Positions 1 to 64,000 of a DNA stretch of 64,000 nt are shown one piece after another. Within the stretch, counting starts at the first letter, position 1, and each line of letters begins with the position of its first letter. A program made the translations under genes and the position numbers. A model generated the notes under the pieces. It did no database searches. It saw only the letters and a program-made list of their open reading frames with translations, and had not been told where the DNA came from. The stretch is from contig OX597828.1 in the NCBI GenBank assembly GCA_951406725.2, forward strand, positions 47,492,001-47,556,000, read 5' to 3'. The DNA is from Octopus vulgaris (Eukaryota).

Positions 1-87
1 TCATTTTTTTTTTTGTGGTTGGAGCGAGTTTCACTTGTAGTACATCTATTACTGCATTATCCAAAGCCTATCTCTTTCTCTGTCTCT

Positions 88-296
88 CTTTTACTTGTTT
101 CAGTCATTTGACTGCGGCCATGCTGGAGCACTGCCTTTTTTTAGTCGAGCAAATCGACCCCGGGACTTATTCTTTGTAAGCCTAGTACTTATTCTATCGG
201 TCTCTTTTGCCGAACCGCTAGGTAACGGGGACATAAACACACCAGCATCGGTTGTCAAGCAATGCTAGGGGGACAAACACAGGCACACAAACATAT

Positions 297-352
<56 letters not shown>

Positions 353-516
353 GACAGGCTTCTTTCAGTTTCCGTCTACCAAATCCACTCACAAGGCATT
401 GGTCGGCCCGGAGCTATAGCAGAAGACACTTGCCCAAGGTGCCACGCAGTGGGACTGAACCCGGATCCATGTGGTTCGTAAGCAAGCTACTTACCACACA
501 GCCACTCCTGCGCCTA
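88..516 (-). mobile_element. tRNA-derived SINE family B (CORE-like ccttgggcaagtg, internal TA/GT microsatellite)
   Basis: Head ggcgcaggagtggctgtgtggtaag..gggttcagtccc, tail ggtgctccagcatggccgcagtcaaatgactgaaacaag; many copies in the window. Confidence 0.85.
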
Positions 517-904
517 TCCCTTGTTTTTTTTTTCTTTTCTTTTGTTTTTGGATGGAAAGTTACTATTTGAAAGAGCGTCGGCTTTCATTTTATCCGGTTG
601 AATGGCTAGGCAGGGGCTCTCCGTCGCGAAGATTATATTTTGTCGCTTTTCCAGGCATAACGGTTTCTAACCCACTCGAAGTATTAAAACAATGGTTTAC
701 TAAATAGACACAAGACCCAAGACCTGGGCGTGTAGGGACAAGTTGATTATATCTGTTCCACTACTTAAGAGTTATTTATTTTATCAACCCTGGGAGAATG
801 AAAGGCACCCTTGACCTCAATATGATTTGAACTCAGAATACAGGGAGACATTTTTTTCTGTTTTCTTTTGATAATATATCAATAAACTTTACCTTTAATA
901 GTTT

Positions 905-1110
905 CTTTAACTTGTTACAGTCATTGGACTGCGGCCATCCTGGGGTACCACCTTGAAGGGTTTAGTCGAACAAATCGAAACCAATATGTATTTTTAAGTC
1001 TGGACTTATTCTATCGGTCTATTTTATCAAACTGCTAGGTTACGGGGACGCAAGCAAATCACCAATGGTTGTCAAGCGGTGGTGGGTGACAAGCACAAGT
1101 TACAAAGACA
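905..1110 (-). mobile_element. SINE B, degenerate 3' half
   Basis: Homology to the family B tail. Confidence 0.6.
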
Positions 1111-1206
1111 GACACATATATATATACACACACACAAACATGCATATATGCACACACACACACACATACATGCACACGCACACACACACACACACACTCA
1201 CACATA

Positions 1207-1242
<36 letters not shown>

Positions 1243-2165
1243 AAGCCCGTGTATGTATACTGCCATATACATATACACATGTGTGCTTGTCCAGCCATTC
1301 ATTCATTCATCTATACATGCATACACACACATACATGCATATATACATACTTACGTACGTACATACATGCTTACGTGCGTACATGCATACATACATGCAT
1401 ACATACATACATACATACATACAAACATACATACATACATACATACATACAAACATACATACATACATACATACATACATACATACATACAAACATACAT
1501 ACAAACATACATACATACATACATACATACATACATACATAAACACACGCACTGTACTATTGTTTGTGCCATGTGTAGAAGTAGTTAAGGAGTTCAGTAG
1601 AAAAAAAAGGGACATGGTCTAAATAGAGCCCGAGTAAACCAAAAGGGGTTGGGTAGAAAGAGTCGAGAGGGATGGAGGGGTCATTGCACCAGATACTACC
1701 CTGTGTAGTATTTGAATAGAGGTGGAGAAGAGATGAATACCAGCAGGAGAGGTAGGTAGATAGGCGGGTGGGTGGATTTGGGTACAAGTGACGTCACAGC
1801 ATCTTTTGTAATGTCTGAAATTTAAAGAATGAGGGATTGTAGCGATTGGTCCCTATTGTGGTATGTTCAATGGGAGTCAGTGAGTTGGATGATGGAGGAG
1901 TTTTGAACTGTAGGGAGGGTAAAAATAAAAGGGAAAGAAAGGGAGAGAGAGAGAGACTGAGGTTGAGAGAGAAATGTGGAGAGAAAGGGGGAAAGAAAAT
2001 GAGGAGAACGTATGAGAGGAGACAGAGGAAAAAGAGAAAACGAAAGGGTTAGAGTGAAATACAGTAAAGCATGATAATATAAGGAAGATGTATGTTATCT
2101 CTGTATCGATGTGTGTTTGTTGTATGTGTATATATACATATATATGTATATGTGTATACATCTCT

Positions 2166-2200
<35 letters not shown>

Positions 2201-2269
2201 TATATATATCATACAGAAGGAATCAAACGAAAGCTGAATAAAAATCTACCATACATTTTTTTTATATTT

Positions 2270-2553
2270 TTATCTAGTTTCAGCTCACAAGCTGTGGCCA
2301 TGCTGGGGCACCGCCATTTGGTGTTGCTACATGATTTTACTTCACGAATGCTTTTTAGCAATTGCCATTTGGTGCATGAGAGAGTTCGGTGCAGCTGCCC
2401 TCATCTGCACCTCCTGCCGTGAAGTTGGTTCATCTGGGACACCTGACAAGAAGAGATCCAGTTTTATTTTAAAGACATCTGCATCCACCCCATGCAGGTC
2501 TCTTAGGTTCTTCGGAAGGATATTGAAGAGCTGTGGGCCTCGGAAGCCCAGGC
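2270..2553 (-). mobile_element. CR1-group LINE 3' end
   Basis: LGFRGPQLFNILPKNLRDLHGVDADVFKIKLDLFLSGVPDEPT..RAAAPNSL, then 3' tail ggcggtgccccagcatggccacagc; a homologue lies at 47850-48190. Confidence 0.75.
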
Positions 2554-2559
2554 TAACAC

Positions 2560-2872
2560 AAAACAATAAACATTTTCAAAGATATGAACGAAATATTAAT
2601 TTTCAAACGATACAATAATATGTTCACCCTAAAGGATTATTTGCTATATTCAATATTTGGTGAGACCGCCTTTGCTTTCAATGACTACATTAAGTCTTCT
2701 GGGCATAGAGTCGACTAAATTTCTGCATATAACCGATGAAATCGACCTTCATCCATCTTGAACGGAGTCTCTCAACTGTGTTGCATTGCCGAGTTTTTTC
2801 TCCACAACCTTCCTTTTCAAAACAGCCCACAGATGTCCAATGAGGTTTAAACCAGGTGACATAGTAGGCCAA
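2560..2872 (-). mobile_element. Tc1 transposase C-terminal remnant
   Basis: Minus strand translates WPTMSPGLNLIGHLWAVLKRKV...LVDSMPRRLNVVIESKGGLTKY* (Tc1 consensus WPxxSPDLNPIE.LW...MP.R...VI.AKG..TKY). Confidence 0.8.
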
Positions 2873-2904
2873 GACAATACTTTTACCTTTTACCTTTGAA
2901 GTGT

Positions 2905-4319
2905 GTTTAGCACTATCTTTTGCTATCATTCCTAGGGCGCCTATGACAACAGGTTTTGTTTTAGTTTTGATGTTCCCCATTTTGCCAATTTCTATTTGAA
3001 GATCATTATACTTGCTCAGTTTTTTGTAGGTCCTGGCAGATACATTTATGTCGATTGGGACAGTCATATCAATGAGAAGGTATGATTTTTGTCTGAAGTC
3101 TTTCAATATAATGTCTGGCCTGTTCGCATCTATCTTTCAGTCAGTTTGAACGATGAAATTCCAGAGGAGTGAGATGTGATCCTTTTCAAACACTGGAGGT
3201 GGCTTGTGTTCCCACCAGTTTTTATCATGGGGTAGGTCCAGGGTTTTGCAAATTACCCAGTGAATATATTGTTCTGCTCTTTCTTGCCAATTAAGATACG
3301 CTATACGTGCAAGAAGGTTGCACATGGAGGCATGATCGATGGTTTCATTTTGTTGTTTACATACACTTGTTGGGATCCTGCCGTTCTTTAATATGTTGAC
3401 CTGGAAGCTTCTTGTAGGTAGGCATTGATCTTGGGCTGCTATGATAAACCCTTCTGTTTCTGATTTTAAACCAGAAGACACTAATCATTGATGGGTGAGG
3501 GCTTTGTCAACATCGACATTATTAGCTCTCTTTGAGAGGTTTTTCTTGCTATTTATCAGATAAAATATCTAAGGCCGCAGTTTTAGCACAGGCTTTCATA
3601 CGCTTAGCTTTTTCTGTGCTTTTTCCAGTAAGTCTAATTCTGGGATTTGTTGTATTTGGAATTCACTTTTCCTGTTCTGTTACTGAGTATGATGCTCTCT
3701 TGCTTTCATGCTTTAAGACAAGTTTTAACATCCAGTCATCAGTGTTTTTCAGACAGATGCTTAGGCCAATTGTGGCAATCTTCATTGTTAATTCCAGTTG
3801 TAAAAGTCGACGGCCACCCTTTTTTCTTGGCAGGTAAAGTCGCTCTATATCTGCCTTAGAGTGTGCATTCTATGCATTGTCAACAATTTTCGTATTTTCC
3901 AGTTAAGATTACATATTTCAGTAAGTGACCAGTTAATGATATTGAAACGGAGTCACAACTGATATGGCTAAATTATTGATCGCTTCGATCCTGTTCAATT
4001 TTTTTGTGACTTTCTTCACCTATTTGATTTTCATCTGCCTTGGTGTTTATGGTTGGTTCAGAGAATATTTCACTTTGCTTATCAGTTACATTAACTCTTT
4101 CTACCGTTGCTGCATTTCCATCAGACCTCGGTTGGTCTATAATTGTTTCCTCTATAGTATCTTCTTTGGCTGCATCTTCGTTCCCTTTATCCCTTACTGG
4201 TTGTTTTATTTGGTCAATCTCTCATTCAGTTAGTAATTTCTTTTTCATAATGTTTCTTCTGTCGTTGGCAAGTTGGTTACTGTCTATGTAGGATCTTACT
4301 TCAAGGTGCTTCAATGTAG

Positions 4320-4320
<1 letters not shown>
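2905..4320 (-). mobile_element. R4/Dong-clade non-LTR retrotransposon (RLE type), decayed
   Basis: ERLYLPRKKGGR, GLKSETEGFIIAAQDQCLPTR, ETIDH, IHWVICK, WWEHKP, NRPDI, LLIDMTVP, KLSKY, PVVIGALG. It abuts a (TTA)n tract. Confidence 0.8.
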
Positions 4321-4363
<43 letters not shown>

Positions 4364-4396
4364 ATTATTATTATCATTATTATAAGTGCTATTATT

Positions 4397-4443
<47 letters not shown>

Positions 4444-4481
4444 TATCATCATCCTCATCATCATCATCATTATTGTTGTTG

Positions 4482-4512
<31 letters not shown>

Positions 4513-4546
4513 CATTATTATTAGTGCTATTATTATTATTATTATT

Positions 4547-4583
<37 letters not shown>

Positions 4584-4634
4584 CCATTATCATCATCATC
4601 CTCATCATCATCATCATTATTGTTGTTGTTGTTG

Positions 4635-4686
<52 letters not shown>

Positions 4687-5025
4687 CATTATTATTATTA
4701 TGCAGTTAAATAGACATTTATTACAAGTTTACGCTATGCGTTTGTGGAACGCCAAATTATACTTTGACATAAACCATTATTGATATTTATAGATAGGTAT
4801 TTGTATGTATGCATACGTATTTATATATATATATGTTTGTATATAATATTGATGTTTTTTATACCGTCGGTTTCTGTTTCAAATTTTTTGTGTGTGTGTG
4901 TATCGATTAAATAATTATGCATTTGTATGTATATGTATCTGCGTGTGTGCCCCTACAAAAGTGTAATCGCCTGAGCATGTACGTGTATATAAATGTATAT
5001 ATGCCTGAACACATATACTCATATA

Positions 5026-5118
<93 letters not shown>

Positions 5119-5909
5119 TCATATGTATATATATATATATATACATATTCATATGTATATATATACATATTTATATTAGGCAAGCAATTACACACGCATA
5201 CACATATATATGCTTGAATTACATAAGTATATGATTGTATATACATGCTCACTTGTGTATAAATGTATAGCCTTTATGCATATATACATACAATAAATAT
5301 GCAAACATGTGTATGTGTGTGTGAATGCGTGTGTGTGTGTGTGTGTGTGTGGAAGTCTAGGTGTATATTTTTTCTGTGTCTGTGTGTATGACTGTTCAAA
5401 TATCTGTGCATGCATGAAATTTATATATTTATGTATACCTGTATGTGTACGTATGTCGACATACATTTACCTCTGTGCATATATAAACTTATGTATGTAC
5501 GTCTCTGTGTGTGGCTATGTTATACATGTCTGTCAGTATGTGTGTATATAAAACTATGTGTGTGTGTGTGTTTGTGTGTGTGAGTGAGTATGACTGCGTG
5601 TGCGTGGCTGTGTTTATGTGTAACTATGTCGTCAGAGGTTGGACAAAATGGCAGCCAGTGTTACATTCAGCCAAGATGGCTTCATACAAGTTTGGCGTAG
5701 AAAACGGTTCAATTAATAATCTCTTGACATTTCATTAGCTGTGACGCGTTGTTTGTGTTTGAGACTTCAATCACTGCAGCTGACATCTGCACATCGCATC
5801 TCCCGCTGATCTCCCTCCAACACAACACCGCCATACTGCGTGCCCATCGAAACCTTTGTATGGGACTCTCCGTCTATTACCCTCTCACGTATTTTCCTTC
5901 TCTACAATC

Positions 5910-6460
5910 ATTCTCTCTCTCTTTCTCTCTCCTTCTCTCTCTCTATTTCTCTCTCCCTCTCTCCCTTCTATCTTTCTCTCATCCCACTTTATCTTCCCTT
6001 TTCTCTCTTAATCTCCCGTCCTCCTGCTCTCCCTCTCTCTCTCTCTTTCTCTCTCCCTCTCTCTCTCTCTTTCACTCTCTCTCCCTCTCTCTCTCTTTTT
6101 CTCTCCCTCTCTCTCTCTTTCACTCTCTCTCCCTCTCTCCCTTCTATCTTTCTCTCATCCCACTTTATCTTCCCTTTTCTCTCTTAATCTCCCGTCCTCC
6201 TGCTCTCCCTCTCTCTCCCTCTTTCTCTCTCCCTCTTTCTCTCTCCCTCTTTCTCTCTCCCTCTTTCTCTCTCCCTCTCTCTCTCTCTTTCACTCTCTCT
6301 CCCTCTCTCTCTCTTTCTCTCTCCCTCTCTCTCTCTTTCACTCTCTCTCCCTCTCTCCCTTCTATCTTTCTCTCATCCCACTTTATCTTCCCTTTTCTCT
6401 CTTAATCTCCCGTCCTCCTGCTCTCCCCCCCTCTCTCTCTCTCTCTCTCTCTCTTTACCT
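5910..6460. repeat. CT-rich tract with three copies of a ~66-bp unit
   Basis: ctatctttctctcatcccactttatcttcccttttctctcttaatctcccgtcctcctgctctccc at about 5968, 6144 and 6362. Confidence 0.8.
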
Positions 6461-7635
6461 TTTCTCCTTTTATTTGTATCTCTTCCCTCTCACTTTTGCT
6501 TTCTATTCTCTATAAATCAATTTCTCCCTTTATCTCTCTCACTCTCTCTTCTTCCCTCTCTCTCTTTTCCCCAATCTTTCTTTTCTTCCTCTTCCCCCGC
6601 TCCTCTCCTATGTTGTTCTCCGTTTCCTTCTCTCCAATATCTATATGATACCGTTGTACCAATAACAACGACTCCACCACCTACACTACCACTACCAAAT
6701 TCAACAGCAACAGCAACAACAACAACAATACCAATACCAACACCATCAGGAGCAACAACAGCAATATCAACATTAACAACACCAGCAGCATCATCACCAT
6801 TATCCACACAAACAACAAGAGCGCCATCACCGTCTCTACCAATAACACCACCACCACCACCATCATCATCACTACAACCACCATCATCACTATCACCCCA
6901 TCACCACTACCACTATCATCACCACCATCACCACCACCACCACCACCACCACCACTACCACCATCACCATCACCACCACCACCACCATCACCACCACCAC
7001 CACCACCACTACCACCATCACCATCACCACCACCATCACCACCACCACCACCATCATCACCACCACCACCACCACCACCACCACCACCACCATCACCACC
7101 ACCACCACCACCACCATCACCACCACCACCACCACCACCACCACCACTACCAACACAACCACGAACAATCAACAACACCGCTACCACCACCAAGAATTAC
7201 CAACACAACCATCAGCACATCATAACCACCACCACCACAACCTCTACCAACATCACAGGAACTAGCATCATCACTACCGCCATCATCACTAGTATAGCTC
7301 CTTTCCGAATCATATGCACTTACATGGTCGATTTCCCGGTCTCTGTGCCGTACGTATTGGCTCCTGGATGGGTCTCCGGTCCGTCGTATCATCACAGACG
7401 CCATCATTACTGCCAATGATACCACAAATGGCGTAGACTCTGCTCGCTCGCTCTGCTAGTAATAGCAGTCAAATCTTAGTCAAGAGGCAGCTTGAAGTCT
7501 TCAGAAAAAGAAAAGGAATATTTTGAATAATTATTTCTTGAAACTTCTGAAATAATACGGAATGGTCATGATTAGAGTGTCTTTCATGATATATCTAGCA
7601 ATAATGATGCCACACCACAAACAACAACAACAACA

Positions 7636-7683
<48 letters not shown>

Positions 7684-7720
7684 GCTGCTGCTGCTACTAC
7701 TACTACTACTGCTGCTGCTG

Positions 7721-7820
<100 letters not shown>

Positions 7821-8499
7821 AGCAGCAGCAACGACAACTCCACCATCATCATCACTAAGAACCATATCATCGTCATCAGGCACTCCACCACCATTGCTAC
7901 CACTAAAACCACCACCTCAACCACAATCTACACCACCACAACTACCACCAAGATAAATAACACCAACAACAGTAGCAACACTATCATGGCCACCATCAAC
8001 ACTACACCGACACTATCGACAACACCAACATCTTCACCACCTTCAAACTTCGTTCGCCACCACCGCCGTCATGATCACCGTAACAATTAAGAATACCACC
8101 ACCACTCTCATAACCATCGCCGCCACCACTGGTTCCACATTGGCTAGCGTTACAATATTCCCCTCCCCCATTCCACTCGCCACACCCCATATCACCCTGA
8201 CTAAATTGTGTCATACTGATCCTCGCCCCAACTCGCCCGGCTCATTATGTCGACACCATTACAGAACGCCAGACACAACACCACCACCACCACTTCCCCG
8301 TGAACATCTATTCATACATATACATATATATATATATATATATATAACAGTATATACATAAAAATAGAGATGCATATATATATACATATATATATATATG
8401 CATATATGATATATATATTTATGTATATATATATATATATATAAACAGTATATACATACAAATAGAGATGCATATATATACATATATATATATATATGC

Positions 8500-8551
<52 letters not shown>

Positions 8552-8899
8552 CTACTGAAAGAGCATGTGAGAGAGATGGCATTCAGAACTGTGTCCCTCT
8601 TCTTTCCTGGACAACACCCATGTCAACGCCAGGAGACACTGACAACAACATCGGGTCAAGAAAAATTGAACAGCAGGTTGTCAGGTCAAAGGTCATGGCT
8701 TGCAAACTGGAAACAGAGTTTGGGAAGGTTTCGTAAAAGCTTACCATCTTATATATGCAGTCGTACATACATATATACATCCATCCAAACATACGTACAT
8801 ATATGCATACATACAAACATACATACATACAATATTTATTTACAGTATATTATATTGATATACATATACGTACATACATAAATACAGACAGACAGACAA

Positions 8900-8976
<77 letters not shown>

Positions 8977-9193
8977 CAGACAGATAGATAGACAGATAGA
9001 GAGAGAGAGAGAGATATGCATATATGTATGATATTTATACATATATATGTATCTATGAATACACACACACATAAATACAATATATATGTTTAACTATTTA
9101 TGTGTTTATGTTTATTTATACATATATATACATATACATACAGTATATTATATTGATATATTCAGATAGATAGATTGATTGAAAGATAGATAA

Positions 9194-9258
<65 letters not shown>

Positions 9259-10182
9259 TAGTGAGTATGTTTGTGTGTGTGTGTGTGTGCGTGTGTGTGA
9301 TTGTTTATGTATTTTGTTCATGTGTGCATATATATGTGTATATATTTGTTTCTCTATTCAAATGTGTAAACTATATTGTTATAAACTCGGGGTTTGTTTT
9401 TATTGTTCATTTCAAAATGGCTAACTCAAACGTTTGTATGGATTTGTACAGATGAATTTTTTTTTCTATCTACTTTGCATTTCTCGCTAACGAAGTGCGT
9501 GTATGGTGCACCATATTTAGAGTCTATCACCGTTTGAGGTCTGGTTAAAATTACGAAACTTGTACAGACGTGCTATATTTTTGCTGACTTGACATTTGCA
9601 ACTGTCATGCTCGCATCTGAGAATTGCAAAAGACATGTCTTCGTTAAATTTTTCTCATTTACCTCCCATTCTTTTCTGTATTTGTCTCTCCTTTTCCCTC
9701 TTCCTCTCTCTGTTTCTTTCTCTTCTTTGTTTCGTTGATGCTATCATTGATTCAAACAGGAGGGGGTGGTCTTTCTGAAATCTGTTGTTATTGTTTTTGT
9801 AATACATCTTCAGTTATAATTTGTCTTTCGAAAATTGTTACAAGTGATATTTTTGCGAGATAATGATATGTCAATATTTCCCAGATGAAGTATTATTAGA
9901 ATAATAAACATTAATCGGACTATTAACCTCGTGTCTTGTATAGCAATTTTCACGAGCGTTTTCCTCTTTGTAAATTGTGGCTGTGTGTTTATGCATGTAT
10001 GTACGTGTGTATGTATGTGTGTGTAAGTATGTGTGTATGTATATATATATATATATATATATATAAAGCTGAAGTTGTCTGTGTATGGCAGGTTTTGTAG
10101 CTCTCTCAACTAACACTATCTCCTCCGAGACCCTGCGGCGCAAGTTGACCAAAATTGAAAGTATGATAGAAGGCTTTTTAAG

Positions 10183-10263
<81 letters not shown>

Positions 10264-10267
<4 letters not shown>

Positions 10268-11024
10268 AAAATAAAAGAGCAGAGTATTTGGCATCACTCG
10301 AAAACCATTTCATTTAGATAGAGGATATAAACAGAGACTCTGTGTTTACATCCTCATAACCTAGCGGTTGGCTTGTGAAAGCGATAGAATACATACTATC
10401 TGCTCCAATTATGAAGAAAAGAGAGGATAAAACCAAAAAACCGTCAACAGTCTGTCCACTCTATGTGAAAGGCGTCTCCGAAAAGATACAAAATTTATGC
10501 GGCCCATATGACATCAGGACAGTATTCAAGAGTAATACAGCACTTCGCAAATATCTCCGGGTAAAAATCACCAATAGAATAGAATATGACTAAAGACCTC
10601 GTGTACTCCATCCCATGCAGCTGTGGTAGGTTATACAAAGGCGAAACATGCCGCCCCCTCAGAATAAGGGTAGATGAACATCGCAAAGCTGTGACACGAG
10701 GAGATGTTGATAAATCGGGTATAGCTGATCATGTATGGAAAAATGGAGACCACTTTCTCCCGTGGGGTGAATTTAAAATAATAGACAGAGAACACCATTG
10801 GAAAATAGGAAAACCAAAAGAAGTAGCACATATGCTAGGACACAACAACCTCCTAAGCAGACCGAGTGCAGATATGAATAGCAAAAGGGAACCGGTATTA
10901 AGGAATGATGGGAAAATATTAGATTTATAAGACCAAAAAATTCACTCCATATGGCGTATGGCGTAGTGGTTAAAAGCGCGGGCTACTAACCCCAACATTC
11001 CAAGTTCGATTACAGGCAGTGACT

Positions 11025-11069
<45 letters not shown>

Positions 11070-11243
11070 TCGAAAAAATACCTTAGGAATGAGAACCCAG
11101 GTGCGAAATTTCCCCAAGACACCTGATGAAGGCTGGAGGGTATATTAGCCGAAACTTTGTGTTAACAACGAACAAAGTGAGGACATATATCCGTCAAATG
11201 TAAATAATGTTCATAATTCCTCATCTCTTAAATATAGAACTGT
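10264..11243 (+). mobile_element. Penelope-like element, 5'-truncated: end of RT/linker, GIY-YIG endonuclease, pLTR with tRNA-like segment and hammerhead
   Basis: ORFs 10375-10593 (PLYVKGVSEKIQ...IRTVFKSN) and 10586-10930 (VYSIPCSCGRLYKGETCRPLRIRVDEH...SGIADHVW) match the Penelope GIY-YIG region, with a frameshift. The element starts after (TA)n. Confidence 0.85.
11118..11163 (+). ncRNA. Minimal hammerhead motif in Penelope pLTR
   Basis: GACAC-CTGATGA-A-GGCT..AGCC-GAAA-CTTT-GTGTT; stem III is degenerate (ACGT->ACTT). Confidence 0.7.
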
Positions 11244-11366
11244 ATCAAAACAATATTTCCTTTTTTATCTGAACTCTTTGTATAATATCTAAGTTTTATG
11301 AATATTTGATAGATTCTGAAGGAGTTTAAAAATGAGCGTTTCTTTTTCTTTTTTGTTCTGCAAAAT

Positions 11367-11601
11367 ATATATTTCTTTACTACCCACAGGGGGCTAAACA
11401 CAAAGAGGACAAACAAGGACAGACAAAAGGATTAAGTCGATTACATCGACCCCAGTGCGCAACTGGTACTTAATTTATCGGCCCCGAAAGGATGAAAGGC
11501 AAAGTCGACCGCGGCGGAATTTGAACTCAGAACGTAACGGCAGACGAAATACGGCCACGCATTTCGCCCGGCGTGCTAACGTTTCTGCCAGCTCGCCGCC
11601 T
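11367..11601 (-). mobile_element. tRNA-derived SINE family A (core gcctttcatcctttcggggtcgataaa..agtaccag)
   Basis: Head ggcggcgagctggcagaaacgttagc, B-box gagttcaaattcc, tail ...ttagccccttgtgggtagtaaagaaata. Confidence 0.85.
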
Positions 11602-11682
11602 TTTTCTGCATATATTCTGCATAATATAGATTGATATCTGTACGATCACTTTATCAGCTTCAGTTACATTTAATTAACAAAC

Positions 11683-11778
<96 letters not shown>

Positions 11779-11779
11779 G

Positions 11780-11857
<78 letters not shown>

Positions 11858-11892
11858 ATATATATACAATATATGTGTGTGTGTGTACATAT

Positions 11893-12097
11893 ATGTTGAT
11901 TCGCTAGCTTCTGCACGCATTTTTTTTCTCTCCTTGTTTCTCTCCGTGTTTCTTTTCTGTGTATCTTTCTGTTGAAGAGCGTAGACTCGAAACGTAAAAG
12001 ACTTGTTTTATTTATATTCCTGAGCGCCATACTAATACAATTCTTTGTTTGTATTCCACCTGCCTTCGTCTTTTGTTTATTTTCATAAAGCTTCCCG

Positions 12098-12099
<2 letters not shown>
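11893..12099 (+). mobile_element. Penelope pLTR-like fragment with minimal hammerhead variant (11964-12001)
   Basis: TCTTT-CTGTTGA-A-GAG..CTC-GAAA-CGT-A-AAAGA, a T-rich tail, and an end in (TA)n. Confidence 0.6.
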
Positions 12100-12148
<49 letters not shown>

Positions 12149-12151
12149 CGT

Positions 12152-12183
<32 letters not shown>

Positions 12184-12186
<3 letters not shown>

Positions 12187-12414
12187 TTTACTACCCACAA
12201 AGGGCTAAACACAGAGAGGACAAACAAGGACAGACAAACGGATTAAGTCGAGTACATCGACCCCAGTGCGTCACTGGTACTTAATTTATCGACCCCGAAA
12301 GGATGACAGGCAAAGTCGACCTCGGCAGAATTTGAACTCAGAACGTAACGGCAGACGAAATACCGCTAAGCATTTCGCCCGGCGTGCTAACGTTTCTGCC
12401 AGCTCACCACCTCT
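12184..12414 (-). mobile_element. SINE A directly downstream of the U6 copy
   Basis: Family A homology. Confidence 0.85.
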
Positions 12415-12467
12415 AAAAAAATTATGGAACGCTTCACGAATTTGTGTGTCATCCTTGCGCAGGGTCC

Positions 12468-12507
<40 letters not shown>

Positions 12508-12523
12508 ATTGCCGAAGCAATAT
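12415..12523 (-). pseudogene. U6: U6 snRNA copy (probable retropseudogene)
   Basis: Minus strand: TATTGCTTCGGCAATACATATACTAAAATTGGAACGATACAGAGAAGATTAGCATGGACCCTGCGCAAGGATGACACACAAATTCGTGAAGCGTTCCATAATTTTTTT. It has the ACAGAGA box, AGC triad, 5' stem-loop and T-tail. It is flanked by (TA)n at the 5' end and abuts a SINE at the 3' end. Confidence 0.9.
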
Positions 12524-12923
12524 ATATATATATAGACACATTTTATTTCTCTCTTCGCCTTTAGGCAATTTTTCAATGTAACGTCCTGTTTTTGTTATTA
12601 TTATTATCATTATTGTTTTTACGTATTTTCGTATTCTTATTCGTGTTATCATTATTATTTTTACGTATTTTTGTATTCTTATTCGTTCCCGTCCTTGTTT
12701 TGTATACATTCGAGGCTTTCTTCCAAGGACTCTAATGCGCTTGGCTTAGATTTTCCTTTGGGGCTGGCCAGGTCGGAGCAATCTCAAAATTAATCAGCTG
12801 AAATTGCGAAGATGATCCGGTTTTTGACTGAAGATTGAAGGCTTCGAATGTCCCGTCCGTTTTTTTGTATCGTCTTCTAAATGTTTTGCGTTCTTGTCCC
12901 AGTTTGTGTTTTTTTACATTTAT

Positions 12924-12981
<58 letters not shown>

Positions 12982-13481
12982 ATGAAATGGATAAATGAAT
13001 TATCTTGTTACGGATTATTCAAAATTTAACCGATACCTGTGTAGCAAAAATCACACCAGAAAAGAAACATGTGTAGAAAATAATAAAAAGGAATTTTGTA
13101 GAATCTTCGTTCGGCTCCATTTCTTCCCTTCACTATATATATATGTGTGCGTGTGAGGCACACTCACATATACACAAGTGTCTATTATATCCCGCCCGTC
13201 CCTATGCTTCACTAGTCTCTTCTCCACTTACCGTCTCCTTCACTTTATTGATTAGAATTCTTAAATACACAAAATTCAGATAAATAAATAAGCATACTTT
13301 ATCATAACTTCATTTATTGGAATTTTATAACCCTTCTTTAAACAATAGATTGAGCTTTCATCATAGATTAGCCAGTTCGTACAGGACTAACTCTCACTGC
13401 ATTTTTCTCTATCTTTCTCTCACCCATTCAACCTCCCCCCTCTCTCTCTCTATTTCTGTTTCCCTCTCTCTTTTTTTCTCT

Positions 13482-13891
13482 CTTTTACTTGTTTCAGTCA
13501 TTTTGGCTGCGGCCATGCTGGAGCACCGCCTTTTTGTCGAGCAAATCGACCCCGGGACTTATTCTTTGTAAGCCCAGTACTTATTCTATCGGTCTCTTTT
13601 GCCGAACCGCTAAGTGACGGGGACGTAAACACACCAGCATCGGTTATCAAGCAATGTTAGGGGGACAAACACAGACACACAAACATATACACAGATACAC
13701 ATATATATATATATATACATATATACGACGGGCTTCTTTTCAATTTCCGTCTACCAAATCCATTCACAAGGCATTGGTCGGCCCGGGGCTATAGCAGAAG
13801 ACACTTGCCCAAGATGCCACGCAGTGGAACTGAACCCGGAACCATGTGTTTGGTTAGCAAGCTACTTACCACACAGCCACTCCTGCGCCTA
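13482..13891 (-). mobile_element. SINE B full length
   Basis: Near-identical to 88-516. Confidence 0.85.
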
Positions 13892-14074
13892 TGTCTAAAT
13901 GCACTCACATTCTTCATTGCCATCGTTTTCTCCTCGCGCACTCTTTTCGACACACGGCTAGAGAAACAAGCATATACTCTACCAATCTTCCTTTCACACG
14001 TTTGATTTTTTCTTCTTTTTATCTTGTTTCTTTTTTTGTTTCTGTGTTTTGCTTGATTTTTGTAAATTCTGTTT

Positions 14075-14275
14075 TTATTTGTTTCAGTTTTTAGATTACG
14101 GCCATGCTGGAGCACGGCGTTGAGGGATTTCAGTCGAACTAATCAATCCCGGTACTTATTTTCTTTTTAAGCCAAGTATTTAATCTCTCAGTCTCTTTTG
14201 CCGAAACGCTAGGTTACGGGTCATAAACATACCAACACCGGTTGTCAAATGGTGGGGGACGAACAGACACACACA
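14075..14275 (-). mobile_element. SINE B, 3' half
   Basis: Homology to the family B tail. Confidence 0.65.
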
Positions 14276-14286
14276 CACATATATTG

Positions 14287-14317
<31 letters not shown>

Positions 14318-14352
14318 ATATATATATATACACATACACACAAACACATATA

Positions 14353-14741
14353 CACAAGGTGTGATGGCTAAATTGTCGCCATTTTATATTTTTAATTTCA
14401 CGCATGCGCATCGTTTGTTTTTAACTTTATCGACTGCACAGAATAGTAGGGTCAATCGGGCACCGTCTGTGAAAAAGACAGTACCATAACGCAATTCACT
14501 CTACCAGAAATTTGGAAACGACAAGCTGTACTACTTGGTATTTTCGCCGGAAGCTCCAGCATGAACATTTCTGAAATGTTTAGGTGTCAATCTGAGGACA
14601 TGCACCGAGAGTGATAAAAATCAAACAACCAGTCAACATCATGGTGTTTGGAGTGATCACTAGTGATGGCGACGTTATGCCTCCATTGATCTCCCCACAC
14701 TCAACACAGAGGCCTACATCAAGTGCCTGGAGGAGGTAGTA
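14353..14741 (+). mobile_element. Tc1/mariner (maT/DD37D-like) remnant
   Basis: Begins TACACAAGGTGTG. Contains KIKQPVNIMVFGVITSDGDVMPPL...NTEAYIKCLEEVV. Confidence 0.6.
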
Positions 14742-14789
14742 CATTCATACATACATACATAATACATACATATATACATACACACACAT

Positions 14790-15200
14790 AAGTATGAACA
14801 GTAATTTGTACCTATAAAATTGTGGTTGGCATACATATATAACTCTTTTGTATATGTTTAAATTCCATAATTGAATAAAATAAATCAGTCCAATAGAAAA
14901 TGAAAATGAACGATGAAGCAATTGCCATGGTATGAATATTTTCTACGTAAGAGTCATGTCGGACCTCTCATGACTCATGTTTGAATATGAAAGGGTGTCC
15001 AGGAGTCAAGTAATTAAGTGACAATTGGTAATACAATAAAAATGAATTGGTGTTTAGGTCAGGTTTGTATTTTTGTATGAAATATGTCTCTTTATTGAGT
15101 CGAGCTTGTGTAGAAGTCCTGTCAGCAAATTTATATAGAGGGAAAATAGTGAATTTAGGTTGTATTTGTTTCGTACATACATCGATATCTTCACTGGAGA
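14790..15200 (-). mobile_element. Penelope-like 3' fragment (GIY-YIG C-terminus)
   Basis: ORF 14968-15207: ...FTIFPLYK...ARLNKETYFIQKYKPDLN resembles the R..KE..FI....P.LN end of Penelope endonucleases. Confidence 0.55.
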
Positions 15201-15290
15201 GCTGCATGAAAAATAAGAGCTGCTCTCCTTAACATATTGCTTCATCTCTGCTTACTTTTTTCAAAGATGGCGTCCTACTGACAATAAAAA

Positions 15291-15348
<58 letters not shown>

Positions 15349-15385
15349 GGATGGATGGATGGATGGATGGATGGATGGATAGATG

Positions 15386-15447
<62 letters not shown>

Positions 15448-15448
15448 C

Positions 15449-15513
<65 letters not shown>

Positions 15514-15549
15514 TGTAGGTAGACTTTGAGAGAGAGCAAGGAAGCAGAC

Positions 15550-15605
<56 letters not shown>

Positions 15606-15656
15606 ACGAAAGAAAGAAAGAGAGAAAGGAAAAAGAAAGAAAGAAAGAAAGAAGGA

Positions 15657-15692
<36 letters not shown>

Positions 15693-16279
15693 AAAGAACC
15701 GCGAGAGATGGATAGGGCAGTAGACAGACAGACACACAGATAGAATGACACACAAAAAAGGCTAGAGAGCGCCATGTTAGAAGTGGCAAAATTCAGTTGG
15801 TGTTCAATGCAGCGTATAATTAGCTTCTGTCTGTGCTTTTGTTATGTTAGTGTATAAGCGTATTTGGAACATCAGCTGAACCAAGAGTCTCGGGTTCGCG
15901 TACTGCTCAACCTTTTGTCACATAACTTATGCACATTCACTTTCTCTCTTGTTTCTTTTTTGCAACTTTACCCCTCCTCTCTCCCATACTCTTTTCCCCG
16001 ACGTCCGACATCTTGTCGCATCTTTAAGGGCTCTTCTTCGCTATTTAGTTGTTCATGAAGTTGCTGTTGACAGTGATGATGATGACGATGTCGTCACTAC
16101 TACAGCTGCTGCTGCTGCTGCAGCTGTTGCTGCTGCTGCTGTTGATGCTGCTGCTGTTGATGCTGCTGCTGTTGTTATTGCAGCAGGTATTTCTGTTATT
16201 GTTGATGATAATGGTGACGATGACGATGATGATGTCATTACTAGGCTGCTGCTGTTGATGTTGCTGTTAATGTTGCTGT

Positions 16280-16334
<55 letters not shown>

Positions 16335-16347
16335 AATGATGATGATG

Positions 16348-16562
16348 ATCCTTTCTGATATAAGCAAAAGGCCTGAATTTCCGGGGAGGGAATCTAGTCG
16401 ATTACATCGACCCCAGTGTTCAACTGGTACTTGTTTCATCTTTTCTGAAAGGATTAAAGGCAAAGTCGACCTCAGCGGAATTTGAACTGAGAACGTAAGG
16501 ACGAACGAAATAATGGTAAGCATTTTGCTAGGCGTGCTAACGATTCTGCCAACTCGCCGCCT
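16348..16562 (-). mobile_element. SINE A, alternative-tail variant
   Basis: Family A head and core; tail ..ttcaggccttttgcttatatcagaaaggatc. Confidence 0.75.
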
Positions 16563-16584
16563 GAATAATAATAATAATAACAAC

Positions 16585-16628
<44 letters not shown>

Positions 16629-16668
16629 CAACAACAACAACAACAACAATAACAATAATAATAATAAC

Positions 16669-16733
<65 letters not shown>

Positions 16734-16772
16734 TAATAATAATAATAATAATAATAATAGTAATAATAATAA

Positions 16773-17028
16773 TTGTGGTCGATGAAAAAGGTAGCAGTAG
16801 TACCAATAATTGTCGGAGCCCTGGGAATTGTGAGCAAAAATCTCGAGAAGTACGGGGGGAAAATAGGGGCTGCAGTAAAGGTGGAGCACTTGCAGAAAAC
16901 AGCACTGCTTGGAACCGCCCGAATACTCCGGAAGGTGCTCGAAAAATAAGAGGTGTTACCTTAGTTCACTGGTAGTGAACAGCTGACACTGTTGTACATC
17001 TCCAGCGATAGAAGCTGTGCAAAGGCGA
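16773..17028 (+). mobile_element. R4/Dong 3' end inserted within (TAA)n
   Basis: LWSMKKVAVVPIIVGALGIVSKNLEKY...EHLQKTALLGTARILRKVLEK* with (TAA)n on both sides, consistent with Dong TAA targeting. Confidence 0.8.
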
Positions 17029-17038
17029 TAATAATAAC

Positions 17039-17151
<113 letters not shown>

Positions 17152-18042
17152 CAACAACAACAACAACAACAATAATAATAATAATTATTATAATGGAACG
17201 ATACTAATTACAAAATTTATAATAATAATAATAATAATTAATATTTTCCCAAACCCTTGCTAACCCCACTGGGGTTTTCTGACAACCAATTAATATTTTT
17301 TCTCTTTCCATTGATAATAACAATTTCGCGAATACACTTTAAATAGAATAATGTAACAAAGCGTTAAATTCTATTTTGCCATCGACTGTCTTCTAATAGA
17401 CATTTCCATCAATCCATAGAGCAGCTGCTGTGCCCATTCGAGCGTGAATCCCTCTTCACCGAAGTCTGCTTCCATTCGACAAACAATAAGACCCCGAAAG
17501 GAAATACACGAAGAACTGGTCTCCAACTGGCGATTTGAGAATGGCCATTATGGAATAACAGGATTTTTCTTCCGTTGCTTGCGTGTGTATCTGTGTGTGC
17601 TTAATGTGATATGTGAATATGTATATGTGTATGTCTTTCTGTATGTGTATATGTGTCTTTGTGTATTGCGTCTTGTACATATACATATGTGTGCGTTTCT
17701 TTATGTGTGTGTACGTGTGCGTGCGTATGTATGTGTGTGTGTGTCTGCCTGACTGTGTGTCCGTGTGTCTGTGTGTGTCTTCGTGTGAATGTTTGTGTAT
17801 ATGTGTGAGCCTGTATGTGTGTGTATTTCTGTGAGCTAAGATGTTATATGTGTATATGTGTGAGCCTGTATGTGAGTATTTCTGCGTGTGTGTGTATGTG
17901 TGCTTATGCATGTCATACAATATGTATGTGAGTATGTGTTTGCGTGTAAGCATTTGTGTGTTTATATAAGTATGCGTATGTGTTTGCGATGTAGCCGTGT
18001 ATATATGTGTGTGTGTGTTTATGTGTTTGTGCGGGTATGTTT

Positions 18043-18450
18043 ACTCTTTTACTTGTTTCAGTCATTTGACTGCGGCCATGCTGGAGCACCGCCTTTAGTC
18101 GATTAAATCGACCCCGGGACTAATTCTTTGTAAGCCCAGTACTTATTCTATCGGTCTCTTTTGCCGAACCGCTAGGTGACGGGGACGTAAACTCACCAGC
18201 GTCGGTTGTCAAGCAATGCTAGGGGACAAACACAGACACACACACAAACCCACACACACACACATATATATATATACATATATACGACAGGCTTCTTTCA
18301 GTTTCCGTCTACCAAATCCACTCACAAAGCATTGGTCGGCCCGGGGCTATAGCAGAAGACACTTGCCCAAGATGCCACGCAGTGGGACTGAACCCGGAAC
18401 CATGTTGTTGATTAACAAGCTACTTACCACACAGCCACTCCTGCGCCTAT
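18043..18450 (-). mobile_element. SINE B full length
   Basis: Near-identical to 88-516. Confidence 0.85.
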
Positions 18451-18801
18451 TCGCGTATGTATTTGTGTGTGTATGTGATATGATTACTATACATGTGTGT
18501 GTCCGTATGAGTGAATGTATGTGTATACGCATGCATATACGCAACACGTTTTGTGTATATGAATGTGTCTGTATATATGTGTGTATCTATGCGTTTGTGT
18601 GTATGCGAGTGTATGTATGATACGTATTATTGTGTGTATGTATATATGTATGGTTATGTATGTGTTGATATGTATCGATGTATGTCTGTTGATATGTGCG
18701 TGTGTGCATATGTGTATATGTGTGTCTGTCTGTGTGTTTGTCTATTTTTGTGAATGTTTGTCTATATGTGTGGTGTGTATGTGTATTTCCGTAGGGAAGC
18801 T

Positions 18802-18877
<76 letters not shown>

Positions 18878-18904
18878 CCTGTATATGAATGTTTGTGTGC
18901 GTGA

Positions 18905-18946
<42 letters not shown>

Positions 18947-19339
18947 GTGCTTGTACCTTTTGATGTCTTGTGTACGTGTTCATCAGTGTGCATGTGTGTG
19001 CATGTGTGTGCATATGTGTATGTGTGTTTCCTTGTGTATATGTTGATGCTTGAGTGTGTGCGGTTACGCGTATATTGGCGTGTGTCGTAGACATGTGTTT
19101 GTGCGTCGATGTTGATGTATGTGTGTATTTATGTGTATAAATGAATGTGTGGGTGTTGGTGTGTGTGCTCTGTTGGTTGATGTGCGTCCGTATCCATGCG
19201 TGTGTATGTGTGTGTGTGTGTGTGTGTGTGTTTGTGTCTGTTTATGTGATATCGTATATGCTTCCGGGTGTAGTGTTAGAGGAGGTTATACACATAACAG
19301 TATATATTGTTGTCGATAGGTGCATTGTTATGTGTGTGT

Positions 19340-19382
<43 letters not shown>

Positions 19383-19621
19383 AGTGTTTGTGCTGTACCA
19401 TATGGGTCTGTATTTGTGCATGTATGTATGTATGTATGTATATATGTATGCATGTATGCATGTATGTATGTATGTATGTATGTGTGTTTGTGTTTGTGTG
19501 TGTGTGTATGTGTGTGTGTATGTGTGTGTGTGTGCATACATCGGTATCGGATCGAGCTGATGTTTGTATACGCCTTTTAGTGTTTATGGATATGAGCGTG
19601 TATTGTTATCAAAGTGTATTG

Positions 19622-19701
<80 letters not shown>

Positions 19702-19872
19702 TGATATATGTGTATATGTCTGTGAATGTGTTTGTTTTTAATGCATAAGTATGTATTCGCATGCATATCTTCGCATGTATGTAGTGTCAAAGAAAGCGTG
19801 TGTGTATATGTGATTATTTCTATGTGTATGTGTGTTAATATGCAGCTTTGTTTGCGTATGTGAGCGGATATG

Positions 19873-19959
<87 letters not shown>

Positions 19960-20004
19960 TTTTACCCCAGTGTCACTTTGATGGCATGAACTGCTCTCTC
20001 ACTC

Positions 20005-20061
<57 letters not shown>

Positions 20062-20622
20062 TAATTACCCTGATGCAGTACCAAGAACTGGCTCTCATGG
20101 CTTCTGATCTTAACTGATTGGAAGTGTTATCATGTACATTGTTTTGTCTTGGTACAAAAGATGGGCTACAGCAAATATTCTGTTCAATACCACAGATTTG
20201 TTAGTCAGTTGTTTGACCTTAACCAGTTGAGCATGTCCCTTAGTGGCTGATGATATATGAGCTTCTCTGATCACGTGCAGAAGTGGTGGGGGAACATCAT
20301 AGCCGTGTGTTGAGGGGAATTCTTTGGGGCTTGAATAATTCACCTTTGGAAACATCGGTGTTTCGTATAACATCCTTAAACAACCCTTATTCAAGGACCT
20401 TTTGAGCTGGATGGATTACTCGACCTGAAGAAAATTCTAATTGAGTCCACCTGCAAGGTCATGTGCTGTTTATCTTGAAATTAGATCACCATGTGGCGCG
20501 GATATAGTTGTGATGCATTTGCCTGGTGTACCCTTATCAGACGTGTAGTCATGATGGGTATACTGGGCTGCGTAATTTTTAACCCCAGTGTCACTTTGAT
20601 GGCATGAACTGCTCTCTTATTC
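19960..20622 (+). mobile_element. Non-coding (TAA)n-inserted repeat (long copy 20066-20622, 3'-only copy 19960-20005)
   Basis: The shared 3' end ccccagtgtcactttgatggcatgaactgctctct-(AAT)n occurs twice. Confidence 0.55.
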
Positions 20623-20695
<73 letters not shown>

Positions 20696-20732
20696 GTAAC
20701 AACAACAATAAAAATAACAGCAACACAACCAA

Positions 20733-22030
20733 TCCCTTCTACTATAGGCACAATGCCTGAAATTTGATGGGAGGGGCTAGTGGATTACATCAACCCCAGT
20801 GCGTAACTGGTACTTATTTCATTGACCCCGAAAGGATGAAAGATTAAGTCGACCTAAGCAGAATTAGAACTCAGACGGTAAAGTCTGAAGAAATACCTAT
20901 TTCTTTACTACCCACAAGGCACTAAACACAGAGAGGACAAACAAGGGCAGACAAACGGATGAAGTCGATTATATCGACCCCAGTGCGTAACTGGTACTTA
21001 TTTAATTTACCCCGAAATGATGAGAGGCAAAGTCAACCTCGACGGAATTTGAACTCAGGACGCAGCGGCGATCGAATAACCACAAAGCATTTTGCCTGGC
21101 GGGCTAACGTTTCTGCCAGCTCGCAGCCTTCTTCGGAAAAAATACCTATTTCTTTACTACCCACAAGGGGCTAAACACAGAGAGGACAAACAAGGACAGA
21201 TAAACGGATTAAGTCGATTATATCGACCCCAGTGCGTAACTGGTACTTATTTAATCGACCCCGAAAGGATGAAAGGCAAAGTCGACCTCGGCGGAATTTG
21301 AACTCAGGACGTAGCGGCAGACGAAATACGGCTACGCGTTTCGCCCGGCGTGCAAACGTTTCTGCCAGCTCGCCGCCTTCTTCGGAAGAAATACCTATTT
21401 CTTTACTACCCACAAGGGGCAAAACACAGAGGGGACAAACAAGGACAAACAAACGGATTAAGTCGATTATATCGACCCCAGTGCGTAACTGGTACTTATT
21501 TAATCGACCCCGAAAGGATGAAAGGCAAAGTCGACCTCGGCGGAATTTGAACTCAGGACGTAGCGGCAGACGAAATACCGCTTAGCATTTCGCCCGGCGT
21601 GCAAACGTTTCTGCCAGCTCGCCGCCTTCTTCGGAAGAAATACCTATTTCTTTACTACCCACAAGGGGCTAAACACAGAGAGGACAAACAAGGACAGATA
21701 AACGGATTAAGTCGATTATATCGACCCCAGTGCGTAACTGGTACTTATTTAATCGACCCCGAAAGGATGAAAGGCAAAGTCGACCTCGGCAGAATTTGAA
21801 CTCAGAACGTAACCGCAGACAAAATACCGCTTAGCATTTCGCCCGGCGTGCTAACGTTTCTGCCAGTTCGCTGCCTTCTTCGGAAGAAATACCGTTAAGC
21901 ATTTTGTCCGACGTATTAACGTATCTGCCAGCTCGCCGCTTGCTTAACTGGTAATATATTTTTATTGACTCCGAAAGAATGAAAGGCAAAGTCGATTTCG
22001 GCAGTATTTGAACTCAGAACATAAAGACAG
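20733..22030 (-). repeat. Tandem array of SINE A copies, ~249-bp period
   Basis: aaatacctatttctttactacccacaagg recurs at about 20891, 21140, 21389 and 21638. Confidence 0.85.
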
Positions 22031-22544
22031 GTGTAATGCCTCAATAATAATATTTGCTGTTGTTATTTAGCTTCTGGTCTACCTTAAACGAATAGACTTC
22101 TGATAGACGCTCTACTCATGACCACCCTGTCCTTTCGTTTTTCCTCCCAAACAATAAATTCCCGGCAGATTATTATTCAAATTGTCCTTCCATCTTTTAA
22201 CAGTAGGCTGTGCAATTTCAGGATGATATAGTTGTTATTTCTTGCAACTCCAACGGTTTTGCAATGTACCCCTCGATAGCTTGAGTTTAAAATAATCATG
22301 TATTTAGGATAACGGCTACTGCTATTGTTGTTGTTGCTGTTGTAGTTTAGCCTGAGTTCAGCCATAGTCGAGCAGTCCCATAATCAAACGTATTCCAGTC
22401 GTGACTACCCCATCTTCTTCTTCTTACGTGCAGACAATCTTGAACTATATTATCCAACGTGTCATATTTTAGGGAGATAGAATTTGATTTGAGTGAGATC
22501 TGGTTGCGATTTTCAGCAGATCCAGTGAGTGCAAAGAGGACTCC

Positions 22545-22950
22545 AAGTTAACAAATACTGTACAAGGATATCAAACATTTGTACATTCTACTAACAACTG
22601 CTGTGAGCCCACGTTAAAAATATGTCAAAGCGAGGCATTATATCTAGGGTTAACAGCTATCGTTCACCTAGAGATAGCAAACACATATCGATAGTTAATA
22701 ACTGTCATGTTCTCCAATTAAAAGAAGTGAGACTATATACCCAAGGATAACACATATCGTACTGCGGTATCAAATACTTGTACTTTCTACTAAAAACAGT
22801 CGTGAACCCATGTTAAAAAAAAAGATGAAGCTATATATCCAGGGTTAAGAGGTAGCTTATACCCAGGCATAATAAACAACGTAGACGTCCAGTTAACAAC
22901 TGCCGTGTACCCACTTTAAAAAGGGTGAGGCCAAATACCTAGGATTAATA
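22545..22950. repeat. Degenerate minisatellite (continues at 26557-26630)
   Basis: Recurrent (g)ttaacaactgccgtgtacccac(g)ttaaaaa and tatacccagg motifs. Confidence 0.55.
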
Positions 22951-22952
22951 TT

Positions 22953-23379
22953 TACGAGATGGGTTCCTGGCTTTGGGTAAAAGAAAATACTGGAGGATCA
23001 GTTAATTATGATTTCACGGAGATGTACTCGCATAGCAAGTGATTTGATCTGAGATCGTGTGCTGGAACGAAAACAATTGCAGCGTGGAAGGTGTTTGTAA
23101 GCCATTTAAGAAACACACAAAAGCCGTTCGATTCACTTCAACATTTAAGTTTAATTTGACAATATATTTTCGTCGCTTTGAGACCGCGACCTGTTCACTG
23201 ACAAAAATCCGTGCTGCATCTCAAATATTTTAATCAAAATATTTCCCTCTCACATTCACACACTTATAGCAGCAGTCCTTCAGTTTTTCTAAGCCGTGTA
23301 AAACAACCTAGGAAGGTTGGGCCTCCAGCCAGGCCTTTCGCAACTCTCTTAAAGCCAGGAACTTTTCAGCACCCCATGT
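22953..23379 (+). mobile_element. Mariner-type MITE with ~215-bp internal insertion
   Basis: TIR tacgag..gttcctggcttt / aaagccaggaacttttcagcacccc; homologous to 26345-26556. Confidence 0.7.
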
Positions 23380-23384
23380 TCGAC

Positions 23385-23685
23385 CGTTAATCCCTACACA
23401 TTTTTTTCTCTCTCCGTTTTTCCCTACTCTTAATCCTTTCTGTCGAAGAGCGTAGGCTCGAAACGTTAAAGACTTTTCCATTCTTCCCGAGTGTTGAACT
23501 CATACACCTGCTTGTTGCATTCCTTTTCTTGTCTGGTCGAAATACGAGACTAGAAAAACAGCCAACAACTGATGAAGGGTCGTTCTTTATGTTTGTTTTG
23601 TTTTCCATTTGTGTCTTTCGTTGTTCCATATGCTCGTGCTTCGTACATTTTTGTTGTTCACGTTTCATAACGTCTTGTGCCCACA
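23385..23685 (+). mobile_element. pLTR-like fragments with minimal hammerhead variant (23436-23471) and a second CTGATGA motif
   Basis: CTTT-CTGTCGA-A-GAG..CTC-GAAA-CGT-T-AAAG, homologous to 11964-12001. Confidence 0.55.
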
Positions 23686-23747
23686 TATGCATATATATAT
23701 ATATATACTTAAAGATGCATGTACATATACGTACGTATATATGCATG

Positions 23748-23825
<78 letters not shown>

Positions 23826-24046
23826 TCAATATAGGGTGGCAAAAAAAATTTTGTAGAATTCTTTTGCCACCAGCGGCCTAGTAGGAAAAAATTAAATAGT
23901 CATAAACCATTTTTACGTTCAACATCACAATCAAGGAACGGCCATAATAGGCCATTCACCCACTAGAAATAACAGCCAAAAGCTTTAACCGCAAAATAAC
24001 ATTAATTCCGTAAACCAGGAGAAAATTGAAAAACTTTTACCCTGTA

Positions 24047-24153
24047 ATTTCTTAGACGATGCACCGTTTCATCTACCGTTTAATGGTAAACTAACCTGAT
24101 TAAATTAAATCAAGCCAATCCATCATAGGCCCTTAGACTCATCAGTAAGAAAT
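24047..24153 (-). ncRNA. Type I hammerhead ribozyme (copy 1 of 4)
   Basis: Reverse complement of the same motif, with one substitution in the stem II extension. Confidence 0.8.
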
Positions 24154-24537
24154 AGCCAAGTCGGAACAGATATTTTTCACGAGGCATTCCTCTTGCTACC
24201 TCGGCAATATCTGACCTAAAATTTTCAAATCGTCGCACTCGCGCCAAATTTATCGGCAGCAAATAAATATAAGCCACCGATTCCATTACGGAACTAACCA
24301 GAAAATTCATAATTAATCAATATAGGGTGGCAAAAAAAAATTTGTAGAATTCTTTTGCCACCAGCGGCCTAGTAGGAAAAAATTAAATAGTCATAAACCA
24401 TTTTTACGTTCAACATCACAATCAAGGAACGGCCATAATAGGCCATTCACCCACTAGAAATAACAGCCAAAAGCTTTAACCGCAAAATAACATTAATTCC
24501 GTAAACCAGGAGAAAATTGAAAAACTTTTACCCTGTA

Positions 24538-24644
24538 ATTTCTTAGACGATGCACCGTTTCATCTACCGTTTAATGGTAAACTAACCTGATTAAATTAAA
24601 TCAAGCCAATCCACCATAGGCCCTTAGACTCATCAGTAAGAAAT
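24538..24644 (-). ncRNA. Type I hammerhead ribozyme (copy 2 of 4)
   Basis: Reverse complement of the same motif. Confidence 0.85.
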
Positions 24645-24861
24645 AGCCAAGTCGGAACAGATATTTTTCACGAGGCATTCCTCTTGCTACCTCGGCAATA
24701 TCTGACCTAAAATTTTCAAATCGTCGCACTCGCGCCAAATTTATCGGCAGCAAATAAATATAAGCCACCGATTCCATTTGAAAGATTTGAAAATTTTAGG
24801 TCAGATATTGCCGAGGTAGCAAGAGGAATGCCTCGTGAAAAATATCTGTTCCGACTTGGCT

Positions 24862-24968
24862 ATTTCTTACTGATGAGTCTAAGGGCCTATGGTGGATTGG
24901 CTTGATTTAATTTAATCAGGTTAGTTTACCATTAAACGGTAGATGAAACGGTGCATCGTCTAAGAAAT
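24862..24968 (+). ncRNA. Type I hammerhead ribozyme (copy 3 of 4)
   Basis: Stem I AUUUCUUA/UAAGAAAU; core CUGAUGA; stem II GUCUA/UAGAU with a long hairpin extension; GAAA; stem III ACGGUGCAUCGU; predicted GUC cleavage at 24960. Confidence 0.85.
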
Positions 24969-25351
24969 TACAGGGTAAAAGTTTTTCAATTTTCTCCTGG
25001 TTTACGGAATTAATGTTATTTTGCGGTTAAAGCTTTTGGCTGTTATTTCTAGTGGGTGAATGGCCTATTATGGCCGTTCCTTGATTGTGATGTTGAACGT
25101 AAAAATGGTTTATGACTATTTAATTTTTTCCTACTAGGCCGCTGGTGGCAAAAGAATTCTACAAAATTTTTTTGCCACCCTATATTGATTAATTATGAAT
25201 TTTCTGGTTAGTTCCGTAATGGAATCGGTGGCTTATATTTATTTGCTGCCGATAAATTTGGCGCGAGTGCGACGATTTGAAAATTTTAGGTCAGATATTG
25301 CCGAGGTAGCAAGAGGAATGCCTCGTGAAAAATATCTGTTCCGACTTGGCT

Positions 25352-25458
25352 ATTTCTTACTGATGAGTCTAAGGGCCTATGGTGGATTGGCTTGATTTAA
25401 TTTAATCAGGTTAGTTTACCATTAAACGGTAGATGAAACGGTGCATCGTCTAAGAAAT
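25352..25458 (+). ncRNA. Type I hammerhead ribozyme (copy 4 of 4)
   Basis: Same sequence as 24862-24968, 490 nt downstream; predicted cleavage at 25450. Confidence 0.85.
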
Positions 25459-25576
25459 TACAGGGTAAAAGTTTTTCAATTTTCTCCTGGTTTACGGAAT
25501 TAATGTTATTTTGCGGTTAAAGCTTTTGGCTGTTATTTCTAGTGGGTGAATGGCCTATTATGGCCGTTCCTTGATT

Positions 25577-25652
<76 letters not shown>

Positions 25653-25681
25653 TATATACATATATATATATATACATATAG

Positions 25682-25715
<34 letters not shown>

Positions 25716-25815
25716 GTATATATATGAATTTATAAATAAGGATAAAATCGATATTTAAATATCGATCTTATCAAGTGGCCAGCATGGGAATAAATACCAT
25801 ACAAAGATAATAATT

Positions 25816-25922
25816 ATTTAAAACTATAAACTAGGCTATCTGAGAGATACCAGCATGCTGAAATAGCAGTCATATTTCAGCATGGGGGTATCTCTCAGAT
25901 ACCCTAATTTATAGTTTTAAAT
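25816..25922. repeat. Imperfect inverted repeat between (TA)n tracts
   Basis: atttaaaactataaa..tatctgagagatacc..catgctgaaata / tatttcagcatg..ggtatctctcagata..tttatagttttaaat. Confidence 0.75.
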
Positions 25923-25949
25923 ATGTATATATATATGTGTATATATGTA

Positions 25950-26029
<80 letters not shown>

Positions 26030-26030
<1 letters not shown>

Positions 26031-26265
26031 CGTAATGAGATAAAAAAAAGCCAAGGCTGTGTTGATAGAAAATTTATAGATAGTAGGTCTTACAGCTGTT
26101 TCCAGGATATTTATTAATTATATCTCTTCATCGGAGACGGTGTGAGAGGATGGTTAAGTAATGGTTAATTTAGATAGGATACAAAATACAGATTGAGGTG
26201 GAGGAAAGAAAATTGATGTGAGATATGTAGGGATATTGAATTTGTAGTTCCATTTTTAGGATTTT
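26030..26265 (-). mobile_element. pLTR-like fragment with hammerhead variant (26087-26138)
   Basis: GTCT-CCGATGA-A..GATAT..ATATC..-GAAA-CAGCTGT-A-AGAC with palindromic stem III; flanked by (TA)n. Confidence 0.5.
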
Positions 26266-26271
26266 ATATGC

Positions 26272-26315
<44 letters not shown>

Positions 26316-26344
26316 TTATGTATATACGTACGTATGTATGAATG

Positions 26345-26556
26345 TACAAGGGATGTGCTGAAAGGTTCCTGGCTTTGAGTAGAAGAAAATACACTTAATT
26401 ACGATTTTATTCAACATATTCCCGTCTCAAGATTCATACTTATTGCTGCGAACCTTCAATATCACTAAGCCCTGTAAAAGAAATCGGAAAGTTGAACCTC
26501 CAGCCAGGCCTTTCCCGGAACCCTTAAAGCCAGGAAATTTTCAGCACATCCTCGTA
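26345..26556 (+). mobile_element. Mariner-type MITE (~210 bp)
   Basis: TIRs tacaagggatgtgctgaaaggttcctggcttt / aaagccaggaaattttcagcacatcctcgta, with TA ends. Confidence 0.8.
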
Positions 26557-26893
26557 GAGTATACCTACGGTTAACAAATATACTGTACCCTCAGTTAATA
26601 ACTACCGTGTACCCACGTTCAAAAAAAAATAAGCGTTCATGAGTGTCACATTTATAATTACATTTTTACATGACAATGCAAGTCCGTTGTTGTTATAATT
26701 CTTGTTGATGATGAATGTGATGATGGTGATGATGATATGCAGACGGAGGAAGTGGATGCAGTTGTTGTTCTTGTAGTTGTTGTCAATATAATTGTGATAT
26801 TGTTTGTGTTTTCCCTGTTGTAAATTCTCCTGCTACGGCTCAAGTTGTTGTTACTCGTGTTCATATTTTTCTTGTAGGTACTTCTGTATATGA

Positions 26894-26930
<37 letters not shown>

Positions 26931-27380
26931 GATGGTGGTGGTGGTAGTAGAGGTGATGGTAGTGGTGGTGGTAGTGGTGGTGGTGCTAACCACGACGTTG
27001 ACGGCAGCATGCGGAAGCGGTTGCAGCGATGGTGGTAGTCGCGGTAATGATCGTAGTGGTGTGGGGGTTAGTGTTCTTGTTGTTGTTGTTGGTGGTGGTG
27101 GTGGTGGTGGTGGTGACGGCTGCTGCTGTGGCGGTAGCGACGGCGGTGGTAGTGGTGGTGGTGGTGGTGGTGGTGGTGGTGGTTGAGGTGGTGGAGGCGG
27201 CGGCGGTGGTAGTGGTGGTGGTCGTGGTCGTGGTGGTCGTGGTGGTGGTCGTGGTGGTGGTCGTGGTGGTGGTGGTGATGTGGATGCTGCCCTGTTTAAG
27301 GGTCGGAAATTCACATGAGATGCATAATTGTGACTGGCGAACAACATGTGTTGGTGACAGAGGCAGTTAATGTGTTTTAA

Positions 27381-27439
<59 letters not shown>

Positions 27440-27694
27440 TACACAAACGCATGCATTCATATATACAAGCATATACACGCATTACATACAGACGCATGAA
27501 TGCTGAAAAGCATATTGCATACATGCATGCATGTATAGATGTGAATATTTGTATGCACGTATATATGTATGTGTGTGCGTGCGTGAGTGTGTGTATGTGC
27601 GCGTGTGTGTTCGTGAGTATTATATATATGGATCACATATATATGTACATATCAGCGGGTATCACAAATGTATATATATATATATATACACACG

Positions 27695-27876
<182 letters not shown>

Positions 27877-28057
27877 AAATTAATATAGACAGCAGTGTGC
27901 AATGTTTTACCAGAATGAAAACTATAATTGTCACTAAATATGATTAGTGTTAGAACACCTACATTGCTAGAAATAAGAGCTAAAACGCTCTAATGTTGTA
28001 GTTATATATATATATATATATACACACACATACACACACATACACTCACACACACAC

Positions 28058-28169
<112 letters not shown>

Positions 28170-28179
28170 GTATGTATAT

Positions 28180-28406
28180 CTCCTTCCGGTCTTTCAAAAT
28201 GTGACCTCGTGTGTACCGTTGGCGATATTTTATCCTCTGTCTTCCCTTCTCTAGATCTTTCCTTCTCCTATGTTTCCGACGAAGAGCTCCGCTCGAAACG
28301 TTAAACCCTCCTTCTTCCCTTCTTTTTTGAGCGTCCAATAATACTATATTTGTTCCACGTCCTCGCGTTGTTGTGTTTTTTTGTGTTTTCTTGTTTAGAT
28401 TAACTC
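28180..28406 (+). mobile_element. pLTR-like element with minimal hammerhead variant (28272-28306) in (TA)n
   Basis: GTTT-CCGACGA-A-GAG..CTC-GAAA-CGT-T-AAAC; an inverted homologue lies at 33694-33890. Confidence 0.65.
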
Positions 28407-28574
28407 TATATGTATATATATATATATATATATAGATATATATATATATCATATGAATATACATACATGCATATATGCATAATATACACACGCACACTCA
28501 CATGCGCATATATATTTATACACGCTCACATAAACGCACACACACATATATATATATGTATATATACATATATA

Positions 28575-28722
28575 GGACGGGCTTCTTTCAGTTTCCGTCT
28601 ACCAAATCCATTCCCGCGGCTTTGGTCGACCCGAGACTATAGTAGAAGACACTTGCCCAAAGTGCCATGCAGTGGGACTGAACCCGGAACCATGTGGTTG
28701 GTAAACAAGCTACTTACCACAC
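28575..28722 (-). mobile_element. SINE B, 5' half
   Basis: tRNA-like head plus CORE-like block. Confidence 0.75.
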
Positions 28723-28788
28723 AGCCACTCCTATACATTTATATATTCATATATGTATTTATACATATATGTATAATAAATATATATA

Positions 28789-28840
<52 letters not shown>

Positions 28841-29472
28841 GGAGAAAGAAAAGAAGGAAAAAGAAAAGAGGGTGGGATAAAAGAAGGAACCAGAAAAAGA
28901 GTGTAAGGCGGGAAAGGAGACAGAAAGAGGGAGAAAGAAAACAATGGAGAGAGAAGCGTCCATGACGTGAGGTAGGGGGAACTTAATATTTATTACATAG
29001 TTAAAAATGCTAGTTGAAGGTAGAGGAGGAGAGTTAACAATATAATCTTAGCAGAGGGGTGATGTTCTGATGGTGACGTTAAAGAAAGGCACACAGTGTG
29101 GGGGAGAGAGAAGGGGGAGGATGGTGATGTAGGGGAGATAGAGGTGATGGTGGTGGTGGTGGTAATTGGATACTGAAATCTGTATTTTTTTAGTTGAACT
29201 AAGTTTTGTATATCGCCTATCATTTAACGCAAGCGTCTAAGTGCAATTCCGTGAAATATTCTCGCTTATTTTCGTGGCATATATATGCAGTTTAACTCAA
29301 GGTTGTATCATATGTACGGGATATTTTTTTTCTTTATGGAGAAAATGGAAAAATAAGACTGAATATATATTTCATGAGTGCATACATGCATACATACAGA
29401 CACACACGCAGAAATACAAACACACACACGTTCTCATATATACATATATATACATATATATACATATATAAA

Positions 29473-29830
29473 TACAGGTTGATTGAAAAGTGACTCCCTA
29501 TTTCAAAACATTTATAAATAATTTATTAATTGTAATTTTTACAAAGAAACGGATAGGAGAGGAAGCTTTTAGTATGAGCTTTTATATAAAATTCGATATA
29601 GTCTCAAGATGTCACTACTAACTTCTTGAGTCGTCCAGAAATTACTTCAACTGATTTCACCAAGGCCTTTATTGGGATGTAAGACATAACTTCCCATATT
29701 CACCTTTCAAGTTCTTCAATGGGTTTTGGATTGGTACAGCAGACTTGTTCCTTTAACAAACCCCAAAGAAAGAAGCCACAGTGTGTTAAGTCGGAATTCC
29801 TGGCTGGCCAATCGTGCAGACCAAGATGAC
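29473..29830 (-). mobile_element. Tc1/mariner transposase C-terminus with terminal sequence
   Basis: DWPARNSDLTHCGFFLWGLLKEQV...PKPIEELE (consensus WP.RSPDLTP.DFFLWG.LK..V); TA-CAGG end at 29473. Confidence 0.7.
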
Positions 29831-29933
29831 ACATGAGAAAAAAAATAATGATCAATAAATAATTTAGAAGTATAAATATGGAGTTACTTTTCATCAACCT
29901 GTACACACACATATATACACACACACATACACA

Positions 29934-30037
<104 letters not shown>

Positions 30038-31934
30038 AGAACAAGAGAAATACACATACAGACAACTGGTAATGCACACACAAACACACCCACAAACATA
30101 CATAATACATATGTGTATATATGTATGTGTGTATATATATACGTGTGCATATATATATATATAAAGGAAATAGCCTCCAATACGCAATTTAATAGTGAAA
30201 GACATATATTATACAGAAAAAATTTAAATATACTATAATAAATATTCAAATCAATAAATCAATAAATTCAAAATCAATAAATTAAATAAACTAGTACTTA
30301 ATTTATTAATTTATTATTTCTCTTAATTATATACATACATTATATATTGTGAAATTTGATTTAGAATTGTTAAATTGAATTTTTCCCTGTAAGTTTGGAA
30401 TCATATTTCCAACTATTATATATATATATATGAAGTAAAAGGAATTAAAAGATCCAGGCAGATATCTATAAAGCACTATATTGACCTTTAGGGACATCGT
30501 ATTTTATTATGCAACCATAATATGCTACAAAGTATATTAAACGCTTTAATAAGTCAATACCGTGTTCTACTGTGTTAGCAGTGCTATTACATCATTTGTT
30601 AAGGTTATCTCTGCAGATTTTCTATAGAAATTATAGCCAGCCCTGATTTTGTTACGACTGTCACCACTACACAAATATCACTGTTTATACCCACTTTACA
30701 ACTAAGACACTGTCCACTGCCAGCCACCACTATTTTGTAAGTACCACCGTCTCCGCAACCTTCATCACCACAAGAAGTATCGCTACCATTACAAGCACCA
30801 CTACCACTATCACCATACCACAACCACAAACACCACCGCCATCACCACCACCAATAACAATAAGCACCACTACCACCACCACATCACAACTACCATCACC
30901 ACCACTGTACTGCAACCATCACACGAATGATACATCACTCCGACAGGCATCAACACCACCACGTTCACAGACAACGCTGCATCGTTTTTACCACCACCCC
31001 CGCCTATCCACGACCATCACGTTTAGGGCTCCAACGCTACCACTACTACACAAACCACACCACCACCACCAACAACAACAACGCTAACGTTACCACAGAC
31101 TCCCCCAACCCCAGGGCATGTAACACCGCCATAACATTACGACTAGCCCCAACACCACAACTACTGCACACACCGCCGCCGCCGCCGTCACCACATTCAC
31201 AGGAAACACAACCATCGTCAACACCACCGCCACCATCTTAGCACAGTCAACACCCCGCCATCGTTTCGGGCTCCAACGCTACCGCTACCACCCGAACCCC
31301 GCCAACACACAGCCAACAACAACAACAGCAGCAGCACAACCACCGCCGCAGCCGCCGCCACCGCCACCACCACCACCACCTCCACGAAATACCATCCTCC
31401 CGTTCCCACACACACAGTGACACGCGCAAACAAGAAGGAACAATCGGTCTATTAGACGCAAAATAGACCAGTTGCCTAACACTGCGTCATCCGGGCAATT
31501 AGCTAACGAGATTAGGGCGAGAAAAGAACGAGGTTTTCTAATGCACATTTTAACCTCGTTAAGCAAGCGTCCTTTGCTCTATCCAGCGCCATTTTGCTCG
31601 CCTTCCGTATGGATTAACTGCATCTCTTTGTCTCTTCTACATCAAACATAATTGAAGGTTTGTTTCATTGTGAAACACTATCAGTCGCTTGACCAGACCA
31701 GATTTTATTTCTGCACTTCCCATTACTACCCACAGTCTTTCTCCCTACTTCCCACCCTCCCTTTCTTTGTCTCTTTTGTCTCTCTCTCTCTTTTCTCTCT
31801 CCCCCCTCTCGCTCTCTTCCTCTATGCATGTGTATTTGTGTATATCAATTTATGTTTGTATGTACTTATATAAGTTTGTATGTTAACAAATATATGTATA
31901 TGTATGTATGTATTTATGTATATTTGTATGCATG

Positions 31935-32039
<105 letters not shown>

Positions 32040-32460
32040 TTTTACACACACATACACACACTCATAAATGTGTGTGTATGGTAGAGGTATATAAATGTGT
32101 ACGTGTTTTATGTGTGCATGTATGTGTGTGTAAGTGTTTATGAGGGCGTATGTACGCATTCATATGTGCATCACTACCTAAAGACCACACAATATAGGAA
32201 ACTGTATGTATGAATATATGTGTGAGTGTGTGTATGTGTGTTTGTGTGTTTGCAAGTGTGTGTATTTGTGTGTGTGTATTTGTGTGTGTGCATGCATACA
32301 TGTGTACATACCCACATACGCGTTTATCTGTACATGCGTTTGCGACATTAATTAGACAGACCACGTGTGTATATGTATGAGCATGCATTTCTACGCAAAC
32401 AAGCACATATATATATATATATATATATAAATATATAAATATATATATACATATATATAT

Positions 32461-32493
<33 letters not shown>

Positions 32494-32630
32494 ATAAAAA
32501 CTTACTTGGAGAAATAAGAAAGTGACGCGAGGCGTTCAATCATATAATAACAATTTAACAAATAAAACATATGCATACATACATACATACATATATGTAC
32601 ATACTTACATCTATATGTATATATACATGC

Positions 32631-32711
<81 letters not shown>

Positions 32712-33572
32712 TACTGGACACCACAAATAAACGTAGGACACAACGAGAAACGAAAACATAAAAACAAACAAGGAAGCGAACTTTTCTTTTAACAACGAAA
32801 AAACAGAGTACGAGACAAACAATACAAGGAATATTCCCCTTCATCAGCTGCCCCTGGTTCGACTCAATGCGTGTTTCGGGTATATTCTGTTAAGAACCTA
32901 GTAGAGTACAGTATAAAGTTTTACCCTGTGCTATCCAGTTGTAGTATTATACATATTTCCATGTTTGCGTTTGGGCAGTGTGTGTGTGTGTGTTGTCTAT
33001 GTGCATGAAAATGACATAGCATGCTGTTTCTTTTAATTACCGTATCTTAACGTGTATAAAGAACTCCCTAATTGGGGGGGTGGGGCTTAAAATTTGGAAA
33101 AATGGTTTTCTAAGGGATTATAATACTATCTATAAAAAACTCCCATATTTTCTTAACTTAATTTTTGGTAAAAAAAAGAGTTCCTTATGCGCATTAAAAT
33201 AAGGATATTTGATTGTTACATGATTTTATCGAAGGTTAAAAAGTTACAGCATCAGCGACCATTTTCAGAGACACCGAGAAATTGTACTTATATTATCAAC
33301 CCCCACCGGATGAGAGAAAAAGTCGACACCGCTGGGACTTAAACTCAGAACGTAAAGACGGACGAAATACCGCTAAGCCGTTTGTTCGGCGTGGAATTGA
33401 TTCCACCAGTTCGGTGCCTTCCAATTATCACATTAATGATACGAAGAATGATTTGTTTATTTCCCCGCCAATTTTCAGTTACTCGAACAAATCCATCTAA
33501 ATGGAGTAAGCCTGAGGAAGTAGTGTGAAAAGCACGAAACCTAGGGTAGCCACAAGGATAACTTTATGGATT

Positions 33573-33636
<64 letters not shown>

Positions 33637-33655
33637 TGTGTTTGTGCTTGTGTAT

Positions 33656-33693
<38 letters not shown>

Positions 33694-33698
<5 letters not shown>

Positions 33699-33887
33699 TA
33701 ATCCAAACAAGAAAACACAAGAAAACACAACAACGCGAGGACGTGGAACAAATATAGTATTATTGGACGCTCAGGAAAGAAGGGAAGAAGGAGGGTTTAA
33801 CGTTTCGAGCGGAGCTCTTCGTCGGAAACACAAGAGAAGGAAAGACAGAGGAAAAAAATCGCCAACGGTACACACGAGGTTACATTT

Positions 33888-33890
<3 letters not shown>
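33694..33890 (-). mobile_element. pLTR-like element with minimal hammerhead variant (33795-33829) in (TA)n
   Basis: Reverse-complement homologue of 28180-28406, with (TA)n on both sides. Confidence 0.65.
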
Positions 33891-33961
<71 letters not shown>

Positions 33962-34184
33962 TGGGGGACGGGTGCATGTGTTATACCTTGTTAAACCTTC
34001 CCGTCATTTCTTTTTAAACTTGTGTAGGATTTTGGTCAGGCGATGACTTAAGGCAATTTCTTAGGTCCGTTTGTTTCAGTCCCCACCTCCATGGGAAAAG
34101 GTACTTTCTGTAATTTCTTAAAATTAGTTTTGTACTGCATGCGCGAGTACGTGTGTAGATACAGAGATATAGACATACATACAA

Positions 34185-34330
<146 letters not shown>

Positions 34331-34364
34331 GGATGGATAGATAGGTAGATCGGTAGATAGATAT

Positions 34365-34431
<67 letters not shown>

Positions 34432-34463
34432 CGAATACACACACATATATATATATATGTATA

Positions 34464-34503
<40 letters not shown>

Positions 34504-34814
34504 GTTGTTGTTGTTGTTGTTGTTGTTGTTATTGTTGCTGTTGTTGCTGTTATTATCAATGCTATTATTATTATTATTATTTGCCAGGTTTTACAGAGGG
34601 ACACAAGTGCCTAGTTTTGTGCCTTGGCACTTAACATTTATCACATATATATATGCAGTCATGTTTTAGTTCTACTTTTCCTATTCTATTACCAAACCTA
34701 CATACATACATACACGCGCGCTCGTGCACGCACGCACATACATACATACATATACATATACGTATATACAAACATACACACACATATATATATACATTCT
34801 TACATATATATGTG

Positions 34815-34896
<82 letters not shown>

Positions 34897-34914
34897 TACA
34901 TACATACATATATA

Positions 34915-36649
<1,735 letters not shown>

Positions 36650-36680
36650 CTGTATTCAGAGATGTATATGTATATATGTA

Positions 36681-36762
<82 letters not shown>

Positions 36763-36766
<4 letters not shown>

Positions 36767-37058
36767 TAATACTAAGTAATTAAGGGTTTAGCAACGAATT
36801 GCCTCACCAACACACCGAATTTAGAAATAGCAGTCAAAGAGATATAGCTATCCCCCTTTTAGTAGAAGGAATAGCTATATCTCTTTGACTGCTATTTCTA
36901 AATTCGGTGTGTTGGTGAGGCAATTCGTTGCTAAACCCTTAATTACTTAGTATTACTTAAATTTTCCTCGAATGGGGCTTTTACATACCGAAATCTACTT
37001 GGTGTAATTGATAATTATCCCTAATTAATTAATTTCACCCTTTTATTATTACTGATAA

Positions 37059-37061
<3 letters not shown>
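36763..37061. repeat. Perfect 89-bp inverted repeat (36763-36851 / 36871-36959) plus 100-bp extension, in (TA)n
   Basis: The arms are exact reverse complements with a 19-nt spacer. Confidence 0.85.
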
Positions 37062-37123
<62 letters not shown>

Positions 37124-38213
37124 TGTATGTATGTATGTATGTATGTATGTATTGATATAGATGTTTATATTAGTCACTGGACAACAGCGCAATTTTGGCG
37201 TGCCCAAAGATTTAGAGTCAATTATATCATATTTTGTCTGCTATTTATTTCAGAGTTCTAGTTTAAACCGATTCCCATCATTCGAGAATGTTCAAATGGC
37301 AGTTTATGTTGCAGCTTTGTTAATAAAGTTGCTTGCAGCTAGCTTTAGCTACTGCAGCGGAGGAAAGTGAGCACTAAAATTTTACATGCCGGTCCCATGG
37401 GTCCAATCTGCAAAGATTATAGTGTTTCGACTTTGATGACTGTAAATGGCTCTCTGATAGCTCGGATGTGTTTAAGGTATCCAAAAGAATAGGGCCCTTG
37501 TGACTGAAAACGAATAGAATCCTGCACCACTTCTTTAGAGATGTTACCGGCATTTTAATTCAAGTTATACTTGATTGAGATATTTCAGATCCCGAAACAA
37601 CCAGTAACATCATAGAATACAAACATCTCTGCTGTTAAACGGGGTTGTTTTGTCTACGAGGTTCGAGTTTATTGGAACACAGATGTGTAGAACTTTAGAT
37701 ATGAGATAAATTAGGACAAAGATCTAGACTTATTTTCGTCTCTCGATTGGAATGAGTGTAAATAATGGTAGTAGCACACTTTAAAAGTGTTTGTTGTTAG
37801 CTCCAAATAATGTCTCTCAATATAATCAGTTGACTTTATGGTTGCTTCGTTTTAAGAGACACAATCTTCTATGCCGCAAATTACAGTATTTCTGCTGCTG
37901 AAACTTGGTTGTTGTGTGTGGAATGTTTTGGTTTATGTTTTTAAGTTGTGGTTTCGTTACACACAGAGACACACACAGCGCCACTGTGTTATTCCAAGTT
38001 TCACGGGCTCTATATTTTTCGGACACATTCTCTCCATATATTTTTGTTTCAAGTTTTTATCGTTTGATCTTGGGCTGCTACAATTAGGCTCCTTGTTTCT
38101 TTTTTATAAATTGCCTCTTTTTTAACCAAGCCCAGGATTTTGTTCCACAAATGTCTTCAGTAGCTCTTCAGAACTGGCTATGCAGAGATTTCTCGTCGCT
38201 TTGTCTGACGTGG

Positions 38214-38307
<94 letters not shown>

Positions 38308-38351
38308 CATTATTATTGTTGTTGTTGTTGTTGTTGTTGTTGTTATTATTA

Positions 38352-38775
38352 AGTCAGCGAGCAGGCAGAATCATTAGCGCACCGGGCAAAATTTTTAGCG
38401 GTGTTTCGCCTATCGCTACGTTCTTAGTTCAAATTCCGACAAGGTTGACTTTGCCTTTCATCATTTTGGGGGTCGATAAATTAAGTATCAGTGAAACACT
38501 GGTATTGATGTATTCAACTAGTCCCCTTCCCCCAAATTTCAGGCCTTATACCTTTAGTAGAAAGGATTATTACTATTAATATCATTAGAATGGAGAGTTA
38601 GCAGAATCGTTTATGGTTTCGGACAAAATGCTTAGTGGCACTTAATCCGTATCTACATTCAGAGTCGACTTTGCCTTTCATCCTTGTCGTTGTAGATAAA
38701 ATAAGTACCAGTAATTGACTAACCCTACCCCGCGAAACATTCAAGCCTTGCGCTTATAGCAGAAAAGGATAAGTT
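38352..38775 (+). mobile_element. Two SINE A alternative-tail copies
   Basis: Family A core; tails ..aggccttatacctttagtagaaaggatt and ..agccttgcgcttatagcagaaaaggat. Confidence 0.7.
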
Positions 38776-38788
38776 ATTATTAATAATC

Positions 38789-38814
38789 GCAGCAGCAGCA
38801 GCAGCAGCAGTAGC

Positions 38815-38888
<74 letters not shown>

Positions 38889-38940
38889 GGGGGTGGGTAT
38901 GGGGGGGTGGGGGTGGCAGTAGTAGTACCAGCAGCAGCAA

Positions 38941-39007
<67 letters not shown>

Positions 39008-39056
39008 GGGGTGGGGATGGGGGTGGGGGTGGCAGTAGTAGTACCAGCAGCAGCAA

Positions 39057-39111
<55 letters not shown>

Positions 39112-39190
39112 GGGGGTGGGGATGGGGGGTGGGGGTGGCAGTAGTAGTACCAGCAGCAGCAATAGTAGTAGTAGTAGCAGTAGTAGTAGC

Positions 39191-39243
<53 letters not shown>

Positions 39244-39245
39244 CT
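38789..39245. repeat. (AGT)n tract with three G-rich higher-order units
   Basis: ggggtggggatgggggtgggggtggcagtagtagtaccagcagcagcaat-like unit repeated three times. Confidence 0.75.
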
Positions 39246-39811
39246 GTAGTGGCATTGCTTGCTCTCGTTCGTATTGGTTGTTACTGTGGCTGTTAATCTA
39301 TTTCAAGTTACGTTAACGAATTGAAAGAATGATTCACTTTTCATTTTAACACTCTCGGTTGTGGTGGTGGTGGTGGCGGTGGCGGTGGTGGTGGTGGTGG
39401 TGGTGGTGGTGGTGGTGGTGGCGGTAGTGGTGGTGGTGGTGGTGGTGGTGGTGGTGGTGGTGGTGGTGGTGGTGGTGGTGGCGGTAGTGGTGGTGGTGGT
39501 GGTGGTGGTGGTGGTGGTGGTGGTGGTGGTGGTGGCGGCGTCATCAGTACTGCCGGTAACAATTATATCGGTGGTGGCGTATTCAATTTATATTCGTTTA
39601 AATGCTAATATATGCTTTAAGCTATAGACTCATAGAAATACACACGAACACGCAGACGCATATGCATACATAGATACATACACACATACACACATACACA
39701 CATACATACACATGCAATTACAAGAATATCCATATACATACATGCAGATATATACTCAGCAACATACACACGTGAGCACACGCATCTCTGTACATGTATA
39801 CATACCTGCAC

Positions 39812-39843
<32 letters not shown>

Positions 39844-39847
39844 ATAT

Positions 39848-39929
<82 letters not shown>

Positions 39930-39988
39930 CATATATAAAACACACACACACGTGTATGTATGGAGGGTAAAGAGAGAGAGACAGAGAC

Positions 39989-40033
<45 letters not shown>

Positions 40034-40567
40034 GACGCCGCGATAATAATGCCCACACGAACGAAGATACATGCTAGCACAAGCACACTCTACACACAAA
40101 CGTATATACGCAGAGTAAATGTTATTATTAGCGTAAAGTATCTAAAGCGTTTGATACGCGTTTGTACCGGAATGTAATACTACCTTATAAACATACATGC
40201 ATACATGCATACATAAATAAATAAATAAATAAATACAAGCCTATATATATAAATACACAGCACGCATACATACATACATACATACATACATACATACATA
40301 CATACATAGATATATACATACATACATACATACATACATACACACATAGATCTATGCATACATGCTTTAAAAAAGGCCTGAATACATACAGCCAGGAAGA
40401 CACATGTGTGTGTGTGTGTGTGTATGTGTGTTTGTGTGCGTGTGTGCGTGTGCGTATGTGTGTGCGTGTGTGTGCGTGCGTGTGTGTGTGTGTGTGTGTG
40501 TGTGCGTGTGGGTGCGTGCGCGTGTGTGTGTGCGCGTGTGTGTGTGTGCGTGTGTGTGTGTGTGTGC

Positions 40568-40617
<50 letters not shown>

Positions 40618-40802
40618 GTGTACGTGTGTGTACGTGTGTGTGCATATTCGTCTATCAGTATGTTTGCTTGTGTGCGAGTATATACATACATGCACGGTAT
40701 ATGCATACATAAAAATTGCAAACATACAAATATACATCGCAGAACCATAGATACATATACATTTATATGTATGCGTGTGTGTATATATCTATACATGTAT
40801 AA

Positions 40803-40875
<73 letters not shown>

Positions 40876-42446
40876 CATACACACATGCATACATACATTC
40901 ATGCATACATATAGATACTTGCTAAAGAATCAAGCGAATTAATAGCTAGATTGTGTTACAAGGCGACTATTTGCAAACTTGCAACGGTTATCACCAATTT
41001 ATTCTACATTGCAACAACCAGCAGCGGCAACTGGTGTGTCTATTTTGTGTTTGCTGCTATTTTGTTGTTATGGTTTTCTTTGCTATTTTGTTAGGTTTTC
41101 TTTGCTTTACTTAGTTGTTTTTTTTCTGTTTCTGTTTCTGTTTTTTTTTTTTTTTTGGCTTCCATTAAGATGTTCGCTGCCTCCAAGGTATTTCCTTTCC
41201 GTAAACACAAGTCGATCCGATGATCAAACATCGGTAAATCGTGCAAGACACAATGTTGATACAGGATCCCAACGTCTACATATATGTGAACGTGTGTGTG
41301 TGTGTGTGTGTGTGTGTGCATGTATAGATATGCATATTTACACATGTATACCTGTGCATGCCTATAGTAATATATGACTAAAAATATATATACGTATATA
41401 TACATATATGCATATATGCATGCGTGTATGGATTTATTTCTGTCTATATGCATATTTGTTGCATATATAATACATATATATTCTATATATATTCATGTAT
41501 ACATACATATGCACATATATATATATATACACACACACATAAACATATATATATACATATAAATATATATACATATATTTACATATATACAATATATATA
41601 TACATATACGCACATATACATATATGTATAATATATGCATATATAAATATATATATATATATCCATATATATTCATATATATATATATCCATATATATAT
41701 ATCCATATATATCCATATATATATATATATATCCATATATATATATATATACCCATATATATATATCCATATATATATATATATATACACACACATAAAT
41801 ACATACACACGTGTTTGTGCTCTCTTTTCATCCCTTTTTCTCATTTGCTTAATTTTATTTAAATGTGTTCTTATTAAATATTCAGCCATATCTTTACAGT
41901 TGCTGTTGTTGTTGTTGTTGTTACCGCATTTATCTTGATGAATGTTATTGTATACATTGTTGCTGTTGCTACTACTGTTGTTGTTCTTGCTATATTATTA
42001 TTATTATTATTGTTGTTGTTGTTGTTGTTAGTGATGATGGTGTTACTTTTATGGCCGTTACTACAATTCTTCTTATTATTATTATTGTTGCTACTGAAAT
42101 TATTTTTGTTGTTGATGGTGTTGTTGTTGTTGTTGTTGCATGTTTCCCACCGGTGGCGTTTTTAGGTTTTATCTGTTTACTTCTTTTGGTTGTTTGTTTG
42201 TTTCTTTCTTTCTTTCCTGGGCATTGATTTCAGATGTATTTCAGTTTTGTTGATTACCCGCCTGTGTCTTCCCCCATCCTCTTCTTCCTCCCCCCCTTCC
42301 ATCTCTCAATTCGGTCTTTGAAAAACAGTCTCGGCGTTGTTTGTTCTATCGTTTCCTTATCCAGCGTTACATTCCGTGTATTTATTTGTTGCGCTTAGTT
42401 AATTATTCCTTTGTTTATTTATTTATTTAGTTACCTGCTTATATAT

Positions 42447-42477
<31 letters not shown>

Positions 42478-42533
42478 TTTCTCTTTCAGCTTAATCTTGT
42501 CTTTGTCTCTCTCTCCCCATCTCTCTCTCTCTT

Positions 42534-42572
<39 letters not shown>

Positions 42573-43236
42573 CAACCTTACTTTCTACACTCCACTTCTC
42601 TCACTCATTGTTTGCAGTCATAATTCCAATCTACTATTTGTATACTTGCCCCTCTATCTCTGTTTCTTTCACACGACTCTCAATATGTGTGTGTGTGTGT
42701 ATGGTGTGTGTGTGTGCAAGTGCATGCATGTGTTTGTGTGCACGTATATGCATGTGTGTGTGCGTGTGTGTGTGTATGACTATATACAATTACGAATTAA
42801 ATTCAGCGCTAGTATCATGAACATTATCGACCACACATACTCAACGTCTGTGTTTTGCTTGTTCACCGGTTTGTTGCAGTGTAGCGCCTTGAGGACGACT
42901 CTTTCATAAGACTGGATGTTAAAACGCCTGAAATCCATAGACAACTCCACCCACCACAGTCCCACTTCATCATTTTTTGGTTTATCAACATGAATCGTAA
43001 CTGAATCGAACCGAGGACACACTGAATCACCATTCTATGTCTATATACACAGCAAAACACATACGTAAAGTATGCACGGTTGATCATGTTTACAACCCTA
43101 GCGCTGCATTTATATTGTGATTGAATTTAATCATACGTACGCGAAACACATACATTGAGTATGTGAGATCGATAATGTTTGTATATATATATATATATAT
43201 ATATATACAAACATATACATATGCACACACATATCC

Positions 43237-43385
<149 letters not shown>

Positions 43386-44163
43386 ATCCAAAAAGTATTA
43401 CAATAATTATCATTCTTCCTCTAAATATTTACTAATACTCTCTCTGTGTCTCCCTATCTCCTCCCTACTCCCTGTCCCCCCCTCTTTCTCTCTCTCTCTC
43501 TCTCTTTCTTTCTCTCTCACCCACTCTCTCTGTCTCTCACTAATCTCCCAACATCAACTATCAAGGACTTCGTTTTCTCTGAATAAAGTTTATTAACAAA
43601 CTATGTTTAGCTAATGCCTTTCACGTCTTTAAATTATCGCTCCAGGTAGAATGTTGTGTATGCGTGTGTGTTTTGTGTGTGTGTGTGTGTGTGTTTGTTT
43701 GTGGTTGTGTGTATGTATATGTTTTTATATATATATGTATGTGCACATATGCGTATATGTATATGTTTGCGTGTGTGCATATACATTATATCAATATATA
43801 GTATAAATATATGTGTGTATTCATGTGAATATTGTGTGTGCTTGTATGTAATCACACAGAAATTGAAATTAGAAGATAGGCGCGAATGCCTAGTTAGAAA
43901 TGAGGCGTACTTCACACAGCAAAACTTGACCTCTGATCTAAAATGAGGACTAATAAATTCATCTAAAACAACGGTAACACTACTCAACAAGAAATATCCA
44001 AGATTAACAACACTAGGAAAGTAACCATACCCCATAATGGAAAAGTACGTTAATCAGCTGGTTTAAAAACATTAATAAATATTATTGTAGTTTTGTTCCG
44101 TTTCACAATGTTGGTTTCCATTTTACGATCTCTCAACATCAACTCATCAACGCCCAACATAGA

Positions 44164-44552
44164 GAGAGAGAAGCACTCTGTCGGTTACGACGACACAGGT
44201 TCCGGTTGATCCGAATCAACGGAACAGCATGCTCGTGAAATTAACGTGTAAGTGGCTGAGCACTCCACAGACACGTGTACCCTTAACGTAGTTCTCGGGG
44301 ATATTCAGCGTGAGACAGAGAGTGACAAGGCAGGCCCTTTGAAATACAGGTACAACAGAAACAGGAAGTAAGAGTGAGAGAAAGTTGTGGTGAAAGAGTA
44401 CAGCAGGGATCACCACCATCCCCTGCCGGAGCCTCGTGGGGCTTTAGGTGTTTTCGCTCAATAAACACTCACAACGCCCGGTCTGGGAATCGAAACCGCG
44501 ATCCTATGACCGCGAGTCCGCTGCCCTAACCACTGGGCCATTGCGCCTCCAC
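44164..44552 (-). mobile_element. tRNA-derived SINE family C with 16-bp TSD
   Basis: Head gtggaggcgcaatggcccagtggttagggc..ggtttcgattccc; TSD caacgcccaacataga at 44148-44163 and 44553-44568. Confidence 0.9.
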
Positions 44553-45432
44553 CAACGCCCAACATAGATGACATAGAGAAAGAAATATTTATGCATCAAA
44601 GACAAACCTTGCTCTTCGATAATGATTCTGAATTTGATATTTGGTTCATAAATTATATCTCACAAATTTATTTATTCTTCACCATTCGATCACATGATAA
44701 AGGTGAGTAGGTTCATACAGATATACTTACACACACCTGCGCGCGCATGCACGCACATACCAACACCATCATGCCACACACAGTAGTAAAATGTCCATAT
44801 TATAACACTGTAACGCATTATGTTTGATGAGGTTTCTTCTGCATTGTAGGAGTGCATTCAGTTCCAGTATATCGTTCCCGACACACTAGAGAGCAGAGCA
44901 GATGTAAGCCGAAACGATCTTCATACTAAAGGCATTTTACCGTACAATCTGTCTTCCCTATCAATTATTAAAAATATACTAAGCGTGCACCGAGGATTTC
45001 CTTACGTAGATTTTGCGACTAAAGTACAGTACCGCGGATGACGCCTGGGAGCCGTATGTGATGAACGTCCTCTCAAGGCATGCTACTGGGGAGATACCCA
45101 AAACAAGTTTTATATACTACATTTTAAAATCTTCTATCTAAACTTCAATTTTAAACATAACCTACATGTATATACATATACGATGAAGTTTCGATTGACT
45201 AAAATTACCCAATATTTGCAAACTTTGAAGATAATTAACTTTCTAGTTAATAATGTGTACCAAAAATGAATTTCATTGCCATAATTAGCATAGAAAGCTA
45301 AATTGGTATAACCAAATTTGAAAACAGTTGTGACAAAATTGAAAAAACACGAAATCTGTGTCAGCACTCGAAAAGATCCTGTAAAACCAATGTTGGCCCC
45401 GAAAAATTCGGAGATATTTTTCAATCTACCAC

Positions 45433-45528
45433 CACTGCAAGAAACTCTTCAAGATAAACTGCATAACAGTTAAAAATGTACACTGCAAGAAACTCTTCAA
45501 GATAAACTGCATAACAGTTAAAAATGTA
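45433..45528. repeat. Exact 48-bp tandem duplication
   Basis: cactgcaagaaactcttcaagataaactgcataacagttaaaaatgta x2. Confidence 0.9.
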
Positions 45529-45971
45529 CTCCTTGATATATATACTCTGTATGTATACAAAACAACTCTATAATACAGGAGTTAACAATATCAAATGTCG
45601 TAAGCTGCACTTACTGAAACACCAATTTTTACACACAATAAATGAAGTAATGCCGAAGCTATAGTATATGGAGCTAAAGTCACTTCTTTCAAATCTAACC
45701 GAAGAATGAATCTAAGCACTATATTGGAATGACATAAGGCAAAGTCAGACACAGATAGTTTAACCATAATTTGTCCTTTTGGTATGCTGAATATAGAATC
45801 GCAACAATTTTGCCAAGTAAAATAGGATAGCAACAATTTTGGCCAATAAAATGACGCAAAAATGTTTTTGACGTTGAGTAATACAGGCCTATGTAAGTGA
45901 TATAAAAGTATGCCATTATTCACACTTAAGAAGAATTTCATATTGAAAAATCATCAAAATTTTCAGGAATT

Positions 45972-46396
45972 ACTCTTTTCTCTCTTTACTCTTTTACTTG
46001 TTTCAGTCATTTGACTGCGGCCATGCTGGAGCACCGCCTTTAGTCGAGCAAATCGACCCCGGGACTTATTCTTTGTAAGCCCAGTACTTATTCTATCGGT
46101 CTCTTTTGCCGAACCGCTAAGTGACGGAGACGTAAACACACCAGCATCGGTTGTCAAGCAATGCTAGGGGGACAAACACAGACACACAAACATATAAACA
46201 CACACTTATATATATATATATACATATATACGACAGGATTCTTTCAGTTTCCGTCTACCAAATCCACTCACAAGGCATTGGTCGGCCCGGGGCTATAGCA
46301 GAAGACACTTGCCCAAGATGTCACGCAGTGGGACTGAACCCGGAACCATGTGGTTGGTTAGCAAGCTACTTACCACACAGCCACTCCTGCGCCTAT
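45972..46396 (-). mobile_element. SINE B full length
   Basis: Near-identical to 88-516. Confidence 0.85.
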
Positions 46397-46604
46397 GTAA
46401 ATAAAATGCTTAAAATTTACATTGAGAGTCAATAATTCAACAAGTTCCTTCTAAACAGCAAACAATTCACACTACTTCTATATTAAACCTTTAAACTTTT
46501 CAGAAACCCTGATACCTGACCAAACTCCTATATATAAATTCTGGAAATTTACCTCATTCTGCTTCAACTATTTCTTAGCCTGATAATTCACATTAATATT
46601 AATT

Positions 46605-46800
46605 AATGCGCCGGGTAAAATGTTTAGCGGCGTTTCGTTCGTCCTTACGTTCTGAATTCAAATTCCATCGAGATCGCCTGTGCATTTCATTCTTTCGGGG
46701 TCGATAAAATAAGTACCAGTTGTGCACTGGGATCGATGTAATCGACTTACCCTCTCCCCTGAAAGTGCTGGCCTTGTGCCAAATTTTGAAACCGATATTA
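46605..46800 (+). mobile_element. SINE A variant, 5'-truncated
   Basis: Family A core. Confidence 0.65.
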
Positions 46801-47092
46801 ATTAACAACCTATGTGTTCCTATGACTTACTAAACTTCTTGTATGATAAATAGTATTTTATAAAATAATCCGTCCATAATTCCAGTACTAATAGAGGGGT
46901 AACACCGGCAGCTCACTAGGTTCCTTGTACAATACCCGACGTAATTCATACGAAATCGATCTTCCATCTGTGGAGATAAAAAGAGAAGATATTGTCCTTC
47001 CCTCTCAGAAGATAAATGTGATTTCGGCCGTTCACTGCACGGATTTATCTCCGCGGCATGTAATTGTTTTGACATTGGGTATATGTCTAGCA

Positions 47093-47410
47093 GTGGAGGC
47101 GCAATGGCCCAGTGGTTAGGGCAGCAGACTCGCGGTCATAGGATCGCGGTTTCGATTCCCAGACCGGGCGTTGTGAGTGTTTATTGAGCGAAAACACCTA
47201 AAGCCCCACGAGGCTCCGGCAGGGGATGGTGGTTATCCCTGCTGTACTCTTTCACCACAACTTTCTCTCACTCTTACTTCCTGTTTCTGTTGTACCTGTA
47301 TTTCAAGGGGCCTGCCTTGTCACTCTCTGTCTCACGCTGAATATCCCCGAGAACTACGTTAAGGGTGCACGTGTCTATGGAGTGCTCAGCCACTTACACG
47401 GAGTGCTTCC
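47093..47410 (+). mobile_element. SINE C with TSD and internal 3' deletion
   Basis: TSD atatgtctagca at 47081 and 47411; lacks about 68 bp between cacttacacg and gagtgcttcc. Confidence 0.9.
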
Positions 47411-47650
47411 ATATGTCTAGCAGTATGCCGTTTAGACTACCTGATGTTACGATATAATTGTCGCTGGATCTACGTCAGGAATTCTGAGTGCTGGTGAGAT
47501 TATAAGGAATGAAGGAAACGGAAAATGGATTAAGCAAGAATCTTTATTCAACACAACGGTCCATTTTCCGTTTCCCTCGTTCATTATGTATATATGTATA
47601 TGTATTTGTATGTATGTATTTATTTATGTATGCATGCATGTGTATGTATG

Positions 47651-47684
<34 letters not shown>

Positions 47685-47849
47685 TGTATGTATGTATGTA
47701 TGTATGTATGTATGTATGTATGTATGCATGCATGCATACATGTATGTATATATGTATGTATGCATGCATGCATGTATGTATATATGTATGTATGCATGTA
47801 TGTATATATGTATGTATGCATGCATGTATATATGTATGTATGTATGTAT

Positions 47850-48194
47850 GCATCACCATCCAACATCACCATCAAAATACAGGTCCAGATACTGCAACAG
47901 CTTGGGTTTCAGAGGACCACAGCTCTTTAACATCCTCCCTAAATGCCTGAGAGACTTACATGGTGTGGATGTGGGTTTCTTTAAAACTAAACTGGATCTC
48001 TTCTTGTTGGGAGTCCCAGATGAACCTACCTCATGACAGGAGACACGGATGCGGGCAGCAGCATCGAACTCCCTTGTTGATCAAGTGCCACGTATCAGAG
48101 GTGGATTCACAAACTAGTGTAGCTCATTCAGCGGTGGTGCCCCAGCATGGCCGCGGCCTTCGGGCTAAAACATTTTTAAGGATTTAAGGATTTA
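47850..48194 (+). mobile_element. CR1-group LINE 3' end
   Basis: SLGFRGPQLFNILPKCLRDLHGVDVGFFKTKLDLFLLGVPDEPTS; tail ggtgccccagcatggccgcggc...(tttaagga)2. Confidence 0.8.
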
Positions 48195-48453
48195 TGTATG
48201 TATGTATGTATGTATGTATGCGTATGTATGTATGTATGTATGCATGTATGTATGTATATATGTACGTATATAAGAAGTAAACGGTATTAATAAATTCAGG
48301 CAGATATCTAGAAGCACTCAGTATTAACCTTTTTTCTTTAAATATGCTGACACAAGAGAAACGATCGTCAGCAATGTGAGGTGTAAACGTCAATTAAAGA
48401 TGCGATTTTCTCCACTCTTGTTCATGTTGCTATTACATACATCTATATATATA

Positions 48454-48486
<33 letters not shown>

Positions 48487-48661
48487 TAGAGAAAGAGAAG
48501 AAGTTATTGATATTTTAGAGATGCCATTACATACGTTTCATTTAAAATCAAATCAATTACAGATCCTTTCCTCGGATGGAATATATCGAAATATAAAACC
48601 GATGGTAATATTGTCTTTATATGTGTTTATTTATGTGTGCACGTACGCGTGTATGTGCATG

Positions 48662-48705
<44 letters not shown>

Positions 48706-49480
48706 ATAAATTGATAAATAACAACAAACAAATACTGATAAAAGGACTCAAAACTGGAGGTAGAGTCAAATTTATTATATGTAAGAGTTGTCAGTAACTT
48801 CATGTTTCTCCCCACTGGCCTCGTTAATACGATGAAGAAAAAATGTACTCTATGCATGCAGCACGTGTGTATGTGTATAAATGTGCTATTATACACTGGG
48901 AGGGTCATTTTAGCAATAAAAACTCATGCACTGGTTATATTTCATTCTTTTTATGATTATCAGTCATCTAATCAACTGATTAAGGAATCAGTTGGTTGAT
49001 CATTGTTTTGCTTCAATATAATCCTTTCGTTGCAGTCCACGATGTATCCTTATCAGCTCCATTTGCCTTCAAGCGGATTTTATTGGCAAAATTACCTTCC
49101 CAAGGTATAACAACAATTTCAACTCACAATTTCCCATCAAGAGTCTTCCCCCCAAAATAAAAAAAGTTATATCTGTCTATGTATGTATGTACATATGAAT
49201 GTATGTATGTATGTAGGGAATGGCATTGAACATTTTGGGGATCTTTGGTTTGTGCTAGAGATCACGGCGCTCCCACATCCCTGAGCCTGCGACTCATATT
49301 GGCATCAGACATCTTGCTGCGCTTGTCTCTGGATAATGTCAATAGAGTGGAGAGGGTCTATGAGGTGTTGTGCAAGCCTTATTGGACCTAAAACTCTGCA
49401 CAGGCATTGCCGACCTTTTTTTTTCCTATATCTATGTATGTATGTATGTATGTATGTATGTATGTATGTATGTATGTATG

Positions 49481-49512
<32 letters not shown>

Positions 49513-50511
49513 CTCCAGGATAGCTTTGATCGAGTATAGTCTTAGAAAGTGCCCCAGGCGTGACTGTCTAGTCTTTTCACAGATACGCAGGGGTACGTTA
49601 GTTATTGTCTCTTTCATTATTGCAGATGGCAAGATGTAGTTTGAAGGAGATTTGGTAACTTTTTCTAAATGTTCCTTCGTTAACTTGTTGCCTATGATAG
49701 TCTAGTTAGTTGTTTGATGTCCAGTATATGCAGTTTTTAATCGAACTTCATTCTAGAATCACGCTAGGCGTGGTCAGCTCATATGTACTATTGACCCTTT
49801 AGTTTTCAGGTTACTCAGTGAAATTTAAAGCTTATTTATTCACAGTTTTGAATTTATCATGCATTACCTTGTAGCTTCGGGATTTCGATGCAGTGATTGC
49901 TTACTATTAGCATGCTATCATAGGATTGGTGTGAGAAGCCTGAACGAAGGTAGAACATCTGCGTATGATTTGGTTTAAATGCTATGTAGACCAGAGTATT
50001 TAAGAGCTCTGAAAATCTGGCCGACCACATTTTTAAAGATATGTATGAAGATTTTTGTTGTTGAATATTGATGAATTCACAGGGGAATAATTCTTTCTTT
50101 GATTATTGTAGCTGATTTTTTTTTTTTTTTTTTTTTGCATTTATTCATACAATTTCATTCTTGTTCTTTCATTGTCCTTGTTGTTAACTTTCTTGACGAG
50201 GGGAGAACTTGTGACTTCTAGTGTTGCTGACTCTGTTGCTGTTGTTTTTTGTGGTCATTTTTGTTATTGTTTTTGTTGCTGTTTATCCCCAAGTCAACCT
50301 AGGAAGAGCAGGCATATGACAAATGCTGCATCTGATCAAACGCCTGGGTTAGACTCACAGATAGATTCGTTAATCCGATTTTGTCTTCTCGTGAACCACA
50401 GTATGTACTCCACAGTACAGTGATTCATTAAATGGTTGTACCAGTAATATAGTGAGTTCTTTTTTAAACATCTTGCACTTACCTTTTCTACTCATAAATT
50501 TCTTATAAGAC

Positions 50512-50903
50512 GTGGAGGCGCAATGGCCCAGTGGTTAGGGGGCAGCAAACTCGCGGTCGTAGGATCGCGGTTTCGATTCCCAGACCGGGCGTTGTGAGTG
50601 TTTATTGAGCGAAAACACCAAAAGCTCCACGAGGCTCCGGCAGGGGGTGGTGGTGAACCCTGCTGTACTCTTTCACCACAACTTTCTCTCATTCTTACTT
50701 CCTGTTTCTGTTGTACCTGTATTTCAAAGGGCCGGCTTTGTCACTCTCTGTGTCACGCTGAATATCCCCGAGAACTACGTTAAGGGTACACGTGTCTGTG
50801 GAGTGCTCGGCCACTTACACGTTAATTTCACGAGCAGGCTGTTCCGTTGATCGGATCAACCGGAACCCTCGTCGCCGTAACCGACGGAGTGCTTCCATCC
50901 CCA
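50512..50903 (+). mobile_element. SINE C full length with 10-bp TSD
   Basis: TSD tcttataaga at 50501-50510 and 50904-50913. Confidence 0.9.
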
Positions 50904-51219
50904 TCTTATAAGAATTCGTTATTTATTATTTGTTCTATCATATCATCGAAGAAGATTATTTCAAATTCACTTGTCTGTCACAACTGCTGGCAATAACATG
51001 AATAAATAAGGTCTTCCTTGAATTGCAGATAGGCCACGAATACGTAGATAAGCCGGGATAATATAAAAATGTTTCTGCGAGTGAGAGATGTCAACTGCAT
51101 CAACCAACTAATAAAATCTATTCTACATTGCCAAACGAATAATAAAGATAATTACAAAGAAAATTGGATTCGAAAATTGGTTCCGTTAAGATATATCTGG
51201 ATTCTTCCATTATCTTTTA

Positions 51220-51571
51220 TTCGTTTCAGCCATTAAGCTGCATCCATATTGCGGTACCACCTTGAAAAGTTTTTTTAGACAAATGAATCGACCACAGAAC
51301 TTAGCATCTTTTTTGAAGGCCTGGTACTTATTCTATCATTCGTTTTGCCGAACCGCTAAGACAGACACACACAAACACAGACAGACAGACACTCACACGC
51401 ACGCACATATATGTGCGACGGGATTCTTTCAGTTTCCGTCTGCCAAATCCACTCAAAAGGCCTTGGTTGGCTCAAGGCTATAGCAGAATCCCAACGTTTC
51501 ACGCAGTAGGACTGAACCCGGAACAGTATGGTTGGGAAGCAAGCTTCTTACCACACAGCCACACCTGCGCC
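51220..51571 (-). mobile_element. SINE B, degenerate
   Basis: Head and tail homology with deletions. Confidence 0.65.
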
Positions 51572-52038
51572 AAAAGTTGTTTGTGTTATTTTTTTCTACA
51601 AATTAATTGCCATGTGGCTTTTAAATGTTTCGTGTTCAAATCACACGAAATCATCGTAATAAAATAAGAAGCTTTTTTTAATGTGTGTGAGGGTGTAAGA
51701 GAGACGGAGGGCGGTGGGGTTTGTTATTAGGGATAGTATTTGTATTTCATTTCTGGTATTTCTTTAAATACATTACACTGACTGTCAGTTTCTTATATAG
51801 TGCGAGCGGGGGTGTTCACCTTTGGCGATGAGTACAAATAGTTCAAAACCGTACGGTCCGGTGATCCCGTCATCTACTAAAAGATGGTAGGGGTTCGCTC
51901 TCCCCTTCTTGCAATATATTTCGGGTGCAGAAAGCATCGATAACCAGCTGAAGGAGGCTCTTCTTGGGGTTAAAGACGGTAGTATCATCGATTCCTACAA
52001 AACAGCCATATTGATGTGGCGATGAACATCATTTATTG

Positions 52039-52075
<37 letters not shown>

Positions 52076-52142
52076 TGTGTGTGTGCGTGCGTGCGTGCGT
52101 GTGTGTGTGTGTGTGTGTGCGCGTGTGTGTGTGTGTGTGTGC

Positions 52143-52181
<39 letters not shown>

Positions 52182-52186
52182 CGTGC

Positions 52187-52239
<53 letters not shown>

Positions 52240-52293
52240 TGTGTGTCTGTGTGTCTGTGTGTCTGTGTGTGTGTATGTATCATGATTAACATT

Positions 52294-52528
52294 GAAGGCA
52301 GCGAGCTGGCAGAAACGTTAGCACGCCAGGCGAAATGCTTAGCGGCATTTCGTCTGCCGCTACGTTCTGAGTTCAAATTCCGCCGAGGCCGACTTTGCCT
52401 TTCATCCTTTCGGAGTCGATAAATTAAGTACCAGTTATGCACTGGGGTCGATGTGATCGACTTAATCCCTTTGTCTGTCCTTGTTTGTCCCTTCTATGTT
52501 TAGCCCCTTGAGGGCAATAAAGAAATAA
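52294..52528 (+). mobile_element. SINE A full length with 10-bp TSD
   Basis: TSD gattaacatt at 52284-52293 and 52529-52538. Confidence 0.85.
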
Positions 52529-53073
52529 GATTAACATTCATGGTCACTTTGAAGTTTCGTCCAGCTAAGCCATCGTCAGACGGACAACTTAGCTGGCCAA
52601 AACGTCGAAGTCACTATCAACACGATCTTTGATAAAGAATCATAAGTTTGTACTCTACAAAACATATTGAGTAATCTTTCAATCTAATGTAAAATATTTA
52701 TTATAACTTAACACTACATATGTATGTTGTGTGTGTGTGTGTGTGTGCATGCGTGTGTGCGTGCGTGTACATGCGCGTGCATGTTTATTAACGGTGTGAG
52801 ATTTGCGTAGCCTGTAATATTCTCGATGATTTGGGATAAACATTAATTCCGACTGATTTGAGTTACTTAACTACAATGATTTAAATTAGTTTGCTGTAAT
52901 ACTATATAACATACATGAGTTTAAAAACATGATTAAGTCAGCTTTTAAATATGTTGGATATATACTGTATGTTTTGTACATTATCTCATTTGTATAAATA
53001 TGTGTGTATATATATCTATACCTATATATATGTGTGTGTGTGTATGTATATATATATATATATATCTTTTAAT

Positions 53074-53282
53074 CTTTTACTTGTTTCAGTCATATGACTG
53101 CGGCCATGCTGGAGCACCGCCTTTAATCGAGCAACTCGACTCCGGGACTTATTCTTTTGTAAGCCCAGTACTTATTCTATCGGTCTCTTTTGCCAAACCG
53201 CTAAGTAACGGGGACATAAACACACCAGCATTGGTTGTCAAGCAATGCTAGGGGGACAAACACAGACACACAAGCACACACA

Positions 53283-53320
<38 letters not shown>

Positions 53321-53482
53321 TACGACGGGCTTTTTTCAGTTTCCGTCTACCAAATCCACTCATAAGGCTTTGGTCGGCCCGAGGCTATAGTAGAAGACAC
53401 TTGCCGTAGGTGCCACGCAGTGGGACTGAACCCGAAAACCGTGTGGTTGGTAAACAAGCTACTTACCACACAACCACTCCTG
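53074..53482 (-). mobile_element. SINE B full length
   Basis: Near-identical to 88-516. Confidence 0.85.
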
Positions 53483-53512
53483 ATATATATACATATATAT
53501 AACATTTATATA

Positions 53513-53795
53513 ACGGAGTGGGGTGAACGATGTGGTCGCAGAATACCGAAAGTACAAGTTCCACTGGAACGAACATTTCGGAAGATACACAGACAACAGT
53601 TAGACACGTCCAGTTGCCGAGTGGTATCCAAGAAATCGAGAAAAGCCACTTGGAAAGACAGCACGATAATGGGAAGACGATTTAGTTAAGCAATTTGAGT
53701 CAAGATGGAAAAGAATGGCGCAATCAAGAGGGAATTGAAAGCACATTGTGATCAGCGGTGTATAACATGTGATGGTCTGGTCGTTACTGTGATAC
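53513..53795 (+). mobile_element. RTE-clade LINE 3' remnant
   Basis: KFHWNEHFGRYTDN..TRPVAEWYPRNREKPLGK..WEDD...WKRMAQSR resembles the RTE C-terminus. Confidence 0.65.
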
Positions 53796-54342
53796 TGTGT
53801 TTTGTATATACACCTTTATAGATCTTATGTCTATTGGTAAACTAATATATAGTCATACATAACTATTGCTTTTACTTAGTTTGTATATAACTACAGAGAA
53901 TTCTAATTTGTAGTCAATATGATATAAGTAACAGATATCTAAAAGAATTGGAGCCTATAATTTCTATAAGTATGTACATATACATATACACACATACACA
54001 CACATATACTACATATATATAGATATGTATATATATATACACATGCATATATATATACATGTATTTATATGTGTATGTCTGTATATATGTGCGTGCACAT
54101 ACATATAAATGTGTGTATGTGTATGTGCTCGTGTGGGAGTGTTTATTTGTATTTGTGCACGCGTGCGTGTGTGTGTGTGTGGATGTATGTGTGTGGGTGA
54201 GTGTGTATTTGTATACGTGTACAAGGGCGCGCGCGCGCGTGTGTGTGTACGCGCATGCGTCTGTCTTAGCAAATTAGCGCTAATCTATTTAACTTCTTAA
54301 GCAATATGGCGTCGGTCAATCGACCAACGCGTGTTGACGCCA

Positions 54343-54822
54343 TCACGAATTCTTCTCTAAGCTTTCATTATATTCCTTGGCCTTCATACGGAGAACCGCA
54401 ATACTCGACTGCCTCGAATCTTGTTCTGTGTCTTGGTATATCGATGACATGAGGGCATCACTGGCGCGGCAAACTGGGAAACAGGATCGTAGGGCCGGTG
54501 TAACAAACGAAGAAGAAGGGGCCAGAGCGGGCAAGGGGCCTTGAATGTGTGACTGGAGATGAGCTTGAGCGGCAAACAAGGACGGTATAGTGGACAAGAA
54601 TCTTGCTGAATCGGCCGAACTAAGCGGAAGAGATAACCAGGTTTCTAGTGGGAAAAGTCCAGCTCTGTAAGTGGCAGCTGAGGATGAAGGAGACATGATG
54701 GCAGCGGGGCCAAGAAAATGCATCGGCATAGGAGCAGTGGCGGGAGCGTCGGATAACTTCAGTGTGTTGTTCTCCAGTTTCTCCTGGCGGCGCCATTTTG
54801 CTCGTCGGTTCTGGAACCAAAC
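54343..54822 (-). CDS. Rx: Retinal homeobox (Rx/rax) terminal coding exon, 159 aa + stop; upstream exons are outside the window (>64000)
   Basis: Minus strand reads tttcag|GTT TGG TTC CAG AAC CGA CGA GCA AAA TGG CGC CGC CAG GAG = VWFQNRRAKWRRQEKLENNTLKLSD... The phase-0 acceptor is at the conserved paired-class intron position before VWFQN (Q50). The frame is continuous with ORF 54343..54729, which has PLETWL (vertebrate RAX PLESWL) and the OAR motif DSRQSSIAVLRMKAKEY. TGA at 54343-54345. Confidence 0.93.
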   Translation of the reverse strand, partial: VWFQNRRAKWRRQEKLENNTLKLSDAPATAPMPMHFLGPAAIMSPSSSAATYRAGLFPLETWLSLPLSSADSARFLSTIPSLFAAQAHLQSHIQGPLPALAPSSSFVTPALRSCFPVCRASDALMSSIYQDTEQDSRQSSIAVLRMKAKEYNESLEKNS

Positions 54823-54953
54823 CTGAAATGCAAGATTGACACGAATATAGTGATTAGAAGAAGAAGAAGAAGAAGAAGAAGAAGAAGAAGAAGAAGAAGA
54901 AGAAGAAGAAGAAGAAGAAGAAGAAGAAGAAGAAGAAGAAGAAGAAGAAGAAG
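54823..54953 (-). promoter_or_regulatory. 3' splice-site region of the Rx last intron (acceptor CAG, branch-point-like CTAAT, (CTT)n tract)
   Basis: CAG at 54823-54825, ttCTAATc about 30 nt upstream (54852-54856), and a pure (CTT)n pyrimidine run at 54857-54953 on the minus strand. Confidence 0.6.
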
Positions 54954-55117
54954 ATAACGATGATGATGATGATGTGCTGTTTTCGAACCGCGTAGAACCT
55001 CATGGGGTCACGTAAAGGAGGTTGTTAAGAGTTATGGTAAACTTGCGTGCTTGTGTACCATAATATATATATATATACATATTATGTATTAGATATAAAT
55101 ACATACATACTTACATT

Positions 55118-55152
<35 letters not shown>

Positions 55153-55159
55153 TATATAT

Positions 55160-55332
<173 letters not shown>

Positions 55333-55358
55333 CACATACACACACAAACACACACACG

Positions 55359-55399
<41 letters not shown>

Positions 55400-55966
55400 T
55401 GTATATATATGTACACACAGACATACATACCAAATGATATGGACCGTGATTATTAGCTCGGTAGCTTCTAGTATGTAATTGACAAGCAGTTTACACCGTA
55501 GTAACATTCGTCAATTAATTGCTTAATCAATTTCAATTGCAGCTTATTCTATTATATCATAACATGATAACCATCGGATGCGCTCGTGTGTGACGTAATG
55601 CATGAATTATGAATAAAACACCTTGCTATAGTAACATATGTTGCATATATTTATTTATTTAATTGCTATTGTCCCTTCATCACATATTATGTTTGTGTAT
55701 GTTCTTCATTAGATTTATTCAACCATTCATTGAACAAAGATCGATAAAGTTAGTACCAATTTAAGTGTTCGTATTTATATAGAGATCGAACGAGAGCGTA
55801 CTCAATAAGGGTGGTAGAATGCATAATTCAGAGCGATTTATGAGATTTCTCTTCTTTTTTTACATCTGCCTCTTCCTACCAGATGCTGTGGCCATACTGG
55901 GGCAATGTCATTACTAAGAATGAACAAGCTCCATCCTCTTTACTGATAATCAAAAATCAGTTGAAT

Positions 55967-56362
55967 AGGAGTGGCTGTGTGGTAAGTAGCTTGCTTACCA
56001 ACCACATGGTTCTGGGTTCAGTCCCACAGCGTGGCATCTTGGGCAAGTGTCTTCTACTTTAGCCTCGGACCGACCAAAGTTTTATGAGTGGGTTTGGTAG
56101 ACGGAAACTGAAAGAAGTCCGTCGTATATATGTATATATATATATGTATATGTGTGTCTCTGTTTGTCCCCCTAGCATAGCTTGACAACCGATGCTGGTG
56201 TGTTTACGTCCCAGTAACTTAGCGGTTCGGCAAAAGAAACCGATAGAATAAGTACTAGGCTTACAAAGAATAAGTCCCGGGGTCGATTTGCACGACTAAA
56301 GGCGGTGCTCCGGCACGACCACAGTCAAATGACTGAAACAAGTAAAAGAGTAAAAAAAAGAG
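55967..56362 (+). mobile_element. SINE B full length
   Basis: aggagtggctgtgtggtaagtagc...gactgaaacaagtaaaagag. Confidence 0.85.
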
Positions 56363-57642
56363 TAATTGTACAATCGATTCTATTATTAAAATAGTACTTT
56401 ATTTTATAAAACCTGGAAGGATAAAAGACAAAGTTATCCTCAGCAGAATTTGAGCTCAGAACATACAGAAACGAAAGAAATGCAACTAAGCTGTTTTGTC
56501 CAATGCGTTAACCTTTCTGCGAATGCTATAGAATATAATGAAAATGGTTGATAAAATCATGTTTAGAAAAATTATTATGGAAGTCACATGTGAAAAATAA
56601 AGGAGAAGTGCTTGTAGAAACATTTAAGAAGGGGTGGGGGAATAGAGAGACGGGTTTAAAGGAGACAGACATCTAAAGGCACGGAAACAGGTGAAGTGGA
56701 CAAATAGAAATAAAAAGACACTTTGTAAAAAGGAATAACAACAGAATGGGGACAGATAGAGGGGACATTAAAAATAAATAGCATGAATTGTTAAAGAAGA
56801 CATTGGGCATTGAAGAACAATTTTGCCAACAGCTAAACAGGCTTAACTTCCAAACTAGGGGACAGTGAAAAGGAGAGGACATGTGTGACTAAAAAGAAGA
56901 AAGGAGAAAAATTAGTAAATATTACAGTTTAAAAGAGGGACAGTTTAAAAGGTGAAGAAACCTTTTATAAGACATACAGAATAAACAGCAGTTTCACTGG
57001 GCTACGAAAAGAAGAGACAGGCGGAGAAAGTATGTGTGTGAGAGAAAGGGGGGTAGAGGAAAGGAGAGAGAGAACAACTGTCGTCTGCTTTAATGAATCT
57101 GCTCACCTTAAATACTTAAATAAAATGAAATAAAGTAAAATGAAATAAAGCGGGTGTTAATTCTGCCCGGGTATGAAGTAGAAGTCTAATTGTCTGAAAA
57201 CTAGTGATTTGTGGCCGATTAAGCCAAGTGGCCCCACCCACTATATCATTGTGTCAATAAGTAGAGGGGTGTCCGGGTAGGGGGCTTCGAGAGTTGTAAG
57301 GTCGTACGGGTAGGTGGGTCAACAGAAAGGTCACCGTTCTATTATTAGTAGTGTCGTTACTGTTTGTATTGTTATTCTTGTTGTTATTCATTTATTGTCA
57401 TCAGCACGTTGTCATCACCACGTCGTCGTCGTTGTGGCCGTCATCGTCATCATCATAATCATAATCATCATCGTCATCGTCGTCGTCGTCGTCATCATCA
57501 TCATCTCTTTCAACACCGCCATTACAATTATTACCGCCACCACCAACACCACAATCACCATTATTACCACCACCATTACCATTGTCATCACCATCATCAT
57601 CAACATTATCATCATCGTTGTTGTCGTCGTCGTTACCCCCCC

Positions 57643-57722
<80 letters not shown>

Positions 57723-57794
57723 GACATCGTCATCATCATAATCAACATTTCAACACCGCTATAATCATTATCACCACCACCACTACCATAGTCG

Positions 57795-57841
<47 letters not shown>

Positions 57842-58539
57842 GTTATCGTCATCGTCATCGTCGTTGTGTCATTATCATTTCCCTACTACCACCACCACCA
57901 TCACCACTGCTATCATAAGCCTCACCACTTCTATTAGTGCCACCACCATCAGAAACCACTACAACCATAGCTGACACCACCACCGCTACCACCTACGTTG
58001 GCACTATCACCACCACCGCCAGCATCACCACCACCACCACCACCACCACCACCATCCTCATCATCGTCACGATCACCTCCTCTACCAGCGTCGTCGCTAC
58101 CATCACCATCACCACCACCTCTGCCCTTATAATCGGCATCACCACCACAACCACCACCAACTCCTCTCCCTTTAATGCCGTCGCAGTTGTCGTTGCTGTT
58201 GTTAAGAAAATTGCTCGAACGACAATAAATACAAAGATGTATGGGCGGTGGGGGGCTTGCTGCTACGCCCATAGACTCCCACCACACACACACACACATA
58301 CACACACACATACACACCTTATTCTTGGCAACAACTACTACGTCAACAATAACAACAGTAACTGCGGTAGCAGCAATTACAACAAGAACAAGAAAAACCA
58401 ACATTAATAAAAAAAATTTAAAAAAAAAAAAAAACTAATCACGACATCAACACGAGAAGCAAAACAAGAAGAGGTTCTAACAACGACAACAACAACAACA
58501 ACAATGACGACGACAACAACAACTACAGCAATAACAAAA

Positions 58540-59251
58540 CCTTTTTCTTTACTACCCACAAGGGGCTAAACACAGAGAGGACAAACAAGGACAGACAGAG
58601 GGATTAAGTCGATTATATTGACCCCAGTGCGTAGCTGGTACTTAATTTATCGACCCCGAAAGAATGGAAGGCAAAGTTGACCTCGGCGGAATTTGAACTC
58701 AGAACGTACCAACGGGCGAAATACCTATTTCTTTACTACCCACAAGGGGCTAAACACAGAGGGACAAACAAGGACAGACAGAAGGATTAAGTCGATTATA
58801 TCGACCCCAGTGCGTAACTGGTACTTATTTAATCGACCCCGAAAGGATGAAAGGCAAAGTTGACCTCGGCGGAATTTCAACTCAGAACGTAACAGCAGAC
58901 GAAATACGGCTACACATTTCGCCCGGCGTGCTAACGTTTCTGCCAGCTCGCTGCCTTGAAAATAGGTATATAATGTCAATAACAACAACAATATGAAGGT
59001 TGCATATAAGAACAGGTGGGATGAGTCGATTACATCGACCCCAGTGTTTAACTGGTACTTATTTTATCGACTCCGAAAGGATGAAATGTAAAGTCGACAT
59101 CGGCGGAATTTGAACTCAGAACGTACCAACAACGGGCGAAATACTGTTAAACATGTCATCCAGCGTACTAACGATTCTGCCAGCTCGCCGCTTTGTAAAT
59201 AGGTATATAATGTCAATAACAATAACAATATGAAGGTTGCATATAAGAACA
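58540..59251 (-). repeat. Cluster of three SINE A copies with duplicated flank
   Basis: Family A homology; the 53-bp flank ataggtatataatgtcaat..gcatataagaaca occurs twice (about 58962 and 59199). Confidence 0.75.
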
Positions 59252-59524
59252 CGACGTCTTGGTTGCATGAAAAAAACAAACGCGATGGTCATGGTTAAAA
59301 CGTTGTTTAAAGAAACGAAACATCAACAACAGAAACAATAAACACAACAGCTGTAAAAACAACAGTAAGAAGAGCCAGTGTGAGTATATTTATGTGGTCA
59401 GATGCCATGCTTGAAAGACTTGTTAAACTCAGTCAGACAACGTCTTATTGTCTTAAAAACAAATGAAACAACGATTGAACAATGTTGCTTATTAATTCAT
59501 GGGATTCCAACAAAATAGTGAGAT

Positions 59525-60090
59525 TCCAAACAAGAGCTCGTGGTTTAGTCAGATTCATAGATTCATTTTGACTGAAGAGACACACAACGAGGCCGAAACA
59601 CCGTCATGTCTCAGAATCCCTTACACTGCTGAATCGCGTGCGCTGTGAACACACCTCGTATAAAAGAAGGAAGTGTTCTGCAGTGGCAAAAAACAAAAAT
59701 TAAAAAAAAACAATAATCAAATATTCACGTTCGAATCTGCCCCGAATGTATTAAGAAGGATACGTTTGTGTTTGGATTCTTACTATTTTGCGTGTACCCC
59801 ATGAATTATTATTTGTTTTGGCAGACAACAGGTTGCATCACCAAATGATTTGTTTGCTGATAACCATTAAACAAGAGTTTGTACTTTTGTCAAATTCATT
59901 GATCCGACGGGGTAACTTTGACTAAGGAGACACTCAACGAGACCGAAACGCCACGATGTATCAGAGTCGCCTTACACCGGTGAATCGCGTGTGTTGTGAA
60001 CGCACATTGTCTAAAAGAAAGAGATGTTCTCCGATGACGGAAAACAACAGCGATCATGTCTTCACGTTTGACTAAGCCAAAACGCAATAA
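59525..60090 (+). mobile_element. Diverged 350-bp tandem unit with type I hammerhead motifs (59565-59617, 59915-59967)
   Basis: Two homologous blocks 350 nt apart: ATTTTGA-CTGAAGA-...-GAAACA..TGTC-TCAGAAT and ACTTTGA-CTAAGGA-...-GAAACG..TGTA-TCAGAGT. Confidence 0.6.
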
Positions 60091-60472
60091 GAATGGTGGT
60101 GGTGGTGGTGGTGGTGGTGGTGATGGTGGTTTTGGTGGTGGTGGTGGTGGTTGTGGTGGTTTTCGTGGTGGTTTTTGTGGTGGTAGTGGTGGTGGTTTTA
60201 GTGGTGGTTTTCGTGGTGGTGGTGGTGGTTTTGGTGGTGGTGGTGGTGGTTATAGCAATGGTTATAGTGGCGGTTGTGATAGAGATGGCCGCAGCAATAA
60301 TGTTGGTATTAGAAGTGTTAAAGGCAGTGGGAGTATGTCGTGGCAGTGAAGGATGCTAATGGTGGGGTTGGTGGCAGTGGTAGCGCTGGTGATGTTCGTC
60401 GCGGTCGCTATAGACGTCATCGTCATCGTGGTCGTCGTGGTCGCCGTCGTTGTCGCCGTCGTCGTCGTCATC

Positions 60473-60525
<53 letters not shown>

Positions 60526-60647
60526 GGTTGTGGTGGTGTAGGTTGTGGTAATGGTGCAGATGTTATTCATATAATTGCATAATGTATAATGGATAAGCAT
60601 GTGCATCGGTGAGAGAGACAGACAGACAGACAGACAGATAGACAGAC

Positions 60648-60838
<191 letters not shown>

Positions 60839-61114
60839 CATATATAGAGCGATATAGTCACAATGAAAGAGAGACAGAAAGGTTGAAAGACGGAACTTGA
60901 GAAAGTGTTGATGTCAGATCTGTATAGAGTCGAGGCGGAAAAGCGTAGTTAGAAACCTGAACTACGAATTTGTTCACCCCACAAATCCGCCCACATTTCC
61001 ACCTCCCATCATCTCATATTGCTTGCCTCATTCGACACTCCTCTAATTATTATAAGTGTTTTATGCATGAATGTGTGTATGTATGTCCATGAAAGTAAAT
61101 AATAACAATAACAA

Positions 61115-61154
<40 letters not shown>

Positions 61155-61179
61155 TTATATTATATATACATATATATAA

Positions 61180-61238
<59 letters not shown>

Positions 61239-61385
61239 AGGTGTGCATTTTTATTCATTGTATGCATACTCGAAAAATAAGTACTCGATACTTAATATGG
61301 AGTAGTATTTTATCTAGACACTTCGTGATTGCTTATCTGCTTTCAGGCTACGAAATCAGATACTTACGCACAAATACATACAACG

Positions 61386-61421
<36 letters not shown>

Positions 61422-61704
61422 CATAAATGAACATACCATGAGTGACGCATATATACATTCAAACACGTGCACACACACGGATCTAAACAGTGCCTCACGG
61501 AAGGCTGTAACAACGCAGATCCAATATTAGATATGAATAACATGAACATCAGTTACTTCTGATATTTCGGGTAAACTGCACCTTTCAGAAGCATCGAAAG
61601 AATAATAGCGGATAATCGCCCGTTACCTTGATATTTCATTTATGATATACATACATACCTATATTCATCTATATATGGGTGTACGTTTATATATATGGGT
61701 GTAC

Positions 61705-61744
<40 letters not shown>

Positions 61745-61746
<2 letters not shown>

Positions 61747-61933
61747 TTAGCGGTATTTCGTCTGTCGCTACGTTCTGAGTTCAAATTCCGCCGAGGTCGA
61801 CTTTGCCATTCATTCTCTCGGGGTCGATAAATAAAGTACCAGTTTCACACTGGGTCGATGTAATGGACTTAATCCCTTTGTCTGTCCTTGTTTGTCCCCT
61901 CTATGTTTAGCCCCTTGTGAGTAGTAAAGAAAT
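61745..61933 (+). mobile_element. SINE A, 5'-truncated
   Basis: Family A homology. Confidence 0.75.
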
Positions 61934-61939
61934 ATATAT

Positions 61940-62126
61940 AATTAGAAAATGGAGGAAACTTTAGATCAATAAATCTATTGGACCATATCTGTAGCTCATT
62001 ATAAAATACAAAGCATGACATGACGTACCATTTATGTCACATAAATGTTGTTATGTCATGTTTTGTATTAAATAATAATAAGCTACAGATGTGGTCCAAT
62101 TGATTTGTTTTCTCCATTTTCCAATT
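61940..62126. repeat. Imperfect ~90-bp inverted repeat after (TA)n
   Basis: aattagaaaatggag..attggaccatatctgtagct..gcatgacatgac / gttatgtcatgt..agctacagatgtggtccaat..ctccattttccaatt. Confidence 0.7.
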
Positions 62127-62534
62127 ATCTAAATTTGATTTCTGATAAACTTTTGTTATTCTGTTGTTACCTGTACTCCACGAGCATAGTGTACCTGCAT
62201 ACCCATGCCCAGAGATAACACGGGTAACTGATACCGAAAGTAAATACCGATAATTAATTTATCCCTTAGTCGGTTACCATAACCGCTAACTCTACTTACC
62301 TATGTATAAATATATATATATGTGTGTATATATATTCACACACACACACATATATACATATACATGATATTAAAATTGTTAATACTATGTACGGAAATTT
62401 ATGTCAACACAACATTATCAAGGTAATCCATATTGGTGAAATTTTAAACATCTGAAACATTTTTAGCTGTTAACCAAATTTAACTTCAGAAATTCATTCA
62501 TTCAACCGAAAGCGACGTCACCGAATAACTACTC

Positions 62535-62931
62535 GCTCTTTACTCTTTACTCTTTACTCATTACTCTTTACTCTTTTACTTGTTTCAGTCACTTGACTGC
62601 GGCCATGCTGGAGCACCGCCTTTAGTCAAGCAACTCGACCCCGGGACTTATTCTTTGTAAGCCCAGTACTTATTCTATCGGTCTCCTTTGCCGAACCGCT
62701 AAGTGACGGGGACATAAACACACCAGCATCGGTTGTCAAGCAATGCTAGGGGGACAAACACAGACACACAAACATACACGCACACACACACATATATATA
62801 TACACATATACGACGGGCTTCTTTCAGTTACTAAACCCACCCATAGGGCTTTGGTCGGCCCGAGGCTAAAGTAGAAGACATTTGCCCAAGGTGCTACGCA
62901 AGCTTCTTACCACACAGCCACTCCCGCGCCT
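62535..62931 (-). mobile_element. SINE B with (GAGTAAA)n tail
   Basis: Family B homology with an internal deletion in the head. Confidence 0.8.
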
Positions 62932-62986
62932 CTTTATTTAGTATAATAAACCCTATTAATAGGCACTAACCTTATTTTATAACATG

Positions 62987-63480
62987 TAGGCGTGGCTGTG
63001 TGGTAAGAAATTTGCTTCCCAACCACATGGTTCCGGGTTTAGTCCCATTCTGTGGCACCTTGGGCAAGTGTGTTCTGCTATAGCTTCGGGCCAACCAAAG
63101 CCTTGTGGGTGGATTTGGTTGACGGAAACCGAAAGAAGCCTGTCCATCCCACACCCCCGCATTATAGCTTGACAACCGATGTTGGTGTGCTTACGTCCCC
63201 AAAACTTAGCGTTTCGGCAGAAAATCCCGATAGAATAAATACTAGGCTTGCAAAGTTCGCCATTACCTTCTGCCGGAGCCACATGCAGCTGATGTGTTTT
63301 ACTCATAAACACACACGTCGCCCGGTCTGAGATTCGAACCAGCGATCCCTCGACCGCGACTCCGCTGCTCTAACCACTAGGCTATGTGCCTCCACGCATT
63401 AACATATGGGGTCGATTTGTTCGGCTAAAGGCGGTGATCCTGCATGACTGAAACGAATAAATGAATAATAGAATAAAAAG
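62987..63480 (+). mobile_element. SINE B interrupted by a SINE C-like 5' fragment (63255-63397, minus)
   Basis: B head and body to about 63254, C-like head inverted, then the B tail resumes at about 63405. Confidence 0.65.
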
Positions 63481-63664
63481 AATACATATACATATGTACA
63501 CGCACATGCATACATACACACACATGCAGACACACATACACCCACACACATGTGTGTGTTTGTGTGTTTGTATGTGTCTGTGTGTGTGTGCACTTGTCTT
63601 TTAATCGTTCATCCTCTCACTATCCCTCTCTCTCTCTCTCTCTCTTTCTATATATCTATTTATC

Positions 63665-63760
<96 letters not shown>

Positions 63761-64000
63761 CAGGTAGACGTATCCGTCTCTCTTCCACTGATTCTGTCTC
63801 CAGTCAGTCTCATGTTGCTAGAAACGAAGCACGTGATCAAGTCACGTGCGACGCGGTCTGAAAACGCTTTTGCGGCTTTTGCACGTCTTCCTTGCCGTGT
63901 GTCGTTGGGCAATTATTAGCAGAGAAATGTGACACACTAATAAAGATGGGTGTGGCTGTGAAGGTTGATGTAGTGGGGGCATGAGATGGGGATAGTGATG

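Follow-up and report, generated by a model that had tools for sequence, protein, structure and literature searches.

Anatomy of a young non-LTR retrozyme family in Octopus vulgaris: two fixed, paired 3′ ends and a likely Penelope-type route of insertion

We analyzed a palindromic block located in a 64,000-nucleotide stretch of the Octopus vulgaris genome (contig OX597828.1, positions 47,492,001 to 47,556,000; this whole stretch is referred to as the window). The palindrome is composed of two arms, both pieces of a single tandem array with a 490-nt unit, placed head-to-head (5′ to 5′), and the element is a young member of a large non-LTR retrozyme family. The class of element is known, and the value of this family lies in its insertion anatomy: the informative feature, absent from an earlier note on this DNA, is that the two arms have different, fixed end points within the unit. 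We consider it likely that the locus is a young retrozyme insertion, generated by the trans-acting RT of a Penelope-like element (PLE), which copied one RNA from the two DNA ends of a broken (TA)n site. The copy number, TA flanks, geometry, paired ends, haplotypes and an excess of stops near the predicted cut are seen in the DNA, and the RNA and protein steps are inferred from them.

The palindromic locus and its hammerheads

Positions within the unit are numbered from u1 (24961), the first base after the predicted cut. The locus contains the following features (window coordinates):

23691-23820, no strand: left (TA)n tract, inferred target site
23821-24778, minus: left arm, 958 nt, about 1.96 units, running from u258 to u236
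23818-23821 (blurred by TA), minus: 3′ end of the left arm, site B (u236), abutting (TA)n
23835-23871, minus: 15-bp hairpin directly before site B
24049-24151, minus: type I hammerhead, predicted cut between 24055 and 24054
24055-24545, minus: predicted 491-nt monomer between the two minus-strand cut sites
24540-24642, minus: type I hammerhead, predicted cut between 24546 and 24545
24779-24783, no strand: 5-nt filler at the head-to-head joint
24784-25581, plus: right arm, 798 nt, 1.63 units, running from u314 to u131; its 3′ end is site A (u131), abutting (TA)n
24862-24968 (Rfam match 24864-24966), plus: type I hammerhead, predicted cut after 24960
24961-25450, plus: predicted 490-nt monomer between the plus-strand cut sites, the reference unit (u1-u490)
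25354-25456, plus: second plus-strand type I hammerhead, predicted cut after 25450
25548-25569, plus: 8-bp hairpin directly before site A
25580-25725, no strand: right (TA)n tract, inferred target site

The period is 491 in the left arm and 490 in the right one. Over the 798 nt common to both arms there are three differing alignment columns, i.e. a substitution (24123 versus 25382), whose counterpart is held by the hammerhead at 24540-24642 (minus strand), and an indel plus a substitution within one homopolymer. The arm alignment and four Rfam-matched sites confirm the palindromic block of hammerhead units proposed in the earlier note, including its almost identical arms of about 800 bp and its (TA)n surroundings on both sides; of the two leftward and two rightward copies counted there, the opposed orientation stands, while neither arm reaches two full units.

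The filler at the joint completes a direct copy of 8 bases from the adjoining arm and may be a templated insertion left as a scar of end joining. Fillers copying nearby arm sequence are present at the joints of the window locus, L034, L035 and L060; the products of polymerase theta likewise contain filler copied from nearby sequence.

Palindromes are a known artefact of long-read data, and no contig bridging the central joint was found among those listed for four public runs. Against a fold-back made during assembly speak the asymmetry of the joint (u258 versus u314, with 5 extra bases), the differences between the arms in length, end point and one base, and the fact that 73 loci with different joints obey one rule. 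We therefore regard this explanation as very unlikely, with next to no probability left to it.

The unit has 37% GC and folds more stably than 100 of 100 shuffled sequences (z -5.3). Its longest frame is 66 aa, and no RT plus GIY-YIG frame was found among the frames of the unit. The 66-codon frame (window 25195-25395, plus strand) starts at site B and extends into the ribozyme. Contigs of four runs presumed to be RNA cover the unit with variant letters, and none of the listed holders of the sequence is recorded as RNA.

Each hammerhead consists of an 8-bp stem I, a CUGAUGA/GAAA core, a GUC site, a near-palindromic stem III and a G.U pair opening stem II; these parts, and the predicted cut after 24960, are as the note had described them. 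The core (CUGANGA/GAAA/NUH), stems I-III and open stem I are those of the structural type I definition, and each window arm contains two complete hammerheads in tandem units. The search with Rfam Hammerhead_1 (RF00163) suggested in the note matched the whole model at all four sites; their score (22 bits, E 0.03) stayed below the 34-bit gathering score, for which reason a window-wide scan at that threshold had missed them. The low score is likely due to a stem II insert of about 58 nt with a 19-bp hairpin, a feature that had escaped the first reading. When forced, the active fold lies 3.9 kcal/mol above the minimum-energy fold. Rfam matches to miRNAs and sRNAs in the block were rejected, as they arise from the palindrome and are far below threshold.

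Comparison of the hammerheads in the collected loci revealed five versions of stem II: GUCUA/UAGAU (155 copies), AUCUA/UAGAU, AUCUG/CAGAU, GACG/CGUC and GGUGU/ACACC. The pair 10.1-11.1 is G.U in the window unit and A-U or G-C in relatives, stem I shows paired changes between families, and stem III is self-complementary through several versions. N7 varies among all four bases, the cut triplet reads either GUC or GUA, and the core is constant; these copies are related, and their numbers therefore do not represent independent events. The co-variation of stems I-III across subfamilies and a sister family, together with the constancy of the core, suggests that the ribozyme structure is under selection. 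In the sister family, the core is mostly CCGAUGA (U4C). A U4C core (CCGAUGA/CCGAAGA) is fixed in two sister retrozyme subfamilies (L114-L138; L183, L203) and in one Hydra-type family (L285).

The release of a monomer by transcription from either side of the window locus, as envisaged in the note, is doubtful. A transcript entering from the flank would copy the antisense arm first, and base pairing between it and about 800 nt of the sense arm could inactivate the ribozymes; flank read-through would thus give a hairpin of about 800 bp, and the window locus may be a poor source copy.

There is no sign of a host role for this locus. The palindrome lies about 29 kb downstream of the last exon of a paired-type homeobox gene (54343-54830, minus strand), whose tail we take to be OAR-like. 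The window also contains a near-complete U6 snRNA copy (12418-12523, minus strand; 105.5 bits), a fragment of a Neptune-type endonuclease end (15049-15195, minus strand), and four tandem copies of a 249-bp repeat (20887-21893; 93% matches), presumably a SINE-like family.

Family size and pairing of the 3′ ends

A degenerate 22-nt motif (the hairpin before site A), common to this family and its sister family, has 4,472 exact matches genome-wide, compared with 0 for the reversed control. The first 100 of these fall in 36 loci, which extrapolates to approximately 1,600 loci. The unit itself gave 227 matches in 40 scored places out of 908 candidates, and among those listed the identity is 96-100%. 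With these two counts, the palindrome and hammerheads of the window are not due to chance, and the copies are non-coding, low in GC and dispersed (37% GC, 66 aa, 4,472 motif matches), as in retrozymes.

We examined 113 loci in three sets: (i) set 1, the 40 top-scoring loci, including the window, from which three sister-family arms of <90% identity were dropped, (ii) set 2, the 36 loci of the first 100 motif matches, taken in position order, and (iii) set 3, 37 further loci with one haplotype marker. Set 2 includes several subfamilies diverging by up to 8.8% from the window unit, and each locus is internally within 0-1.7%, which indicates that the family is young and fast-changing. The sister family is approx. 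70% identical and has the same anatomy; the base of the 15-bp hairpin before site B is also kept in it.

The arms end at one of two places in the unit, site A (u124-140) or site B (u228-248). This is the case for 60/62 arms in set 1, 59/61 in set 2 and 57/63 in set 3, and in sets 1 and 2 the arms run straight into TA in 55/62 and 51/61 cases, respectively. Two arms are present in 73 of the 113 loci and are head-to-head in every one of these 73. The combination A+B was found in 65 of them (20/22, 24/25 and 21/26 in sets 1, 2 and 3), and A+A or B+B in none; the remaining 8 break the rule in that one arm ends elsewhere, in one case at a contig end. Minimal two-armed insertions of 72-79 bases, in which site A is still paired with site B, were observed in L200 and L205.

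The same genome contains autonomous PLEs, and in all 21 of their two-armed loci (Neptune, 3; Hydra-type, 13+1+4) one end is short and the other long. The octopus insertions display the signature of PLE insertion, i.e. a tail at one end, an inverted truncated copy and a (TA)n target. The strict pairing would add to published PLE data in suggesting that two start sites are shared out, one per DNA end.

It might be argued that the family is a dispersed satellite, expanded through unequal crossing-over and inverted by DNA repair, whose ribozyme is idle. Some long arrays (L059, L190) do contain partly shared variants, and local tandem amplification has been proposed (bioRxiv 10.64898/2026.07.22.740005). 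A satellite would leave the fixed paired 3′ ends, the 73/73 head-to-head arrangements and the stops at the cut site unexplained; the pairing, PLE and stop counts strongly disfavour it, and we allow it a very slight chance.

Templates, footprint of the predicted cut and the insertion mechanism

In 43 loci with at least three-fold cover, 171 variants are fixed (carried by every unit of the locus), 115 are singletons and 23 are partial, 8 of the last forming one block in L184 (set 1 alone: 57, 82 and 10, respectively). Six fixed variants are private to one locus (among 76 loci), four of them occurring in both arms, which suggests that new variants pass through a single unit that is then multiplied. 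Divergence within a locus (0-1.7%) is often no lower than that from the nearest other locus (0-2.4%), and a homogeneous source array can therefore explain most of the haplotype sharing.

In order to localize stops, arms were followed backwards from their 3′ ends to the zone u1-33, the first arrival being termed the first pass. For set 2 this zone was chosen with the data in view (the picture is unchanged for widths of 25-40 nt); for set 3 it was fixed beforehand. The tests were confined to arms ending at A or B above the identity cut-off (54/61 in set 2 and 55/63 in set 3); set 1 was left out, as it had been ranked for full-length units.

First-pass stops within u1-33 numbered 12/45 in set 2 (9.3 per kb, compared with 1.1-2.0) and 15/50 in set 3 (p 9e-8; 10.4 per kb, compared with 0.9-1.5 outside), and in the next 33 nt, 2/33 and 1/35, respectively. 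The pooled frequency falls from 27/95 in the first pass to 4/37 in the second (p 0.024); over all later passes it is 8/68, which is still raised (p 0.02). Exact ends at u1 were counted in 4 of 109 arms (p 9e-5). Arms also end there after one and three crossings (L335, L319), as do both arms of L045. Among two-armed loci with both arms reaching the zone, stops in the zone were shared by both arms in 7, confined to one arm in 2 and absent in 22 (p 1.4e-5); this is what copying of a single molecule by the two arms would predict. Most stops are at u7-u31 rather than at u1, and stalling at stem I could be an added source of these; such stalling would not favour u1 or the first pass.

The cut site is passed as many as 10 times by arms of these sets and about 18 times in L059, and 294 of the 296 detected unit joints are of exact length (the pattern used is blind to large deletions). 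The first-pass excess and the weaker excess in later passes point to mixed templates, namely cut monomers, some cut multimers and templates that are freely passed. In the window locus the cut site was crossed twice per arm, which argues for a circle or an uncut multimer as its template.

The preferred reading, insertion by a PLE RT copying one RNA from both break ends, would involve the following steps: (i) tandem copies would be transcribed and then cut by the hammerhead, perhaps as a dimer formed through the palindromic stem III, (ii) some monomers would be ligated into circles, (iii) the PLE protein would nick both (TA)n strands, one DNA end priming at u131 and the other at u236, (iv) on a cut linear RNA, both cDNAs would run off near u1, giving short ribozyme-free palindromes, (v) on a circle or an uncut multimer, the cDNAs would pass the cut site repeatedly, giving arrays like that of the window locus, and (vi) host end joining would fuse the two cDNA ends head-to-head. 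The active fold lying above the minimum-energy one, the sub-threshold Rfam score, the eight rule-breaking loci and the lack of a homologous PLE repeat among those searched count against this model. The young, non-autonomous, TA-targeting Penelope partner suggested in the note is supported in so far as the insertions are young, non-coding, TA-targeted and of Penelope type.

Two-ended PLE insertion could also dispense with circles, if the arrays were copied from linear read-through multimers (cut or uncut) of homogeneous source arrays, or if monomers were joined by template jumping. The raised frequency of later stops indicates that cut linear multimers also serve as templates, so that a circle is not needed for every array; the exact u1 ends after one and three crossings and in both arms of L045 point the same way, as does the frequent similarity of the nearest other locus. 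Moreover, uncut RNA is the main substrate of a PLE protein in vitro (PMC11167929). On the other hand, the six private variants fixed in all units would require a one-unit bottleneck followed by renewed multiplication, and template jumping fits poorly with the fall in stops between the first and second pass and with the exact joints. A route wholly without circles is in our opinion unlikely.

If the preferred reading holds, it may be an instance of a general PLE mechanism, which we put forward tentatively. One complex would hold one RNA and both DNA ends, each with its own start, and the state of the RNA (a ribozyme-cut line or a ligated circle) would decide between a short dead palindrome and a rolling-circle array; the enzyme would be of Hydra type, with no remaining homology. 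One fixed start per DNA end would explain both the tail and the inverted copy.

The autonomous PLEs of this genome include young, intact Neptune-type elements, which have a 781-aa RT plus GIY-YIG frame, a tail of 35 nt and UUGAUAA as a minimal motif. Hydra-type elements are represented by at least five families (L234, L285, L291, L296, L300) with long open frames of 778-1090 codons. The RW, DKT, CxxC and CxH motifs are present in the proteins of all five Hydra-type families, and CxCX5C in three. In four of five, the terminal-repeat hammerheads have a stem II region of 55-60 nt (none was detected in the 842-aa family), the tails are about 115-160 nt long (three families measured), and one family has a U4C core. 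In the young intact Neptune-type element at L104 (789-6010), an upstream 479-codon frame overlaps the RT frame, and the minimal hammerhead-like motif shows a U3-A8 swap. Initial assignment of the L123 protein to the Naiads was rejected, its domain order and motifs being those of Hydra-type proteins.

No terminal repeat homologous to the unit was found in two Neptune and five Hydra-type families by BLAST, shuffled pairwise (z at most 2.0) or profile tests. In the profile tests, the sister family matched older Hydra copies over approx. 30 nt near site B (about 0 bits), and the window unit had no match; a T-rich motif near site B, considered as a shared link to PLEs, likewise did not hold for the window unit. 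The sample covered these seven families. Naiads with a (TA)n preference are recorded for two Octopus species (PMC8557442). The long stem II, long tails and U4C core of Hydra-type elements match the design of the unit, and we lean towards a Hydra-type PLE as the mobilizer, with a Neptune or an unsampled Naiad as the other candidates.

The units could in principle be truncated terminal repeats of an autonomous PLE still to be found, and not a self-standing retrozyme. Truncated PLE ends look alike (L208, first taken for a fourth retrozyme family, was identified as a Hydra-type terminal repeat), and scoring covered 40 of the 908 candidate places. Against this origin speak the arrays of bare units, as many as 18 in L059, and the 66-aa longest frame; furthermore, in the 113 loci the arms run into (TA)n, the partner arm or an unrelated flank, and PLE fragments detected by tblastn in the flanks of set 1 and of the sister family are separate insertions where inspected. 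We judge this origin improbable. The short ribozyme repeat of L207 shares 71% identity with the terminal repeat of one Hydra-type family; this two-armed locus (4830-5405) has a TA tract in common with a Neptune end and is possibly a derivative of that Hydra-type family.

Comparison with known systems

Non-LTR retrozymes of metazoans and their proposed dependence on PLEs have already been published (PMC7229834; bioRxiv 10.64898/2026.07.22.740005). Our literature search found no paper on octopus retrozymes or paired start sites; the supplements of PMC7229834 and of the preprint were outside its scope and may list a cephalopod retrozyme. So far, mobilization of animal retrozymes from circles by PLEs has been argued from co-occurrence and terminal-repeat similarity. 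The present family yields counted predictions (two named starts, strict pairing, one template per event and a germ-line footprint of cleavage), its RNA of 490 nt could readily be used in the in vitro PLE assay already available, and its anatomy makes PLE and retrozyme mobilization directly testable.

The octopus element resembles metazoan non-LTR retrozymes in its tandem non-coding units with a type I hammerhead, low GC, apparent lack of LTR, PBS and PPT, strongly folding monomer and co-occurrence with PLEs (PMC7229834; bioRxiv 10.64898/2026.07.22.740005). The unit is not unusually long, as the note had supposed, since published units span 51-972 bp (Li, Clavereau and Pollet 2026, bioRxiv 10.64898/2026.07.22.740005). 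It differs in the approx. 58-nt insert in stem II, in G.U or A-U at 10.1/11.1 and, in the sister family, in U4C. At most octopus loci, two arms end at paired fixed points in (TA)n, an arrangement for which we found no description in the available text of these sources. In Xenopus, 24/57 families have a homologous PLE terminal repeat, whereas none was found for the octopus unit among the seven families sampled, and Xenopus dimers were cleaved in vitro in one of nine cases, eight staying uncut (bioRxiv 10.64898/2026.07.22.740005). Circles are known for metazoan retrozymes, and RtcB ligates other retrozymes into circles in vitro (Cervera and de la Pena 2020, PMC7229834), while for the octopus element they are a prediction from DNA. 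Dimeric hammerheads and close opposite-strand pairs have also been reported (PMC4209133). The plant LTR retrozymes, with a type III hammerhead in LTRs and with PBS and PPT, do not match the type I topology and tandem units found here.

With EN+ PLEs the element shares the inverted, 5′-truncated partner, the tail at one end, two internal starts downstream of the hammerhead and an AT-rich target (PMC8557442; PMC11167929). The inverted truncated copy and the tail are PLE hallmarks whose origin, like the way in which PLEs produce tandem or inverted insertions, is described as undefined (PMC8557442). In vitro, a PLE protein cuts and extends the two strands of AT-rich DNA, starting at two internal RNA sites between which the genomic "tail" lies; no difference in start site between the strands is reported (PMC11167929). 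In contrast to EN+ PLEs, the octopus element has no protein, its tail is 105 nt instead of 30-40, and its template repeats every 490 nt.

The Hydra clade (PMC8557442; L234, L285, L291, L296 and L300) has the same (TA)n target and a canonical hammerhead, and its members in this genome also share the pairing rule, the long stem II and long tails, one U4C family resembling the sister retrozyme. They show no significant sequence similarity to the unit, and their start sites are at other distances from the cut.

Finally, the proposed insertion is reminiscent of L1 twin priming, in which both DNA ends prime on one RNA to give a head-to-head product. In L1, one priming site is the poly(A) end and the other an internal site of variable position, whereas the octopus start sites both lie at fixed internal positions, and the same sequence can be copied into each of the two arms.
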